The notes under the pieces were generated by a model. That model saw only the letters and a list, made by a program, of their open reading frames with translations. It searched no databases and was not told the DNA's origin. A stretch of DNA of 64,000 nt, taken from NCBI GenBank assembly GCA_025966135.1, contig JAOPVP010000054.1:539-64538 (forward strand). Direction: 5' to 3'. Every line of letters begins with the position of its first letter. Positions within the stretch are counted from its first letter, which is position 1. This stretch comes from Frankiales bacterium (GTDB lineage: Bacteria; Actinomycetota; Actinomycetes; Mycobacteriales; SCTD01). Both the position numbers and the translations under genes were made by a program. This document shows, piece after piece, positions 1 through 64,000 of the stretch.

Positions 1-2158
1 CGAGGGCGGCCAGGGGCAGCGCTGCGACGTTGTAGGCGAACGCCCAGAACAAGTTCGCTTTGATGGTTGCGAGGGTCTTGCGGGCGAGGAGGATGGCGTC
101 GGGCACGGCACGCAGGTCATCCCTGACGAGGGTGAGGTCGCTGGCTTCGATGGCGACGTCGGTGCCGGTGCCCATCGCGAGGCCGAGGTCAGCCTGCGCG
201 AGCGCAGCCGCGTCGTTGACGCCATCACCGACCATGGCGACGACGCGGCCTTCGGCCTGCAGGCGCCGGATGTGGTCGACCTTTTCGGCCGGCAGGACGT
301 CAGCGATCACGTCGGCGATGCCGACCAGATCCGCGACCGTACGAGCGGCCGCAGCGTTGTCGCCGGTCAGCAAGATGGGCGTAAGCCCCAGCGCCTTGAG
401 CTGGCCAATCGCGTCGGCGCTGGTCGGCTTGATGGCGTCACCGACGACGAGGACACCGCGGGCCTGACCGTCCCAGGCAGCGACGATGGCGGTACGGCCC
501 TGAGCCTCGGCGGCCTCCTTGGCGCGGGATAGCTTCTCGGGCAGCATCAGGCTCCACCGCGCGAGCAGCGCTGGGCGGCCGGCGAGGGCGAGGTGACCCT
601 CGACGATGCCTTGTACGCCGAGCCCGGCCTGGTTGGTGAATGCCTCCACCGCGGGCAGCGCCCGGTGGCTTGCGTGGGCGGCGCGGCTGATGGCGCGCGC
701 GATCGGGTGCTCGGAGGCGTCCTCCAGCGCGCCGACGATGCGCAGTACTTCTGCCTTGTCGGTGTCGGCGGCCGCGATGATGTCGTGCAGTGTCATCTGT
801 CCGGTTGTGACGGTGCCGGTTTTGTCGAGCACCACGGTGTCGACGCGACGCGTGCTCTCAAGCACCTCGGGGCCCTTGATCAGAATGCCGAGCTGCGCGC
901 CGCGCCCGGTGCCGACGAGAAGCGCGGTCGGCGTGGCCAGGCCAAGGGCGCACGGGCAGGCGATGATGAGGACGGCGACTGCGGCGGTAAACGCCGAGTT
1001 CGCACCCCCACCCGTCACGAGCCACCCGCCCAGGGTGGCGAGGGCGAGGGCGATGACGACGGGAACGAACACGGCGCTGACGCGGTCGGCAAGGCGCTGG
1101 ATCTCGGCCTTCCCGCTCTGGGCCTCGGTGACGAGCCGACCGATCTGCGCGAGCTGGGTGTCGGCGCCGACGCGGATGGCGCGGACGAGCAGACGGCCGC
1201 CGGCGTTGACCGTCGCGCCGGTCACGGTGTCACCTGGGCCGACCTCCACGGGGATGCTCTCGCCGGTGAGCAGGCTGGCGTCGACGGCGCTGCTGCCGTC
1301 GATGACCTCACCGTCAGTGGCGATCTTTTCCCCCGGCCGGACAACGAAGACGTCCCCGACGACCAGGGTCTCGACGGGAATGCGGACCTCACGGCCGTCG
1401 CGCTGCACGGCGACGTCCTTCGCCCCCAGCGCGAGAAGTGCCTTCAGGGCGGCACCTGCTCGACGCTTGGCGCGGGCTTCGAAGTACCGGCCCGCGAGGA
1501 TGAACACCGTCACGACGGACGCAACCTCGAGGTAGATCTCGTCGTGCCCGTGCATGCGGTCGGTCGTGAAGCTGAGCGTCATCTTCAGGCCCGGTTCACC
1601 GGCGGTCCCCACGAACAGGGCGTACAGCGACCACAGCCACGCGGCGAGTGTCCCGATCGAGATGAGCGTGTCCATGGTCGCGGCTCGGTGCCGGGCGTTG
1701 GTCCACGCCGCCTTGTGGAACGGCAACGCCCCCCAGACAACGACGGGCGAGGCGAGGGTGAGGGCGAGCCACTGCCAGTTGCGGAACTGCAGCGCCGGAA
1801 CCATCGACATGAGCAAGACGGGAAGGCCGAGTGCGGCGGACACGAGCAGGCGTTCACGCAGGCTGCGTGTCGGGTCCTGGTCCTGGTCGGCGACGGACGG
1901 CCGGTCGGCGTCGGTGGGCGGGAGCGCCGCGGCGTAGCCGGCGGCAGCGACGGTCGCGAGCAGCTCTTCAGTGCTGACGGTGGCCGGGAACGTGACGCGC
2001 GCCTGCTCGGTCGCGTAGTTGACGGTTGCCACGACCCCGTCGAGCTTGTTGAGCTTGCGCTCGATGCGGTTCGCGCAGGACGCGCACGTCATGCCGGTGA
2101 TGGCGAGCTCGACGGTGCTGTCGGCCCGACGGGCGGCACTGCGCCCTGCGGTCGTCAT
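1..2158 (-). CDS. copA: Copper-translocating P1B-type ATPase (CopA/CtpV-like); C-terminal end cut by the window edge
   Basis: Absent from the ORF track because it runs off the window. My reverse-strand translation from ATG 2158 gives [39 protein letters not shown] (HMA domain, GMTCxxC). Near position 1 it reads [22 protein letters not shown]...[14 protein letters not shown]. The + strand ORF 593..2809 is its antisense shadow. Confidence 0.9.
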
Positions 2159-2212
2159 ATCCGCTCCTTAGCTGCTGTGGCTGGTGCTCTTCGGTATCAA
2201 CCGTCGTGTCCT

Positions 2213-2422
2213 TCAGGCGGAGGTCAGCTGGTAGCCGGCTGCTTCGACGGCGGTGCGGATCTGCGCCTCATCGAGCGGTGCGGCGCTGGTGACGGTGACC
2301 AGGCCGGTGGTCAGATCGACGTCGACCTTGCTGACGCCGGGCAGGCCGCCTACCTCCTCGGTGACCGAGGAGACGCAGTGGCCGCAGGTCATGCCGGTCA
2401 CGGTAAAGCTGCTGGCGCTCAT
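2213..2422 (-). CDS. copZ: Copper chaperone, heavy-metal-associated domain protein
   Basis: 69-aa ORF with the HMA motif VTGMTCGHCV. It lies between csoR and copA on the same strand. Confidence 0.9.
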   Translation of the reverse strand: MSASSFTVTGMTCGHCVSSVTEEVGGLPGVSKVDVDLTTGLVTVTSAAPLDEAQIRTAVEAAGYQLTSA

Positions 2423-2476
2423 GGTGTCCCTTCTGCTGCCGGCCCGGTCGCAACCGCGGCCGTGGATGGGGTTCGG

Positions 2477-2758
2477 TTAGCTGCGGACGAGACGGGCGAT
2501 GGCATCGGAGGCCTCCTTGAGCTTCGCCTCCTGCTCGGCACCACCTGCTCGGGCGGCGTCGACGAGGCAGTGGCCCATGTGGTCGTCGAGCAGGATGAGT
2601 GCGACAGACTGCAGCGCCTTGGTCGCGGCGGACACCTGGGTGAGGATGTCGATGCAGTACTTGTCCTCCTCAACCATCTTGGCGATCCCGCGCACCTGGC
2701 CTTCGATCCGACGCAGCCGCTTGAGGTGGTCGTCCTTGGTGTCGCTGTAGCCAGGCAC
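2477..2758 (-). CDS. csoR: CsoR-family copper-sensing transcriptional repressor
   Basis: 93-aa ORF with the CsoR/DUF156 pattern RLRRIEGQVRGIAKMVEEDKYCIDILTQVSA...LLDDHMGHC (Cys-His-Cys ligand set). GTG start at 2758 is preceded by GAGAGG. Confidence 0.9.
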   Translation of the reverse strand: MPGYSDTKDDHLKRLRRIEGQVRGIAKMVEEDKYCIDILTQVSAATKALQSVALILLDDHMGHCLVDAARAGGAEQEAKLKEASDAIARLVRS

Positions 2759-2790
2759 GGCGTGAGCCTCTCATTCGTAGCCAGTTCCCT

Positions 2791-2823
2791 GGGTACTATA
2801 CCCCCCTAGGGTAACTGCATCAA
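2791..2823 (-). promoter_or_regulatory. Candidate csoR-copZ-copA promoter (TTGATG-N17-TATAGT) with overlapping CsoR-type GGGTA/TACCC inverted repeats
   Basis: The gene strand reads TTGATGcagtTACCCTAGGGGGGTATAGTACCC. The -35 is the reverse complement of 2818..2823 and the -10 is the reverse complement of 2795..2800, with a 17-nt spacer. On the + strand: GGGTA 2791..2795, TACCC 2799..2803, GGGTA 2809..2813. The site is about 35-65 nt upstream of the csoR GTG. Confidence 0.55.
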
Positions 2824-3136
2824 GACTGGTCCGTCGGCGATTGTTCCGCGGCTGCTTGGACCGCCTTGTCGAGCGACTGGGCGTTTCGGCACGCTCCGCG
2901 ACCCATCTCCCGAATCAGATATCAGCCGACTTGGTAGCCCGGACGAAGGGGCCGGCGGAAGGATCCTCAGAGGCAGTCAGCGCGTTCGGTGGTGTCGCGC
3001 ATCGTGTTCACAACGCCAGCCACAGGCCCTGCCGGGGCGCGGAAGGTCCGGCCGGCGCATCATCACACCGTTTGCAGGTCGCACTCGTCGAGTGCGGTCC
3101 ACGAGGCGCACGGGAAGGGTCGCGACTCGTGGCGAG

Positions 3137-5281
3137 TCACCGCCCTACGGTCGTCGTCACCCCGCCCGCGGCCGCTCCTCGCGGGGGAGCATCAGGCAAG
3201 GAGCGCGTGCTCGGCTCACCCTTCGTGCTCGGGAGTGGGCGGGACCGGGCGCTGCGTCGGTGACCCGGAACCTGCCAGTGTCGCTGGCGCAGCAGGCGCA
3301 GCCCGTTGAGGCCGACGAGGACCGTTCCTCCTTCATGTGCGGCGACGCCCAGCGGCAGCGGCAGCTGGCCGAAGAGGTCCCACGTGATAAGCACGATGAT
3401 CGCGGTCCCGGCCAGGACCAGGTTCTGCTGAACGGCTCGGTGCGCCCGGCGTGACAAGGCGATCACGGCCGGGAGGGCTTCGAGCTCATCGTGTACCAGG
3501 ACGGCGTCCGCGGCTCGTAGGGCCAGGTCGCTCCCGCCACGACCCATCGCGATACCCACGTCAGCGGCTGCGAGCGCGGGAGCGTCGTTCACGCCGTCCC
3601 CCACGACCAGGAGACGACCGCCGTCCCGGAGGCGCGCGACCTCGGTGACCTTGTCGGCGGGCAGGAGCCCGGCGCGGATGTCGCTGATCCCGACCTGCGC
3701 CGCAAGGGCTGCGGCAGCACGGGCGTTGTCGCCGGTGAGCAAGGCCGGGGTGCTTCCTGTCGCGGCCGTGAGCGACGCGACGGTCGGAGCAGCGCCGGCC
3801 CTGATCTGATCGACGAGGCCGAGCACGCCAGCTGGCCGCCCGTCGAGAACGACGACGACGGCGGTGGCACCGGTCAGTTCGATCGCGTTCACCTGGTCGC
3901 GGACTGCCTGTCCAAGGGCGGCGGGGACGGCCGCGAGGAGGGCGGGGCTTCCCACCTGGACGCAATGGCCTGCAATGCGGGCGCTGACGCCCCGGCCTGG
4001 GGTGGAATCGAACTCGTCGGCCCGGGACAGCGCCAGGTTGCGTTCGAGGGCGGCACTGACGACTGCCTGGCCGAGCGGGTGCTCGCTGGGGACCTCTGCG
4101 GACGCCGCGAGACAGAGAAGCGCGTCCTCCGTGAGGTTCGAGCCAGGCGCGAGGACGGCGTGGGCGAGGCGAGGCCTGCCCGTGGTGAGCGTGCCGGTCT
4201 TGTCGAACGCGACGCGAGTGATGCCGCCGAGCTGCTCCATGACGACGGCGGACTTGACGAGCACGCCGTTGCGGCCGGCGGTGGCGATCGCAGACAACAA
4301 CGGGGGCATCGTGGCGAGGACCACCGCGCATGGCGAGGCCACGATCATGAACGTCATGGCGCGCAGCAGCGCCGGTCGCAACGGCTCGCCAAGGGCGAGC
4401 GGTAGCAAGAACACGCCGAGGGTCGCCAGCACGACGGTGACGGAGTAGCGCTGCTCGACCCGTTCGATGAACAGCTGCGTGTGGGCCTTGGTCGCGCTGG
4501 CCCGCTCGACCAACGTGACGAGGCGGGCGACGACCGAGTCCGTAGCCGCCCGACTGACCCGGACCTGGAGAGTTCCGCGCACGTTGAGGCTGCCCGCGTA
4601 CACCTCGTCGCCGGCTGTCCGAAAGACCGGCAGAGGTTCGCCCGTGATGCTGGCTTGGTCGACGTCGCTGGCGCCATCCACGACGAGGCCGTCGGCGCCG
4701 ATGCTCTCGCCGGGTCGGACCACCACGATGTCACCGACGAGTAGCGCCGCGGTGTCGACGATCTCCTCAGCGCCGTCGGCGGCCAGACGGCTGGCGCGAT
4801 CCGGGGACAGGGTGAGCAGAGCCCTGACTGAATCCTGGGTGCGCTTGGTCGCGTACGCCTCCTGCGCACCGGAGGTCGCGAAGATGACGATGAGTAGCCC
4901 GCCGTCCAGTACCGGTCCGATGCTCGCCGCCCCGAGCGCGGCGACGATCATGAGCAGGTCCACGTCCAGGCTCTTCTCACGTGCGGCTTGTAGGCCGGCG
5001 AGGAGCGGCTCCCAGCCGCCAGCGGCGTAGCAGAGCGCAAACACGAGCGCGCTGATCCAGTCGGGCGAAGCGGTGGCGTAACGGAGGGCGCACGCAAGGG
5101 CGAGCAGGAGCACCGACGCCGTCGCCCACCGCACCTCCGGCAGAGCGAACACGCCCGTTCTCAGCACCAAGCTGCGGTCGCCGACGCCTCGCCGGGCAGC
5201 AGACGCACCGCCGTGCTGTCCCTGGTCACCAGGATGCCCGATGATGGTCGCGTCAGCCACGATATCAACGTAACAGCGCAT
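3137..5281 (-). CDS. Heavy-metal P1B-4-type ATPase (Co/Ni exporter, CtpD/CtpJ-like)
   Basis: 714-aa ORF with AFDKTGTLTTG (phosphorylation site), TM6 IVASPCAVVLAT (SPC motif), GDGVNDAPAL hinge and TM8 AAHEGGTVLV. There is no N-terminal CxxC/HMA domain. ATG 5281 may be a leaderless start. The Pro/Arg-rich C-terminal tail is unverified. Confidence 0.85.
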   Translation of the reverse strand: MRCYVDIVADATIIGHPGDQGQHGGASAARRGVGDRSLVLRTGVFALPEVRWATASVLLLALACALRYATASPDWISALVFALCYAAGGWEPLLAGLQAAREKSLDVDLLMIVAALGAASIGPVLDGGLLIVIFATSGAQEAYATKRTQDSVRALLTLSPDRASRLAADGAEEIVDTAALLVGDIVVVRPGESIGADGLVVDGASDVDQASITGEPLPVFRTAGDEVYAGSLNVRGTLQVRVSRAATDSVVARLVTLVERASATKAHTQLFIERVEQRYSVTVVLATLGVFLLPLALGEPLRPALLRAMTFMIVASPCAVVLATMPPLLSAIATAGRNGVLVKSAVVMEQLGGITRVAFDKTGTLTTGRPRLAHAVLAPGSNLTEDALLCLAASAEVPSEHPLGQAVVSAALERNLALSRADEFDSTPGRGVSARIAGHCVQVGSPALLAAVPAALGQAVRDQVNAIELTGATAVVVVLDGRPAGVLGLVDQIRAGAAPTVASLTAATGSTPALLTGDNARAAAALAAQVGISDIRAGLLPADKVTEVARLRDGGRLLVVGDGVNDAPALAAADVGIAMGRGGSDLALRAADAVLVHDELEALPAVIALSRRAHRAVQQNLVLAGTAIIVLITWDLFGQLPLPLGVAAHEGGTVLVGLNGLRLLRQRHWQVPGHRRSARSRPLPSTKGEPSTRSLPDAPPRGAAAGGVTTTVGR

Positions 5282-5298
5282 CTTCGTGAATACGAAGA
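5281..5298. promoter_or_regulatory. Palindromic candidate ArsR/SmtB operator TCTTCGTgaatACGAAGA
   Basis: Perfect 7-4-7 inverted repeat read directly from the sequence. It lies between the divergent ATPase (ATG 5281) and arsR-family gene (ATG 5313). It overlaps the ATPase start codon and a TATTCA -10-like hexamer on the ATPase strand (reverse complement of 5287..5292). Confidence 0.5.
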
Positions 5299-5312
5299 TA
5301 AGGAGAGGCCAG

Positions 5313-5672
5313 ATGGGTCACATCGCGGGCGGAGCCGGTGATCCGCTCGATCCTGCCGAGGCACCGAGCGACGAACTGGTCGCACTCGCCGCGGCGGAAT
5401 TTGCGATGCTCGCGGATCCGACGCGCCTGAAGCTCCTATGGCTGCTCTCAGACGACGAGCGTGACGTCACGACTCTGGCGCGTCTCGCCCGCACGAGCCC
5501 GACGGCAGCCAGCCAACATCTGAGCAAGCTCAGGCTCGCGGGCCTGGTTGAGCAGCGCGCGGACGGGCAGCGCCGCGTCTACTCCATCCGCGGCGATCAC
5601 CTGCGCACCCTCCTCCGCGAGTCCCTCTACCACGCCGACCATCAGGCCCACGGCATTCCGCACACCGACTGA
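5313..5672 (+). CDS. ArsR/SmtB-family metal-sensing repressor (NmtR/CzrA-like)
   Basis: ORF 5286..5672; I prefer ATG 5313 (AGGAG at 5301..5305). The wHTH reads LADPTRLKLLWLLSDDERDVTTLARLARTSPTAASQHLSKLRLAGLV. The His-rich C-terminus HADHQAHGIPHTD could supply metal ligands. It is divergent from the P1B-4 ATPase. Confidence 0.85.
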   Translation: MGHIAGGAGDPLDPAEAPSDELVALAAAEFAMLADPTRLKLLWLLSDDERDVTTLARLARTSPTAASQHLSKLRLAGLVEQRADGQRRVYSIRGDHLRTLLRESLYHADHQAHGIPHTD

Positions 5673-5965
5673 TAGCGGCGTCCGGTGGCCGCCCGCAGCC
5701 ATCGCCTGCCGTACGGAAACGCCGTCATGCGCCACGCCGACCGTTTCTCCGTCGCCCCACTCCCTGCAAGCTGCACCCGAGAAGCGTGGGGGCGGCGTAC
5801 TGAGCTGCCTTTGTTTCACCGGTGTTGACGACCCGGTGGCTCGCACGAAGGCGCACACACCGCCCGTGCTCAAGCGGTTTCGGGCTACTCCGAGTCCACC
5901 TCGGTGCCGCGTGCCCCGCCGCGCCCCGCCCCGCCCCGCGGAACCGGGGAACCTCGCTGCACTGG

Positions 5966-6015
5966 TTGACAGCCGAAAACTTCCGACCGATACTTAGCCA
6001 TGTGACTAAGTATCG
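5966..6015 (+). promoter_or_regulatory. Candidate leaderless promoter (TTGACA-N17-GATACT) with a 10-8-10 perfect inverted-repeat operator
   Basis: TTGACA at 5966..5971, 17-nt spacer, GATACT at 5989..5994. The inverted repeat is CGATACTTAG (5988..5997), 8 nt, then CTAAGTATCG (6006..6015). It spans the -10, the expected transcription start and the GTG start at 6002. Confidence 0.5.
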
Positions 6016-6340
6016 TGAGGGTCTCGACGGGATCTTCCACGCGCTCTGCGATGCGAGCCGACGCTCGATGGTCGAACGCCTCGCACGCGGACCCGCCTCT
6101 GTCTCCGATCTCGCCCAGCCGTTCAACATGGCTCTGCCGACGATCGTCCAGCACCTCGCGGTGCTCGAGACCGCCGGAGTCGTCACCTCCACGAAGGTCG
6201 GGCGCGTCCGCACCTACCAGCTCGCCGTCGGAGCCCTCGACGCCGCCACCGCCTGGACGGGCGGGCAACGGCTCCCCGCAGAACGTCGACTCGACCGTCT
6301 CGGCGCACACCTCAACCCCACCAACGACAACCAGGAGTGA
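6002..6340 (+). CDS. ArsR-family transcriptional regulator of the type usually paired with an SRPBCC/Aha1 protein
   Basis: Inside ORF 5822..6340. The GTG at 6002 gives VTKYREGLDGIFHALCDASRRSMVERLARGPASVSDLAQPFNMALPTIVQHLAVLETAGVV (wHTH). The upstream part of the ORF is Arg/Pro-rich and looks non-coding. Confidence 0.8.
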   Translation: MTKYREGLDGIFHALCDASRRSMVERLARGPASVSDLAQPFNMALPTIVQHLAVLETAGVVTSTKVGRVRTYQLAVGALDAATAWTGGQRLPAERRLDRLGAHLNPTNDNQE

Positions 6341-6819
6341 ACGACATGAGCAGCACCCTCGAGCACAGCCAGGTCCACGCCACCTTCGTCGTGGAGCGCA
6401 CCTACCCCTCTCCCGTCAAAGACGTCTGGCACGCACTTTCCGACAACGACGCGCGTGACCAGTGGTTCGGCGCCGGCGAGGCTTTCCTCACCACTGAGAA
6501 GTCGCACGACTTCCGGGTCGGGGGCAAGGGCTACGAGGACGGCCAATGGCACGGCGGCCCTCGCTCGGTCTTCAACTCGACCTACACCGACATCGTGCAG
6601 CACCAGCGGATCGTCTTCACCTACGACATGTGGATCGACGGTCAGCACCTGTCGACCTCGCTCACCACGATCGCTCTCCGCGGTGATGGCGACGTCACAC
6701 ACCTGTCCTACACAGAGCAGGGCGTCCACTACGACGGCTTGGACAGCGTCGAGGGCCGCGAAGAAGGCACCGGCGGACTGCTCGACCAGCTCGGTGCCTT
6801 CCTCACCGCCTCCCCGTGA
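6337..6819 (+). CDS. SRPBCC-family (Aha1/BPI-like) protein
   Basis: 160-aa ORF: ATFVVERTYPSPVKDVWHALSDNDARDQWFG...IVFTYDMW. Its start overlaps the stop of the upstream ArsR gene by 4 nt. An ATG at 6346 is an alternative start. Confidence 0.8.
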   Translation: MNDMSSTLEHSQVHATFVVERTYPSPVKDVWHALSDNDARDQWFGAGEAFLTTEKSHDFRVGGKGYEDGQWHGGPRSVFNSTYTDIVQHQRIVFTYDMWIDGQHLSTSLTTIALRGDGDVTHLSYTEQGVHYDGLDSVEGREEGTGGLLDQLGAFLTASP

Positions 6820-7060
6820 CGTCCACAGCGGTCGCGCGCCCCCCGGCCTGGAGGGTCGTGCTCGCCGCCGCAGCAACCGCGCTGACCGTCAACCGTGGTG
6901 CTCTCCGCGATCGGGAAGCGGCCGGCGGCAACTTCACCTACAGGCAAGCAGGATGAGCTCGCAAGCGTCAACGCGGACCTGACGCCGTTCCCATGGCGTT
7001 GGTGCCCTCCGGGGCACCATTACGGAGAGTAATCTCGCGATTGCCAATCGTACGTGGGCT

Positions 7061-8254
7061 TCAGTGGGGGGAGTCGGCGCCGGTCTGGTACTGGGCCTGG
7101 TCGGCGTCGGCGAGTTGTGCTCGCAACTCGGCGAGGTACTTCTCCTGGTTGCGCTGCCACTGCCCGGTGTTCTGACGGCCCTTCAGCCGGCGGGATCGGA
7201 TCACCGAGATCGCCCGGGAGATGACCGCATCGACCGCGCCCGACGAGGCGATCCCCAGTTCGTCGGCGATGGCATCGCCGTGGAACCGGCGGGCGAGTGC
7301 GCTCAACGCCTTGGAACCAATCGACTCCGGCAGGTTGAGCGCGTCACGAAGCTCGCCGGTGATCGACTCGAGCGTGGCCGCGGCGAGCAACGCGGATTCA
7401 GCAATCAGCGGCCCGGTTACGGCCTGGAGCAGCTCGTCGACACGACGCGCCTGTTCGTGGGTGGAGATGCCCTCGATCAGCCGTGCGTCGATCCCGAGCA
7501 GATGGCCGAGCAGCCACCAGCAGCGGTAGAGCGAAGCCGTCTCGCTGGTCGTCAGGCCGAACCCCATCGACTCCTCGGCCTGCAGTGAGGTGACGGTGAA
7601 GTCCATCCACGTCCGAGCGAGATCGACCTGGTTGATCGGCGTGCCGTAGGCAGCCTCGTCGAACCCGCGGTTTCGGACGAGCCGCCGCATGTTGGCGTGC
7701 AGCATGCGCACCTGCAACGTGGCCACGTACCCGGGCTGACCGACCCGCAGCGACCCCGGCAGCATCGCCGTCGCCACCCACGTCCCGGTCTCGCGGATGC
7801 GTCGGTCGGCCCCGTCCACGAGGCGCTCGGTGGTGGCCAGCACGGCGGCGATCGAGGGTGACTCGTATACCCGGATCAAGGCGCCTGCGCTCAGCGAGAT
7901 CAGATGCACCGGGGGCGGCATCGTGAAGAAGGGCGCCGACCCGTGGTCCAGCAGGTCGTCGTCGGCGTAGTCGGGCAACCGCTCGGTGTCGCTCAGGAAG
8001 GCCACGACCGACTCGGGCGGGTCGACGACGGCGTCGAGCCCGTCACGGATGCCGAGCTGGACGGCCTGGCGAGCCTGCGGATGCCCGTCGTGGATGTCGG
8101 CCACAACGGCGTCGGCGAGCGGATCGCCAGAGGTGAGTGCCCATCCGGCCACATCGGCGCGGTCGGTGCCGAACTGGGCGATCAGGCTCGACCTCGTGCC
8201 CCGAGCGTGTGGCCACGGCTTGTCCGAGGGTCGGCGTTGTGGCTCAGTGCTCAT
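7061..8254 (-). CDS. Oxygenase MpaB-family (DUF2236) protein
   Basis: Inside ORF 7061..8344, starting at ATG 8254 (MSTEPQRRP...). Family-like segment: VATLQVRMLHANMRRLVRNRGFDEAAYGTPINQVDLARTWMDF. The ATGA overlap with the tetR stop (8251..8254) supports this start. Confidence 0.75.
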   Translation of the reverse strand: MSTEPQRRPSDKPWPHARGTRSSLIAQFGTDRADVAGWALTSGDPLADAVVADIHDGHPQARQAVQLGIRDGLDAVVDPPESVVAFLSDTERLPDYADDDLLDHGSAPFFTMPPPVHLISLSAGALIRVYESPSIAAVLATTERLVDGADRRIRETGTWVATAMLPGSLRVGQPGYVATLQVRMLHANMRRLVRNRGFDEAAYGTPINQVDLARTWMDFTVTSLQAEESMGFGLTTSETASLYRCWWLLGHLLGIDARLIEGISTHEQARRVDELLQAVTGPLIAESALLAAATLESITGELRDALNLPESIGSKALSALARRFHGDAIADELGIASSGAVDAVISRAISVIRSRRLKGRQNTGQWQRNQEKYLAELRAQLADADQAQYQTGADSPH

Positions 8255-8973
8255 GGTTGCTGCTCCCTGGTCCGTGTCGGTCGCGACGGACTCGGCTCCG
8301 GCACGTCGTAGTGCGCGAGGAGGTCCGCCACGAACCTGCGGCACGTCGCGTCGCTGGGGTTGCGGCCCTCGATGACGTGCAGCACGGCGAACCCGAACGC
8401 CGCCGAGAAGATGGCTCGCGCCGCCTGCTCGTCAGCGACGTAGTGCTGGATCAGCTCGACGAACGCCTCGTGGGTGTTGGCCATCACCCTGGACCACGCA
8501 GGGCGGCGTACCGCGGCAAACTGAAGCTCGAGATTCGCGACGAAGATGTGGCGGTTTGGCCCCAGCTCCTCGATCAGGAACGTCGCCGCCGCGTCGGCCA
8601 GGGTCAGTGTGCCCGACTGAGCCAGCTCGGCGACCGCGGCGAGCCGGGCGACGCTGGACACGGACAGGGACAACAGGGTCGCCTGCAGCAGGTCGTCGAG
8701 GGTGGCGAAGTGGTACGTCGTCAAGGCCGTCGAGACGCCCGCGTCGGCAGCAACTGCTCGGTGCGTCACCGCAGTGAGTCCGCCAGCCGCGATCACCCGA
8801 GCGCTGGCGTCCAAGATCGCTTGCCGGCTGGCTGCACCGCGGGCACGGCGCCCATCGGTCGCAGGCCGGCTCTTGGCCCTCGCACTAACTGTACTAATGT
8901 CCAGTAATCTAGGACCGGTTCTGCTCTGCGTCAACTGGTTGCCGCCCCGGGGGCAGTTGGAACGTTCAACCAT
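8251..8973 (-). CDS. TetR/AcrR-family transcriptional regulator
   Basis: 240-aa ORF with HTH RQAILDASARVIAAGGLTAVTHRAVAADAGVSTALTTYHFATLDDLL. The start codon is uncertain. It is translationally coupled to the downstream mpaB-like gene. Confidence 0.8.
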   Translation of the reverse strand: MVERSNCPRGGNQLTQSRTGPRLLDISTVSARAKSRPATDGRRARGAASRQAILDASARVIAAGGLTAVTHRAVAADAGVSTALTTYHFATLDDLLQATLLSLSVSSVARLAAVAELAQSGTLTLADAAATFLIEELGPNRHIFVANLELQFAAVRRPAWSRVMANTHEAFVELIQHYVADEQAARAIFSAAFGFAVLHVIEGRNPSDATCRRFVADLLAHYDVPEPSPSRPTRTREQQP

Positions 8974-9012
8974 CGAGCGCCCAAGGTCACGGCCCGTCGG
9001 ACCGGCTGAGCA

Positions 9013-9039
9013 CTGTCTGAGGGGGTCGCTCAGCGACAG
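9013..9039 (-). terminator. Candidate terminator hairpin after the TetR gene at 9050
   Basis: Gene strand: CTGTC-gc-TGAG-cgacccc-CTCA-GACAG (5+4 bp stem with a 2-nt bulge). There is no U-tract. It starts about 10 nt after the stop codon. Confidence 0.3.
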
Positions 9040-9049
9040 CTGATCGCCA

Positions 9050-9700
9050 TCACGATGTAGCCGAGCGCGGGCGCTTCCGCGGCGCGGGGACGGCGCGCAG
9101 CTCGCCGCGCGGGCTCTCCTTCGCGAGCTCCAGCGACCGCTGGGTCAGCGCATGCAACGACTCCGTCGAGCCGTGAGCGAGCCACCACTCGTAGGCGTAC
9201 TCCGCGGCCGCCAGGGTCGTGCGGACGAGCACACCGGCGCGCAGGTCGCGGTGGGCATCGATGCCGAGTCGCTCGGCCACCATGGCGATGAGGTCGTCGC
9301 GCTCGACATCGGCGAGCAAGGACGCACGACGAAGGCTCGCGGGCGCGGAGGCCATCGCCCGACGCCAGAGCTCGACCGTGCCATCTTCGTGAACGAACTG
9401 CGCCGTGCGGGCCAGCAAGGACTCCGCGAGGGAGTCGACCACGTCCTCGTCGGTGGGACGGCTCCGGAAGTTGGACACGACCTCGGCCCGGCCGCGCTGA
9501 ACGACCCCGAGCAGCAACTGCTCCTTGCTCTGCACGTGCCTGAAGAAGGTGCTGGGCGAGATACCTACCTCCTCCGCGATGGCCTCGGTGGTGACGGCGT
9601 CGAACCCCTGCTCCGCGAACAGGCGAAGGGCGACCCGGTCTATCTCCGCGCGCAGCTCGGCGCGTTGCCGGTCACGTAGACGCATGGGCTTCTGGTCCAT
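9050..9700 (-). CDS. TetR/AcrR-family transcriptional regulator
   Basis: Inside ORF 9050..9796, starting at ATG 9700 (MDQKPMRLRDRQRAELRAEIDRVALRLFAEQGFDAVTTEAIAEEVGISPSTFFRHV). The TGATG overlap with the SDR stop supports this start. Confidence 0.85.
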   Translation of the reverse strand: MDQKPMRLRDRQRAELRAEIDRVALRLFAEQGFDAVTTEAIAEEVGISPSTFFRHVQSKEQLLLGVVQRGRAEVVSNFRSRPTDEDVVDSLAESLLARTAQFVHEDGTVELWRRAMASAPASLRRASLLADVERDDLIAMVAERLGIDAHRDLRAGVLVRTTLAAAEYAYEWWLAHGSTESLHALTQRSLELAKESPRGELRAVPAPRKRPRSATS

Positions 9701-10509
9701 CAGGCCTGTTCTGTGGGCTCGAGGGCAGGAGTCGGGATGTCGAAAGCGGGGCTGCTGCACCCGCCGTCGACCTGCAAGATCTTGCCGGTCACCCATGCCG
9801 AGGCAGGGGACGCGAGGTAGAGCGCGGCGCAGGCGATGTCCTCGGGCTGGCCCGGACGGCGCATCGGAGTCTTGGCCTCGAACTGCCGCCGCATCGCGTC
9901 GTTCTCCAGCACGCCGGCGAGACCCTGCGTGTCGATGCCGCCGCAGCCGATCGCGTTGATGCGCACCCGCGGGGCCAACTCGGCCGCAAGATTCTCGGTC
10001 ATGCGGTTGAGGGCGGCCTTGGCGGCGCCGTAGGCCATGAGGGACGTGAGGACCATGTCTGCCGAGCGCGAGGAGATGTTGACGACGCTGCCACTGCCCA
10101 CCGTGTCGACCATCGCGCGGGCGGCGAGCTTGGTGAGCAGGAACGGGGAGGTCACGTTGAAGCGCATCGCCGTCTCGAAGTACCGCTCTGAGGTCAGCAT
10201 GCCCGGGCGCGGCTGGGTGCCTCCGGCGTTGTTGATGAGGATGTCGAGCCGCCCGAAGGTGCCCACGGCCTCGGCCACAAGGCTCTCGAGCTGATCGGTC
10301 TGCATGACATCGGTCGTCAAGGCGTGTCCGCGACGGCCGGTGGCCTCGATGAGAGCGACGACCTCATCGAGGTCGGAACGGGTGCGGGCCGCCACGACCA
10401 CATCGGCGCCCGCCTCAGCCAGCCCGACGGCGATGCCGCGACCGATGCCCTGTCCCGCGCCGGTCACGATGGCGACCTTGTCGGTCACCTTGAAGCGGTC
10501 GAGGATCAT
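9700..10509 (-). CDS. SDR-family NAD(P)-dependent oxidoreductase
   Basis: Inside ORF 9700..10767, starting at ATG 10509 (MILDRFKVTDKVAIVTGAGQGIGRG, TGxxxGxG). Also has NNAG and the active-site Y-x3-K (YGAAKAA). ATGA overlap with the upstream gene. Confidence 0.9.
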   Translation of the reverse strand: MILDRFKVTDKVAIVTGAGQGIGRGIAVGLAEAGADVVVAARTRSDLDEVVALIEATGRRGHALTTDVMQTDQLESLVAEAVGTFGRLDILINNAGGTQPRPGMLTSERYFETAMRFNVTSPFLLTKLAARAMVDTVGSGSVVNISSRSADMVLTSLMAYGAAKAALNRMTENLAAELAPRVRINAIGCGGIDTQGLAGVLENDAMRRQFEAKTPMRRPGQPEDIACAALYLASPASAWVTGKILQVDGGCSSPAFDIPTPALEPTEQA

Positions 10510-11582
10510 CGACCTGCCCCCCGTCCGAGTTCGCGCGCGGCCCGCCCCGCGATGAGCGGCAGTTCGAGGTAGGTCTTGATGCCAGGCTCGGCCTGGCACA
10601 CGTAGGGGATGGCGCTCACGCAGTGGTTGGCGGTACTGACCACACCGGCGTTGCGCTCCAGGCCGGCGGCGACCGACTCGGGGTGCAGCCCCGTGAAGAC
10701 CATCTGCACCGACGGGTCGCCCTGCACCTCGACCTCGAAGCGCTCGCCCTGCGCGCCGAACGACCACGCGGGGTCGAGGTGCTCCTCCCCCATCAGCCAG
10801 TTCACCGACGCCGTGACGACCGGCTCGCCGTCGACGAGCGCCTCCCAGACGAAACGACGAGCTGCGACGTGACCGGGCTCGATGACTCCGATCGGCGAAT
10901 CGATCGGCGCGGTGGCGACGGCGACCTCCTGCGTCGAGCGGAGAGCCGGCTCCGCGGCGAAGCCGAGCTCATCCACGACCATCCGCATGGACGCCTTGAA
11001 GCCGGCTCCGAGCAGGGACAGCATCGGACTCTGGAGGGCCTGCTCCGGCGTGCCTCCGAAACCCATGATGTCGCGTACGACGTCCGGCGCCCCATAGGTG
11101 CGGATGTCGGAGAACTCCTCGGCCCGCACCTTGGTCACGGCGGAGGTCAGCGCCGACAGCATGAGCGGGAAGCGCTCCGTGATCCCTCCGGGGTGGATGC
11201 CGGTGCCGTGAAGGGTGGCCTTGCCCTCCTGGCATGCCTCCTCGATGGCCACGCTGCGAGGACGGGTGCGGTCGGGATAGATCCAGCCGACCGGCGTGAC
11301 GACGTTCTTCCCCGAGCGCAGCAGGGCAGCGACCTCGTCGTCGTCGGCCACCAGCGGCGCGTACACGACACAGTCGGCGTCGAGCGCGAGGATCTCCTCG
11401 AGGGAGTCTGTCGCGAGCACCCCCAGGGGGGCTCCGCCGACAAGCTCGCCGACGTCACGCCCGCGCTTGTCCGCGCTGTAGACGCGACAACCCACCAGCT
11501 CGAGGTCCTGGTGCCGCAGGATCCCCTCGATCGAGGCCCGGCCGACGCCTCCTGTCGCCCACTGAACAACCCGGAACACCAT
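10506..11582 (-). CDS. NAD(P)H-dependent amine dehydrogenase / DapB-N-like oxidoreductase family protein
   Basis: 361-aa ORF. N-terminal Rossmann segment FRVVQWATGGVGRASIEGIL, then NVVTPVGW and LHGTGIHPGG. The start is either 11582 or 11591. Confidence 0.7.
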   Translation of the reverse strand: MVFRVVQWATGGVGRASIEGILRHQDLELVGCRVYSADKRGRDVGELVGGAPLGVLATDSLEEILALDADCVVYAPLVADDDEVAALLRSGKNVVTPVGWIYPDRTRPRSVAIEEACQEGKATLHGTGIHPGGITERFPLMLSALTSAVTKVRAEEFSDIRTYGAPDVVRDIMGFGGTPEQALQSPMLSLLGAGFKASMRMVVDELGFAAEPALRSTQEVAVATAPIDSPIGVIEPGHVAARRFVWEALVDGEPVVTASVNWLMGEEHLDPAWSFGAQGERFEVEVQGDPSVQMVFTGLHPESVAAGLERNAGVVSTANHCVSAIPYVCQAEPGIKTYLELPLIAGRAARELGRGAGR

Positions 11583-11791
11583 GTGGCCCACCTCTCGCTC
11601 ATGTTGAGCACGTGAGCCTCCCGAAGTTGGGAGTCACTGTCAAAATGACCGTCAGATGTGATGTGAGAGTTTCTGTCATAAGCACTTGGAGCCTGCGGCA
11701 CGTGGCTGCGTCACACCTGCGCCTGCTTCACAAGGCCGTGGTGCTCATCACCCACGCATGACGCCCTGGTGAGGGAACTTGTCGCGAGGCG

Positions 11792-12259
11792 TCATTGCGC
11801 TCCCGTCGCGCGGCCGCCTTCCTGCGACTCGGGTTCGCGTCCGAGCGTCGGTACACCTGTCAGCCGAACCAGGGCGGCAAAGCCGTCGTCGGTCCCGGGC
11901 CAGTGCTCGCGGAGCACGTCGGCTCCGACGCGGCGGGCGACCGCACGCAGCACCCACGCGACCGCGATCGCGTCGTCGGCGTAGCCGAGCACCGGGATGA
12001 CGTCGGGAATGAGATCGACGGGCATCGCGAGGTAGGCCAACAGCAAGCCGACTCGAACGCGAACCGACCGAGGAAGGGTCCTGTCGACGGCGAGGCGATG
12101 GAGCAGCCGCACGAGGTCGGGCAGCAACCGCAGGGCCTCGGCGAGCAAGCCCTTGCGAGGTCGCGCGAGGGCGAGCGCCGCCAGCAGCAGCAACCAGACG
12201 AGGAGCAGCCCACCGACTGCGGCGAGGACCATCGCGACCGCGGTGCTCAACGGGAGCAC
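11792..12259 (-). CDS. DUF1232 (YkvA-family) membrane protein
   Basis: 155-aa ORF with an N-terminal TM segment and the hallmark VDLIPDVIPVLGYADD. Confidence 0.75.
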   Translation of the reverse strand: MLPLSTAVAMVLAAVGGLLLVWLLLLAALALARPRKGLLAEALRLLPDLVRLLHRLAVDRTLPRSVRVRVGLLLAYLAMPVDLIPDVIPVLGYADDAIAVAWVLRAVARRVGADVLREHWPGTDDGFAALVRLTGVPTLGREPESQEGGRATGAQ

Positions 12260-12346
12260 CCTGCTCGTCTCATCACCTCACGGTACGACGACAGCCGCTG
12301 TCACGGGGCGCGTGTCACCACTGCGCGGCTCGGCACCGACAACGCG

Positions 12347-13198
12347 TCAGCGGCCAAGGTCGACCGCCTGGGCCGGCACCGTCAGATCCGGACGCGTTAC
12401 CCGGACGGCTGCGAGCCAGTCGCCACGTCCGACGCCGGCCTGGCGGGGAAGTCGGTACAGGTAGGGCCTTCCGGGAGCAACCTCCAGACCGCAAGCCGCG
12501 GGCCACGCTTTCAAGGCCGCGAGGTTCGGCACCCACCACGAGTACCGGTTGCCGGGTCGCGCCGGCCGGAACTCCGCGACCGCGGTGCGTGGGTGCTTGA
12601 GGGTGGCGGGCACCGAGATGGTCTCGATGAGCACCGCCTCGCCGCCGGGTCGCAACGTGTCACGCACCCGTTCCAGTGCACCGACAGGGTCGCGCAGGTG
12701 CTGCAGGATCGTTCCGACCACGGCGAAGTCGACGCGCCCGCCGATGGCCTCGGGCGTGAGGTGACGCACGTTGCAGCCCAGCCACCGGGCGCTCGACCGG
12801 CGGACCGCCGCCGCGAGGTGAAAGCCGTCGCCGGGCATCACCTTGCTCTCGCGCGCCTGCTTGAGATTGCCCTCGCGGTGGAGAGGCGGGTGCTCGAGCT
12901 CCTCTGGGTCGACGACGTCGATGCCGACCACCTCGCCGGCGCCGCGGTCTTCCATCGCAAAGGCGTAGAAGCCGTCGAACGTGCCCACGTCCAGGCAGCG
13001 CCGCCCGCTCAGGTCTGCCGGCAGGGCACGTGCGAGCAGCGGCCGCAGGTCCGCGAAGCCTGGAGTCGCCACGCCAGGCAACAGGTCCATCGTGTGGTAC
13101 CAGCCAGGCTGGTGCTCCAACGCCAGCCGGGCGGCGGCAGACCGATCCGGCTCGGTGCGGATGCGCTCCAGCAGGACGGCGTCCATCTGTCTCCTCAT
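12347..13198 (-). CDS. Class I SAM-dependent methyltransferase
   Basis: Inside ORF 12347..13237. Motif I CLDVGTFDGFYAF, then GAGEVVGIDV and LRPGGEAVL. The start is 13198 or 13186. Confidence 0.8.
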   Translation of the reverse strand: MRRQMDAVLLERIRTEPDRSAAARLALEHQPGWYHTMDLLPGVATPGFADLRPLLARALPADLSGRRCLDVGTFDGFYAFAMEDRGAGEVVGIDVVDPEELEHPPLHREGNLKQARESKVMPGDGFHLAAAVRRSSARWLGCNVRHLTPEAIGGRVDFAVVGTILQHLRDPVGALERVRDTLRPGGEAVLIETISVPATLKHPRTAVAEFRPARPGNRYSWWVPNLAALKAWPAACGLEVAPGRPYLYRLPRQAGVGRGDWLAAVRVTRPDLTVPAQAVDLGR

Positions 13199-13342
13199 GA
13201 ACCATCGAAACGATGGGGAAGCACAATGTGGCCGCAACGTAACTCCCGAACCCAGCTTTTCCTAGCAATGAGCACTTATCCGACTACCTGACCTCCGGGC
13301 CAGGGCGGTGCGGACGCGCCTTGTAGGCTCGCGGCGCGTCGC

Positions 13343-13411
13343 GGCGGTGGGGCTCGCCGAGTCAGAACCGGCGCACCTGGCGGCCAACGGTCCGTACGGA
13401 TACCCCTGTAC
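13343..13411 (+). promoter_or_regulatory. Weak candidate for a divergent fluoride (crcB-motif) riboswitch aptamer
   Basis: GGCG-GUGGGGCU-CGCC has the same 4-8-4 layout as the GGCG-AUGGAGUU-CGCC core I recall for crcB-motif RNAs. A downstream ACCCCUGUAC could pair with the GGGG. The Shine-Dalgarno GAGGGAGGG (13412..13420) and crcB ATG 13429 follow directly. It deviates at the conserved GAUG (here GGUG) and the 3' AUGA. Confidence 0.25.
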
Positions 13412-13428
13412 GAGGGAGGGTTCCCGTC

Positions 13429-13938
13429 ATGCGCGCTGAGGGCGGGCTCACGCCCGGAGCCGCTGCTGGCCAGGCCGCTGCGGCCACCCCGTTCGAGCAG
13501 CACGACCGGGCCCGTTGGCCGCGGTTGCGGGCCCGGGTCGTCGCAGCCGTCTTCGTCGGCGGCTGTGTGGGTGGGCTGGGTCGCTACCTGGTGGATCAGG
13601 CCTGGCCCGCCGGCGCGCATGCCTTCCCGTGGGCGACCTTCACCATCAACACGACCGGTTCGTTCCTGCTGGGCCTGCTGCTGGTCCTGGTCACAGAGAT
13701 GCTCCCACCGACGACGTACGTCCGGCCGTTGCTCGGCACCGGCTTCTGCGGGGCGTGGACGACCTTCTCCGCGGTGACAGCTGGCACGGACCAACTGGTG
13801 GCCCATGGGCACGCCGCCATGGGCGTGGTCGTCGTACTGGCCAGCGTGCTGGCTGGTCTGGCCGCCGCGTCGTGCGGGCTGGTTGCCGGCAGGTCGGTCG
13901 CGGCGCACCGTCGACGACGACAGCCAGGAGTGGCCTGA
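13429..13938 (+). CDS. crcB: Fluoride channel CrcB/FluC, subunit 1
   Basis: 169-aa ORF with [10 protein letters not shown]...[13 protein letters not shown]...[21 protein letters not shown] precedes the ATG. Confidence 0.9.
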
Positions 13939-14297
13939 TGCGACTGCAGGGACCGGCGCAGCGACTCACGATCTTCATCGGTGAGTCCGACCACCACCAT
14001 CATCACAGCTTGTGCTCGGAGATCGTCCAGCGTGCCCAGCAGGCGGGGCTCGCCGGCTGCTCGGTGTTCCGAGGCATCGAGGGGTTCGGTGCCAGCCGCA
14101 CTCTGCACACCACGCACGTGCTCAGCCTGTCCGACGACCTGCCGATCGCGATCGTGATCGTCGACGCCGCGGAGCGCATCCGGGCCTTCCTGCCGGAGCT
14201 CGACGAGCTCATCACCGAGGGTCTGGTGATCGTCGACGACGTCGAGGTCGTCCGCTACGTCGGCCGACCACCATCGGCGGAGGAGGCGAAGCCCTGA
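13938..14297 (+). CDS. DUF190 domain protein (PII-like, associated with crcB)
   Basis: Frame of ORF 13515..14297. ATG 13938 overlaps the crcB stop (TGATG). Sequence: [51 protein letters not shown]. Confidence 0.8.
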
Positions 14298-14662
14298 TGC
14301 GCACGCTCGTCGTCGCGGTCGCCGCCGGTGCTGGGGCGGTGACCCGCTACCTGCTCGACCAGATCGTCCAGCACCGGGCTACCTCGCAGTTCCCCTACGG
14401 GACGCTGCTCATCAACGTGACCGGGTCGCTCCTGCTGGGCCTGGTCCTCGGGCTGTCGGCCCATCACGGGTTCTCGTCAGATGCCACGGTGGTGGTGGGG
14501 ACCGGCTTCGCCGGCGGCTACACCACGCTGTCGACCTGGGCATGGGAGACCCTCGCGCTCGCCGAGTCCGGAGCCCGGCTGCAGGCGGTCGTCAACGTCG
14601 TGGGCAGTGTCGTCCTGGGCTTGCTCGCCGCCGCGACGGGCTTCGGCCTGGCGCTCCTGTGA
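14297..14662 (+). CDS. crcB: Fluoride channel CrcB/FluC, subunit 2
   Basis: Frame of ORF 14012..14662. ATG 14297 overlaps the DUF190 stop (TGATG). Sequence: GAVTRYLLDQ...GTLLINVTGSLLLG...GTGFAGGYTTLSTW. Confidence 0.9.
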   Translation: MRTLVVAVAAGAGAVTRYLLDQIVQHRATSQFPYGTLLINVTGSLLLGLVLGLSAHHGFSSDATVVVGTGFAGGYTTLSTWAWETLALAESGARLQAVVNVVGSVVLGLLAAATGFGLALL

Positions 14663-14678
14663 CCGCCGCCGGATACGG

Positions 14679-15326
14679 CTAGGACGCGCTGGCCGCAGGC
14701 GGTTCGTCCCGCCAGCGAAGGTGCAGGTGGATTCCCTCGTCCCGCAGCGCCCGACGCCCCATGATCACGCAGCACGCGACCGCCATCGCTGACAGCACCG
14801 GCGCCAGCACCGAGCGCGCCAGCAGCACGGCGTCGTAGTGGTCCGCGACCAGCAGCTGCAGGGCGACCGTCCCGTTGACGATGTTGACCATCGCCCATAC
14901 CAGAGACAGCCGGCGCAGCACCCGCTGCACCCTGACGAGCGCGGTCACGTGTGCGGGCAGACCGACGAAGTCGCGGGCAAACCGCTCGGTGAGCGGCCGG
15001 CGAAGCAGCACGGAGCCGGCGAACGCCGCCGCCAGCACGAAGGCGTTGATCGTCGGCGTCAGCAGGTACACGAAGGTGGAGTGGAACGCCAGTGCCACCC
15101 CCGTCCGGGTGGTGAACAGCAGCGCCCCGACCACGAGGACCGCCGGCAGCGCAACGCCCCGGGCCCAGCGACCCGCGATGGCCAGGTAGCACCAGGCGAG
15201 GCCGGCGAACAGAGCCCAGACCAGCCCGGTCAGGTGGAGCATCGCCCAGAAGATCAGCGCCGGGACCAGCGTGCCCTCGACGACTTGGAGCCCGATGCTC
15301 GCGAGCATCGTCCGCAGCGGCGGCAT
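14679..15326 (-). CDS. Integral membrane protein of unknown function
   Basis: Inside ORF 14679..15497, starting at ATG 15326 (MPPLRTMLASIGLQVVEG...). It has several hydrophobic segments. I do not recognise a motif. Confidence 0.6.
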   Translation of the reverse strand: MPPLRTMLASIGLQVVEGTLVPALIFWAMLHLTGLVWALFAGLAWCYLAIAGRWARGVALPAVLVVGALLFTTRTGVALAFHSTFVYLLTPTINAFVLAAAFAGSVLLRRPLTERFARDFVGLPAHVTALVRVQRVLRRLSLVWAMVNIVNGTVALQLLVADHYDAVLLARSVLAPVLSAMAVACCVIMGRRALRDEGIHLHLRWRDEPPAASAS

Positions 15327-15508
15327 GACCACGCCATGGGGGGAGGGCACTGCGTCACCCTCACTCCGGATTGGTCGTGCTGAGTCCGTTTCGTCTCGGA
15401 CCTGTAGGACTACTACCCACACTGACACGTCCGGACCCCAGATGGGCAGGTTGTCGCCTGTGAACCTTCTGGGGACACGAACCCGACCTTCAACCACAGG
15501 AGCACCCG

Positions 15509-15856
15509 ATGGCTGAACACCGCGTCGCCGCCCGACAGGACCTCAAGCCCGGCCAGGTGGTCGGGGCCGGGAAGTACGCGGTCGGCGACAACGGGAAGGA
15601 GCTGTTCGCCGTCACTCGTCGCTGCCGGCACCTCGGTGCCGACCTTGCCAACGGCAGCGTCGACAAGGACGGCTGCCTGGTCTGCCCCTGGCACCAGTCG
15701 GTGTACGACGTCACGACCGGCCGGATGGTCCGCGGACCACAGGGCGTGTTCGCGAAGGTCCCGGGCCTGGGTGCTGCGTTCAAGGCGCTCACCCGGGTTC
15801 TGCCGCTGGGCCGCGGCACGGTCGTCGAGCGCGACGGCGATGTCTTCGTCTCCTGA
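15509..15856 (+). CDS. Rieske (2Fe-2S) domain protein
   Basis: 115-aa ORF with CRHLG...(17 aa)...CPWHQ (CxH / CxxH Rieske ligands). Confidence 0.85.
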   Translation: MAEHRVAARQDLKPGQVVGAGKYAVGDNGKELFAVTRRCRHLGADLANGSVDKDGCLVCPWHQSVYDVTTGRMVRGPQGVFAKVPGLGAAFKALTRVLPLGRGTVVERDGDVFVS

Positions 15857-16256
15857 TACCGGCTACTCCGGCACTCCCCTCCCGGCGAAGTTGGGAATCC
15901 AGGACGGTTCCCGGGTGCTGCTCGATGGCGCGCCGGCCGGCTTCGACCTCGGGCCGCTCCCCGACCACGTCGTCGTGCACGGCCGCGCAGGCTCGTCGCC
16001 GTACGACGTGGGGGTGCTGTTCTGCCCCGACATGGCCCGGCTGGTACGCCGATGGCCGCTCCTGCATGATGCGGTCACCCCGGCCGGTCGCCTGTGGGTG
16101 GCGTGGCCGAAGCGGACGAGCGGCCTCGTGACCGACCTCGACGAGCACCTCGTGCGGGCGCACGGTCTGGCGCACAGCCGGGTCGACACGAAGGTCTGCG
16201 CGATCGACGCCACCTGGTCGGGCCTGGCCTTCGTCGTGCGGCTGAAGGACCGCTAG
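15840..16256 (+). CDS. DUF3052 domain protein
   Basis: Frame of ORF 15636..16256. ATG 15840 gives MSSSPDTGYSGTPLPAKLGIQDGSRVLLDGAPAGF...RLWVAWPKRTSG. It overlaps the Rieske gene end by 17 nt. Confidence 0.65.
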   Translation: MSSSPDTGYSGTPLPAKLGIQDGSRVLLDGAPAGFDLGPLPDHVVVHGRAGSSPYDVGVLFCPDMARLVRRWPLLHDAVTPAGRLWVAWPKRTSGLVTDLDEHLVRAHGLAHSRVDTKVCAIDATWSGLAFVVRLKDR

Positions 16257-17791
16257 CAGGTGGCGGCGGCCGGGACCTTCAGCGAGACGAGGTAGTTGTC
16301 GACGGGCGCCGTGATGCAGCTCGGTGCACCGATGCGGTAGACGGTGTGCCCGTCCCCGACGTGCGTGAGCAGGATCCCGCGCGCGAGCTGCTTGGCCAGC
16401 CCCTGCGCCCACGAGTACGGAGTCGCCGGGTCGCGGGTGGTCCCGATGACGACGACCGGCGGGCCGCCCGTCCCGTTCACCCGGTGCGGCGTGCTCACCG
16501 GCGGGACCGGCCAGACCGCGCAGCCCAGCCCGGACAGCGCGATACCTGGCCCGAAGCGCGGGTACTGCTTACCCACCCGCTTCGCCAGAGCTTGGTACGG
16601 CGCATCCGTCCGCGGCCATGGCCGGTCGATGCAGTTCACCGACAGGTTGGCCTCGGAGATGTTGGCGTAGCCCAGGCTGGTGCGCTCGAGATAGAAGTCG
16701 CTCAGGGACAGCAGCGCATCGCCTCTTCCCTGGACGGCTCTGGCGAGCGCGTTCGCAATCGCCGGCCAGCCGCTGCGGCGGTCGTACAGCCCGGCACCGA
16801 CGCCCAGCTGGAACTCGTCGGATCCGACCGTGCGGTTCCCGTCCCCGGCCAGCGGATGCGCGTCGACCTTGGCGGCCAGGTCGTCGTAGGCCTTCGTCAG
16901 GTCGCCGGTGACAGCCTGGCGGAAGGCGCAGCTGGTCCGTTGGCAGTCGGTCAGGAAGGCGTTGAGGGCGACGTCGAAGCCCCGGGCCTGCCCAGCGAGC
17001 AGCTGGTCCCAGGTCAGTGTGGGGTCGAGGGCGCCGTCGAGGACCATCGCTCGCACGTGGGTCGGGAACTGGTCGAGGTAGGACGCCCCGATCGACGTGC
17101 CGTAGGAGTAGCCGAGGTAGGTGAGCTTGCTGTCGCCCAGGGCCTGCCGGACCCGGTCCATGTCCTGCGCCACGATCGTGGTGGCAACGTAGGGCAAGAC
17201 CCGGCCGGACCGTCGCTGGCAGCCTGCAGCGAGCTTGTTGTTGCCGGCGTCGAGCGCCGCCCACTCCGCCGGGGTGTCCGGCACCGGGTCGAGGTGGAAG
17301 TAGGCGTCGAGCTCCGCGGTGGTCTCACAACGGACCGGTGCCGTTCGGCCGACCCCACGGGGATCGAAGGCCACGAGGTCGAAGTGCTCACGGATCGTCT
17401 GCGGGAAGCTGGTGTAGTCGCCCTGGAGGAACTCCACAGCGGAGGCACCCGGTCCGCCGGGATTGACCAGCATCGAGCCGATGCGGCTGCCACCGGTGGC
17501 GCGGTGACGAGTCAGGGCCAGAGCGACGGTGCCCGCGGAGGGCTTTGCGTCGTCGAGCGGGACGGTGAGGGTCGCGCACTGGAAGCCGCTGCCGCAGGCC
17601 GTCCACGCCGACAGGATCCCGGCGGACGGTGTGCTGGTCGGGGGCGTCGTGGAGTTCACCGGGGGTGCGGTCGTGGTGGCCCGGCTCGGCGACGGGCTCT
17701 TGGCCCCCACCGTGGGTCCGTTGCCGCCGCTGCAGGCGGACACGAACGCGAGACCGGCGACGAGCAGGGCAGACAGACCGGGGCGGCGCAC
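16253..17791 (-). CDS. Secreted alpha/beta hydrolase, tripeptidyl-aminopeptidase (Tap) family lipoprotein
   Basis: 512-aa ORF with signal and lipobox MRRPGLSALLVAGLAFVSAC, nucleophile elbow LGYSYGT, and the family's typical C-terminal region. Confidence 0.8.
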   Translation of the reverse strand: MRRPGLSALLVAGLAFVSACSGGNGPTVGAKSPSPSRATTTAPPVNSTTPPTSTPSAGILSAWTACGSGFQCATLTVPLDDAKPSAGTVALALTRHRATGGSRIGSMLVNPGGPGASAVEFLQGDYTSFPQTIREHFDLVAFDPRGVGRTAPVRCETTAELDAYFHLDPVPDTPAEWAALDAGNNKLAAGCQRRSGRVLPYVATTIVAQDMDRVRQALGDSKLTYLGYSYGTSIGASYLDQFPTHVRAMVLDGALDPTLTWDQLLAGQARGFDVALNAFLTDCQRTSCAFRQAVTGDLTKAYDDLAAKVDAHPLAGDGNRTVGSDEFQLGVGAGLYDRRSGWPAIANALARAVQGRGDALLSLSDFYLERTSLGYANISEANLSVNCIDRPWPRTDAPYQALAKRVGKQYPRFGPGIALSGLGCAVWPVPPVSTPHRVNGTGGPPVVVIGTTRDPATPYSWAQGLAKQLARGILLTHVGDGHTVYRIGAPSCITAPVDNYLVSLKVPAAATC

Positions 17792-17975
17792 CGCATCAGT
17801 CTGTCAGGTTTGACTCCCACCACGTGTTCCGCGACCACGCGGTGACCAGAACGTGCCGCGGCTCGCGTGCACACGGCGCGTCACGCTCACCTGCCGCTCA
17901 GTTGACGTCCGCACGGGAGTAATCTTGGTCCCCGGCAGCCAGCCATCCGACCCATCCCGAGGCGGCGTTTTCAGC

Positions 17976-20900
17976 GTGTCGACGCAATCCAGCCAGCAGA
18001 ACGATTTCGGTGCCAACGAGTGGTACATCCAAGAGCTGTACCAGGACTACCTCAAGGACCCGAACAGCGTGCCCGACACGTGGCGTGCCTTCCTCGCCGA
18101 CTACCGCCCCGTGGCCGCTCCCTTGAACGGCAACGGCGTTGCAGTGCAGCCCCCGGCGGTTGCTGCCCCGGCCGCCCCTGCCCCCGCCGCTGCTGCCCCG
18201 GCCCCGGCGGCACCCGTTGCCGCTCCCCCCGCTCCTGCTGCTCCGGCTCCTACTGCTCCGGCCCCTGCTGCTCCCGTCGCCGCTGCCCCCGCCCCTGCGG
18301 CCACTGGTGCAGCCACCACCCCCCTCAAGGGCGCTGCCGCACGCGTCGTGGCCAACATGGAGTCCTCGCTCGAGGTACCGACGGCCACCAGCGTCCGGGC
18401 CGTACCCGCGAAGTTGTTGGCGGACAACCGCACCGTCATCAACAATCACCTCCGGCGGGCGCGTGGCGGCAAGGTCTCCTTCACGCACCTCATCGGCTAC
18501 GCGCTGGTGAAGGCCGCGGTCGACGTGCCCGTCATGAACACCTCGTTCAGCCACCTCGACGGCAAGCCGGTGCTCGTCACCCCCGAGCACGTCGGCCTCG
18601 GGCTGGCGATCGACCTGCAGAACGCCAACGGCACTCGCTCGCTGGTCGTGGCGGCCATCAAGAACGCCGACACCCTCGACTTCTCGGGCTTCCACTCCGC
18701 CTACGAGGACATCGTGCGGCGGGCTCGCAACGGCAAACTGACCGCCGATGACTTCCAGGGCGCCACGATCAGCCTGACCAACCCGGGTGGCATCGGCACC
18801 GTTCACTCGGTCCCCCGCCTCATGCAGGGTCAGGGCGCGATCATCGGCGTCGGCGCGATGGAGTACCCGGCGGAGTTCGCCGGCGCCTCCGAGGAGAGCA
18901 TCGCCGCACTCGCCATCAGCAAGATCATCACGTTGACATCCACGTACGACCACCGCGTCATCCAAGGTGCGCAGTCCGGTGAGTTCCTGCGACGGATGAA
19001 TGAGCTACTCCTCGGCGCCGACGGGTTCTACGACGAGGTCTTCGCGAGCCTCCGGATCCCCTACGAGCCGGTCCGCTGGGTGCCGGACGTCCAGGCGACC
19101 CATGAGGGCGACCTCGACAAGGCAACCCGCGTCAACGAGCTCATCCACGTCTACCGGGTCCGCGGCCACCTGATGGCCGACACCGACCCGCTCGAGTTCA
19201 AGGTCCGCACCCACCCGGACCTCGACGTGGTCAACCACGGGCTGACGCTGTGGGACCTCGACCGGTCCTTCCCGGTCGGCGGTTTCGCCGGCCAGCGCGT
19301 GATGAAGCTTCGCGACGTCCTGGGGGTGCTGCGCGACTCCTACTGCCGCAATGTCGGCATCGAGTACATGCATATCCAGGACCCGGTGCAGCGCCGCTGG
19401 ATCCAGGACCGCGTCGAGAAGAAGTCGCAGGCCCCGGACCGCGACCTGCAGCTGCATGTCCTCAAGCGCCTCAACGCCGCGGAGGCGTTCGAGAACTTCC
19501 TGCAGACCAAGTTCGTCGGGCAGAAGCGCTTCTCGCTCGAGGGCGGCGAGTCGGTCATCCCGATGCTCGACTCGGTGCTGCACGGCGCCGCGAGCGCCGG
19601 CCTCGACGAGGTCGTCATCGGCATGGCCCACCGGGGCCGGCTCAACGTGCTCGCCAACATCGTCGGCAAGTCCTACGGCCAGATCTTCCGCGAGTTCGAG
19701 GGCAACCTCGACCCGCGCACGGTCCAAGGCTCCGGTGACGTGAAGTACCACCTCGGTGCCGAGGGCACGTTCACCTCCGCGGACGGGGCGAGCACCCGCG
19801 TCTCGCTGACCTCCAACCCCTCCCACCTGGAGGCGGTCGACCCGGTGCTCGAGGGCATCGTGCGTGCCAAGCAGGACGTGATCGACAAGGGCGAGGCCGG
19901 CTTCACGGTCCTGCCGGTCCTCCTGCACGGGGACGCTGCCTTCGCCGGCCAGGGCGTCGTCGCCGAGACCCTGCAGATGGGCCAGCTCCGCGGCTACCGC
20001 ACCGGCGGCACCGTGCACATCGTCATCAACAACCAGGTCGGGTTCACCACCGCGCCGGAGAGCAGCAGGAGCTCGACGTACTCCACCGACGTCGCACGCA
20101 CGGTGCAGGCGCCGATCTTCCACGTCAACGGCGACGACCCCGAGGCGTGCGTGCGGGTCGCGCAGCTGGCGTTCGAGTTCCGCCAGGCCTTCAAGAAGGA
20201 CGTCGTCATCGACCTCGTCTGCTACCGCCGCCGCGGCCACAACGAGGGCGACGACCCTTCGATGACGCAGCCGCTGATGTACGACGTCATCGACCGCAAG
20301 CGCTCGGTGCGCAAGACCTACACCGAGCAGCTGGTCGGTCGCGGCGACATCACGATCGAGGAGGCCCAGGAGGCCCTCAAGGACTACCAGGCGCAGCTGG
20401 AGCGGGTGTTCGCGGAGACCCGCGACGCCTCGACCTCGGCGCCCTCGGAGCCCCCGATGACCGACGTGCTCAACCTGTCGGCGATCGACACGGCCGTCGA
20501 GCAGTCCGTCCTGGACATCATCGGCCGAGCGCACGTCGAGCTGCCCGAGGGCTTCACCCCCCACCCGAAGCTCGCGCCCCTCATGCAGCGTCGCGTCGGG
20601 ATGGTCACCGAGGGTGGGATCGACTGGGGCTTCGGGGAAGTCCTGGCGTTCGGGTCGCTGCTGCTGGACGGCACCCCGGTCCGTCTGGCCGGGCAGGACA
20701 CCCGCCGAGGCACCTTCGTGCAGCGGCACTCGACCCTCATCGACCGGACCTCCGGTGCCGAGCACACCCCCCTGAAGTACCTCTCGGAGGACCAGGCGGC
20801 GTTCTACGTCTACGACTCCCTGCTGAGCGAGTACGCCTGCGTCGGCTTCGAGTACGGCTACTCGGTGGCCCGTCCCGAGGCGCTCGTGCTCTGGGAGGCG

Positions 20901-21647
20901 CAGTTCGGCGACTTCGTCAACGGCGCCATGACGATCATCGACGAGTTCATCTCCTCCGGCGAAGCCAAGTGGGGACAGCGCTCCGGCGTGACGCTGCTGC
21001 TCCCCCACGGCTATGAGGGCCAGGGGCCCGACCACTCCTCGACCCGCATCGAGCGCTTCCTGCAGCTGTGCGCCGAGGACAACATGACGGTCGCCTACCC
21101 GACCACGCCGGCGCAGCACTTCCACCTGCTGCGCGCCCAGGCGATGTCGTCGGTGAACCGCCCGCTCGTGGTGGTCACGCCGAAGTCCATGCTGCGCCTC
21201 AAGGCCGCCGCCTCGGCACCCTCGGACTTCACCAGCGGTCGCTGGCAGCCAGTGCTGGCCGACCCGGAGCAGCTCGACCCGGCCGGCGTCACCCGCGTCG
21301 TGCTGTGCTCCGGCAAGGTCTACTACGACCTGGCCGCCGCCCGACGCAAGGCAGAAGACAAGACCGTCGCGCTGGTCCGCGTCGAGCAGCTCTACCCGGT
21401 GCCTGGTGCGCAGGTCCGCGACGTCCTGGCCACCTACCCGAACGCCACCGACGTGGTGTGGACCCAGGAGGAGCCGGCCAACCAGGGCGCGTGGTCGCAC
21501 ATCGCACTGACGCTCCCCGAGCAGCTCCCCGACAACATCCGGCTACGCCGCCTGTCACGTCGTGCATCAGCGTCGCCCGCCGCCGGTTCGAGCAAGGTGC
21601 ACGAGGCGGAGCAGGCCGCGCTGGTCGAAGCCGCGCTTGCTCGCTAG
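17976..21647 (+). CDS. kgd: Multifunctional 2-oxoglutarate metabolism enzyme Kgd/OdhA (E1o fused to an E2-like acyltransferase segment)
   Basis: ORF 17853..21647. The GTG at 17976 gives [26 protein letters not shown]2-like [17 protein letters not shown]; E1o [17 protein letters not shown] and FGDFVNGA. Confidence 0.92.
18150..18312 (+). repeat. Low-complexity Pro/Ala-rich linker repeat inside kgd
   Basis: Encodes [51 protein letters not shown]. The DNA is imperfect repeats of gcNccN units. Confidence 0.8.
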
Positions 21648-21662
21648 GAGGACGGCCCGCTG

Positions 21663-21839
21663 ATGTACTTCACCGACCGAGGTCTGGAGGAGCTCGCCGA
21701 CAGACGCGGCGAGGAGCAGGTCACGCTGGCCTGGCTGGCCGAGCGGCTGAAGGAGTTCGTCGACGAGCACCCCGAGTTCGAGGTGCCCGTGGAGCGAGTG
21801 GCCACCTGGCTCGCTCGGCTCGACGACGACGAGGACTGA
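21663..21839 (+). CDS. Small conserved acidic protein (DUF6104-like); not in the ORF track (58 aa)
   Basis: My translation: MYFTDRGLEELADRRGEEQVTLAWLAERLKEFVDEHPEFEVPVERVATWLARLDDDED, with stop TGA at 21837..21839. AGGAGG lies at 21646..21651. GC3-rich codons. Confidence 0.65.
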   Translation: MYFTDRGLEELADRRGEEQVTLAWLAERLKEFVDEHPEFEVPVERVATWLARLDDDED

Positions 21840-21848
21840 CCGCGTCTG

Positions 21849-22658
21849 TCAGCGCGGCGCGTAGGGGCCCCACAGAGGTCTCGCCGGCCTCCTCGGTGTC
21901 GCCGTACCCCTGAGTCTCCAGACCAGGAGCGCGCCGACGACGAAACCGATGACGTGCGCCCAGTACGCCACCCCGGAGGCGCCGGAGACGCCGGCGCCGC
22001 GGGCGTAGACGTACTGCAGCAGGAACCAGCCGCCCAGCACCAACCAGGCCGGCAGCCTGACGGGCAGGAAGAACAAGAAGGTCAGCAGCGACCACACCTT
22101 GGCCCGCGGGTACAGCACGAGGTAGGCGCCGAGGACCCCCGCGATCGCCCCGGACGCACCGACCAGCGGCTGCGTCGAGTCGGGCCGGAGCAGCGCGAAG
22201 CCGTAGGTCGCCACGTACCCGCAGAACAGGTAGAACAGCAGGTACTTCAACCGACCCAGCCGGTCCTCGACGTTGTTGCCGAAGACGTAGAGGAACAGCA
22301 TGTTCCCCAGCAGGTGCAGCCACCCGCCATGCAGGAACATCGCGGTCAAGACCGACAGGAACGGCGTCTTGTTGTACGGCGGTGGGCGCTGCAGGACGCA
22401 ACCGACCCCGCCCGGCGCCACCCCCACCTCGCCTGTCGCCCCCACGGGCTCCTGACGGTTGTGCAGCAGCTCGTCAGGTATCGCGGCGTACTCGTCGAAG
22501 AAGGCGACCTGACGGCACTCGTCCCGGAGTCCGATGCTTCCCACGAGATGGGTGGCGGCCGGGCTCAGCAGGAAGACCACGACGTTCACCGCGATGAGCA
22601 GGTAGGTGAGGACCGGCGTGCGACGGGTCGGGTTGACGTCGTGGACGGGCAGCACCAC
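21849..22658 (-). CDS. Rhomboid-family intramembrane serine protease
   Basis: Inside ORF 21849..22748. GTG near 22658 gives VVLPVHDVNPTRRTPVLTYLLI. Motifs FLHGGWLHLLGNMLFL and catalytic GASGAIAGVLGAY. Confidence 0.85.
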   Translation of the reverse strand: MVLPVHDVNPTRRTPVLTYLLIAVNVVVFLLSPAATHLVGSIGLRDECRQVAFFDEYAAIPDELLHNRQEPVGATGEVGVAPGGVGCVLQRPPPYNKTPFLSVLTAMFLHGGWLHLLGNMLFLYVFGNNVEDRLGRLKYLLFYLFCGYVATYGFALLRPDSTQPLVGASGAIAGVLGAYLVLYPRAKVWSLLTFLFFLPVRLPAWLVLGGWFLLQYVYARGAGVSGASGVAYWAHVIGFVVGALLVWRLRGTATPRRPARPLWGPYAPR

Positions 22659-22674
22659 CGCGCACCAGCTCCGA

Positions 22675-23640
22675 TCAGGTCGTGAGGACGAGCTTGCCGA
22701 CGACGGTTCCCTCGGCGAGCCGCTCGAAGCTCGCCCGTGCGTCCGCAAGTGGACGCACGTCGTCGATCAGCGGCCGCAGCCCGGTGGCCCCGCAGAAGCT
22801 GAGCAGGTCGCCGAACTCCTGCCTGGTGCCCATGGTGGAGCCGACCACCCTGAGCTGCAGGAAGAACAGCCGGTTGAGGTCCGCGGACGGGTCGGGACCC
22901 GTGGTCGCACCGGACACGACGAGCGTGCCGCCCGGACGCAGGGCCCGCATCGAGTGCGACCAGGTCGCCTTGCCGACCGTCTCCAGCACGGCATCGACCT
23001 TGGCAGGCAGCCGGGCACCGGTCTCGAACACCTCGTGGGCCCCGATCTCGAGAGCCTTGCTTCGCTTGTCCTCGTCGCGGCTGGTGGCCCACACCGTCAA
23101 GCCCGCCTGCCGCGCCAACGCGATCGCGGCCGTGGCCACGCCGCCTCCGGCGCCCTGCACCAGCACCGTCTGCCCGGGTTTGGCACCACTGTGCGTGAAC
23201 AGCATCCGGTAGGCCGTCAGCCAGGCCGTCGGCAGGCAGGCAGCCTGTTCCCAGGTCAGGTCCTTGGGCTTGGGGAGCACGTTGCGCGCCGGCACAACGA
23301 CCTGCTCGGCGAGGGTCCCGTCATGCAGCTCCGACAGCAGGGTCCGCTTGGGATCGAGGGTGTCGTCGCCGGTCCAGGCGGGACTGGTGACGACCGCGTG
23401 GACAACCACCTCGGTGCCATCATCGAGCACACCGGCTCCGTCGCAGCCGAGCACCATCGGGAGCTTGTCCGCGGCAAGGCCGACGCCCTTGAGCGACCAC
23501 AGGTCGTGGTGGTTGAGGGCTGCTGCCTTCACGGTCACCCGGACCCACCCGTCGGGGACCGTCGGGTCAGGACGCTCCCCCACGGTGAGCCCGCTCAGCG
23601 GGTCGTCTGCAGACTGCGAGGTGCAGGTGACAGCGAGCAT
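22675..23640 (-). CDS. Zinc-type alcohol dehydrogenase / quinone oxidoreductase (MDR family)
   Basis: 321-aa ORF with VTVKAAALNHHDLW...PMVLGCDGAGV and the Rossmann segment VLVQGAGGGVATAAIALA. Confidence 0.85.
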   Translation of the reverse strand: MLAVTCTSQSADDPLSGLTVGERPDPTVPDGWVRVTVKAAALNHHDLWSLKGVGLAADKLPMVLGCDGAGVLDDGTEVVVHAVVTSPAWTGDDTLDPKRTLLSELHDGTLAEQVVVPARNVLPKPKDLTWEQAACLPTAWLTAYRMLFTHSGAKPGQTVLVQGAGGGVATAAIALARQAGLTVWATSRDEDKRSKALEIGAHEVFETGARLPAKVDAVLETVGKATWSHSMRALRPGGTLVVSGATTGPDPSADLNRLFFLQLRVVGSTMGTRQEFGDLLSFCGATGLRPLIDDVRPLADARASFERLAEGTVVGKLVLTT

Positions 23641-23670
23641 GCCCGTGACCCTAGCCCGCCCCGTCTCCGC

Positions 23671-23730
23671 CGATCATGGAGGTGTTGCCCACTAGGCACG
23701 CTCACGCAGTGAGCACTTGCTCCATGATCG
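23671..23730. other. 11-bp perfect inverted repeat (CGATCATGGAG ... CTCCATGATCG) enclosing a nested GCTCAC-gca-GTGAGC hairpin
   Basis: Read directly: arms at 23671..23681 and 23720..23730, inner hairpin at 23700..23714. It occupies most of the 106-bp gap between the malic enzyme stop and the oxidoreductase start. Confidence 0.6.
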
Positions 23731-23746
23731 CCGGGAGGTACGGCGA

Positions 23747-24961
23747 CTACAGGCGGGCGACGCCGTCGGCGCGGGCGGCGTCGGCGACGGCCGCGCTGAT
23801 GGACGGGGCGACCCGGGAGTCGAAGACCGACGGGATGACGCACTGCTCGCTGAGGTCGTCGCCGACCACGGCCGCCAGGGCCACCGCCGCGGCCTGCTTC
23901 ATTCCCTCGGTCACCCGCGACGCGCGCACCGACATGGCGCCCTGGAACACGCCCGGGAAGGCCAGCACGTTGTTGATCTGGTTCGGGAAGTCCGAGCGAC
24001 CGGTCGCGACGACCCGAGCACCCGCGCGGTGCGCGTCGTCGGGGTGCACCTCGGGGTCGGGGTTGGCCATCGCGAACACGATCGAGTCCTTGGCCATCGA
24101 CGCGACCGCTTCGACCGGGACCTTGCCGCTCGACAGGCCCAGCAGCACGTCGGCACCAGCCAGGGCGTCCACGAACGAGCCCGTGAAGGCCGCCCGGTTG
24201 CTGATGGTCGCGAACATCCGCTTCTCGTCGGTGAGGTCGGTGCGGTCGATGTGCACGATGCCCTTGCTGTCGGCCACGGCGAGGTCACCGACACCGGCGT
24301 CGAGGATCATCTTCGACACGGCGATGCCGGCCGCACCCGCGCCACTCACGACGACCCGCAGGTCGCCGAGGTCCCGGCCGGTCAACTTGGCGGCGTTGCG
24401 CAAGGCGGCGAGCACGACGATCGCGGTGCCGTGCTGGTCGTCATGGAAGACGGGGATGTCGACGCGCTCCTGCACACGACGCTCGACCTCGAAGCAGCGG
24501 GGCGCGCTGATGTCCTCGAGGTTGATGCCGCCGAACGCCGGCGCCAAGCGCACGATCGTCTCGATGAGCTCATCGGTGTCCGTGACGTCCAGGCAGATCG
24601 GGACGGCGTCGATGCCCCCGAAATGCTTGAATAGCATGGCTTTGCCCTCCATCACAGGAAGGGCGGCCTGGGGGCCGATGTCACCGAGACCGAGGACCGC
24701 GGTGCCATCGGTGACCACGGCCACGGTGCGGGACTTCCAGGTGTAGTCGTAGACCAACGACGGCTGCTGCTCGATCGCGGTGCAGACGCGGGCGACGCCC
24801 GGCGTGTAGGCCAGCGACAGGTCATCACGCGTCACGAGCGGGACGGCCAGGCCGACCTCGATCTTGCCACCGCGGTGCAGTGCAAAGACGGGATCGGCGT
24901 CCCGGTCGGCGGGTGCGGTCTCGGCGTCCACGACGGTCGGGTCCTCCAGAAAAGCGGTCAC
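23747..24961 (-). CDS. NAD(P)-dependent malic enzyme (short MaeB-type)
   Basis: 404-aa ORF with LSLAYTPGVARVC, VVTDGTAVLGLGDIGPQAALPVMEGKAMLFK and VVSGAGAAGIAVSK. Confidence 0.9.
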   Translation of the reverse strand: MTAFLEDPTVVDAETAPADRDADPVFALHRGGKIEVGLAVPLVTRDDLSLAYTPGVARVCTAIEQQPSLVYDYTWKSRTVAVVTDGTAVLGLGDIGPQAALPVMEGKAMLFKHFGGIDAVPICLDVTDTDELIETIVRLAPAFGGINLEDISAPRCFEVERRVQERVDIPVFHDDQHGTAIVVLAALRNAAKLTGRDLGDLRVVVSGAGAAGIAVSKMILDAGVGDLAVADSKGIVHIDRTDLTDEKRMFATISNRAAFTGSFVDALAGADVLLGLSSGKVPVEAVASMAKDSIVFAMANPDPEVHPDDAHRAGARVVATGRSDFPNQINNVLAFPGVFQGAMSVRASRVTEGMKQAAAVALAAVVGDDLSEQCVIPSVFDSRVAPSISAAVADAARADGVARL

Positions 24962-25259
24962 TACGGGCTCCTCACGGCGACGACGCCGCCCTTCCGGGTG
25001 GCGTCACGACGCCGTCATACGAACGGTGGGGGCGCGGGCGAAGGTGGGCCGCGCGGCGTCGATCGGGGGTTGCCCGGAGCAGTCATCGTGTCACAGCGAC
25101 CTCGACGGGGGCGGTACGGGTCGGCGACGCGGCATGTTCGGGACGTTCCGAGGGGTTTGCCCTGCTCTTGCAGTAGCTCGCGTCATGCCGCCCGCATGGT
25201 TTCCGTGCGCTCGTTGGTGGCACGATGCGGCTACAGGACGATCTCTCCTTGGAGGACCC

Positions 25260-26141
25260 GTGCGCTCTCGCAGGATTGGCCTGCTCCCCTTCGCCATGGC
25301 CACCCTGCTGGCCGTGGCCGGTTGCGGCAGCAGCAGCGACTCCCCGACGGTCAGCCAGAGCAAAGGCGCCGCGCCGCTGGCATCCCTGCTCCCGCAGGCC
25401 ATTCGCGACAAAGGCACCCTGGTCGTCGGTTCCGACGTGGCGTACGCGCCTGTCGAGTTCTTCGACACCGACGGCAAGACCATCATCGGCATCGACCCCG
25501 ACCTGGGGAAAGCGATCGGTGACCAGCTCGGCATCACCTTGAAGTTCCAGAACGGCACGTTCGACGGCCTCATCACCTCACTGACCAAGAGCAAGCGCAT
25601 CGACCTGATCATGAGCGCGATGAGCGACACCAAAAAGCGTGAGGCGACGATCGACTTCGTCGACTACTTCACCGCGGGCACCTCGATCCTGGTGAAAAAG
25701 GGCAATCCGCAGGGCATCCAGACCCTCGATGACTTCTGTGGCAAGACCATCGCGATCCAGCGCGGCACCACGCAGGATGACGTCGCGACCGCGCAGCAGA
25801 AGAAGTGCCAAAAGGCCGGCAAGCCCCTCAACGTCCTGAAGTTCGACCGGGACACCGAGGCACTGCTGCAGGTCAAGCAAGGCCGCGCGGTCGCAGACAT
25901 GAACGACTTCCCGGTCGCCGCCTACACGACCTCCCAGTCGTCGGACTACGAGGTCGTGGGGGCGCAGATCGAGGCCGGGCCGTACGGCATCGGCGTACGC
26001 AAGACCGACACGGCCCTTCGCAACGCCCTCCAGAAGGCGGTTCAGGCCCTCATCGACAACGGTGACTACGCCAAGATCCTCGCGAAGTGGAAGGTCACAG
26101 CGGGTGCGGTGAAGACGGCGTCGGTCAACGGCGGCTCGTGA
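25260..26141 (+). CDS. Polar amino-acid ABC transporter substrate-binding lipoprotein
   Basis: Frame of ORF 24864..26141. GTG 25260 follows GGAGGA. Lipobox LLAVAGC. Family-3 SBP segments [14 protein letters not shown] and [11 protein letters not shown]. Confidence 0.85.
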
Positions 26142-27037
26142 CCAGCACCGCGAGCGTGACCGCGCCAGAACGGCTGGTCGCAGTCCCGGTCCGTTACTGG
26201 GGGCGCTGGGTCAGCGCTGTCGTGGTCCTGGTCCTCGTCGGCCTGTTCCTGTACGCAATGACCCGGGCCGACGTCAACTGGCAGACCACGCGCCACTTCT
26301 TCACGTTCCCCACCATCGTCAGGGGCGCGGGCCGCACGCTGCTCATCAGCGTCCTGGCGCAGGCCCTGGGGATCGCGCTCGGCGTGGTAGTCGCCGTGAT
26401 GCGGTCTTCTGGAAACCCGGTCACGGGGGCGGTGGGCTGGTTCTACGTCTGGTTCTTCCGTGGCACTCCCGTCCTGCTCCAACTGCTTGTCTGGTTCAAC
26501 CTGGCGTTCCTGTTTCCGACGCTTTCGTTCCCAGGCCTGGGATCAGCCAAGACGAGCGACGTCATGACTCCCTTCGTCGCAGCGCTCCTCGGGCTCGGCA
26601 TCAACGAAGGGGCCTACATGGCGGAGATCGTCCGAGCTGGCCTGAACTCGGTCGACGAGGGCCAGACCGAGGCCGCCCAGGCCCTGGGGATGTCTCGGGG
26701 ACTTCTCCTCCGGCGCATCGTGCTGCCGCAGGCGATGCGCGTGATCGTGCCGCCCACGGGCAACGAGTTCATCAACATGCTCAAGACCAGCTCGTTGGCG
26801 TCCATCGTGCAGTACGGCGAGCTCCTCCTGGCGGCCCAGGCCATCTACACCAACAACCTGCAGATCATGGAACTGCTGTTCTCCGCGGCGCTCTGGTACC
26901 TCGTGCTCACCAGCGTGTTCAGCATCGGGCAGTTCTACCTCGAACGACGCTTCTCCCGGGGCGCGACCCGCAACCTCGCGCTCACCCCCCTGCAACGGGT
27001 ACGGCTCGCCCTGCTCCGCTCGGAGCGCGCACGATGA
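26138..27037 (+). CDS. Amino-acid ABC transporter permease
   Basis: ORF 26087..27037. GTG 26138 overlaps the SBP stop (GTGA). Contains the EAA-type loop [31 protein letters not shown]. Confidence 0.88.
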
Positions 27038-27798
27038 GCGCGCCCATGGTGCATGCAGAGAAGGTGCACAAGAGCTTCGGCAAGGTGGAGGTTCTCAAGG
27101 GCATCGACCTCACCGTCGAGCTGGGCGAGGTGTGCTGCCTGCTCGGGCCGTCGGGCTCCGGCAAGTCCACCTTCCTGCGCTGCATCAACCACCTCGAGAA
27201 GGTGGACGCCGGCCGCCTGTCGGTCGACGGGGAGCTCGTCGGCTACCGCCAGAGCGGGGAGAAGCTGTACGAGCTCAAGGAGAAGGAGACGTCGAGCAAG
27301 CGGGCTGAGATCGGCATGGTCTTCCAACGCTTCAACCTCTTCCCGCACATGACCGCCCTCGGCAACATCGTCGAGGCCCCGATCCGGGTGAAGGGCCTGG
27401 GAAAGGCAGAGGCAGCAGAGCGCGCACGGGCGCTGCTGGACCGGGTGGGGCTGTCGGACAAGGTCGACGCCTACCCAGCGCAGCTGTCGGGCGGCCAGCA
27501 GCAGCGGGTCGCCATCGCCCGGGCCCTGGCCATGCAACCCAAGCTGATGCTCTTCGACGAGCCGACGAGCGCGCTCGACCCCGAGCTCGTCGGTGAGGTG
27601 CTCGACGTCATGCGAGGCCTGGCCGCGGACGGCATGACGATGCTGGTCGTCACCCATGAGATGGGCTTCGCGCGCGACGTGGGCGACACCGTGGTGTTCA
27701 TGGACGGTGGTGTCGTAGTGGAGAGTGGTGCCCCGCACGACGTCATCAACAACCCCCAGCAGGAACGGACCCGCGCGTTCCTCGGAAAGGTCCTCTGA
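27034..27798 (+). CDS. Amino-acid ABC transporter ATP-binding protein
   Basis: 254-aa ORF with Walker [10 protein letters not shown], signature LSGGQQQR and Walker [17 protein letters not shown] overlap with the permease gene. Confidence 0.92.
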
Positions 27799-27802
27799 GC
27801 AC

Positions 27803-28411
27803 ATGCAGGTCGACGAGCTGAAGGTCCCCGACTCGTGGGTCTTCACCCCCAAGCAGTGGCCGGACCCGCGTGGCGTCTTCCTCGAGTGGTTCAAGGCGCC
27901 TGTGTTCCGCGACGCGGTCGGCCACGACCTGGCCGTCAAGCAGGCCAACCACTCGGTCAGCGCGAAGGGAACGCTGCGCGGCGTGCACTTCGCCGACGTC
28001 CCGCCCGGTCAGGCGAAGTACGTCTACTGCACCAAGGGCGCCGTGCTCGACGTCGTCGTCGACATCCGGGTCGGGTCGCCGACGTTCGGGGTCAGTGACG
28101 CCGTCCGGCTCGACGCCGTCGACCGCAAAGCGGTCTACCTCAGCGAAGGACTGGGCCACGCCTTCCTGGCACTGACCGACGACGCCAACGTGACCTACCT
28201 GTGCAGCGAGCCCTACAACCCGACCGGGGAGCACGGCGTGCATCCCCTGGACACCGAACTGGACCTGCCTTTCCCCGACGACGTCGAGCACCTGCTTTCG
28301 GAAAAGGACGCCGCGGCGCCGACGCTGGCGGAAGCCCTGGCCACCGGGCTGCTTCCGTCGTACGAGCGGTGCCAGGCGTTCTACGAGCGCCTTCGGAGCA
28401 GCGGCCAGTAG
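27803..28411 (+). CDS. rmlC: dTDP-4-dehydrorhamnose 3,5-epimerase
   Basis: Frame of ORF 27725..28411, starting at ATG 27803. Sequence: PDPRGVFLEWF...TLRGVHFADVPPGQAKYVYCTKGAVLDVVVDIRVGSPTFG...GLGHAFLAL. Confidence 0.88.
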   Translation: MQVDELKVPDSWVFTPKQWPDPRGVFLEWFKAPVFRDAVGHDLAVKQANHSVSAKGTLRGVHFADVPPGQAKYVYCTKGAVLDVVVDIRVGSPTFGVSDAVRLDAVDRKAVYLSEGLGHAFLALTDDANVTYLCSEPYNPTGEHGVHPLDTELDLPFPDDVEHLLSEKDAAAPTLAEALATGLLPSYERCQAFYERLRSSGQ

Positions 28412-28683
28412 CGCAGGGGCCAGTAGCGCAGCAGCACCCGCGCCTCCACATCGGCGACGCCCGTGGGTCCCTCCACGAAGGGGTTGTCCGAGGTCAGTGT
28501 CCAGCCGCCGTCCTGCTCCGCGACGGCCCGCTTCACGACCAGCAAGGAGGGTCGCGAGCGGAAGCGCGCGACCACCAGGTCCCCTGGGCGAACGCGCGCC
28601 CCGCGCCGGACCACCAGGCAGTCACCGCCCCGCAGAGTCGGGACCATCGAGGGCCCGGTGACAAGCACGGTCCCCATGCGCAC
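28381..28683 (-). CDS. sodX: S26-family signal-peptidase-like Ni-SOD maturation protease
   Basis: C-terminal part of ORF 28381..28998. GTG 28683 or ATG 28677 gives MGTVLVTGPSMVPTLRGGDCLVV...LLVVKRAV. It is divergent from sodN. Its last 31 nt overlap the rmlC end. Confidence 0.75.
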   Translation of the reverse strand: MRMGTVLVTGPSMVPTLRGGDCLVVRRGARVRPGDLVVARFRSRPSLLVVKRAVAEQDGGWTLTSDNPFVEGPTGVADVEARVLLRYWPLRYWPLLRRRS

Positions 28684-28737
28684 GGCTACCCCTTTGCGGA
28701 CTAGGGTCGAGGAAACCCCGACCAGGAAGGACACATC

Positions 28738-29133
28738 ATGGTGTTCCTCAAGCCGAAGACCGTCGTCTCCGCCCACTGCGATCTGCCATGCGGCGTCTAC
28801 GACCCCGCCCAGGCGCGCATCGAGGCCGAGTCGGTCAAGGCGATCCAGGAGAAGTACCAGGGCAACGAGGACCCGGTGTTCCGCCAGCGCGCCGTGCTCA
28901 TCAAGGAGCAGCGGGCCGAGCTCGTGAAGCACCACCTCGCCGTGCTGTGGCACGACTACTTCAAGGCACCGCACTTCGAGAAGTACCCGCAGCTGCACGC
29001 CCTGTTCAACGACACCATCAAGCTCGCCAGCGGTACCGGCAACAAGCAGTCGATGGACCCGGCCGACGGCCAGAAGCTCCTCGACGGCATCGCGCAGATC
29101 GACACCATCTTCTGGGAGACCAAGAAGGCCTGA
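28738..29133 (+). CDS. sodN: Nickel superoxide dismutase precursor
   Basis: 131-aa ORF. A 14-aa propeptide (MVFLKPKTVVSA) is followed by the Ni-hook HCDLPCGVYDPA. RBS is AGGAAGGA. Confidence 0.95.
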   Translation: MVFLKPKTVVSAHCDLPCGVYDPAQARIEAESVKAIQEKYQGNEDPVFRQRAVLIKEQRAELVKHHLAVLWHDYFKAPHFEKYPQLHALFNDTIKLASGTGNKQSMDPADGQKLLDGIAQIDTIFWETKKA

Positions 29134-29134
29134 G
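29115..29134 (+). repeat. attL-like direct repeat (last sodN codons plus stop)
   Basis: GGAGACCAAGAAGGCCTGAG, identical to 30625..30644. It encodes ...ETKKA-stop of sodN. Confidence 0.8.
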
Positions 29135-29162
29135 AATGCCCGTGGGTCTCTGACCTGCGGCT

Positions 29163-29753
29163 TTACCCTTCGGATGCCCTCTCGGTCCGCACAGAGTCCG
29201 CAAGCGGACCGAGAGCGGCGTCCATCACCTTCCTCGTGCGGTCCTCGTCACCGGGCCACAGGTGCGAGTAGACCCGCAGCGTGATCGCCGCGGACGAGTG
29301 CCCGAGGACCGTCTGCACCTGCTTCACGCTCGCACCGCCGCTGATCAGCGCCGACGCCGTGAAGTGTCGGAGCGCGTGCGTGTCGAAGTTCAACGGGGCG
29401 CAACGACCCTCCTTCTTGGCGGCGGCGACCTCGGCGGGGGTCATCCGCGCGAGTTCCTCAGCAGTCAGTGCCGTGGCCGACAGGGTCGCCTTCCACACCG
29501 GGTTCCACTGCCTGAACGTCAGCGGCTGACCGGCCTCGGTCGTGAACAGCGCCTCGTCGGACGGGTACGCCGCGAGGGGCGCCGCGAGCTGGTCGATGAC
29601 GACCTGACCGAGCGGCACGGTCCTCGTGCTCTTGGGCGTCTTGGTAGGCCCGACCGTGCCGTCCTGCAGCCGCTGGCGTTCGACCCGGACGGTGGTGTCC
29701 AGTGGGACGCGGTGGGTTTCAGGTATCACGGTATCGCCCCTTCCAGGCGCCAC
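29163..29753 (-). pseudogene. Tyrosine recombinase/integrase, N-terminally truncated (C-terminal catalytic half only)
   Basis: The 196-aa ORF has HALRHFTASALI and LGHSSAAITLRVYSHL (H-x-x-R, then His and catalytic Tyr). The N-terminal core-binding domain and the first catalytic Arg region are missing. Confidence 0.8.
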
Positions 29754-29797
29754 TCTGGCTAACGGCGAAGGATTTCCTCCGCAGTCGGAGGTTGAGC

Positions 29798-30268
29798 ATG
29801 AATCGCAAAGTGTTAGGCATCCTGACCACAGTGCTGGCGATGCTGGCGCTGCTGGCCATGCCGGCGAACGCGCAGCCCGCCCGGTCGTTGAGGATCACGG
29901 GTTTGTCCGCTGCCGTCGGTTCCGGACTCATCAACCTGACCGGCACGTTGCACTGCAAAGTGCCCGCGGGCGACCCGATCCTCAACCCCAACTACGTAGT
30001 CACCCTCGTTGATGCGCGGGCCTTCCAGCCCGGTGTGAGCACGGAACAGGGCGTCAACAACAGCAAGGGTGTCTTCCGGTGCGCCGACGGCGCCTTCTCT
30101 GTGCTGATCTTCCCCCCGGACTACACGCCGCGATTCGTGGCGGGCAAGAAGACCGAGATCAAGTTGCTCATCCTGGCCTGCCCCCCCGACCAGCAGTTCC
30201 CGACCGCCAACTGCTTGTCCTTGCAGTTGGACCAGACCTTGCGCACCACCGCGTTCGTGCCTGCCTAA
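29798..30268 (+). CDS. Small secreted Cys-containing protein of unknown function (island cargo)
   Basis: Frame of ORF 29702..30268. ATG 29798 follows GGAGG. Signal peptide MNRKVLGILTTVLAMLALLAMPANA-QP. The mature part has 4 Cys. I recognise no family. Confidence 0.65.
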   Translation: MNRKVLGILTTVLAMLALLAMPANAQPARSLRITGLSAAVGSGLINLTGTLHCKVPAGDPILNPNYVVTLVDARAFQPGVSTEQGVNNSKGVFRCADGAFSVLIFPPDYTPRFVAGKKTEIKLLILACPPDQQFPTANCLSLQLDQTLRTTAFVPA

Positions 30269-30624
30269 GACGGGTGTAGTCCTCGACCCTCACGCGGAGG
30301 TTCCTCGCCCGGGTCCTTGATCAGCGTGCAGATCAGACACGTCTCCTCCGCAGCGGGGTCCAGGCAGAAGATGCTGATGCCGATGCTGCTGTGTCGGGGC
30401 TCGCGTCCGTTGTCGTGCGCGTCAGGATCGCACCAGGGATGGGCAGGTGCTTCGTGCGTTCAGGGCCTTCCTCCAAATCGGTTTTGTGCCCGGGTCCAGT
30501 CCGCAGAGAGTCCGCAAGACTGTCTAACGAGTTCGTCGCTGTTCAACTTCTCCCAACGGCAAAGATGCAGGTCAGAGGGCATATCCAGCACTAGCCAACG
30601 ATTGCCAACCACGCGGGACTAGTT

Positions 30625-30644
30625 GGAGACCAAGAAGGCCTGAG
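30625..30644 (+). repeat. attR-like direct repeat (second copy of the sodN 3' end)
   Basis: GGAGACCAAGAAGGCCTGAG, followed within 10 nt by the strong terminator. Confidence 0.8.
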
Positions 30645-30653
30645 CACTCCGCA

Positions 30654-30696
30654 CCAGCCCGGCTCCTCACCCGAGGGGTCGGGCTGGTTTGCTTTG
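30654..30696 (+). terminator. Rho-independent terminator, probably the original sodN terminator
   Basis: A 15-bp stem pairs 30654..30668 with 30673..30687 (two G-U pairs) around the loop ACCC. It is followed by TTTGCTTTG. Confidence 0.75.
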
Positions 30697-31245
30697 CGGG
30701 TGACTGAGATCTGGGTCGTCAGGCATGGCGAGACGGAGTGGTCGAGAACCGGGCAGCACACCGGACGCACCGACCTGCCCCTGCTGCCCGAGGGCGAGGA
30801 GATGGCCCTCGCGCTGAAGCCGAAGCTCGACCGCCCGTGGGCGCTGGTGCTGTCCTCCCCGCTGCAGCGCGCCCGTCGCACCGCCGAGCTGGCTGGCCTG
30901 ACGCCAGTCCTCGACGACGACCTGATGGAGTGGGACTACGGTCCCGCCGAGGGACGTACGACGGCGCAGATGAGCGTCGAGAGCCCGTGGACCGTGTGGG
31001 GCGAGCAGGTGCCGCTGGGCGAGACCCTCGAGCAGGTGGCCGAGCGGGCCCGGAGGGTGCTGGCGAGGCTCCCGACCGGCGGTGACGTGTGTCTCATCGC
31101 GCACGGCCACATGCTGCGGGTGCTGACGGCGGTCTACCTCGAGCTGCGACCGGTGGACGCCAAGCACTTCGTGCTGAAGCCGTGCGGCATCGGCGTACTA
31201 GGACATGAGCACACGTGGCCGGCACTGAAAGGGTGGAACGTGTGA
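30694..31245 (+). CDS. Histidine phosphatase (phosphoglycerate mutase-like) family protein
   Basis: 183-aa ORF with the RHG motif IWVVRHGETEWS, then LSSPLQRARRTAE and IAHGHMLR. The start (TTG 30694 or GTG 30700) is uncertain. Confidence 0.85.
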   Translation: MRVTEIWVVRHGETEWSRTGQHTGRTDLPLLPEGEEMALALKPKLDRPWALVLSSPLQRARRTAELAGLTPVLDDDLMEWDYGPAEGRTTAQMSVESPWTVWGEQVPLGETLEQVAERARRVLARLPTGGDVCLIAHGHMLRVLTAVYLELRPVDAKHFVLKPCGIGVLGHEHTWPALKGWNV

Positions 31246-31718
31246 TCCGACTCGCCACACCCGCCGACGTGCCGGTCGTGCTACAGCTGGTCAAGGAGCT
31301 CGCCTCCTACGAACGCGAGCCGGACGCGGTGCGCGCCTCCGAGGACGACGTGCACGCGGCCCTGTTCGGCCCGGACCCGGTCGCCAGCTGCCACGTTGCG
31401 CTCATGGACGACGAGGTGGTGGGCTTCGCCCTCTGGTACCGGACCTTCAGCACCTGGCAGGGCAAGCCGGGGATGTGGCTCGAGGACCTGTTCGTGCGAC
31501 CTGAGGCGCGAGGCAACGGGCTCGGCACGGCGCTGCTCGTCGAGCTCGCCCGCACAGCCGTCGCACGCGGGTGGATGCGTTTTGAGTGGTGGGTCCTGGA
31601 TTGGAACGAGCCGGCGCAAGGCTTCTACCGCTCGCTGGGCGCCCGGCCAGAGGACGCCTGGACCGTCTGGCGCGTCGACGGGGAGGCGCTGCAGTCCCTC
31701 GCCGCCGGCCAGTCCTAG
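31242..31718 (+). CDS. GNAT-family N-acetyltransferase
   Basis: ORF 31215..31718. GTG 31242 overlaps the upstream stop. Acetyl-CoA motif: VRPEARGNGLGTALLVELARTA. Confidence 0.85.
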   Translation: MIRLATPADVPVVLQLVKELASYEREPDAVRASEDDVHAALFGPDPVASCHVALMDDEVVGFALWYRTFSTWQGKPGMWLEDLFVRPEARGNGLGTALLVELARTAVARGWMRFEWWVLDWNEPAQGFYRSLGARPEDAWTVWRVDGEALQSLAAGQS

Positions 31719-33397
31719 GGGCGGCCCAGCGCGAACGGCGCCTGCACAATGAGCTCCACGTTGCGATCCTCGACCTTGCCGCGGCGGGTGTCGCTGCGCT
31801 CCTGCGGGTCGTTGGCGGCGAGCTCCCGGGCGAGCGACGCCAGCGCCGTCGAGGAGCCCAACCGACCGCCGTACGCCAGGGGGGCCGCAGCGTCGAGGAC
31901 GGTGCCGAACAGCGACAGGGTGCCGTCGCCGTTGTCGACCAGCTCGAGCAGCCGCGCCTGGGCCGGCCAGTCGACGTGCGAGGCGGTGTTGACCTCCCAG
32001 AAACCACCGCCAGAGGCGCGGCGGTACGGCGTGACGCGGTTGACGTGGGTGTGGCCGTTGACCCACGCGACGACGTTCGGGTAGCTGAGCAGCAGGTCCC
32101 GCACCGTGGCACCCAGCACCCGAGGCGAAGGGCTGTCCACGGAGACCAGCTGGTTGGTCATGGACGCGATGGTGTGGTGGCTGAAGACCAGCACGAGCTT
32201 CCCGCGAGCCGCCTGCAGCTGAGCGGTCAACCAGGCCAGCTGGGTCTGGTCGATCGACCCGTCGGACTCGCCGTTGGGGTTGACGGTGTCGAGCACGATC
32301 CCGCGCACCAGCGGTATGGGGTCGAAGACGAAGTAGGCCGTCCCGGCGGCGAGGTTGGCCGCCGTGTAGCCGTGGCCGAGCGGCCTGCCGCCGGTGGAAA
32401 AGTGCTCCTTGACCGTCTCCGTGCGGGTGAGCACCCGCCGTTCGGCGTCGGCGGTGACCACCCGCACGGGCGCGGTCACGAGCTTGGGGACGACCGTGAG
32501 GTCGGCCGCCGCGACATCCGCCAGCGAGACGCCGGCCGGCAGGGACGTCACCTTCAGCGGTCCGGTGGCCAGCGCGCTGAGCTTGAAGGACTGGGGGAAG
32601 TTGCCCTGCACCAGCCCGTCGTGGTTGCCGTAGCAGGTGTACCAGGGCCGCTTCAGACCGTGAGCCGTGAACGGGCGGCGGGCGGCGTCGAGCAGGCCCT
32701 TCACCACCGGGAAGCCGTGGACCGCGCGCAGCGCGTCGTCGGCCTTGCCCGTCGGGGTCCCGTCCGGATGCCAGTAGTGGATGTCGTACGACGTCGCGTC
32801 CTGGTCGTGAACCCCCTCCCACCTGCCGGTGTCGCCGCTGTCCGGGCGGATCGGGAGGCCGTCGAGCAGGTCTATCTGCCAGCGCAGCTCGTTGCGCTGG
32901 CAGTTGTCGGTGTTGTCCCCGGTGCAGATGACGAAGGCCAGCGGACCGCCGGCGACCGGGCCGCGAGCGACCTGTTCGACGGCCGCGACCAGCCGGTCGG
33001 CGACCTGACTGGTGAGCATCTCGTGCGGTCGGTACGCCGCCGAGAACGGCAGGGCGGAACCTGCACCGTCGTTGTAGCGGTCGAGGAACTCCACGCGGGC
33101 CGGGGACTGGGCGTCGACCAGGTGGATGTCGGTGAGTTGGGCGAACGCCAGCAGGGACCGGCGGCGGGTCGCCCGATCGCTGTGTGCCCGGGTGCCGAGG
33201 TCCTGCCGCAGGACGTGCGGCTCGCCCGGCCCTGCGGCCAGTCGCACGTAGCCCCCCGCCCCTGCTTGACCACGCACGACCGTGCTCGCGAGCGTGGTGT
33301 TCTGCGGAGCCACGGGACCCGCCGCCGTGGCCTGTCGGGACGGGAACGAGACGAGGCCGACGACAAGGGCGCCCTTGAAAGCCGCACGTCGTGACAT
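31715..33397 (-). CDS. Tat-exported metallophosphoesterase (TIGR03767-like)
   Basis: Inside ORF 31715..33565. ATG 33397 gives MSRRAAFKGALVVG (twin-Arg). Motifs CTGDNTDN, CYGNHDG and VNGHTHVN. Confidence 0.85.
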   Translation of the reverse strand: MSRRAAFKGALVVGLVSFPSRQATAAGPVAPQNTTLASTVVRGQAGAGGYVRLAAGPGEPHVLRQDLGTRAHSDRATRRRSLLAFAQLTDIHLVDAQSPARVEFLDRYNDGAGSALPFSAAYRPHEMLTSQVADRLVAAVEQVARGPVAGGPLAFVICTGDNTDNCQRNELRWQIDLLDGLPIRPDSGDTGRWEGVHDQDATSYDIHYWHPDGTPTGKADDALRAVHGFPVVKGLLDAARRPFTAHGLKRPWYTCYGNHDGLVQGNFPQSFKLSALATGPLKVTSLPAGVSLADVAAADLTVVPKLVTAPVRVVTADAERRVLTRTETVKEHFSTGGRPLGHGYTAANLAAGTAYFVFDPIPLVRGIVLDTVNPNGESDGSIDQTQLAWLTAQLQAARGKLVLVFSHHTIASMTNQLVSVDSPSPRVLGATVRDLLLSYPNVVAWVNGHTHVNRVTPYRRASGGGFWEVNTASHVDWPAQARLLELVDNGDGTLSLFGTVLDAAAPLAYGGRLGSSTALASLARELAANDPQERSDTRRGKVEDRNVELIVQAPFALGRP

Positions 33398-33551
33398 ATC
33401 CACCCGCGCAGCGTTGCACCTTCCGGGCCCCGCTGTCGCCTCAGGTCCCATTCGCCTTACCGGCTTGACCTGGCTCACAGGTGTAGGAGGGTTACTCCAG
33501 GGCAAGGGACAGCAGGGCGCACAGGCGCCAAGGCAGCTAGAGGGGGAGTCG

Positions 33552-34010
33552 GTGGCGGAGACCACGAGTCAGGATCTGGGCATCGAGGCACCGCCGGGGG
33601 ACATCCAGGACAGGGTCGTACTGCGCCTCCCGGCACTCGGCGCCTACCTGTCGGTCGTGCGCACGGCGACCGCGAGTCTGGCCTCGCGACTGGACTTCAC
33701 CCTCGACGACATCGAGGACCTCCGGATCGCGGTCGACGAGGCATGCGCGATGCTGCTGGCCCAGGCCGTCGCAGGGGCAGACCTCGAGTGCGTCTTCGAG
33801 CTGTCCACGGAAGCGATCGCCGTCTCCGTGACCGTCCCGACACTCGACGGCCTGCCGCCGACCCGTGACACTTTCGCGTGGACGGTGCTGACCGCCCTTG
33901 CCGGGGAGGTCGACGCGACCGCCGACGCCGACCGGTGCGTCACCATCTCCCTGCTGAAACGCCGGGCGGAACTGGGCGAGCCCGTCGGAGCCGAGGCACC
34001 CGCGCTGTGA
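33552..34010 (+). CDS. Anti-sigma factor (RsbW/UsfX-like, HATPase-type)
   Basis: Frame of ORF 33282..34010, starting at GTG 33552. Sequence: LRLPALGAYLSVVRTATASLASRLDFTLDDIEDLRIAVDEACAMLL. The GTGA overlap couples it to the sigma gene. Confidence 0.75.
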   Translation: MAETTSQDLGIEAPPGDIQDRVVLRLPALGAYLSVVRTATASLASRLDFTLDDIEDLRIAVDEACAMLLAQAVAGADLECVFELSTEAIAVSVTVPTLDGLPPTRDTFAWTVLTALAGEVDATADADRCVTISLLKRRAELGEPVGAEAPAL

Positions 34011-34924
34011 GCACCTCCCCCGCCGGCGCCCCGTCTCCCAGCCCGCCGTCGCTGGAGACCACGTCTCCCGAGAGCCCTTCCAGCGAGCTCGAGGACCTCG
34101 ACCTCGAGGCGGATCCGGACGTCGTCGCCGCCACCGCCGAGGTCGCCTCCAGCCGCAGCGAGCGGATCGCTGCCGACCGGGCGCGTGCCCGGGCGATGTT
34201 CGTGGAGCTCCACGGCCTGACCGAGGACGACCGGCAACGGGCCCGCCTGCGCGACCAGCTCGTCGAGATCCACCTGCCGCTGGTCGAGTACCTCGCCCGC
34301 CGGTTCCGCAACCGCGGAGAACCCCTGGACGACCTCGTGCAGGTCGCGACGATCGGCCTCATCAAGTCGGTCGACCGCTTCGACCTCGACCGGGGCGTGG
34401 AGTTCTCGACGTACGCGACCCCCACGATCGTCGGGGAGATCAAGCGGCACTTCCGCGACAAGGGCTGGGCGATCCGGGTCCCCCGGCGGCTGCAGGAGCT
34501 CAAGCTCAACCTCACCAAGGCCACCAGCGAGCTGTCGCAGAAGAACGGCCGGTCCCCGACGGTCGCCGAGCTCGCCCAGCACCTGGGGCTGAGCGAGGAG
34601 GAGATCCTCGAGGGCCTGGAGTCCGCCAACGCCTACTCGGCCGTGTCCCTGGACGCGCCCGACGGTGATGACGACTCCCCTGCCGTTGCCGACTCCCTCG
34701 GCATGGTCGACGACGCGCTGGAGGGGGTGGAGTACCGCGAGTCCCTCAAGCCGCTGCTCGAGAAGCTCCCCGCCCGCGAGAAGAAGATCCTCATGCTGCG
34801 CTTCTTCGGCGGCATGACCCAGTCGCAGATCGCAGCCCAGCTGGGCATCAGCCAGATGCACGTCTCCCGGCTGCTGGCCCGCACGCTGACCCAGCTCCGC
34901 GTGGGTCTGCTCGCCGAGGACTGA
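34007..34924 (+). CDS. SigB/SigF-family (group 3) RNA polymerase sigma factor
   Basis: Frame of ORF 33878..34924, starting at GTG 34007. Region 2: DLVQVATIGLIKSVDRFDLDRGVEFSTYATPTIVGEIKRHFRD. Region 4: MTQSQIAAQLGISQMHVSRL. It has a Ser/Pro/acidic N-terminal extension. Confidence 0.9.
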   Translation: MSTSPAGAPSPSPPSLETTSPESPSSELEDLDLEADPDVVAATAEVASSRSERIAADRARARAMFVELHGLTEDDRQRARLRDQLVEIHLPLVEYLARRFRNRGEPLDDLVQVATIGLIKSVDRFDLDRGVEFSTYATPTIVGEIKRHFRDKGWAIRVPRRLQELKLNLTKATSELSQKNGRSPTVAELAQHLGLSEEEILEGLESANAYSAVSLDAPDGDDDSPAVADSLGMVDDALEGVEYRESLKPLLEKLPAREKKILMLRFFGGMTQSQIAAQLGISQMHVSRLLARTLTQLRVGLLAED

Positions 34925-34927
34925 GCC

Positions 34928-35293
34928 CTAGCTCCGTTCCCGGAAGGCCTCACGGAGCTCCGGCGTCGCATACAGGTAGAGCACCGCTCCAGCCAGCAGG
35001 ACCATCGGTACAGCGACCCACCACGCGCCGGCCTGCAGCACGCTGAGCGCCAGCGGGAACGGGAACACGTTCAGGACGATCGCCGGGGACCGTGACCACG
35101 CCTTGCCCCGGTCAGCGGCGACCGCGAGCACCAGCAGGACCAGGCCGGCAAGGACGGCCCCGGCGGCGGCGAGCTCGATCGCGGCCGTGTCGGCGTTCGC
35201 GAACAGGCCGGCGACGCCGTACCAGATCCCGGTGATGGTGAGGGCTACCCCCTCGAGAGCGAGCAGCAGCGCGAGTCGACGAACGGCGGGCAC
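34928..35293 (-). CDS. Small integral membrane protein of unknown function
   Basis: 121-aa ORF with four hydrophobic segments and GC3-rich codons. Confidence 0.6.
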   Translation of the reverse strand: MPAVRRLALLLALEGVALTITGIWYGVAGLFANADTAAIELAAAGAVLAGLVLLVLAVAADRGKAWSRSPAIVLNVFPFPLALSVLQAGAWWVAVPMVLLAGAVLYLYATPELREAFRERS

Positions 35294-35325
35294 GGCACGA
35301 CGTTAGCCGCCGTTACCCTGACTCC

Positions 35326-36249
35326 ATGCGTGCCCTGCTGGTCGTCAACCCGAAGGCCACGACGACCAGTGCCCGCGTCCGTGACGTGCTCGCGCATGCC
35401 CTCGCCAGTGAGGTGAAGCTCGACGTTGTCGAGACCACCCACCGCAACCACGCGAGCGAGCTGGCGCAGCAGGCCGCCCTCGACGGGCTCGACGTCGTGG
35501 TGGCTCTCGGAGGCGACGGCACCGTCAACGAGGTCGTCAACGGACTGCTGCACGCCGGCCCTCAGCCCGGACTGCCTGCCCTGGCGGTCGTGCCCGCCGG
35601 CAGCACCAATGTCTTCGCTCGGGCGCTCGGCATGCCCAACTCCGCCATCGAGGCCACCAGCCAGCTGCTCGAGGGGCTGCTGGAGGACCGTCGCCGCACG
35701 ATCGGGCTGTCTGTGGCCGAGGATCGCTGGTTCACCTTCAACGCGGGCCTGGGGCTCGACGCCGGCGCCGTCCGCCGGGTGGAGAAGGCCCGGGCCAAGG
35801 GCCGGGCGGCGACGCAGTCGCTGTACGTCCGGTCGGCTGTACGCGAGTTCCTGTTCGGCGCCGCGCACCACAAGCCGGTCCTGACCCTCGAGCGCGAGGG
35901 AGCCGACCCCGTCAGGCTTGCCCTGGCGCTGGTGTGCCAGACCGACCCGTGGACCTTCCTGGGCGAGCGACCGGTCCGGCCCTGCCCCGACGCCTCGTTC
36001 GACAGCGGCCTGGACGTCTTCGGGCTCACCAGCACCCCGGTCACCGCGATCATGCGCCACCTGCCGCAGATCCTGGCGCGCAGCCCCCGGCCGCCACACG
36101 GCAAGCGCGTGGTGGCGCTGCACGACCTCCCGGCTCTCACGCTGACTGCTGATCTGCCGCTGCCGTTCCAGCTCGACGGGGAGGACCTGGGCGACCGCCA
36201 GTCGATCCGCCTGCGCGCGGTGCCGGCAGCTCTGCAGGTCGTGGTCTGA
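35326..36249 (+). CDS. Diacylglycerol kinase-family lipid kinase
   Basis: 307-aa ORF with VVALGGDGTVNEVVNGL and AVVPAGSTNVFAR. Confidence 0.88.
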   Translation: MRALLVVNPKATTTSARVRDVLAHALASEVKLDVVETTHRNHASELAQQAALDGLDVVVALGGDGTVNEVVNGLLHAGPQPGLPALAVVPAGSTNVFARALGMPNSAIEATSQLLEGLLEDRRRTIGLSVAEDRWFTFNAGLGLDAGAVRRVEKARAKGRAATQSLYVRSAVREFLFGAAHHKPVLTLEREGADPVRLALALVCQTDPWTFLGERPVRPCPDASFDSGLDVFGLTSTPVTAIMRHLPQILARSPRPPHGKRVVALHDLPALTLTADLPLPFQLDGEDLGDRQSIRLRAVPAALQVVV

Positions 36250-36266
36250 GGCTCACCCCGGCGCCG

Positions 36267-36286
36267 GATGTGAGATGCGTCACATC
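36267..36286. promoter_or_regulatory. Consensus CRP/FNR-family (Crp/Cmr-type) binding site
   Basis: GATGTGAgatgcgTCACATC. The core TGTGA-N6-TCACA (36269..36284) is perfect. It lies in the 331-bp lower-GC region upstream of whiB1. Confidence 0.65.
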
Positions 36287-36367
36287 AGCTGGAGAGCTGC
36301 CCCGCGCAACGTTAACGAGACGTGACGAAGGCGACACTGCAAGTACGCCGAGATCGAGCGTCAAGCC

Positions 36368-36397
36368 TTGCCACCGCCCAGCGCCGATGATTATGTA
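36368..36397 (+). promoter_or_regulatory. Candidate sigma-70-type promoter for whiB1 (TTGCCA-N18-TATGTA)
   Basis: Hexamers read at 36368..36373 and 36392..36397. This would give a leader of about 175 nt before ATG 36581. Confidence 0.3.
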
Positions 36398-36580
36398 GAC
36401 CTGCGCTCGAGAGCGGGACCTGAGCCCGCGCCGCTGCGCTCGCCGTAGCAGACGAACGCACCACAACGTGACAACCACATCGTGCACAGGCTTCACACGC
36501 ACCACACCGGCGCGGAGCCGCGCTGGTTCCCCGGCAGGCCGCACCCCCCGGCGTCCTGCGAGGCCGAGGAGTTGGACCGC

Positions 36581-36832
36581 ATGGACTGGCGCCACAGCGC
36601 GCTCTGCCGCGAGCAGGACCCCGAGTTGTTCTTCCCGATCGGCACGACCGGCCCCGCCGCCGTGCAGGTCGACGACGCGAAGGCTGTCTGCCGACGCTGT
36701 CCCGTTGTCGAGCCGTGCCTGACCTGGGCCCTCGAGACCGGCCAGGACGCTGGTGTCTGGGGCGGCACCAGCGAGGACGAGCGGCGGGCGATCAAGCGCC
36801 GCGGCACTCGCGTCCGCGTCCGTACCGCCTAG
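36581..36832 (+). CDS. whiB1: WhiB-family [4Fe-4S] transcription factor, WhiB1/WblE-like
   Basis: Frame of ORF 36482..36832, starting at ATG 36581. Sequence: MDWRHSALCREQDPELFFP...AKAVCRRCPVVEPCLTWALETGQDAGVWGGTSEDERRAIKRR. It is adjacent to pdtaS, as I recall for mycobacteria. Confidence 0.92.
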   Translation: MDWRHSALCREQDPELFFPIGTTGPAAVQVDDAKAVCRRCPVVEPCLTWALETGQDAGVWGGTSEDERRAIKRRGTRVRVRTA

Positions 36833-36850
36833 TCACGCTTCTCGTCTCCC

Positions 36851-37072
36851 ATGGCCCGCTGGCCCGCCGAGGACTACGTCCGGCCGCCGCTCGTCGCTCG
36901 CGAGCTGCCGTCGACGACACTGGCGATCTGGCGCTTCCGGGTGGGCGCGCTGCTGCTGCTGGCCCTGCTGACGCTCGCCGTCACGCTGCTGTTCCTGCAC
37001 TTCAGTGGCGTCACCGCGGAGGACCCCGGTCTGAGTGGTTCCCTCAGCCCGGCCCATCCAGCGGCCCTCTGA
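36851..37072 (+). CDS. Hypothetical small single-pass membrane protein
   Basis: 73-aa ORF with one TM segment (VGALLLLALLTLAVTLLFL) and strongly GC3-biased codons. No clear Shine-Dalgarno. Its 3' end overlaps the pdtaS end by 29 nt. Confidence 0.45.
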   Translation: MARWPAEDYVRPPLVARELPSTTLAIWRFRVGALLLLALLTLAVTLLFLHFSGVTAEDPGLSGSLSPAHPAAL

Positions 37073-38546
37073 CGTCCAGCGGCACCCGCAGCAGCGCCCT
37101 GGTGCCCGTGCCGGGCCGAGGCTCCAGCGAGAGCTCGCCGCCCAGGTCGCCGGCGACCAGTGTCCGTACGATCTGCAGGCCGAGCCGGGTGCTCGCTGCG
37201 AGGACGAAGCCCTCCGGGAGACCCGCTCCGTCGTCCACCACCTCGACCACGAGCTCGTCGTCGTTCCGGTCGACACTGACCTCGATGAGACCCTCCTGCC
37301 CGTCCGGGTAGGCGTGCTCGATCGCGTTCTGCACCAGCTCGGTGAGCACCATCGACAACGGTGTGGCCACCTCGGCCGGCAGCACGCCGAAGGTCCCTGA
37401 CCGCACGACCTGCACCGGGGCGCCCGTGGCAGCGACCTCCGCACACATCGCCAGGACCTTGTCGGCGATCCCGTCGAACGCGACGTTCTCCTCCAGTGCG
37501 AGCGACAGGGTCTCGTGAACCGTCGCGATCGAGGCGACCCGCCGCACCGACTCCTGCAGCGCCGCCTGCGCCGCCGGGTCGGTCATCCGACGGGCCTGCA
37601 TGCGCAGCAGCGCGGCCACGGTCTGCAGGTTGTTCTTCACCCGGTGGTGGATCTCCCGGATGGTGGCGTCCTTGCCCATGATCTGACGGTCACGACGGCG
37701 CACCTCGGTGACGTCGCGGACCAGCACCAGCGCTCCCCGGGGTTCGTTGCCCGGAACGAGCGGGAGCGCCCGCAGCAGCACCACCGCGCCCTTGGCCTCG
37801 ACCTCACTCTCCCGCGGCTCCCGGAACCGCAGGGCGGCGGCCAGCGCGGCCGACCCGCGCGGCTCGTCGAGCTTGCCGGGCCCGGCGGACAGGCGGGCGA
37901 TCGTGTGCCCCAGATGGGCACCCAGCAAGTCGCCGGTGACGCCCAGCCGACGGTAGGCGGACAGGGCGTTCGGCGAGGCGTAGACGACGTGCCCGGTCCG
38001 GTCCAGCCGCAGCAGGCCGTCACCGACCCGCGGGGAGTGCTCGGGGTCGGGCTCGGCCCCGGGGAACGGGAAGGTGCCCTCCGACACCATCTGCACGAGC
38101 TCCCCGGCGCTCGTGAGGTAGGCCAGCTCGAGCTGGCTCGGCACCCTCGCGGCCGCCAGGTTGGTGTCCCGCGACAGGACCGCGATCACCCGGTCGCCCC
38201 GCCGTACCGGCACTGCCTCGGCGCGGACCTTCACGGCAGGAAGCTCCCGCCCCGACGGCGGTTCCCGGTCCAGCACGATCCGGCCCTGTCGCCAGGCCCG
38301 CTCGATCTGGGGGCTCTCGGTGAGCTCCTCCCCCACCATGTCGTCGGGGTAGGTCGTCGGACCGGTCGTGGGTCGCATGTGGGCCACGGCCACCCAGCGG
38401 CTCTCATGACTGCGGACCCACAGCACCAGGTCGGCGAACGACAGGTCGGCGACCAGCTGCCACTCGGCCACCAGCCGCTGCAGGTGCTCGAGGTCGAGCC
38501 GTGTCAGGTCCGTACGGGCGCGGACCAGGTCGACGAGGGTGGACAC
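37044..38546 (-). CDS. pdtaS: GAF-PAS sensor histidine kinase PdtaS
   Basis: Inside ORF 37044..39308. GTG 38546 gives VSTLVDLVRARTDL...VAEWQLVADLSFADLVLWV. H-box IREIHHRVKNNLQTVAALL. ATPase region ELVQNAIEHAY...DDGAGLP. Confidence 0.9.
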   Translation of the reverse strand: MSTLVDLVRARTDLTRLDLEHLQRLVAEWQLVADLSFADLVLWVRSHESRWVAVAHMRPTTGPTTYPDDMVGEELTESPQIERAWRQGRIVLDREPPSGRELPAVKVRAEAVPVRRGDRVIAVLSRDTNLAAARVPSQLELAYLTSAGELVQMVSEGTFPFPGAEPDPEHSPRVGDGLLRLDRTGHVVYASPNALSAYRRLGVTGDLLGAHLGHTIARLSAGPGKLDEPRGSAALAAALRFREPRESEVEAKGAVVLLRALPLVPGNEPRGALVLVRDVTEVRRRDRQIMGKDATIREIHHRVKNNLQTVAALLRMQARRMTDPAAQAALQESVRRVASIATVHETLSLALEENVAFDGIADKVLAMCAEVAATGAPVQVVRSGTFGVLPAEVATPLSMVLTELVQNAIEHAYPDGQEGLIEVSVDRNDDELVVEVVDDGAGLPEGFVLAASTRLGLQIVRTLVAGDLGGELSLEPRPGTGTRALLRVPLDVRGPLDGPG

Positions 38547-38570
38547 GCTCGCGAGCCTAGGCTGCCGCCT

Positions 38571-39698
38571 GTGGGAGATCCGTGGGACTGGCTGGAGCAG
38601 GCGCGCCGCGACGTGCGCGCTCGCGGTCTCGTACGGCGGTTGGACCCCGGCAGCGCAGACCTGCTGGACCTCGCCTCCAACGACTACCTGGGACTGGCCC
38701 GACACCCAGCGGTCGTCGCGGGTGCGGTCGCCGCCGTCGAGCAGTTCGGAGCGGGATCGACCGGGTCCCGACTGGTCACCGGCACCACCTCGCTGCACCT
38801 GGAGCTCGAGCAGGAGCTGGCGCGACGTACCGGGGCCGAGGCGGCGCTGGTGTTCTCCTCCGGCTACCTCGCCAACCTCGGGGTGGTCACCACGCTCGCC
38901 GGCCCGGGGGCGCTGGTCGTCTCTGACAGCGCCAACCACGCCTCCCTCATCGACGCCTGCCGGCTCTCGCGGGCCACTGTCCAGGTGGTCCCGCACGCCT
39001 CCCCCGCGCACGTCGAGGCGGCCCTCGCCAGTCACCCAGGGCGGGCGCTGGTGGTCACCGACGGCGTGTTCAGCGTGGACGGCACGCTCGCGCCCCTCCT
39101 CGAGCTCCACGACGTCGTACGGCGACACGGTGCGCTGCTGCTGGTCGACGAGGCGCACGGCCTGGGGGTCCTCGGCCCGAGCGGCGCCGGGGCCTGTGCC
39201 CTTCTCGGACTGGACCGTGAGCCGGACGTGGTCCGGACCGTCACGCTCTCGAAGTCCCTGGGCAGCCAAGGCGGGGCCGTGCTGGGTCCGGCCGTCCTGC
39301 GGGACCACCTGGTCGACACGGCCCGAGCCTTCGTGTTCGACACCGGCCTGGCGCCCGCTTCGGTCGGCGCTGCGCTTGCCGCGCTGTCCCTGGTCACCGA
39401 CCAGCGGGTGGCCGCCCTGGCGGAGGTGTCCGTGACCCTGGCCGCGGCCGTGGGGGTGCCGGCCACCCCAGGTCCGGTCGTGCAGGTCCCGGTCGGCGAC
39501 GCGCGCACCGCAGTGGCGGCCCAGCAGGCCTGCCGGGACGCCGGGGTGCGGGTCGGCTGCTTCCGTCCGCCCTCGGTGCCCGACGGCGGGTCCTGCCTGC
39601 GCCTGACGACCCGCGCCGATCTCACGCCCTCCCAGGTGCAGCGGGCGGCAGCGGTGGTGCTCGCCGCTACGCAGCCACCCTGGGCAACCGGCTCCTGA
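38571..39698 (+). CDS. bioF: 8-amino-7-oxononanoate synthase
   Basis: Frame of ORF 37515..39698, starting at GTG 38571. Sequence: LDLASNDYLGL, DSANHASLIDA, and TLSKSLGSQGG (PLP lysine). Confidence 0.88.
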   Translation: MGDPWDWLEQARRDVRARGLVRRLDPGSADLLDLASNDYLGLARHPAVVAGAVAAVEQFGAGSTGSRLVTGTTSLHLELEQELARRTGAEAALVFSSGYLANLGVVTTLAGPGALVVSDSANHASLIDACRLSRATVQVVPHASPAHVEAALASHPGRALVVTDGVFSVDGTLAPLLELHDVVRRHGALLLVDEAHGLGVLGPSGAGACALLGLDREPDVVRTVTLSKSLGSQGGAVLGPAVLRDHLVDTARAFVFDTGLAPASVGAALAALSLVTDQRVAALAEVSVTLAAAVGVPATPGPVVQVPVGDARTAVAAQQACRDAGVRVGCFRPPSVPDGGSCLRLTTRADLTPSQVQRAAAVVLAATQPPWATGS

Positions 39699-40005
39699 GC
39701 CAGGCGAGGCTGTCCTCGTCGGTGCTGTGCTGGCGCCAGCCCACGAGCAGCTGGTCCAGGGTCCGCTCGCTCGGGATGACCGCCAGGACGGTCACCTGGC
39801 TGCTGGGAGCGGGATAGCCGCCCGCCAGGCACAGATAGAGCTCACCGGTGTCGCGCAACCACGCAAGGCGCCAGGCATCGTCGGAACCGGCGGCGCGCCA
39901 GGTGGCCCCCAGGTCGATCTCGTCCGAGGTACGACGACGCGGGTCGGCCCGGTGGAAGGCGAGCTCGTCCACGTAGAACGAGGAAGGCGCGGTGGATACG
40001 GTCAT
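39667..40005 (-). CDS. Hypothetical protein lying antisense between bioF and bioD
   Basis: C-terminal part of ORF 39667..40326. ATG 40005 is preceded by AGGAGG with a 6-nt gap. Sequence: MTVSTAPSSFYVDELAFHRADPRRRTSDEIDLGATWRAAGSDDAWRLAWLRDTGELYLCLAGG. I recognise no family. Confidence 0.55.
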   Translation of the reverse strand: MTVSTAPSSFYVDELAFHRADPRRRTSDEIDLGATWRAAGSDDAWRLAWLRDTGELYLCLAGGYPAPSSQVTVLAVIPSERTLDQLLVGWRQHSTDEDSLAWLRSRLPRVAA

Positions 40006-40138
40006 CGGGACCTCCTGGTCTCTGGCCCTGGAAAAGTGCGGCTGAACCTGGCCGTGCCGCACCAGTGAGACGCTGAAGTCTCGGCCCCGGTTGCCTGCCC
40101 CGGGCAGACAGCAGCTGAACATCGGATGAGGAGAAGAC

Positions 40139-40864
40139 GTGGCCGTGCTGTTCGTCACAGGGACGAGCACCGACGTGGGCAAGACGGTCGTCACCGCGGC
40201 GATAGCCGCGCTCGCCCGCGACCGGGGGGCGCGGTGCGCCGTCGTCAAGCCCGGCCAGACCGGGGTGGAGGACGACGAGCCCGGTGACCTGAGCTCAGTG
40301 GCCCGGCTGTCCGGGGTCACCGACACCTACGAGCTGGTCCGTTACCCCGATCCGCTGTCTCCCGCAGCGGCGGCCCGCCGCTCGGGACGGGCCCCGATGG
40401 ACCCGGTGGCCTTCTACGACCGGGTGCTGCGGCTCGACCACGACCTGGTCCTGGTCGAGGGCGCCGGAGGGCTGCTGGTCCGCTTCGATGAGGACGGCAC
40501 CACCCTCGCCGACCTGGCCCGTGGCCTGCAGGCCCCGGTACTGGTCGTCGCCGGGCCTGCCCTGGGCACCCTCAACCACACCGCGCTCACGCTGGAGGCG
40601 CTGGCCCATCGCGGGGTGGAGCTGTCGGGGGTTGTGCTCGGCTCCTGGCCCAGCGCCCCCGGCCTCGCCGAGCGCTGCAACCTGCGCGACCTCGAGACCC
40701 TGGCGGCCCGGCCGCTGCTCGGTGCTCTGCCGGCGGAGGCCGGCAGGCTCTCGCCGGAGACCTTCCTCGAGGTCGCCCGCACGGGCCTGGGCCCGCAGCT
40801 CGGCGGCACCTTCGACGCCCGACAGTTCCGGAGCACGTGGGACCCCTCCCGTCGTGATCTGTGA
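40139..40864 (+). CDS. bioD: Dethiobiotin synthase
   Basis: 241-aa ORF (GTG start) with P-loop FVTGTSTDVGKTVVTAAI, then KPGQTG and LVEGAGGLLV. Confidence 0.9.
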   Translation: MAVLFVTGTSTDVGKTVVTAAIAALARDRGARCAVVKPGQTGVEDDEPGDLSSVARLSGVTDTYELVRYPDPLSPAAAARRSGRAPMDPVAFYDRVLRLDHDLVLVEGAGGLLVRFDEDGTTLADLARGLQAPVLVVAGPALGTLNHTALTLEALAHRGVELSGVVLGSWPSAPGLAERCNLRDLETLAARPLLGALPAEAGRLSPETFLEVARTGLGPQLGGTFDARQFRSTWDPSRRDL

Positions 40865-40909
40865 GGGGCAGCGACGAGGGCGACGTAGCGGCCTGAGACA
40901 CTGCTGCGC

Positions 40910-41914
40910 GTGACGGGTCTGCTGGTGGATGTGCTGGAGACTGCCCGCGAGCAGGTGCTCGAGCGTGGGGTCGGGCTGACCGAGGAGCAGGCGCTGCAGT
41001 GCCTGCAGCTGCCGGACGACCGCCTGCCCGACCTGCTGCAGCTCGCACACGAGGTGCGGATGAAGCACTGCGGCCCGGAGGTCGAGGTCGAGGGCATCAT
41101 CAGCCTCAAGACCGGTGGCTGCCCCGAGGACTGCCACTTCTGCTCGCAGTCGGGCCTGTTCCCGTCGCCGGTGCGCGCGGCGTGGCTGGACATCCCGTCG
41201 CTGGTGAAGGCCGCGGTCGAGACAGCCGCTACCGGTGCCACCGAGTTCTGCATCGTGGCCGCGGTGCGCGGCCCGGACCCCAAGCTGATGGCGCAGGTGC
41301 GGGCCGGTGTGGCCGCGATCCGGGAGGCGGTCGACATCCACGTCGCCTGCAGCCTCGGGATGCTCAGCCAGGACCAGGTCGACGACCTCACCGCCATGGG
41401 CGTGCACCGCTACAACCACAACCTCGAGACGGCGCGGTCGCACTTTCCGAACGTCGTGACCACCCACACCTGGGAGGAGCGCTTCGAGACGCTCCGGATG
41501 GTGCGCGAGGCGGGCATGGAGGTCTGCTGCGGCGGCATCCTGGGCATGGGCGAGACCCTCGAGCAGCGGGCCGAGTTCGCGGCGCAGCTGGCCGCGCTCG
41601 AACCCGACGAGGTGCCGCTGAACTTCCTCAACCCCCGCCCCGGCACGCCCTTCGGCGACCTGCCGGTGATGGAGGCGAACGACGCGCTGAAGGCCATCGC
41701 GGTCTTCCGGCTCGCGTTGCCGCGCACCATCTTGCGGTTCGCCGGTGGCCGCGAGATCACCCTCGGCGACCTGGCCAAGGACGGGATGCTCGGCGGCATC
41801 AACGCCGTCATCGTCGGCAACTACCTGACCACCCTGGGTCGCCCGGCGACCGAGGACCTCGACATGCTGCGGGACCTCAAGATGCCGTTGAAGGGTCTGT
41901 CACAGACGCTGTGA
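40910..41914 (+). CDS. bioB: Biotin synthase (radical SAM)
   Basis: 334-aa ORF with [18 protein letters not shown] and [10 protein letters not shown]. Confidence 0.95.
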
Positions 41915-41920
41915 CAGACC
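41894..41920 (+). other. 11-bp perfect stem / 5-nt loop hairpin spanning the bioB stop and the bioA start
   Basis: GGTCTGTCACA (41894..41904), loop GACGC, TGTGACAGACC (41910..41920). It contains the bioA GTG (41911..41913) and the bioB TGA (41912..41914). Confidence 0.7.
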
Positions 41921-43170
41921 TCGTCGGACGGGACCGCAAGCACCTCTGGCACCCGTACTCCACAGCGACCGCGTCACCGCTGTTCGGGGTCGTAGCCGCA
42001 GAGGGCACCCGGCTGACCCTCGAGGATGGGCGCACCGTCGTCGACGGGATGTCGTCGTGGTGGGCGGCGATCCACGGCTACCGGCACCCCGTGCTCGACG
42101 CGGCCCTGCACGCCCAGGTCGACCGCTTCGCGCATGTCATGTTCGGCGGCCTCACCCACGCGCCCGCCGTCGAGCTGGCGGAGCTGTTGGTCTCGCTCAC
42201 CGCGCCCCAGCTCACCAAGGTCTTCTTCGCCGACTCCGGCTCAGTGGCCGTCGAGGTCGCTCTCAAGATGGCCGTGCAGGCAAGCCCCGGCCGGCACCGC
42301 GTCCTCACCGTCCGCGGCGGCTACCACGGCGACACGTCCGGGGCGATGAGCGTGACCGACCCTGACGGGATGCACGGGCTGTACGCCGGTCACGTCGTCG
42401 AGCAGGTCTTCCTCCCACGACCTCGACCCTTGTACGACGAGCCGGTCCGTGACGAGCACCTTGCCGAGGTCGCCGAGGTGCTGCAGCGCCGCGGCCACGA
42501 GCTGGCGGCGCTCGTCGTCGAACCCGTCGTCCAGGGCGCCGGCGGGATGCGCTGGTACTCCCCCGACTACCTACGCAGGCTGGTCTCGCTGTGCAGGGAG
42601 CACGGGCTGCTCGTGGTCTTCGACGAGATCGCGACGGGCTTCGGCCGCACCGGCGAGCTCTGGGGCGCCGACCACGCCGGTGTCGTCCCGGACATCGTCT
42701 GCCTGGGCAAAGCGCTCACCGGCGGCACGATGACGCTGGGAGCGGTGCTGTGCACCGACGAGGTCGCCGACCGGGTCTGCGCGAACGGCGGCGCCTTCAT
42801 GCACGGGCCGACCTTCATGGCCAACCCGCTGGCGTGTGCGGTCTCCCAGGCCTCTGTGCGCCTGCTCGTCGAGCAGGACTGGAGGGGTACGGTGGCCCGG
42901 ATCAGCGAGGCGTTGACCGCTGGGCTCGCCCCCGCGTGGGACCTGCCGGGCGTCGCCGATGTCCGGGTGCTGGGCGCCATCGGCGTGGTCGAGCTCGAGG
43001 AGTCCTGCGACATGGCGGTCCTGCAGCCACGGCTCGTCGAGGAGGGTGCCTGGGTCCGACCCTTCGGCCGCCTCGTCTACACCATGCCGCCGTACACGTC
43101 GTCGCTGGAGGACCTCGAGACGGTGACCGGGGCGATCGTGAAGGCGCTCCAACCTGCGGGCCGCCCATGA
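41911..43170 (+). CDS. bioA: Adenosylmethionine-8-amino-7-oxononanoate aminotransferase
   Basis: Frame of ORF 40999..43170. GTG 41911 (GTGA overlap) gives [16 protein letters not shown]. Also [41 protein letters not shown] and GKALTGG. Confidence 0.9.
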
Positions 43171-43730
43171 GGTGCTTCGGGGAGGGCGACGAGCTGTACG
43201 CGAGCTACCACGACACCGAGTGGGGACGTCCGCAGCTGGGCGAACGGGCGCTGTTCGAGAAGATCTGCCTCGAGGGGTTCCAGGCCGGGCTGTCGTGGAT
43301 CACGGTGCTGCGCAAGAGGATGGCGCTGCGGGAGGTGTTCCACGACTTCGACCCGGTGAAGGTCGCCGCGATGGACGTCACGCCGCTGGTCGAGGACGCG
43401 CGGCTGATCCGCTCGCCGGCCAAGCTGCAGGCCTGCGTCCGCAACGCCGAGGCGACCCTCGCGCTGGCCGGCGGCCTACCGGAGCTGGTGTGGTCCTACC
43501 GCGACGACACACCTGCACCGACCTCGTGGTCCGACGTCCCTCCGTCGACACCCGGGTCGGCCGCCCTGGCCAAACAGCTGAAGAAGGCCGGCTTCGTGTT
43601 CGTCGGACCGACCACCGTCTACTCGCTGCTGCAGGCCTGCGGCATCGTCAACGACCACCTGGCAGGGTGCCTGGTACGGCACGAGGTCGAGGCGCTGCTT
43701 CAGGCCGTGCCGGCGAAGCACCGGGCGTAG
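43167..43730 (+). CDS. tag: DNA-3-methyladenine glycosylase I
   Basis: Frame of ORF 42591..43730. ATG 43167 overlaps the bioA stop (ATGA). Sequence: [22 protein letters not shown]...LEGFQAGLSWITVL...GIVNDH. Confidence 0.9.
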   Translation: MRCFGEGDELYASYHDTEWGRPQLGERALFEKICLEGFQAGLSWITVLRKRMALREVFHDFDPVKVAAMDVTPLVEDARLIRSPAKLQACVRNAEATLALAGGLPELVWSYRDDTPAPTSWSDVPPSTPGSAALAKQLKKAGFVFVGPTTVYSLLQACGIVNDHLAGCLVRHEVEALLQAVPAKHRA

Positions 43731-44662
43731 GCCGACGGCGAGGTGCCCCGCTGGCGGCCGAACACCGCCCGCAGTGTGGCGGCGGAGCCGAAGCCGCAGC
43801 GACGCGCGACCTCCTCGACGGCCATGCCCTGCTCGAGCAGCCGCTGCGCGTGCCCGACCCGCTGGACCAGCACCCACTTGTGGGGTGTCGTGCCGGTGGC
43901 CTCGCGGAAGCGACGGGCGAAGGTGCGCGCGGACATGTGAGCCCGGGCCGCGAGGTCCAGGACACCGAGCTCCTCGTCGAGGTTGGCAGCGATCCAGTCG
44001 AGCAGGCCCGCGATCTCATCGGTGCCGGCCCTGCGTTGGAGCGGCACGGGCGCCTCGACGTACTGCGCCTGGCCACCGTCGCGGAACGGCGGGACAACCA
44101 TCCGGCGGGCGAAGGCGTTGGCGACGGCGACGCCGCGCTCCTGGCGGACCACGTGCAGGCAGGCGTCGATGCCCGCCGCCGTACCCGCACTGGTGATCAC
44201 CGGGCCTTCATCGACGTAGAGCACGTCGGGGTCGACGTCGATCAGCGGATAGCGCTCGGCCAGCAGGTGGGCGTAGCGCCAGTGCGTCGTTGCCCGCCGG
44301 CCGTCGAGCACTCCCGCCGCCGCCAGGACGAAGGCACCGCTGCAGACCGACAGCACCCGGGCACCGCGGTCGACGGCGGCGCGGACGGCTTCGAGCAGTG
44401 GGGCGGGTGGCAGCTCGTCGATCGACCGCCAGGCAGGGATGCAGACGAGATCGGCCCCGGCCACCCGGTCCAGGCGGTGATCGGTGTCGAGCCGAAACCC
44501 CTGCCCCGACGTCAGCGGCGGCTCCTCGGCGGCCACCACGGCGAAGTCGAAGCCCGGCAGTCCCTGGTCGGTGCGGTCGAGGCCGAAGACCTCGCACACC
44601 ACCCCCAGCTCAAAGGCGGCGAAACCGTTCGACACGACGGCTACGACGTTGTTCATGACCAT
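43700..44662 (-). CDS. GlxA-family regulator (DJ-1/PfpI domain fused to an AraC-type HTH)
   Basis: Inside ORF 43700..44992, starting at ATG 44662 or 44656. Sequence: VAVVSNGFAAFELG, SVCSGAFVLAAAGVLDGRRATTHW, and the C-terminal AraC HTH MSARTFARRFREATGTTPHKWV. Confidence 0.88.
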   Translation of the reverse strand: MVMNNVVAVVSNGFAAFELGVVCEVFGLDRTDQGLPGFDFAVVAAEEPPLTSGQGFRLDTDHRLDRVAGADLVCIPAWRSIDELPPAPLLEAVRAAVDRGARVLSVCSGAFVLAAAGVLDGRRATTHWRYAHLLAERYPLIDVDPDVLYVDEGPVITSAGTAAGIDACLHVVRQERGVAVANAFARRMVVPPFRDGGQAQYVEAPVPLQRRAGTDEIAGLLDWIAANLDEELGVLDLAARAHMSARTFARRFREATGTTPHKWVLVQRVGHAQRLLEQGMAVEEVARRCGFGSAATLRAVFGRQRGTSPSAYARCFAGTA

Positions 44663-44744
44663 GACCGGAGTGTGGCAGGTTTCCCGCGCAGCGGTGCCTT
44701 TCTGCCACTGTTGCGGTGCACAACACCTGGCACAGGGTGCTCCC

Positions 44745-44849
44745 ATGACCGTTCTGCTGATCGTCCTGGTGCTGCTGACCGTGACCGCATCCCGTTGGGG
44801 TGCCGACTCCCGTGATGGGAGGGACTGGCAGCCGCACCGCAGGCCGTAG
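44745..44849 (+). CDS. Hypothetical 34-aa hydrophobic peptide
   Basis: MTVLLIVLVLLTVTASRWGADSRDGRDWQPHRRP (end of ORF 44484..44849). GC3-biased codons. It resembles small actinobacterial peptides ending in an RWGxDSRD-like motif; this is my recollection, not verified. Confidence 0.4.
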   Translation: MTVLLIVLVLLTVTASRWGADSRDGRDWQPHRRP

Positions 44850-44930
44850 CCTCCACCGGCCGGCTGATCGCCCTGCCGTGCAGGGGCCACGTGGGGCGGC
44901 TCACGCAGCCAATGCGGTAGACAACTGAGC

Positions 44931-45575
44931 GTGCTCGAAGTCCGCCCTGCCCTGCCCTCCGAGTACGCCGCCATCGGTGAGCTCACCGCCACGACCTACC
45001 TCGACGAGGGCTACGGCGATGACGACTACGCCGTGATCCTCCGCGATGTCGCAGCGCGGGCCGCCCAAGCGACGGTCCTCGTTGCCCTCCTCGACGGGCG
45101 GCTGGCCGGCACCGTCACCGTCGCGACCGCAGGAGGCCCGTTCGCCGAGCAGGCCGAGCCCGGGGAGGCCGTCGTCCGCATGCTGGTGACCGACCCCGCG
45201 GCGCGCGGGCGAGGAGTGGGTACGGCGCTGATGCAGAGCTGCCTCGACGCCGCTCGGGCGGCCGGCTGCTCCGTCGTACGACTGTCGACGCAGGCGTCCA
45301 TGACGTCAGCGCACCGCGTCTACGAGCGCTTGGGCTTCACGCGGACCCCCGCGCGGGACTGGAACCCCGTGCCGGACCTCAGGTTGCTGACATACGCCCT
45401 GCCGCTGTCGTTCTGCGGGTACTGCGGCGAGCCGTTGGGGCACGAGGGGTGCGAGCGGATGCTTGTGCTGGAGCCGCCGCGCTACTGCTCGCGCTGTCGA
45501 CGGCGGATGGTCGTGCAGGTGCACCCCACGGGCTGGAGCGCACGGTGCGTCGAGCACGGTGTGCTGACGGGCTAG
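44931..45575 (+). CDS. GNAT N-acetyltransferase with a C-terminal CxxC...CxxC zinc-ribbon extension
   Basis: 214-aa ORF. GNAT motif [28 protein letters not shown]-terminus [33 protein letters not shown]. Confidence 0.8.
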
Positions 45576-46681
45576 GCGACCAGGCCGAGCCGGCGGAGCT
45601 CCACCGTGAGGTCGTGCGGCGAGGTCGAGGCGGCCATCGCCGCCTCGAGGGTGATGACGCCGTCGCGGATGAACGAGACCAGGTGCTGGTCGAAGGTCTG
45701 CATGCCGTAGTAGGAGCCGTCGGCGATCAGCCCCGGGATGGTCGAGGTCTTGTCGGGGTCGGCGATCGCGTCGGCGATACGGCCGGTGTTGACCGCGATC
45801 TCCATGACCACGCAGCGGCCCTCGCCGTCGGCGCGCGGCACCAGGCGCTGGCAGATGATTCCGCGGAGCGAACCGGCGAGCGCGAGGCGGACCTGCTTCT
45901 GCTCGTGCGGCGGGAAGAAGTCGATGATGCGGTTGATGGTCTCGGCTGCGTCCGTGGTGTGGAGCGTGGACATGACGAAGTGGCCGGTCTCGGCAGCGGC
46001 CAGGCCGGCCTTCACGGTCTCGTGGTCGCGCATCTCACCGACGAGGATGACGTCAGGGTCCTGGCGCATGGCGGCGCGCATCGCCGTGACGAAGTCCTCG
46101 GTGTCCACCCGGACCTCGCGCTGGTTGACCATCGCCATCTTGTCGAAGTGCAGCACCTCGATCGGGTCCTCGATCGTGACGACGTGCACCTCCTTGTTGG
46201 TGTTGATGTGGTCGATCATCCCGGCCAGCGTGGTGGTCTTGCCCGAACCGGTGGGCCCTGTCACGAGCACCAGACCGCGGGGCTCCATCGCCAGCGACGC
46301 AAGGACAGCCGGCAGGCCGAGATCGGTCAGTGGGATGGCCCCGACGCTGACGCGACGGAAGACCAGGCCGCACGACCCGCGGCTGCGGAAGGCGTTGACG
46401 CGGAACCGGCCGACCCCGGCCAGCGAGTAGGCGAAGTCGGCCTCGTTGCTCCGGTTGAACTCCTCGACGAGGTCCTCGCGGAGAACCTCGCTCACCATCT
46501 GGTCGGTGTCCTCGCTGGTCAGGTCGCGTGTCTGAAGCTTGCGCAGACGGCCGTCGATGCGGACGCGCGGCGGGGAGCCGACCTTGCAGTGCAGGTCGGA
46601 ACCGCCGCACTCCACCAGAGCACGGAGGAAGGGCTCGATCGAGGAGGTCACCCAGGGTGCTTCGGCGCGTTGTGTGCGCAT
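45572..46681 (-). CDS. pilT: PilT-family type IV pilus retraction-type ATPase (no other pilus gene in this window)
   Basis: Inside ORF 45572..46744, starting at ATG 46681. Walker [11 protein letters not shown], Walker [11 protein letters not shown], and [12 protein letters not shown]. Confidence 0.85.
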
Positions 46682-46700
46682 CTTGACCGCGGCGTTCGGG

Positions 46701-48098
46701 CTACCTGAGGCCGGCCATCCAGGCTTCGACGCCGTCAGGGTCACGCGGGAGGGCCCCGGACAGGTTGACGTGACCGTCCTCGGTGATCAGGACGTCGTCC
46801 TCGATCCGTACGCCGATGCCGCGCAGGTCCTCGGGGACGAGCAGGTCGTCGGGCTGGAAGTACAGGCCAGGCTCCACGGTCAGGACGACCCCGGGCTGCA
46901 AGGTCCCGTCCCGGTAGCTCTCGTCGCGTGCGTGAGCGCAGTCGTGCACGTCGAGGCCGAGCAGATGGCTCACCCCGTGCAGGGTCCAGCGGCTGTAGCG
47001 CTTGTCGTCGTCGGCCAGGACCTCCTGCGCCGACTCCACGATCCCCATCTCCTCCAGCCCCTCGGCGAGGACCTTCATGGCGGCCTTGTGCGGGTCGGTG
47101 AACGCAGCTCCGGGCTTGCACTCGGCCAACGCGGCCTCCTGCGAGCGGTAGACCAGGTCGTAGACCTGTCGCTGGCGGGGCGTCCAGGTGCCGTTGACCG
47201 GCAGCGTGCGGGTGATGTCGGCGGTGTAGAGCTCGTGCCCCTCGACACCCATGTCGAGCAAGATCAGCTCGCCGTCCCGGACCTGGCCGTCGTTGTCGGT
47301 CCAGTGCAGCGTGCAGGCATGCGCCCCGGCCGCGCAGATTGAGCCGTAACCGACGTCGTTGCCCTCCACCCGGGCGCGGAGCCCGAACACTCCCTCCGCC
47401 CAGCGCTCGGACGTGGCCTGCGCTTGCGGCAAGGCCCGGGCGACGTCCTCGAAGCCCTTGATGGTGGCGTCGACGGCCTTCTGCAGCTGCTCGATCTCCC
47501 AGGCGTCCTTGATGAGCCGGGCCTCCCCGAGCCAGGTCGCGAGCTCCTTGTCGCTGTCCTCATCGACCTCGAACAGCGCCTCCACCTTGGCGTCGTACCC
47601 CCGCAGGACGCGGGCCTTCGTGCCCTGCAGCTTCTCGAGCTCCTCGAGCGGCCGGGTCGTGATGCCCAGCTCGGCGGCCACAGCGTCGAGGGACGGACGC
47701 GGGCCAACCCACAGCTCGCCCTGGCGGTCGGTGAAGAAGGCCGGTGTCGTGCGGTCCCAGGACGGCGCCTGGTAAAGCAGGGCCTCCCCGTCGGCTTCGA
47801 TCACCAGCACGGCGTCCGGCTCAGGCGAGCCGGCCAGCCAGGTGAAGTCGCTGCCCGGCCGGAACCGGAAGTCGGTGTCGTTGGCGCGGACCTTCAGGCC
47901 GCCACTGGGGACCACCAGCACCTCGCCGGCGAAGCGCGCGGCCAGCCGCTGCCGCCGGGTCCTGCGGTGCGGCGCCGCGTCACCCTCGGCGGACAGCGTC
48001 CGGTCCTTCTCGGCCCAGCCGGTGCTCATGAACTCGAGCAGCTTCGCCGGCCGCTTCGGGTCGTGGCTCGCGGTCCCGTCGGTGGTCTCGTCGGTCAT
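46701..48098 (-). CDS. Xaa-Pro aminopeptidase (M24B, aminopeptidase P family)
   Basis: 465-aa ORF with ILLDMGVEGHELYTADITRT, HGVSHLLGLDVHD, VLTVEPGLY and GVRIEDDVLIT. Confidence 0.9.
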   Translation of the reverse strand: MTDETTDGTASHDPKRPAKLLEFMSTGWAEKDRTLSAEGDAAPHRRTRRQRLAARFAGEVLVVPSGGLKVRANDTDFRFRPGSDFTWLAGSPEPDAVLVIEADGEALLYQAPSWDRTTPAFFTDRQGELWVGPRPSLDAVAAELGITTRPLEELEKLQGTKARVLRGYDAKVEALFEVDEDSDKELATWLGEARLIKDAWEIEQLQKAVDATIKGFEDVARALPQAQATSERWAEGVFGLRARVEGNDVGYGSICAAGAHACTLHWTDNDGQVRDGELILLDMGVEGHELYTADITRTLPVNGTWTPRQRQVYDLVYRSQEAALAECKPGAAFTDPHKAAMKVLAEGLEEMGIVESAQEVLADDDKRYSRWTLHGVSHLLGLDVHDCAHARDESYRDGTLQPGVVLTVEPGLYFQPDDLLVPEDLRGIGVRIEDDVLITEDGHVNLSGALPRDPDGVEAWMAGLR

Positions 48099-48141
48099 GT
48101 GTCGAGGGTACGGCGCGGCCCCTCGCCCTGTCCCCGAGCTG

Positions 48142-48909
48142 TCAGCGACCGGCCCAGACCGGGGGGCGCTTCTGCAGGAAGGCCGTGACGCCCTCGCTGG
48201 CGTCCTGCGTCGTGTTGAGCAACGACAGCTGGGCCTGCATCGCGTCGAGGCCGGCCGCCAGCGAGGACTCCATCGCGGCGTGGAAGGCCTGCTTGCCCAG
48301 CCGGACGGCGACGGGCGGCTTGTTGGCGAGGGACTCCGCCAGAGCGAGCGACTCGCGCACCAGCTCGACGTGCGGGACGACCCTGCTGATCAGGCCCATG
48401 TCGAGGGCTTCGGCGGCGGGCACCCGCCGGGCGCTGAGCATCATCTCCATGGCGCGCTTGGGGCTGACGTGCCGGGCCAGCAGGGCGCTGACCATGAACG
48501 GCCACAGCCCCAGGTCGACCTCCGGCAGCCCGAAGGCGGCGTCGTCCGAGGCCAGCACGATGTCGCAGCCCAGGATGAGACCGACACCGCCCGCGAGGCA
48601 CAACCCCTGAACGCCCGCGATCACCGGGATGGGGCACGCCTGCATCGCGAGGACGACCTCCCGCAACAGGCCGCGGCCCTCGTGCACCTCCAGCCCGGTC
48701 GCGTCGGGAGCCATCTGCACCAGGTCCGCGCCGGAGCTGAACACCTTCTCACCGGCGCTGGTCACGAGCACGACGCGAGCGTCACGGGGATCGCGGAGGG
48801 CCTCGAGGATGCCGCGAAGCACCTCGGCGTTGAGGGCGTTGCGCTTGGGCTCCCGGTCGATGTGCAGCCGCAGCACCAGGTCCTCACGGCTCGTGGCAAG
48901 GTCGCTCAC
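48142..48909 (-). CDS. Enoyl-CoA hydratase/isomerase (crotonase) family protein
   Basis: Inside ORF 48142..49083. GTG 48909 is preceded by GGAGGA. Sequence: REPKRNALN, KVFSSGADL, and GVQGLCLAGGVGLILGCDIVLAS. Confidence 0.85.
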   Translation of the reverse strand: MSDLATSREDLVLRLHIDREPKRNALNAEVLRGILEALRDPRDARVVLVTSAGEKVFSSGADLVQMAPDATGLEVHEGRGLLREVVLAMQACPIPVIAGVQGLCLAGGVGLILGCDIVLASDDAAFGLPEVDLGLWPFMVSALLARHVSPKRAMEMMLSARRVPAAEALDMGLISRVVPHVELVRESLALAESLANKPPVAVRLGKQAFHAAMESSLAAGLDAMQAQLSLLNTTQDASEGVTAFLQKRPPVWAGR

Positions 48910-49646
48910 GACGGTCCTCCGAGTGCTTCCGGACGGGGTACGACGGGTCCTTCGATGTCGAGGTGGTCCCAGGCCTCGCAGGCCCGGTCGTAGGCGCTGT
49001 CGCGGTCGGGTCCCCACGCGGTGAGGACCGCCAGCAGCGGGTCCACCGGTCGACTCCCTGGGGCGACGGCGAGGTCGACCCACACGTCGTCGCCCGAGGG
49101 CAGGTGCACGGCCGTGACTGGCGCCAGGGTGGCGGCGAGGATGTCGACCGAGACGGCCACGCCGTCACGAGCGACCCCTTCAGCCTGGCCGGTGAGGGTG
49201 GCGCACGTCAGGTCCAAGCCGGTGACCACCTCGGCGGAGCGGGAGGCGACCGGCGGCAGCGGGAAGGACTGCTCGGTGCAGCGCGCCTCCACGACGCCGT
49301 CGCCGACCGCGAGCTCGACCGGCACGTGCAGCGTGCCGCCGAGCCACTCCAGCTGGGCGGCCAGCACCGCGTCCTCCAGCCCCGCCAGCTCGACGGTGAC
49401 GGGATGGACGGCCTGGGCACCGGCCTGCCGGGCAGCCTCGACCAGCTTGAGGACGTCGCCGTACGAGGCGGTGGTGGGGCCCAGGAGCACGCTCTCGTCG
49501 GCGAGGGTCGTGTGCAGGGCCGTGGCGTCGAGGTCGGTGTGGACGCTGACAGCCTTGATGCCGCGACCTTGCAGGGCACGCAGCACGCGTACGGCGGCCA
49601 CGCCACGGTCGATGACGAGCACGGTGTCCGGCACGACCAGCGACAC
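48906..49646 (-). CDS. Biotin-carboxylase N-terminal-domain-like protein lacking a recognisable ATP-grasp core
   Basis: 246-aa ORF. DTVLVIDRGVAAVRVLRALQGRGIKAVSVHTDLDA...AGAQAVHP parallels the DTVLVANRGEIAVRV...GAQAVHPGYGFL pattern of acyl-CoA carboxylase alpha subunits. I could not find the Gly-rich ATP-grasp loop. GTGA overlap with the crotonase gene. Confidence 0.6.
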   Translation of the reverse strand: MSLVVPDTVLVIDRGVAAVRVLRALQGRGIKAVSVHTDLDATALHTTLADESVLLGPTTASYGDVLKLVEAARQAGAQAVHPVTVELAGLEDAVLAAQLEWLGGTLHVPVELAVGDGVVEARCTEQSFPLPPVASRSAEVVTGLDLTCATLTGQAEGVARDGVAVSVDILAATLAPVTAVHLPSGDDVWVDLAVAPGSRPVDPLLAVLTAWGPDRDSAYDRACEAWDHLDIEGPVVPRPEALGGPS

Positions 49647-49653
49647 TAGCGGG

Positions 49654-50202
49654 GTGGTGTTCGCCGTGGTCGTGCTGCTCGGTGCCCTTGTCGTCGGTTA
49701 CGGCGCCGGCGGCAGGCTGGACCAGCTCGGCGGCCTGTCCCTGCGCCGGGGGCGGCTCGTTGTTGCTGCGGTGGTGGCGCAGCTCGCCGGTGGACTCGTC
49801 GGGGGCAGTGCCTACCCGCTCGGGTTGGCGGTCTCCGCGGCCCTGGTGGCGGTGTTCCTGGCCTGCAACCGCGGGGTCCGCGGCACCGGGCTGGTGGCGC
49901 TCGGGCTGCTGGCCAATGCCCTCGTCGTGGGCCTCAACGGTGCCATGCCGGTGTCCTCGGAGGCCTCTGGTCGGGCCGGCATCACGACACAGGCCATCTT
50001 GTCGGGGACCGACCCGCGCCACGAGCTCGCTGGGTCCGACACCCGGCTCAGCCCGATCGGGGACGTCATCCCGGTGCTGCTGCCGGTGCACCCCGAGGTG
50101 GTGAGCGTCGGTGACGTGCTGGTCGCGGCGGGCTTGGCCCAGCTGGTGGTCGTTGGCATGACCCGCCGACGTCCAGCCCTGGAGCCGGACGAGGAAAGCT
50201 GA
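49654..50202 (+). CDS. DUF5317-like integral membrane protein
   Basis: Frame of ORF 49021..50202, starting at GTG 49654 or 49657. Sequence: VVFAVVVLLGALVVGYGAGGRLDQL...NALVVGLNGAMPV...DVIPV. The family assignment is from memory. Confidence 0.55.
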   Translation: MVFAVVVLLGALVVGYGAGGRLDQLGGLSLRRGRLVVAAVVAQLAGGLVGGSAYPLGLAVSAALVAVFLACNRGVRGTGLVALGLLANALVVGLNGAMPVSSEASGRAGITTQAILSGTDPRHELAGSDTRLSPIGDVIPVLLPVHPEVVSVGDVLVAAGLAQLVVVGMTRRRPALEPDEES

Positions 50203-50265
50203 GCGCAGGTCGCTCAACTCAAGTTCTGTGGCACCCTTTGCGGAACCGTCAAGAGGAGACACCCC

Positions 50266-50340
50266 ATGGCCAAGAAGGGCCGCAAGCGTCGCGCCCGTAA
50301 GAAGTCCGCCGCCAACCACGGCAAGCGTCCCAACGCCTGA
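50266..50340 (+). CDS. 50S ribosomal protein bL37 (24 aa, actinobacteria-specific); not in the ORF track
   Basis: My translation: MAKKGRKRRARKKSAANHGKRPNA, then stop. GAGGAG lies 7 nt upstream. It closely resembles the mycobacterial bL37 sequence as I recall it (…KANHGKRPNA). Confidence 0.75.
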   Translation: MAKKGRKRRARKKSAANHGKRPNA

Positions 50341-50346
50341 CCGCCG

Positions 50347-50378
50347 CTGAAGGCCCTCGCACCCGCGGGGGCCTTCAG
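50347..50378. terminator. Candidate bidirectional terminator hairpin between bL37 and the converging epimerase gene
   Basis: CTGAAGGCCC (50347..50356) pairs with GGGCCTTCAG (50369..50378) around a 12-nt loop. It overlaps the epimerase stop codon. There is no U-tract. Confidence 0.45.
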
Positions 50379-51310
50379 TGCGTGCGGACCCAGGCCACGG
50401 TCTGGGCGACCCCGTCGGCGAGGGCCCAGGACGGCTCCCACCCCAGCGAGCGACGGGCCGCCCCGCTGTCGAGCGCAATGGCCTGCAGCTCGCCTGGCCG
50501 CACCGGCGCGAACTCCGGTGCGTCCACCACGCCGACCGCCCTCGCGACCAGCGCGTGCAGCTCACGGACCGTGGTCGGGACCCCGCTGCCGATGTTGAAC
50601 CGACGTCCGTCGCCCTTCCCGCCGAGGCACCGCAGGAAGGCGTCCACGACGTCCTCGACATGCACGTAGTCCCGGCTGCTCGAGCCGTCACCGAAGATCC
50701 GCGCGGTCTTCCCGGCCAGCAGCGTACGAGCGAAGATCGCGATCACCCCGGCTTCGCCGTGCGGATTCTGCCGCGGCCCGTAGACGTTGCCGAGCCGCAG
50801 CGAGACCCCCTGCAGACCGTGCAGCCGGCGGTAGGCGTCGAGGTAGATCTCCCCTGCCACCTTGGCCGCCCCGTAGGGCGAGGTCGGGTGCAGGGCAGCG
50901 CGTTCGGAGACGGGGAGGCGATCGGGGTCGCCGTACACGGTCCCACCGCTGGAGGCGAAGACGACGCGAGGCACCCCTGCGCGTACGCAGGCGTCCAGGA
51001 CGTTGACCGTCCCGAGCACGTTGGTGCGGGTGTCGCGCAGGGGATCCGCCACGGACATGCGCACGTCCATCTGCGCTGCCAGGTGGCAGACCACGTCCGG
51101 GGCGTCGCGGGCGACGAGCTCGACCAGGTCAGTGCTCGTGACGTCGAACCGATGGAAGCTCAGTCGCTTGGTCCTGCGGGCGTCGGCCAGGTTTGCGAGC
51201 CTGCCGGTCGAGAGGTCGTCGATCCCGCTGACGCGGTGACCGTCAGCCGCCAGGCGGTCGACGAGGTGACTGCCGACGAACCCGGCGGCCCCGGTCACGA
51301 GAACCCTCAC
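50375..51310 (-). CDS. NAD-dependent epimerase/dehydratase (extended SDR)
   Basis: ORF 50375..51328. GTG 51310 forms a GTGA overlap with the galE stop. Sequence: VLVTGAAGFVGSHLV and the catalytic YGAAKVAGE. Confidence 0.85.
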   Translation of the reverse strand: MRVLVTGAAGFVGSHLVDRLAADGHRVSGIDDLSTGRLANLADARRTKRLSFHRFDVTSTDLVELVARDAPDVVCHLAAQMDVRMSVADPLRDTRTNVLGTVNVLDACVRAGVPRVVFASSGGTVYGDPDRLPVSERAALHPTSPYGAAKVAGEIYLDAYRRLHGLQGVSLRLGNVYGPRQNPHGEAGVIAIFARTLLAGKTARIFGDGSSSRDYVHVEDVVDAFLRCLGGKGDGRRFNIGSGVPTTVRELHALVARAVGVVDAPEFAPVRPGELQAIALDSGAARRSLGWEPSWALADGVAQTVAWVRTH

Positions 51311-52263
51311 GGATGCCGCAGCTGCCATCCCGCCCAGGCGCTCGCGACCATCTGCTCCAGGTCGTGCTCAGCCCGGAAACCAAGGTCTTCGGCGATCCGG
51401 TCGACGGACGCCACCACGCGCGCCGGGTCGCCGGGCCGGCGGTCGACGATGTCGTAGGCCACCTCGAGCCCGGTCACCTGCCCGATGACCTCGAGGACCT
51501 CCAGCACGCTGCTTCCCGTGCCCCGACCGATGTTGTACGTCGAGCCCGTCGACCCCGCGTCGAGCGTGCGGGCGGCCGTCAGGTGCGCCTCCGCGATGTC
51601 GGCGACGTGGACGTAGTCCCGGATACAGGTGCCGTCGGGCGTCGGGTAGTCGTCGCCGAACACCCGCGGGCGCTCGCCCTTGGCGAGGGCTTGGAAGACG
51701 AGCGGGACGAGGTTGAAGACACCGGGATCACCCAGCTCCGGTATTGCAGCGCCGGCGACGTTGAAGTAGCGCATACACATGACGCGCAGCCCGTACGCGA
51801 TGGCGCAGTCCCTCAACAGCCACTCCCCGACGAGCTTGGTCTCGCCGTAGGGGCTGAGCGGGTCCTTAGGGGTGTCCTCGGTGACCAGCTCGACGTCGGG
51901 CATGCCGTACGTCGCGGCACTGCTGGAGAACACGAAGCGGTCGACGCCCCCGTCGCGGCAGGCCTCGAGCAGCGCGAGCAGGCCGTCGACGTTCTCCCGG
52001 TAGTAGCGCAAGGGCTCCGCGACGGACTCACCGACCTGCTTCTTGGCAGCGATGTGCACGACGCCCGTGACGCCGTGCATCGCGTCGGCGAGAGCCGTCG
52101 GGTCGAGCAGGCTCCCCGGCACGAACCGGGCGGCAGGATCGAGCCTGTCAGGGGTGCCGGTGGACAGGTCATCGAGCACGACGACCTGCTGGCCGTCCTG
52201 CACCATCGCACGCACCACGTGCGCCCCGATGTAGCCCGCCCCACCCGTCACGAGCCACGTCAT
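51307..52263 (-). CDS. galE: UDP-glucose 4-epimerase
   Basis: 318-aa ORF with WLVTGGAGYIGAHVV, SSSAATYG, YGETKLVGE and RYFNVAGA. Confidence 0.88.
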   Translation of the reverse strand: MTWLVTGGAGYIGAHVVRAMVQDGQQVVVLDDLSTGTPDRLDPAARFVPGSLLDPTALADAMHGVTGVVHIAAKKQVGESVAEPLRYYRENVDGLLALLEACRDGGVDRFVFSSSAATYGMPDVELVTEDTPKDPLSPYGETKLVGEWLLRDCAIAYGLRVMCMRYFNVAGAAIPELGDPGVFNLVPLVFQALAKGERPRVFGDDYPTPDGTCIRDYVHVADIAEAHLTAARTLDAGSTGSTYNIGRGTGSSVLEVLEVIGQVTGLEVAYDIVDRRPGDPARVVASVDRIAEDLGFRAEHDLEQMVASAWAGWQLRHP

Positions 52264-52320
52264 GAGAGCGAGATTAGCGGTGCAGGGGTGAAGCGAGGCT
52301 GGTCGCCCGCTGGGAGATCG

Positions 52321-52602
52321 CTAGTCCGCGCGGAACTCGACCTGGTCGATCTCGATGCGGACCTGCTTGATCCGCAGCAGGACCCGATCACGGAGGTCGA
52401 TCGGCGCTGCCTCCGCACAGGACCGGGCGACAAGGGCCTTCACGGCCTGCTCGAGGCCGTACTGCCGCAGGCAGGGCGCGCACTCGTCGAGATGGATCCG
52501 GATGTGGTCATGGTCGTCGTCCCCGGCCTCGCCGTCGAGGTACAGGTAGACCTTCTCGAGTACCTCGCTGCAGGGGGTCTCGTGCGGTTCGCCGCAGCTC
52601 AT
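52321..52602 (-). CDS. rsrA: Zinc-binding anti-sigma factor RsrA/RshA (ZAS family)
   Basis: 93-aa ORF with an N-terminal Cys (PCSEV) and the ZAS motif HLDECAPC. It lies directly downstream of sigR. Confidence 0.9.
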   Translation of the reverse strand: MSCGEPHETPCSEVLEKVYLYLDGEAGDDDHDHIRIHLDECAPCLRQYGLEQAVKALVARSCAEAAPIDLRDRVLLRIKQVRIEIDQVEFRAD

Positions 52603-52633
52603 GCGTCGCCCCCCATGCCATCGCCCCTACCGT

Positions 52634-53353
52634 TCATGATTGTGCCTTCACCAGTCCGCGCTCCACCGCGTAATCGGCGAGCAGGGTCCTCAGTCCACGC
52701 CGACCACGGTGCAGGCGGGACATGACGGTCCCGATCGGCGTGCCCATGATGTCCGCTATCTCCTTGTAGGAGAAGCCCTCGACGTCGGCGAGGTAGACGG
52801 CCATCCGGAAGTCGTCGGGAAGCTTCTGCAGGGCGTCCTTGACATCGCTGTCGGGGAGGTGGTCCAAGGCCTCCATCTCGGCGCTGCGCAGGCCGGTGGA
52901 GGTGTGCGCCTCAGCCGCAGCGATCTGCCAGTCCTCGATCTGCTCGGTGGGGGACTGCAGCGGCTGCCGCTGCTTCTTGCGGTAGCTGTTGATGAACGTG
53001 TTGGTGAGGATCCGGTACAGCCAGGCCTTGAGGTTGGTGCCCTCTTCGAACTGGTGGAAGGCGGCGAAGGCCTTCACGAAGGTCTCCTGCACCAGGTCCT
53101 CTGCGTCCGCCGGGTTGCGCGTCATGCGCAGCCCAGCAGAGTAGAGCTGGTCGAGGAAGGGCAGCGCATCCCGCTCGAAGCGTGCGGTCCGCTGCTCGCT
53201 GGTCTCGTCGACCGTGCCCACCTCCTCCGGAACCGTTGACTCTACGGCCCTCGGTTCGTAAGGGAGCAGCGAGGGGATGCCCGCAGGTCCCAACCACGCC
53301 ACCAAGGTGCGGGGGTCGACGGTGGGCCGCTGTTCACAGCCACTGCGACTCAT
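52634..53353 (-). CDS. sigR: ECF sigma factor SigR/SigH (long isoform start)
   Basis: ORF 52634..53395. ATG 53353 has AAGGAGGA 8 nt upstream. Region 2: [20 protein letters not shown]. Region 4: [25 protein letters not shown]. Confidence 0.9.
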
Positions 53354-53390
53354 CAACAGGGTCCTCCTTGTCGCGGGCGTCGTTGTCCTC

Positions 53391-53417
53391 AACACCTGCG
53401 AACGGCGAAGTCATTCC
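53391..53417 (-). promoter_or_regulatory. SigR/SigH-type ECF promoter (GGAAT-N19-GTT) upstream of sigR
   Basis: Gene strand: GGAATgacttcgccgttcgcaggtGTTg. GGAAT is the reverse complement of 53413..53417 and GTT is the reverse complement of 53391..53393. It lies about 40 nt upstream of ATG 53353. Confidence 0.55.
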
Positions 53418-53442
53418 GGCGCCCGCCACGTAGGCTGGGGCC

Positions 53443-54144
53443 ATGCAGCACGACAGGCACGCCGGGGCGCACAGCACTGGGCCCGGTGCAGGTCACCACC
53501 CCGCGGTGGAGCAGTACCTCGAGACCATCCTCGAGCTGGAGGAGTTCGGGATCCCGCCCATGCGGGCCCGACTGGTGGATCGCCTCGGCGTCAGCGCGCC
53601 GGCCGTCAGTGAGACCGTCAAGCGCCTCGAGCGGGAGGGTTACCTCACTCTCGACAGCGACCGGGTCCTGCACCTCACCGAGTCCGGCCGGGAGTACGCC
53701 ACCGCCGTCCTGCGTCGTCACCGGCTCGCCGAGCTGCTCCTCGTGGACGTGCTGAAGGTCCCGTGGTCACAGGTCCACGAGGAGGCCTGCCGGCTCGAGC
53801 ACGCGATCAGCGACAACCTCGAGTCGCACCTGGTCAAGCTCCTGGGCGACCCCGGGGCCTGCCCACACGGCAACCCCATCCCGGGGTCAGCCAACGTGGT
53901 CGACCCGGGCCCGCTGCAGCCGCTCGCGAGCGTCCCGTCCGGCACGCCGTGCGTCGTACGACGGATCGACGAGCACCTGCAGACCCAGCTGGACCACATG
54001 CGCGAGCTGGAGCAGGCGCGGCTGCTGCCGGGCCAGCGGGTGACGGTGAGCGAGGGCGACGACGACCTGATCGTGCTCAACGTCGATGGGGTCACGGTCG
54101 CACTCGAGCGGATCGTGGCGACCGAGGTCTACGTCAGCCTGTAG
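53443..54144 (+). CDS. DtxR/IdeR/MntR-family metal-dependent transcriptional regulator
   Basis: 233-aa ORF with VEQYLETILELEE, VSAPAVSETVKRLEREGYL, RRHRLAELLL, VHEEACRLEH and CPHGNPIP. It has a C-terminal SH3-like domain. An alternative GTG start lies near 53506. Confidence 0.88.
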   Translation: MQHDRHAGAHSTGPGAGHHPAVEQYLETILELEEFGIPPMRARLVDRLGVSAPAVSETVKRLEREGYLTLDSDRVLHLTESGREYATAVLRRHRLAELLLVDVLKVPWSQVHEEACRLEHAISDNLESHLVKLLGDPGACPHGNPIPGSANVVDPGPLQPLASVPSGTPCVVRRIDEHLQTQLDHMRELEQARLLPGQRVTVSEGDDDLIVLNVDGVTVALERIVATEVYVSL

Positions 54145-54739
54145 CTCGCTGCCGGGAGCTGAGCCACTCCCGGACTGTGCTCTGGACCTGCGGCCCGGCC
54201 GGCTCCCGGCCCTTGGCGACCCGGAAGCCGTGGTCGGCGCCTGGCACCAGGCGGGATCCCGGAGGCATCCCGAACGCGTCACGGTCCCCCTGCACGACCA
54301 GGAGGGGTACGGCCACGCCCAGCAGCTCGCCGATCCTCGTCCGCTCCGGCCGCCCCGGCGGGTGCAGGGGGAAGGCGAGGCACAGCACGGCGTCCGCGCC
54401 CACCTGCTTCGCCGTACGACAGGCGACCCGTGCGCCGGCACTGCGCCCACCCACGACGAGTGGGGCGCCCGACAGGGTGGCGAGGACATCCACCCAGGCG
54501 GCATCGAGCCGCGTCGGCGCCTCGGCGATCTTGCGGCCGCGGACCCGCCAGGGCTGCTCGACGAGGGCGACCCGCCAGCCGAGCGACAGGCCGGCGTCAC
54601 GGGCAGCGAGGAGGTCGAGCGCCTCGATCCCACCTCCGGCGCCGTGGCCCAGCACGAGCAGCGGGTTGCCCCGCCCGGACAGGTGGACGCGCGCAACCCC
54701 GACGGCCGTCTCGACGTCGGTCGTGGAGGTGAGAGGCAC
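54134..54739 (-). CDS. Alpha/beta-fold hydrolase family protein (short, dienelactone-hydrolase-like)
   Basis: Inside ORF 54134..55192, starting at GTG 54739. Sequence: LLVLGHGAGGG, nucleophile elbow GGRSAGARVA, and VVQGDRDAFG. Confidence 0.7.
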   Translation of the reverse strand: MPLTSTTDVETAVGVARVHLSGRGNPLLVLGHGAGGGIEALDLLAARDAGLSLGWRVALVEQPWRVRGRKIAEAPTRLDAAWVDVLATLSGAPLVVGGRSAGARVACRTAKQVGADAVLCLAFPLHPPGRPERTRIGELLGVAVPLLVVQGDRDAFGMPPGSRLVPGADHGFRVAKGREPAGPQVQSTVREWLSSRQRATG

Positions 54740-54762
54740 GTCGGAAAGGGTAGGAGGCGGCC

Positions 54763-55503
54763 ATGTACGCGCTCGAGCACGATGCCGTGGGGGCACCGGC
54801 CCCGGTACCCACGTCAACCTCGTCGTACTGGCGGTTCTACGAGCGGGTGGCTGCTGCGCAGCTTGCCGCGTGGATGCCCGAGGAACGAGCGCAGGTGCTG
54901 GACCTGTCCGGGGACGACACCCGGCGCACCACGCAGCTACGTGACGCCGGGCACGAGGTCTTCCACGTCGGGGCCTCCTCGATCGACGGCGTCCAGTCCG
55001 TCGACGCGGACAGTCGGTCGCTGGGGTGGCTGGCAGACAGCTGCATGGACGGGGTCGTGGCTGAGTCGCGCACCCTGTCGATGTCGCTCGCCACGGAGGA
55101 GATGGCGCATGACCTGATGCGGGTCCTGCGGCCCGGGGGGCGGCTGCTGGTCGTCGTCGACTCGCTGCTCGCCGGGCTGGCGCGGCTGGCACACCAGGGC
55201 CGGTGGGCTGAGCTCGCTGACGTGCCGTCCGCCGACGTCGTCCTGGTGCCCTCCAGCGACGGGACGATCAGCCGCTGCTTCTGGCCCGAGCAGCTGAGCG
55301 AGCTGCTCGAGACCGCCGGACTGGCTGTGGAGTGGGTGCGGCCCCGGTCGGTGCTCACCCCCGTCGCCGTCGAGCTCGCGCTGGCCTCGGGCGGCGACGA
55401 GGCGCTGTCCGAGCTCGTGAGCACCGAGCAGCGCCTGGCCGTCGACCACGAGCACGAGAACGCCGGCCTGCACCTGGTGGCCAGCGCCGTCAAGCCCGGT
55501 TAG
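54763..55503 (+). CDS. Class I SAM-dependent methyltransferase
   Basis: 246-aa ORF with VLDLSGDDTRRTTQL and LRPGGRLLVVVDS. Confidence 0.7.
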   Translation: MYALEHDAVGAPAPVPTSTSSYWRFYERVAAAQLAAWMPEERAQVLDLSGDDTRRTTQLRDAGHEVFHVGASSIDGVQSVDADSRSLGWLADSCMDGVVAESRTLSMSLATEEMAHDLMRVLRPGGRLLVVVDSLLAGLARLAHQGRWAELADVPSADVVLVPSSDGTISRCFWPEQLSELLETAGLAVEWVRPRSVLTPVAVELALASGGDEALSELVSTEQRLAVDHEHENAGLHLVASAVKPG

Positions 55504-55853
55504 CCCTCGCGCTCCTCGAAGCGCTCCTGGTCGGCGAGGCAGCGGGCGGCCTCGGGCCGGAACAGCAGGCGCTCCTCGGCGATCGGCTGGCCGCAGTCGA
55601 CGCAGATCCCGTAGGTCCCGGCGGCGAGGCGCGCGAGCGCCGCCTCAGCCTCCTTCTTGTGGACCAGCGCCGCCTCGATGAGCGCGTCCTCCCGGTCCGC
55701 CTCGGTGATCTCGCTGGCGTTGTCCTCGGAGTTGTGGTCGTGGTCGCCTACGTGCTCCTCGTCCTCCGCCTCCTCCGCCTCCAGGACGGCGATGGTCGCC
55801 TCGCTCTCGCGCACGACCTGCTCGAGGTCAGCCCGGATGGCGTCGAGGTCCAC
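55500..55853 (-). CDS. TraR/DksA-family zinc-finger protein
   Basis: ORF 55500..55916. I prefer GTG 55853 (AGGAG 8 nt upstream). C-terminus GICVDCGQPIAEERLLFRPEAARCLADQ, with an acidic N-terminal coiled region. Confidence 0.75.
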   Translation of the reverse strand: MDLDAIRADLEQVVRESEATIAVLEAEEAEDEEHVGDHDHNSEDNASEITEADREDALIEAALVHKKEAEAALARLAAGTYGICVDCGQPIAEERLLFRPEAARCLADQERFEEREG

Positions 55854-55914
55854 GAGGGTGGCTCCTGCTCTGTTGGGTCTTGGGCTCTTTCGGTGTGTTG
55901 CCTCTGAGGTGAGC

Positions 55915-57228
55915 ATGCCTTACGCGCGTCACCCGGCGGGAATTACCCTCCACTTCGTGCTGAAGCTGGTGCTCGTCACGTTGGGCACTGCCCTGGTGCT
56001 GCCCACCGCCGTGTCGGCCGCGCAGCACGCCGACAGCCTGCAGCTGCCCACCCCCGAGGCCGCCCGGGTTCAGCAAAGCAACCTCATCGTCGCGGTCGGC
56101 GGTCGCCCCGACCGGTTGCTGAAGTCCGACGTCCCCGGACCGGTGGTCAACACGGAGACGGTGCGGGTCGGGCTCGGCGGCGACGGGGGTGTCCGTTCGG
56201 TCCTTGCCGACCAACGACTCCAACTCGAGGGCGAAGGCGACTACGCGATCCGGGAGCGTGGTCCGGCCCGCTCGGCGGTGAGCCTGTCGCAGGAGCCGCC
56301 GCCCGTGACCCGCCGCGGAGCAGTTGTGTGGCAGGGCTTCTCCCCCGGCCGGCGTGAGCTCGGGGCCCGCCTGACGCTCGACCCCCTCATCGAGGCGCAG
56401 CACCTGCCCCTCACCGTGAAGGTCACCTTCAGGGGCAAGGCCGGCACGGCCTCGACCCTGCTCGACGGCGGGCGCATCCCCGGACCGGGGACGATCAGCG
56501 TGACCGTCAGCAACGTCACCAGCCAGCCCGCCGAGCTGCCGACCGCCTACGACGCCACACCGACCCTCCTCGCGGGCGCGCTCGACAAGGCTCTGGCCGT
56601 GGCCCGTCACGCGACAGCGGCCCGGCTGCCAACCACCGACGACCTCCTACCGAAGTTCCTCGCTGTCAGCGGCGCCGCCCGGGTCCAGGCCTCCCAGGCA
56701 GTACCCCTACGACTGCAGGGAGCGCTTCGGCTCATCGGTACGGCGGGGACCGTCAGCGGGCCTGCCACCACTGCGTCGCCGGACGGCGCGACCTTCGCCG
56801 GCACGCTCGGCGGGGTCAACGGCACCTCCGACGTGACGTTCAGCGTGGCGGCTGTCGGGTCCGGCAGCCTGGCGCTCGACCTGACCGCGGTGAACGCCCT
56901 CAACCCGACCGAGCTCACGCCGCCGGGCGGGTTCGCGACCTGGCGGGAGTGGGCCGCGGCCGGGCCAGGCCAGCAGGAGCGGAAGGCAGCCCTCGACCTG
57001 CTCGTCGAGGTGGCGGCCACGGGCGCGAGGGCGTCGTCGTACAGCCCGTACCTGGGAGCAGACCTGGCGGGGGCCGGGTCGACGACGTTCAGCTACGGCT
57101 TCGCCCCCGCGGTGCAGCAGACCGCGGCCACGCAGGTGCTGCACCCGCGGTGGGGGGCGATCTCGCTGGCCGGGCTCGCGCTGCTGCTGCTGCTCACCAA
57201 CGGCATCCTGATCTGGCGCCGCTCCTAG
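55915..57228 (+). CDS. Secreted protein with a C-terminal membrane anchor, unknown function
   Basis: Frame of ORF 55657..57228. ATG 55915 follows GAGG. Signal-like LVLVTLGTALVLPTAVSAAQ. C-terminal TM AISLAGLALLLLLTNGILIWRRS. Confidence 0.65.
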   Translation: MPYARHPAGITLHFVLKLVLVTLGTALVLPTAVSAAQHADSLQLPTPEAARVQQSNLIVAVGGRPDRLLKSDVPGPVVNTETVRVGLGGDGGVRSVLADQRLQLEGEGDYAIRERGPARSAVSLSQEPPPVTRRGAVVWQGFSPGRRELGARLTLDPLIEAQHLPLTVKVTFRGKAGTASTLLDGGRIPGPGTISVTVSNVTSQPAELPTAYDATPTLLAGALDKALAVARHATAARLPTTDDLLPKFLAVSGAARVQASQAVPLRLQGALRLIGTAGTVSGPATTASPDGATFAGTLGGVNGTSDVTFSVAAVGSGSLALDLTAVNALNPTELTPPGGFATWREWAAAGPGQQERKAALDLLVEVAATGARASSYSPYLGADLAGAGSTTFSYGFAPAVQQTAATQVLHPRWGAISLAGLALLLLLTNGILIWRRS

Positions 57229-57881
57229 CTCGGCTCCACGAGCTGGGCGCCGTTGTTGCGCACGTTTCCGACGTCCTTGCCGACCGGCCAGGCGTCCAGA
57301 ACCCCTGGCGTTCCTGGGATCAGGAGGGTTCCCGGGTCGGGCAGGTCAGGGTCGAGCCAGGTGCTCCAGGCCTCGCGCGGGACGAGCAACGGGGTGCGGT
57401 CGTGGATCTCGCCCAGCTCGTCCGGGGCCGAGGTCGTGATGATCGTGCACGTCGAGAGCCACTCGCCCTCCGGCGACTTCCAGTGCTCGTAGAGCCCGGC
57501 CATTGCCAGCGGCGAGCGATCCTGCGACGTCAGGTAGTACGGCTGCTTGCCGGTGCCCTCGACCTTCCACTCGTAGTAGCCGTCGGCGGGCACCAGGCAG
57601 CGCCGCTTGGCATAGGCCGCCCGGAAGGCCGGTTTCTCGGTGAGCGACTCCATGCGAGCGTTGATCAGGCGCGCACCTCCCTTGGCGTCCTTGGCCCAGG
57701 AGGGCACCAGACCCCACCTGAGCACGCGCAGCCGGCGGGCACCCTTGTCGACAACGGCGTACACGGGGTCGGTGGGGGCGACGTTCCAGGAGGGGGGCAG
57801 CACCTCCTCCGGCGGCTCCTCGACCTCGAAGTACGAGACGAGGTCGTCGGGGCGCCGGCTGGAGGCGTAGCGGCCACACAC
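57225..57881 (-). CDS. SOS-response-associated peptidase (SRAP/YedK, abasic-site processing)
   Basis: 218-aa ORF with N-terminal MCGRY (catalytic Cys2), SWNVAPT, INARMES and DGYYEW. Confidence 0.9.
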   Translation of the reverse strand: MCGRYASSRRPDDLVSYFEVEEPPEEVLPPSWNVAPTDPVYAVVDKGARRLRVLRWGLVPSWAKDAKGGARLINARMESLTEKPAFRAAYAKRRCLVPADGYYEWKVEGTGKQPYYLTSQDRSPLAMAGLYEHWKSPEGEWLSTCTIITTSAPDELGEIHDRTPLLVPREAWSTWLDPDLPDPGTLLIPGTPGVLDAWPVGKDVGNVRNNGAQLVEPS

Positions 57882-57896
57882 CTCAGGTCTCCACGG

Positions 57897-59099
57897 CTAC
57901 TGCGGCACCGCGGGCAGGTCGGTCGAGAGCTTGTCGTCCGTGTTGGGGACGAAGCGCATGCCCTCGAAGTGCGCGAAGTACATGTCGTCGGGGCTCACGC
58001 CCTCCCGGTCGTCGGGTCCGAAGCCGCGCTCGTCGCCGTTGGCGCCGGTGATCGTGACGGCTTGCAGGGCGGCGTAGACCTTGGCGCGGTCGGTGCTGCC
58101 CGCGCGGTCGAGGGCTGCGGACAGCAGCCTCACGGCGTCGTAGGGGTAGGTCGACCAGTCCGGCGGCATGACCACCATCTTCCCCCCTGAGCGGACCCCG
58201 ACCACGTCCGGCCCGTAGGCCTTCTCGTAGGCCTTGCGATAGGCCGCGAACGGCGCGCCACCGACCTCGCTGGTGATGCGGAAGGACACGAAGGTGAGCC
58301 CGTCGACCCAGTGTGGCTGGTCGGCCAGGCGTTGCCGTACCAACGGGTCCTCCCCCGCCGGGCCGGAGTAGACCGGCACGTCCCAGCCGGTGCCGCGGGC
58401 AGCCCGCAGGATCGAGGCGACTCCGGACGCGCGGGCCCAGACGACGAGCACCTTCGCGCCGCTGCGGCGGGCCTGCAGCACCTGGGCGCTGACGTCACCT
58501 GCCCCCTCAGGCACGGTCTGGTCCGAAACCACCCTGACCTCGTCATGAAGCAGGTCGGCCTTCACGTTCGCGGAGCCCTCGCGTCCGTAGGAGGAGTCGT
58601 CGCCGATGATCCCCACCGGCTGGCCGGGCCGGGTGTCGGCCAGGTAGTCGGCCAGCCGCCGGCACAGGTAGGTGTTGGACGGTGCCAGCCGGAACAGCGT
58701 GGGCAACGCCGCCGGGTCGGTCAGCGAGGCGCTGCCCTCGAAGGTGATGAACACCGGCAGCTTCACCGGGTCGGTCACGGCCGCGATCGCCTTGGCCCCG
58801 ACCCCGTCGGTGATGATCGCAACGGCCCCTTCGTCGACGGCACGCCGGGCGTTGGCCGCGGCCGTCTGCGCGGACCCGCCGTTGTCGAGCACCTCGATCC
58901 TGAGGTGACGTCCCGTGCCGGCGTTGACCTGCCGGGCGGCCAGCTCGGCCCCCTTCCTGAGGAAGCCTCCGATCCACGGCTGCGCGGTCAGAGGCGCCGA
59001 GACGACCACCAGCGCCTCGCCCGTCGCTGCCGACCCGGACGTGCCGCTGCATGCGGTCAGCCCGAGGCCGAGGGCCAGGACGGTGGCGAAGAGCCTCAC
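57897..59099 (-). CDS. Branched-chain amino-acid-type ABC transporter substrate-binding lipoprotein
   Basis: 400-aa ORF with lipobox LGLTAC and a type-1 periplasmic binding fold pattern. It is the last gene of the liv-like operon. Confidence 0.8.
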   Translation of the reverse strand: MRLFATVLALGLGLTACSGTSGSAATGEALVVVSAPLTAQPWIGGFLRKGAELAARQVNAGTGRHLRIEVLDNGGSAQTAAANARRAVDEGAVAIITDGVGAKAIAAVTDPVKLPVFITFEGSASLTDPAALPTLFRLAPSNTYLCRRLADYLADTRPGQPVGIIGDDSSYGREGSANVKADLLHDEVRVVSDQTVPEGAGDVSAQVLQARRSGAKVLVVWARASGVASILRAARGTGWDVPVYSGPAGEDPLVRQRLADQPHWVDGLTFVSFRITSEVGGAPFAAYRKAYEKAYGPDVVGVRSGGKMVVMPPDWSTYPYDAVRLLSAALDRAGSTDRAKVYAALQAVTITGANGDERGFGPDDREGVSPDDMYFAHFEGMRFVPNTDDKLSTDLPAVPQ

Positions 59100-60796
59100 G
59101 CAGGAACCTCCGGGATACCGAGGTAGGCGCGGCGAACGGCCGGGTGCGCGCGCACCACGTCGACGGGTCCGGTCGCGAGGACCCGGCCTACGTCGAGCAC
59201 GGTGACCCGGTCGGCGACCTCGCCGACGAGTCGCATGTCGTGCTCGACGAGCAGCACCGCCCTGCCGTTCCCGGCCAAGGTGCGGAGGACGCCGCCCAGC
59301 CGACTCCGCTCATCGGCCGTCATCCCGGCCGCGGGCTCGTCAAGCAGCAGTACCCGCGCGCCGGTCGCGACGGCCCTGGCGACCTGCAGAAGCCGCTGGT
59401 CACCGGAGGTGAGCCGCTGCGGGTCGGCCCCGACGACGTGCAGCAGCCCGACCTCGTCGAGTGCGCGGGTCACGACGGCGGCCTGGCCGGTCTGCCGCGA
59501 GGACGGCGTGGCCAGCAGGTGCCGCACCACCGCGTACGACGGTCGCGCCCCGCCCCGGGCGCCGACCGCGACCTGCTGGTCCGCGGCGAGGCGCGGCATG
59601 ACGACGTTGTGCTGCGGGGTCCGCGCGACGCCGACCCGCACCCGGTCCTGCACGTCTCGGGCGTGATGCACGATCCCTGCGATCTCCACGGTGCCGGTGC
59701 TGAGGTCGCCCGCCAGGGCTTTGAGCAGCGTCGACTTCCCACTGCCATTGGGACCGATGAGGGCATGCACCTCGCCGCCCCGCAGCACGATGCCGGCATC
59801 GGCCAGGGCCACCACACCGTCGTACGACACGTCGAGACCGCTGGCCTGCAGGAGGACCGGGCGCGCCGGGTCGTGATGAGGGGCGGCCGCCGTCGCCGGA
59901 GGTCCGGGCGGCGGGCCGGGATGGGCGAGCCGCCGACCAACCGGCCCGCGCAGGGCAAGTACCGCCACGAGCAACGCTGCGGTGAGGACTCCTCGGGACC
60001 GCTCCACGTCGAGCCCGCCGCTGGTGGCGAGGGCATCGGCGATCGGTGGCAGGGCCGTGAGGACCGCGACGCCCAGCACGGGCCCCCACCATCGCGCCGT
60101 GCCCCCGAGCAGCACGGCGACGAGCAGCTGCAGTGAGACGAGCGGGCTGACGTCGGAGGGTGCGACGAGGCCGAGCAGGACGGTGCTCCCGGCGCCGGAG
60201 AGTGCCCCCAGCGCCGCAGTTGCCGTGAAGACGGTGCGACGACGGGACGCGACGGGGATCCCCAGGGAGGCGGCGAGCGACGGGCCCTCGCGGAGGGCGG
60301 CCAGGTCGAGTCCGGCCGGCCCGCGGTCGAGGCGGACCAGGACGCCGACGAGGGCGAGACACAGCAGAGCGACAACGACGACGTGCACGGTCGGCGTCAG
60401 CACCAGGTCGAGACCGAGGGCTGGCGACACCAGGTGAGCGGGCGACGGTCTGGTGAGCCCATCGGCACCGCCGGTCAGGTCCGGGTAGGCCAGCAGGATG
60501 CGCTGGACGAGCCAGGCCAGCGCCCACGTGGCCAGGGCGAGGTAGGCACCCTCGATCCGCGAGGCTCCGACCGCGACCAGGTGTCCAAGGAGCCCGGCCG
60601 CGAGAACGCTTGCGGCGCAGGCGATCCCGAGCGGCCAGCCCTCACCGCCGGGGCCGAGCAGCGCGGTGCCGTAGGCGCCGACGGCGACGAAGGCACCCTG
60701 CCCGAGCACCGGCAGACCGGCGTACGAGACGGACAGCGCCAGCCCGAGTGCCGCCACCAGCAGCCACAGGGCCTGGGCCAGGTCGACGGCGCTCAC
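59096..60796 (-). CDS. Fused branched-chain amino-acid ABC transporter permease (LivM-like) and ATP-binding (LivG-like) protein
   Basis: 566-aa ORF. The N-terminal roughly 290 aa are polytopic membrane. The C-terminal half has Walker A GPNGSGKST, signature LTSGDQRLL and Walker B LLLDEPAAGM. Confidence 0.85.
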   Translation of the reverse strand: MSAVDLAQALWLLVAALGLALSVSYAGLPVLGQGAFVAVGAYGTALLGPGGEGWPLGIACAASVLAAGLLGHLVAVGASRIEGAYLALATWALAWLVQRILLAYPDLTGGADGLTRPSPAHLVSPALGLDLVLTPTVHVVVVALLCLALVGVLVRLDRGPAGLDLAALREGPSLAASLGIPVASRRRTVFTATAALGALSGAGSTVLLGLVAPSDVSPLVSLQLLVAVLLGGTARWWGPVLGVAVLTALPPIADALATSGGLDVERSRGVLTAALLVAVLALRGPVGRRLAHPGPPPGPPATAAAPHHDPARPVLLQASGLDVSYDGVVALADAGIVLRGGEVHALIGPNGSGKSTLLKALAGDLSTGTVEIAGIVHHARDVQDRVRVGVARTPQHNVVMPRLAADQQVAVGARGGARPSYAVVRHLLATPSSRQTGQAAVVTRALDEVGLLHVVGADPQRLTSGDQRLLQVARAVATGARVLLLDEPAAGMTADERSRLGGVLRTLAGNGRAVLLVEHDMRLVGEVADRVTVLDVGRVLATGPVDVVRAHPAVRRAYLGIPEVPA

Positions 60797-61719
60797 CGCC
60801 TGAGCCCCTGCGGGCGCAGGGCAAGCAGCACGACGAGCAGCGAGAGCGGCGCGACGTCCTGCAGCGAGGCCCCACCGGCGTAGACCGCGACGGCCTGCAA
60901 CAGCCCCAGTGCCAGGCCCCCGGCGAGCGCCCCGCGCAAGGACCCGGGCCCGCCGAGCAGGGCCGCGGCGATGCCTTCAAGACCGAGGACCACACCGTCG
61001 TCCACGGAGACCGCCCGCCCAGGGGCGTCGAGCAGCCCAGCCAGGCCCGCGAGCAGGCCGGCGGCGAGGAACGCGACCAAGACGACCCGGCCGGCGTTGA
61101 CGCCGCACAGGGCGGCGGCGTCCGGGTCGTCCGCGACGGCCCGCAGCGAGCGGCCGAACCGCGAGCGCACGAGGAACTCCTCGACCAGGACCCCGACCAG
61201 CACGCCCAGCACCAGGACGCCGACGGTCCGCACCGGCAGCGTGCTGCCACCCGGCAGGTGCACGAGTCCGTCCGACGTCCACGACGCCAGGCGCAGGGGA
61301 TCGGGTACGGCGTAGCCCTCCTGCGGCAGGAGCAGGCCGAGCACGGCCCGCAGGAGCAGCCCGGCCGCCACGCCTCCGGCGACCCAGCCGAGGGCATCCG
61401 CCGGCCGGCCACGGCGGACGTCCGGCAGGTATGGCCTGACCGCGACGACAGCGATCAGCCCGGCGAGCACGGCACCCGCCGCGAGCACGAGCAGCACGAA
61501 CTCCACCGAGCGCCCCGGACCCAGCAGGCTGGCGACCGGAGTGCGACCCAGGACCCCGAGGACGCCGGCGAAGACCGACGCGACGACGACGTCACCGTGA
61601 GCGAGGTGCAACACGCGGACCGTGCCCGCGATGAGAGTGAAGCCGAGCGCCACCAGGCCGAGGACCGCGCCGGCCGAGAGCCCGGCGAGCACGACCTGGA
61701 GGACAAGCCCCGCGTCCAT
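60793..61719 (-). CDS. Branched-chain amino-acid ABC transporter permease (LivH-like)
   Basis: 308-aa polytopic ORF. LHLAHGDVVV is typical of the LivH N-terminal region. ATGA-type overlap with the downstream gene. Confidence 0.85.
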   Translation of the reverse strand: MDAGLVLQVVLAGLSAGAVLGLVALGFTLIAGTVRVLHLAHGDVVVASVFAGVLGVLGRTPVASLLGPGRSVEFVLLVLAAGAVLAGLIAVVAVRPYLPDVRRGRPADALGWVAGGVAAGLLLRAVLGLLLPQEGYAVPDPLRLASWTSDGLVHLPGGSTLPVRTVGVLVLGVLVGVLVEEFLVRSRFGRSLRAVADDPDAAALCGVNAGRVVLVAFLAAGLLAGLAGLLDAPGRAVSVDDGVVLGLEGIAAALLGGPGSLRGALAGGLALGLLQAVAVYAGGASLQDVAPLSLLVVLLALRPQGLRR

Positions 61720-61725
61720 CTCGCG

Positions 61726-62250
61726 TCAGCCGAAGGGGAGCGGGGCGGAGCTCGGCCCGCGTGACGCGGTCGGCAGGATCGGGCTTCCCCCGCCCGGACG
61801 GGCGTGGGAGACGGCAACCAGCCAGTCGGTCCGGCAGGTGTCGCGCACGAGCATCTTGTAGATGCCGCGCACATCGCCGCGGCCGAAGGGCGCGTCGGCC
61901 TCGGCGGGCTCGGCGTCCCCGCGGCCCAGCGTGAAGCCGGCCTTCTGCACCTCCCTGACCACGAACAGCACGCTCTGCTGCAGCGACGTCGCGGTGCTGA
62001 ACCGCACGATCGTGAGGCCCTCCTTGGTCCTCGTCGTGCGTCCCAGGGTCGCCGCCGGTGGCTGCGGGAGATCGGCCGGCACCTCGACCGGCCAGACGAA
62101 CCGTGCCTTCGCCACGGCTGGGCACTGCGCGGCCGTTGGCTGAGGCGCCTGTGAGAACGTCGGCCCCGCAGTAGGGGCCGCAGTGGGCGTGGAACCTCCG
62201 CACGCGCTGACCAGCAGGAGAGCCCCGAGGGCCAGGGAGAGGCGCTTCAT
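61726..62250 (-). CDS. Lipoprotein of unknown function
   Basis: 174-aa ORF with lipobox MKRLSLALGALLLVSAC. Confidence 0.65.
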   Translation of the reverse strand: MKRLSLALGALLLVSACGGSTPTAAPTAGPTFSQAPQPTAAQCPAVAKARFVWPVEVPADLPQPPAATLGRTTRTKEGLTIVRFSTATSLQQSVLFVVREVQKAGFTLGRGDAEPAEADAPFGRGDVRGIYKMLVRDTCRTDWLVAVSHARPGGGSPILPTASRGPSSAPLPFG

Positions 62251-62307
62251 GGTGCAGGGAGGATACGGGCAACCAGGGCGCCGGGGTTGGCCTGCGACGA
62301 TGGTGCG

Positions 62308-63582
62308 GTGAGCAGCACTCCCTGGCCGGCGCCACGCGCGACGCAGCCCCTCGACGCCGTCGTAGCCCTGCCCGGCTCGAAGTCACTGACGAACCGGGCG
62401 CTGGTGCTCGCCGCCCTGGCCGACGGCCGAAGCGTCGTACGGCGTCCGCTGCGCAGCCGCGACACCGAGCTGATGGCCACCGCGTTGCGCGTGCTCGGGG
62501 TCGGCGTCACGGACGACGGTGAGGACTGGGTGGTCGACGGCGTTCCCGGCGCGCTGGTGCCGACCGGCTCCTCGGTCGAGGTCGGCAACGCCGGCACCGT
62601 CGCCCGCTTCCTGCCCCCCGTCGCCGCCCTCGCCACGGCCCCCGTGGCCTTCGACGGTGACCCGCGGGTGCGGGAGCGACCGCTGGGCCCGCTTCTCGTC
62701 GCGTTGCGGGAGCTGGGCGCCGACCTGTCGTCCGTCGAGGCACTTCCCCTCACTGTGCGCGGGACCGGCGTGCTGCGGGGCGGTTCCGTGGTACTCGATG
62801 CCTCGCAGAGCTCGCAGCTGGTGAGCGGCCTCCTGCTCGTCGCACCGCGCACCTCCGTCGGGGTGGCCGTGCGGCACGAGGGCGGCCGGCTGCCGAGCGC
62901 ACCGCACCTGGCGATGACCGTCGACGCCCTGCGCGCCTCGGGTGCGACCGTCGACGACACCGTCCCCGGCGTCTGGCGGGTCGCACCCGGGCCGCTGCTG
63001 CCGCGCGACGCTGCCGTCGAGCCGGACCTGTCGACCGCCGCCGCCTACCTCGCGGCGCCGTTGCTGGCCGGCGGGTCGGTCACCGTCGCGGGCTGGCCCC
63101 TGGGGACGCGGCAGCCCGGCGCGGTGCTGCCCGACCTGCTCGAGGCCATGGGTGGCGTCGTCACGCGTACGGCGGACTCCGTCACCGTTGCCGCCGGCGA
63201 CGGCCTGCGCGGGATCGACGCCGACCTCGCCGACGCCCCGGAGCTGACAATGGTCCTCAGCGCCCTCGCGGCTCTGGCCGACTCCCCCAGCCGCTTCCGC
63301 GGGGTCGCCCACATCCGGCTGCAGGAGACCGACCGCCTCAAGGCACTAGCCACCGAGCTCGGCAGGGCCGGCGGCGACGCCGTCGAGACCGAGGACGGCA
63401 TCGAGATCCGGCCGGCGAAGCTCCACGGGGCGCTGCTGTCCTCCTACGACGACCATCGGGTCGCGATGGCCTGGGCGGTCCTCGGGCTCGGCATCGACGG
63501 CATCGAGGTCGACGACATCGCGACCACCCGTAAGACGGTGCCCGACTTCGTCGGTTCCTGGACCGGGCTGCTCGGGGGCTGA
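62308..63582 (+). CDS. aroA: 3-phosphoshikimate 1-carboxyvinyltransferase (EPSP synthase)
   Basis: ORF 62287..63582. GTG 62308 gives VSSTPWPAPRATQPLDAVVALPGSKSLTNRALVLAALADG. Also YDDHRVAMAWAVLG. Confidence 0.92.
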   Translation: MSSTPWPAPRATQPLDAVVALPGSKSLTNRALVLAALADGRSVVRRPLRSRDTELMATALRVLGVGVTDDGEDWVVDGVPGALVPTGSSVEVGNAGTVARFLPPVAALATAPVAFDGDPRVRERPLGPLLVALRELGADLSSVEALPLTVRGTGVLRGGSVVLDASQSSQLVSGLLLVAPRTSVGVAVRHEGGRLPSAPHLAMTVDALRASGATVDDTVPGVWRVAPGPLLPRDAAVEPDLSTAAAYLAAPLLAGGSVTVAGWPLGTRQPGAVLPDLLEAMGGVVTRTADSVTVAAGDGLRGIDADLADAPELTMVLSALAALADSPSRFRGVAHIRLQETDRLKALATELGRAGGDAVETEDGIEIRPAKLHGALLSSYDDHRVAMAWAVLGLGIDGIEVDDIATTRKTVPDFVGSWTGLLGG

Positions 63583-64000
63583 TGGTGCCGCGCGAGCTCG
63601 ACGAGGATGACGTCCGCGTCCGCCCGCCCCGCAGTACCCGTCCCCGCACCAAGTCCCGTCCAGGGCACGAGGACGCCGCCGCAGGCCAGGTGGTGACGGT
63701 CGACCGCGGCCGCTACCGCGTACAGATCGGGGACGGCGTGGTCACGGCGGTGCGCGCCCGCGAGCTCGGTCGTCGCGCCGTCGTGGTCGGCGACCGCGTC
63801 GCCCTGGTCGGCGACCTGACCGGCGGTCCGGACGCCCTCGGGCGGGTGGTGCGGGTCGAGCCCCGCACCTCGCTGCTTCGCCGTACCCCTGATGACAGTG
63901 ACCCGGTGGAACGCGCGGTCGTCGCGAACGCCGAAGTGCTCGTCGTCGTGACCGCGCTCGCCGACCCGGTTCCCCGGCCCCGACTCATCGACCGCTGCCT
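63582..64000 (+). CDS. rsgA: Ribosome small-subunit-dependent GTPase A, N-terminal part (cut by the window end)
   Basis: Absent from the ORF track because it has no stop in the window. ATG 63582 overlaps the aroA stop (TGATG). My translation: MVPRELDEDDVRVRPPRSTRPRTKSRP...VVTVDRGRYRVQIGDGVVTAVRARELGRRAVVVGDRVAL...ANAEVLVVVTAL (OB-fold region). The position after aroA matches the mycobacterial order as I recall it. Confidence 0.75.
   Translation, partial: MVPRELDEDDVRVRPPRSTRPRTKSRPGHEDAAAGQVVTVDRGRYRVQIGDGVVTAVRARELGRRAVVVGDRVALVGDLTGGPDALGRVVRVEPRTSLLRRTPDDSDPVERAVVANAEVLVVVTALADPVPRPRLIDRC

Follow-up and report, generated by a model that had tools for sequence, protein, structure and literature searches.

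The nickel superoxide dismutase gene sodN in the window (the whole 64-kb stretch of DNA analyzed here) is followed by a 1,510-bp repeat unit that is very probably the deletion remnant of an element inserted site-specifically into the last sodN codons. The first-pass annotation of this DNA had proposed a decayed integrative element targeting the 3' end of sodN, and that proposal is supported by empty sites in close relatives and by related elements that reside at sodN elsewhere. Hallmarks of site-specific elements were found: flanking direct repeats of the target end, an integrase gene beside the attachment site, and a target common to relatives. Feature coordinates are collected in Table 1.

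Table 1. Features at and around the segment downstream from sodN (window positions)
Feature	Position	Strand	Details
sodN (nickel superoxide dismutase), target gene	28738..29133	+	Intact, 131 aa; Pfam Sod_Ni E=1.4e-43, profile 2-127/127
attL core (left 20-bp repeat copy)	29115..29134	+	Repeat family D8; contains family-wide core GGAGACCAAGAAGG
CTGACCTGC motif, left (P') arm	29150..29158	+	Inverted partner of 30567-30575; inverted repeat I2
Truncated tyrosine-integrase gene	29163..29753	-	C-terminal 196 codons; homology spans 29169-29702
Long inverted repeat (hairpin) enclosing left arm-type repeat	29172..29223	+	-39.3 kcal/mol, z -8.2
Left-arm (P') arm-type repeat GTCCGCACAGAGTCCGCAAG	29185..29204	+	Inside integrase C-terminal codons (LADSVRT on minus strand)
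Orphan secreted-protein ORF	29798..30268	+	156 aa, signal peptide, four Cys, GC3 0.88
Non-coding right part of element, including right (P) arm	30269..30624	.	About 355 bp, no ORF with coding signature
Right-arm (P) arm-type repeat GTCCGCAGAGAGTCCGCAAG	30499..30518	+	19/20 identical to left-arm copy; repeat D9
GCAGGTCAG motif, right arm	30567..30575	+	Inverted partner of 29150-29158
attR core (right 20-bp repeat copy)	30625..30644	+	Perfect match to attL core
Probable original sodN terminator, displaced 1.5 kb	30653..30696	+	16-bp G+C-rich stem (30653-30688) and T-rich tail
Histidine-phosphatase gene, host flank	30694..31245	+	Pfam His_Phos_1 E=1.5e-40; query for empty-site search

A repeat of the sodN end encloses a truncated integrase gene

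The attL core takes in the final 17 nt of sodN plus the stop codon and 1 nt beyond. Its sequence, GGAGACCAAGAAGGCCTGAG, occurs exactly twice in the 64-kb window, and identity between the copies ends at 20 bp on either side, giving a repeat unit of 1,510 bp with 1,490 bp of DNA between the cores. A set of 100 dinucleotide-preserving shuffles yielded no match, even with up to two mismatches allowed. The exact two-copy search and the shuffles thus confirm the perfect repeat of the sodN end, 1,510 bp downstream, that had been described from the letters of the sequence. The stem of the terminator starts 8 nt past the attR core (folding z-score of −5.1 vs. shuffles); it had been taken for sodN's own, an interpretation borne out by the 16-bp stem and T-rich tail and by the likeness to the hairpins at empty sites (see below). 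A tRNA or tmRNA gene as the insertion target was rejected, as there is none anywhere in the window. Rfam returned no RNA family in 28000–31500, even at E ≤ 1, and a scan of the region for consensus promoters gave no match.

The integrase gene adjoins the left repeat, as first annotated, with its 3' end 29 bp from attL. The fragment matches PF00589 (E = 1.2e-12; 48.4 bits against a cut-off of 27.1) over only profile positions 58–168 of 172. When a 315-aa relative (P0082) was used as a tblastn query, only residues 159–314 aligned, to window positions 29702–29169, and residues 1–158 had no counterpart anywhere in the 64-kb window. The truncation is therefore real and not a frameshift artifact, and a frameshifted full-length integrase was rejected. 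The remaining codons are free of stops and frameshifts, with one deletion as the sole visible lesion. They retain the lysine (GPTKTPKS), HALRH, LGHSS, and VYSHL; the column of the box I arginine (GLRIGE), nearly invariant in our alignment (A3), is a gap in the window copy. The N-terminal core-binding (SAM-like) and arm-binding domains are absent from the fragment, and relatives have Phage_int_M/SAM_3 or Integrase_N_phage domains. The profile match, the alignment gap, and tblastn all agree with the original reading of an integrase cut to its catalytic C-terminal part. Judged from its sequence, the window integrase is a member of the tyrosine recombinase family by descent that cannot be catalytically competent, because the box I arginine is missing and the match begins at profile position 58. 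We detected 217 integrase homologs at E ≤ 1e-5, the full-length ones being about 300–390 aa; no full-length family integrase was found elsewhere in the window, and no Xis, replication, relaxase, or packaging gene was found between the repeats (ORFs, Pfam, PHROG).

The rest of the segment holds what had been noted there at first, a secreted four-cysteine protein gene and about 350 bp of non-coding DNA with no convincing ORF. The four-cysteine ORF has a normal coding signature, and its protein has no Pfam or PHROG match and only a self-match in a search of 5.8 billion proteins. An exhaustive search gave two weak matches to beta-rich repeat proteins, one with MBG_2 domains, and single-sequence AlphaFold2 gave a beta-rich model (pLDDT of 62) too poor for a fold search. 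Neither the gene nor its surrounding sequence had a counterpart in any related element by tblastx or blastn; the gene came with the element as cargo or was gained later. No family member has sequence related to the right two-thirds of the segment, and the right part of the segment aligns to the right end of the L002 element at the arm motifs only. Of the clearly lower G+C content claimed for the island, the drop itself stands (0.650 vs. 0.705 for the whole window), but it is modest: the integrase part, at 0.69, is not below its surroundings, and only 29754–30624 is lower (0.623).

Empty sites and an integrase family resident at sodN

The first-pass annotation had predicted that related genomes would carry an unoccupied sodN site, and such sites exist on contigs L089–L093, whose histidine-phosphatase homologs are 77%–80% identical to that of the window. 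Gene order is as in the window (SBP, permease, ABC ATPase, dTDP-sugar isomerase, sodX, sodN, His_Phos, GNAT), without the 1.5-kb segment: the sodN stop is followed by the phosphatase gene. A terminator-like hairpin directly follows the stop in L089–L091 and L093; in L092, the spacer is longer and no clear stem is seen. The window and these contigs thus differ by the presence or absence of DNA bounded exactly by the repeats.

The first-pass annotation had proposed a blastn search for intact relatives of the element, and full-length integrase relatives do exist at the same place. A total of 354 relatives were detected, and among the best 80 species genomes, sodN lies downstream of the integrase in 72 and is immediately adjacent and convergent in 69 (46 of the 69 being Streptomyces). 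Carriers next to sodN include Nocardioides, Saccharopolyspora, and Streptomyces; cultured strains with an intact element are Saccharopolyspora halophila JCM 16221 (L029), Nocardioides lianchengensis CGMCC 4.6858 (L015), Streptomyces flavovirens JCM 4578 (L037), and S. atroolivaceus NRRL ISP-5137 (L045). The closest relatives with readable context, P0006 (63% identity) and P0004 (64%), abut sodN. P0082 is located 30 bp from the sodN stop in L001–L004; the 5,555-bp element around it has the perfect repeat GGGAGACCAAGAAGGCCTGA at its ends. Besides the window, at least eight loci have repeat-bounded elements; those of L007, L018, L029, L060, L088, L012, and L040 measure 3.2–9.2 kb. The shared core GGAGACCAAGAAGG, which encodes W-E-T-K-K, bounds elements of 1.8–9.2 kb, and a second small remnant (L086; ∼1.8 kb) has a 177-aa integrase stub. 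The 10-kb flanks were too short to take in the far end of the Streptomyces elements. An integrase sub-clade sits at another gene. P0016 (L005) adjoins a DUF3455 gene and not sodN, and the P0100 locus (L087) runs to a contig edge.

Tandem, accretion-like arrays at sodN in L040 and L086 indicate that accretion happens at this site; counting extra integrase C-terminus stubs as well, such loci comprise L040, L086, L063, L064, and L077. Together with backbone diversity and the empty sites, the tandem arrays argue against a single ancient insertion inherited vertically. L012 is a 9.2-kb contig bounded by the core, and in L011/L073 the core is followed by non-sodN DNA, which is at most suggestive of an excised circular form. 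The closest integrases in known phages (of Arthrobacter, Gordonia, Rhodococcus, and Mycobacterium) and plasmids (of Tsukamurella, Rhodococcus, and Streptomyces) are ∼33% identical, and those collections hold no characterized relative. In the literature searched, sodN is not described as an attachment site, in agreement with the first-pass annotation.

The same att layout recurs across the 76 listed sodN-adjacent loci. The CTGACCTGC motif lies 16–19 nt past the sodN stop in nearly all of them (≤1 mismatch), and the left-arm repeat is at +51/+52 from the stop in most related loci. In the window, the arm-type repeat has only two matches (0.18 expected), which differ by one base (CACAGAG vs. CAGAGAG). 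A like repeat precedes the attR core by ∼110–130 nt in L002, L007, L029, L088, and L012 and by ∼145 nt in L060; in the L018 element, the repeat co-varies between left and right arms. The distance of GCAGGTCAG from the attR core is equal in L002, L007, and L018. The motifs conserved in the arms of the family, GTCCGCA-N4-GTCCGCA and CTGACCTGC/GCAGGTCAG, are intact in the window and lie where other family members have them.

The hairpin enclosing the left-arm repeat starts 40 nt past the sodN stop and has no U-tract. Comparably stable folds are predicted at the matching stretch in most of 21 related non-Streptomyces elements, most of them between −38 and −63 kcal/mol and with a few compensatory changes. 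By this folding model, the hairpin may terminate transcription of both sodN and the convergent int gene. The earlier claim that sodN transcription reads into the island before any terminator is not established, because this strong hairpin follows the stop codon.

Origin of the segment

We infer the recombination event and the order of steps as follows. A mobile element would have inserted at the 3' codons of sodN through site-specific recombination by its tyrosine recombinase. With a copy of the sodN end in its attP (core GGAGACCAAGAAGG, W-E-T-K-K), the element would have rebuilt an intact sodN at attL on integration while moving the terminator of that gene 1.5 kb downstream, beyond attR. A later internal deletion would have taken the N-terminal half of the integrase (the box I arginine and DNA-binding domains) with the remaining backbone, leaving the C-terminal stub, the orphan secreted-protein gene, and both att arms. 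Such a remnant would leave two usable target copies for further insertions. With arms and cores intact but a dead integrase, the remnant is unable to move on its own, and only a related integrase acting in trans could excise or co-mobilize it. By sequence, its traits are those that define a cis-mobilizable element (CIME): attL and attR are kept, and integration and transfer genes are lost. Weighing against a decayed insertion are the small G+C contrast, the four-cysteine region without counterpart, and the recovery of the exact remnant from one genome only.

The preserved att sites raise the question of whether the segment is instead a working non-autonomous element, hitch-hiking on a related integrase and excisionase with the four-cysteine protein as cargo. 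The cores are perfect, the arm repeats are intact (20/20 and 19/20) and have no other match in the window, the integrase shows one deletion only, the four-cysteine ORF has a normal coding signature, and tandem arrays occur at sodN in L040 and L086. A recent deletion would, however, leave the att sites equally intact, the window is without a full-length family integrase, and the databases searched contain no second copy of the remnant or of the four-cysteine gene, so there is no sign of spread. We consider a working element unlikely.

The segment would be a composite if two related elements had inserted successively and a junction deletion had joined one element's left end to the other's right end. 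The arrays and extra stubs of the five loci named above would fit such a history, as would the one-base difference between the arm repeats and the unrelated right two-thirds of the segment. Against it, the window search found two cores only and no third, degenerate core between them (two mismatches allowed), and one element with one internal deletion needs fewer events; a composite is rather improbable. That the 1.5 kb is ancestral host DNA lost in relatives, with the repeat arising by local duplication or chance, is hardly credible: although the exact segment is available from one genome only, the repeat is the core bounding independent elements in other genera, the segment has a phage-type integrase stub and conserved att arms, relatives have a clean junction of sodN then terminator, and no such repeat is expected by chance.

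Backbones of relatives and comparison with known systems

If the segment is a deletion remnant, its relatives give some idea of the parent. Annotation of 10-kb stretches shows the int/att module on backbones that are satellite-like, prophage-like, or equipped with a relaxase. In L094 and L095, a stretch of ≤16 kb encodes int, repressor, primase, TerL, portal, and major capsid protein; L029 (8 kb) carries int, HTH, AAA_25, and HK97 capsid; and L061 carries int, an Xis-like gene, DUF3631, and a MobA/VirD2-type relaxase. By gene content, the intact relatives resemble either phage satellites that form capsids or mobilizable elements with a relaxase. A 5–16 kb element, capsid-forming and satellite-like or else mobilizable, is the probable parent; its backbone genes are gone from the window.

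Among satellites, the core set of cfPICIs (int, regulator, primase, TerL, portal, capsid, and connectors in ∼10–19 kb) is found in L094 and L095 and partly in L029 and L002. A published survey, in which cfPICIs have a median size of 14 kb, located the majority of satellites in Proteobacteria and Firmicutes, with Actinobacteria contributing only some. The likeness of L094 and L095 to cfPICIs in gene set and size, as well as that of L029 with its capsid gene, is judged from gene content over 10-kb stretches; unlike cfPICIs, the window remnant keeps no cfPICI core gene.

CIMEs were defined for derivatives of streptococcal ICEs and IMEs, with mobilization shown experimentally (PMC5704250). The window segment resembles them in its dead integrase and intact cores and arms, with accretion-like arrays at sodN elsewhere. 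It differs in that its parent was probably an actinobacterial phage satellite or mobilizable element and that its mobilization is a prediction from sequence.

AICEs (pSAM2, SLP1, pMEA300) are small, about 11–17 kb, with a tyrosine integrase beside att, and when they integrate, the 3' end of the target gene is duplicated and so restored (PMC2440964). The best characterized use tRNA genes, and the same review names neither sodN nor superoxide dismutase (PMC2440964). Like AICEs, the sodN elements are int/att elements of actinomycetes that rebuild the 3' end of their target. The class is recognized by an FtsK/SpoIIIE-like Tra together with Rep and by a tRNA target, whereas here the target is sodN, Streptomyces elements have a MobA/VirD2-type relaxase (as in L061), and no FtsK-like Tra gene was seen in the annotated loci, including the 10 kb annotated of L061.

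Lambdoid prophages (phage 21 and e14) sit in the 3' end of icd in E. coli and supply a replacement end; e14 is a defective remnant at icd. The sodN elements likewise target a protein-coding 3' end and bring a new one, and they differ in integrase lineage, host, and target.

The dusA-specific tyrosine integrases are a clade devoted to one conserved protein-coding gene in Proteobacteria, their islands are very diverse with the integrase as the only common feature, and a minority of relatives use other genes (Farrugia et al. 2015, PMC4482086). The sodN family is similar in having one integrase/att module on varied backbones and a sub-clade at another gene. It differs in using the 3' end of sodN rather than the 5' end of dusA and in its hosts, Actinomycetota rather than Proteobacteria.

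The mechanism is ordinary, and what appears to be new is sodN as the target. On balance we lean toward an undescribed Actinomycetota integrase clade dedicated to the last five codons of sodN, with at least three kinds of backbone (satellite-like, relaxase-bearing, and prophage-like), P' arm sites and a hairpin within the integrase C-terminal codons, and decayed copies that would be mobilizable in trans while the site stays open. If this is true, sodN would join tRNA genes and dusA as a recognized insertion hotspot. With each insertion, a stress-response gene would receive a new 3' untranslated region and a new terminator, which may bear on sodN expression. An integrase convergent on sodN together with core GGAGACCAAGAAGG could serve as a marker for small mobile elements, likely phage satellites among them, in Actinomycetota, a phylum from which few satellites have been catalogued so far. 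The family would also offer new int/attP tools for Streptomyces integrating vectors; the 49 sodN-bearing Streptomyces genomes that we examined already have the attB core at the end of this gene.

An integrase remnant between direct repeats at the end of sodN

The first-pass annotation had reported an exact direct repeat at the 3' end of the nickel superoxide dismutase (Ni-SOD) gene sodN, and the 20-mer GGAGACCAAGAAGGCCTGAG indeed occurs exactly twice in the 64-kb window, whereas 100 shuffles gave no match, not even when two mismatches were permitted; identity ends at 20 bp on either side. The product of sodN matches the full Pfam Sod_Ni profile (E=1.4e-43), and a divergent sodX peptidase gene lies upstream. 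Besides an integrase fragment and a small ORF, the segment between the repeats contains ∼355 bp with no credible ORF. The drop in G+C claimed for the element is real (0.650 vs. 0.705 in the whole window) but only small, with 0.69 in the integrase part and 0.623 in the remainder.

Features of the sodN locus (window positions)
Feature	Position	Strand	Remarks
sodN	28738-29133		Left repeat copy consists of its final 17 nt, its stop codon and one base beyond
attL core	29115-29134		Left repeat copy
Integrase fragment	29163-29753	-	Between repeats
Hairpin after attL	29172-29223		19-bp stem, -39.3 kcal/mol, z -8.2; 40 nt after sodN stop
156-aa ORF	29798-30268	+	Between repeats; signal peptide and four cysteines
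attR core	30625-30644		Right repeat copy
Terminator-like hairpin	30653-30696		16-bp G+C-rich stem and T-rich tail, 8 nt beyond right repeat; folding z = -5.1 vs. shuffles
Histidine-phosphatase gene	30694-31245		Beyond right repeat and hairpin

The integrase had been described as truncated, and profile and alignments bear this out. Its Pfam match to the tyrosine recombinase family (PF00589) covers only profile positions 58–168 of 172; aligned with 19 relatives, it starts past the nearly invariant arginine of box I (GLRIGE), with Lys, H-x-x-R, His and Tyr still in place. In a tblastn search of the window with P0082, a 315-aa relative, residues 159–314 aligned to 29702–29169, and residues 1–158 had no match anywhere. 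Missing from the fragment are one catalytic arginine and every DNA-binding domain on the N-terminal side of the catalytic one; judged from its sequence, this copy cannot be active. A longer upstream frame was rejected, as it enters the opposite-strand ORF and itself shows no integrase similarity. Another family integrase (L087, 6796–8543) has decayed by frameshift, a route other than the window's deletion, and now consists of two ORFs, of 311 aa (Integrase_N_phage domain) and 180 aa (catalytic domain).

Close relatives provided empty sites, and with them the presence/absence polymorphism that the first-pass annotation had called for. The nearest homologs of the flanking phosphatase (77%–80% identity) lie on five contigs (L089–L093) that match the window in the order of their genes (SBP, permease, ABC ATPase, dTDP-sugar isomerase, sodX, sodN, His_Phos, GNAT) and carry no insert: only 33–124 bp separate sodN, ending ...TTCTGGGAGACCAAGAAGG(C.)-stop, from the phosphatase gene. 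In four of the five, a terminator hairpin (e.g., GCAGCCCGTCCCCT...AGGGGACGGGCTGCTTTGCT) directly follows sodN and resembles the window's CCAGCCCGGCTCCTC...GAGGGGTCGGGCTGGTTTGCTTTG beyond attR, which identifies the latter, as proposed at first pass, as the original sodN terminator. The exception, L092, has a longer spacer and no clear stem; its sodN ends WETKK-stop, one codon shorter, with 124 bp to the phosphatase gene (4876–5000), showing that the sodN 3' region is variable even without an insert.

An integrase family resident at sodN

Full-length relatives of the integrase were found at sodN in other genomes. The fragment has 217 homologs at E ≤ 1e-5. P0082, 53% identical, is convergent with sodN and 30 bp from its stop on four metagenome contigs, and at locus L002 it lies within an element of 5,555 bp with the perfect 20-mer GGGAGACCAAGAAGGCCTGA at either end. 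When one genome per species was scanned, 354 relatives came up; for the best 80, sodN is downstream of the integrase in 72, and immediately adjacent and convergent in 69. The latter comprise 46 Streptomyces loci and 23 from Nocardioides, Marmoricola, Dermatophilaceae, Phycicoccus, Lapillicoccus, Saccharopolyspora halophila, Geodermatophilaceae, Nanopelagicales and Jatrophihabitantaceae. The closest relatives with readable context (P0006 and P0004, 63%–64% identity) abut sodN and sodX.

Further repeat-bounded elements measure 7,952 bp (L007), 8,960 bp (L018), 8,036 bp (L029; 24-bp repeat), 8,805 bp (L060; 27-bp repeat) and 7,130 bp (L088); L012 is a 9.2-kb contig with a core at its start and at its end, and L040 has three cores (4954/7848/11012). 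All repeats have in common GGAGACCAAGAAGG, which encodes the conserved W-E-T-K-K at the C terminus of Ni-SOD. L086 is a second small remnant, of ∼1.8 kb; it has a 177-aa integrase stub and a 1-nt deletion in its attR core and closely parallels the one in the window, and a second integrase-C-terminus-like stub lies past its attR (6700–6810). In three Streptomyces genomes (L063, L064, L077), sodN comes ∼4.3 kb past the integrase and has a further arm repeat adjoining it. These three, L040 and L086 carry tandem or accreted remnants at sodN. At L011 (1689–1740), L073 (10982–11030) and L097 (6932–7030; inside a 46.8-kb IMG/VR provirus call), integrase, arm and core run into non-sodN sequence, an attP-like junction; such copies may have failed to integrate or been rearranged. 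A sub-clade of the family (L021, L026, L030) is found not at sodN but at another gene's 3' end. In L021 (10940–11518, minus strand) that gene encodes a 192-aa protein ending ...FKKAKKAEAKAEAV; its end contains a look-alike, CCTTCTTGGCCTTC, which differs from the sodN core at two positions. This sub-clade looks like the outcome of a target switch to a similar Lys-rich coding end.

The best explanation for the window remnant, which we hold with high confidence, is integrase-mediated insertion at the end of sodN. The integrase would have recombined attP with attB there, sodN would have been rebuilt from the element's own core copy, and a later internal deletion would have left intact attL and attR and no working integrase. 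In its intact attL and attR and its lost integrase, the remnant falls within the published definition of a cis-mobilizable element (CIME; PMC5704250). Tandem arrays at sodN in other genomes would be compatible with continued mobilization in trans, which we consider unlikely, and with a fusion of two successive insertions, for which we see little likelihood. Ancestral sequence or a chance repeat was rejected given the lack of shuffle matches, the like-bounded L002 element and the clean empty-site junctions.

Attachment-site arms and sodN transcription

Most of the 76 sodN-adjacent loci listed, in which we assessed the left (P') arm, carry CTGACCTGC at +16 to +19 from the sodN stop and a tandem arm-type repeat, GTCCGCA-N4-GTCCGCA, at +51/+52, within the integrase C-terminal codons (LADSVRT). 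Among elements with both ends known, a like repeat precedes the attR core by ∼110–130 nt in L002, L007, L029, L088, L012 and L060 (∼145 nt in L060, as overlapping copies), and L002, L007 and L018 have GCAGGTCAG ∼50 nt ahead of the core. In L018 the repeat is altered to GTCCTCA in both arms, and this co-variation argues that the arm repeats are binding sites of the element's own integrase. All four motifs stand at the expected places in the window, whose 64 kb contain only two matches to the arm repeat (20/20 and 19/20; 0.18 expected), so the cis-acting sites are complete; the sole visible lesion is one internal deletion.

The conserved integrase C-terminal peptide ..DAAL..LADSVRTEAAS is encoded at 29163–29225 and likewise in L002, L007, L016 and others. 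The same bases make up the P' arm-type repeat as well as a long inverted repeat, and it may be constraints on DNA or RNA, not the function of the protein, that keep the peptide conserved. The first-pass annotation had suggested that sodN transcription would read into the island. The predicted hairpin after attL has no U-tract and could terminate both convergent genes, sodN and the integrase. Comparably stable folds (most −38 to −63 kcal/mol) are predicted for the same stretch in most of 21 non-Streptomyces relatives, with a few compensatory changes among them.

Parent element, possible cargo and known systems

The int/att module occurs on differing backbones. Two IMG/VR contigs (L094, L095) encode integrase, repressor, primase-helicase, TerL, portal and major capsid protein in ≤16 kb; L029 (8 kb) has integrase, HTH, an AAA_25 replication protein and HK97 capsid; and L002 has integrase, truncated TerL, an Xis-like HTH_17 protein and S78 prohead protease. 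In their genes these resemble phage satellites of the capsid-forming type, by the definition in PMC10085698. The Streptomyces locus L061 (integrase, Xis-like protein, DUF3631, MobA/VirD2 relaxase) resembles an integrative mobilizable element. No repressor, primase, TerL, portal, capsid, Xis or relaxase gene is left in the window remnant, so we infer its parent's type only by analogy. The isolated phages and plasmids of the collections searched carry no integrase more than ∼35% identical to the window's.

The coding signature of the four-cysteine ORF is normal (GC3 0.88), and its product has a clear Sec signal peptide with cleavage around ANA-QP. Against 5.8 billion clustered proteins it matched only itself, with no detectable family; an exhaustive search gave two weak matches to beta-rich repeat proteins, one with MBG_2 domains, and the low-confidence structure model is beta-rich. 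Every related element lacks a counterpart, and the ORF may be the parent's cargo or a later arrival.

Integrases specialized on a protein-coding gene are already known. The first-pass remark that sodN is not known to have been described as an att site holds provisionally: literature on sodN or Ni-SOD with integrase, attB, prophage or island yielded nothing relevant within a coverage that leaves out most subscription journals, and a review of the integrative and conjugative elements found in actinomycetes (AICEs; PMC2440964) does not mention sodN. The interest resides in the family-level pattern and not in the window remnant itself. The closest analog is the dusA-specific family, whose integrases ride on very diverse islands (PMC4482086), with a minority at other genes; the sodN family shares both its diverse backbones and its minority elsewhere (L021, L026, L030).
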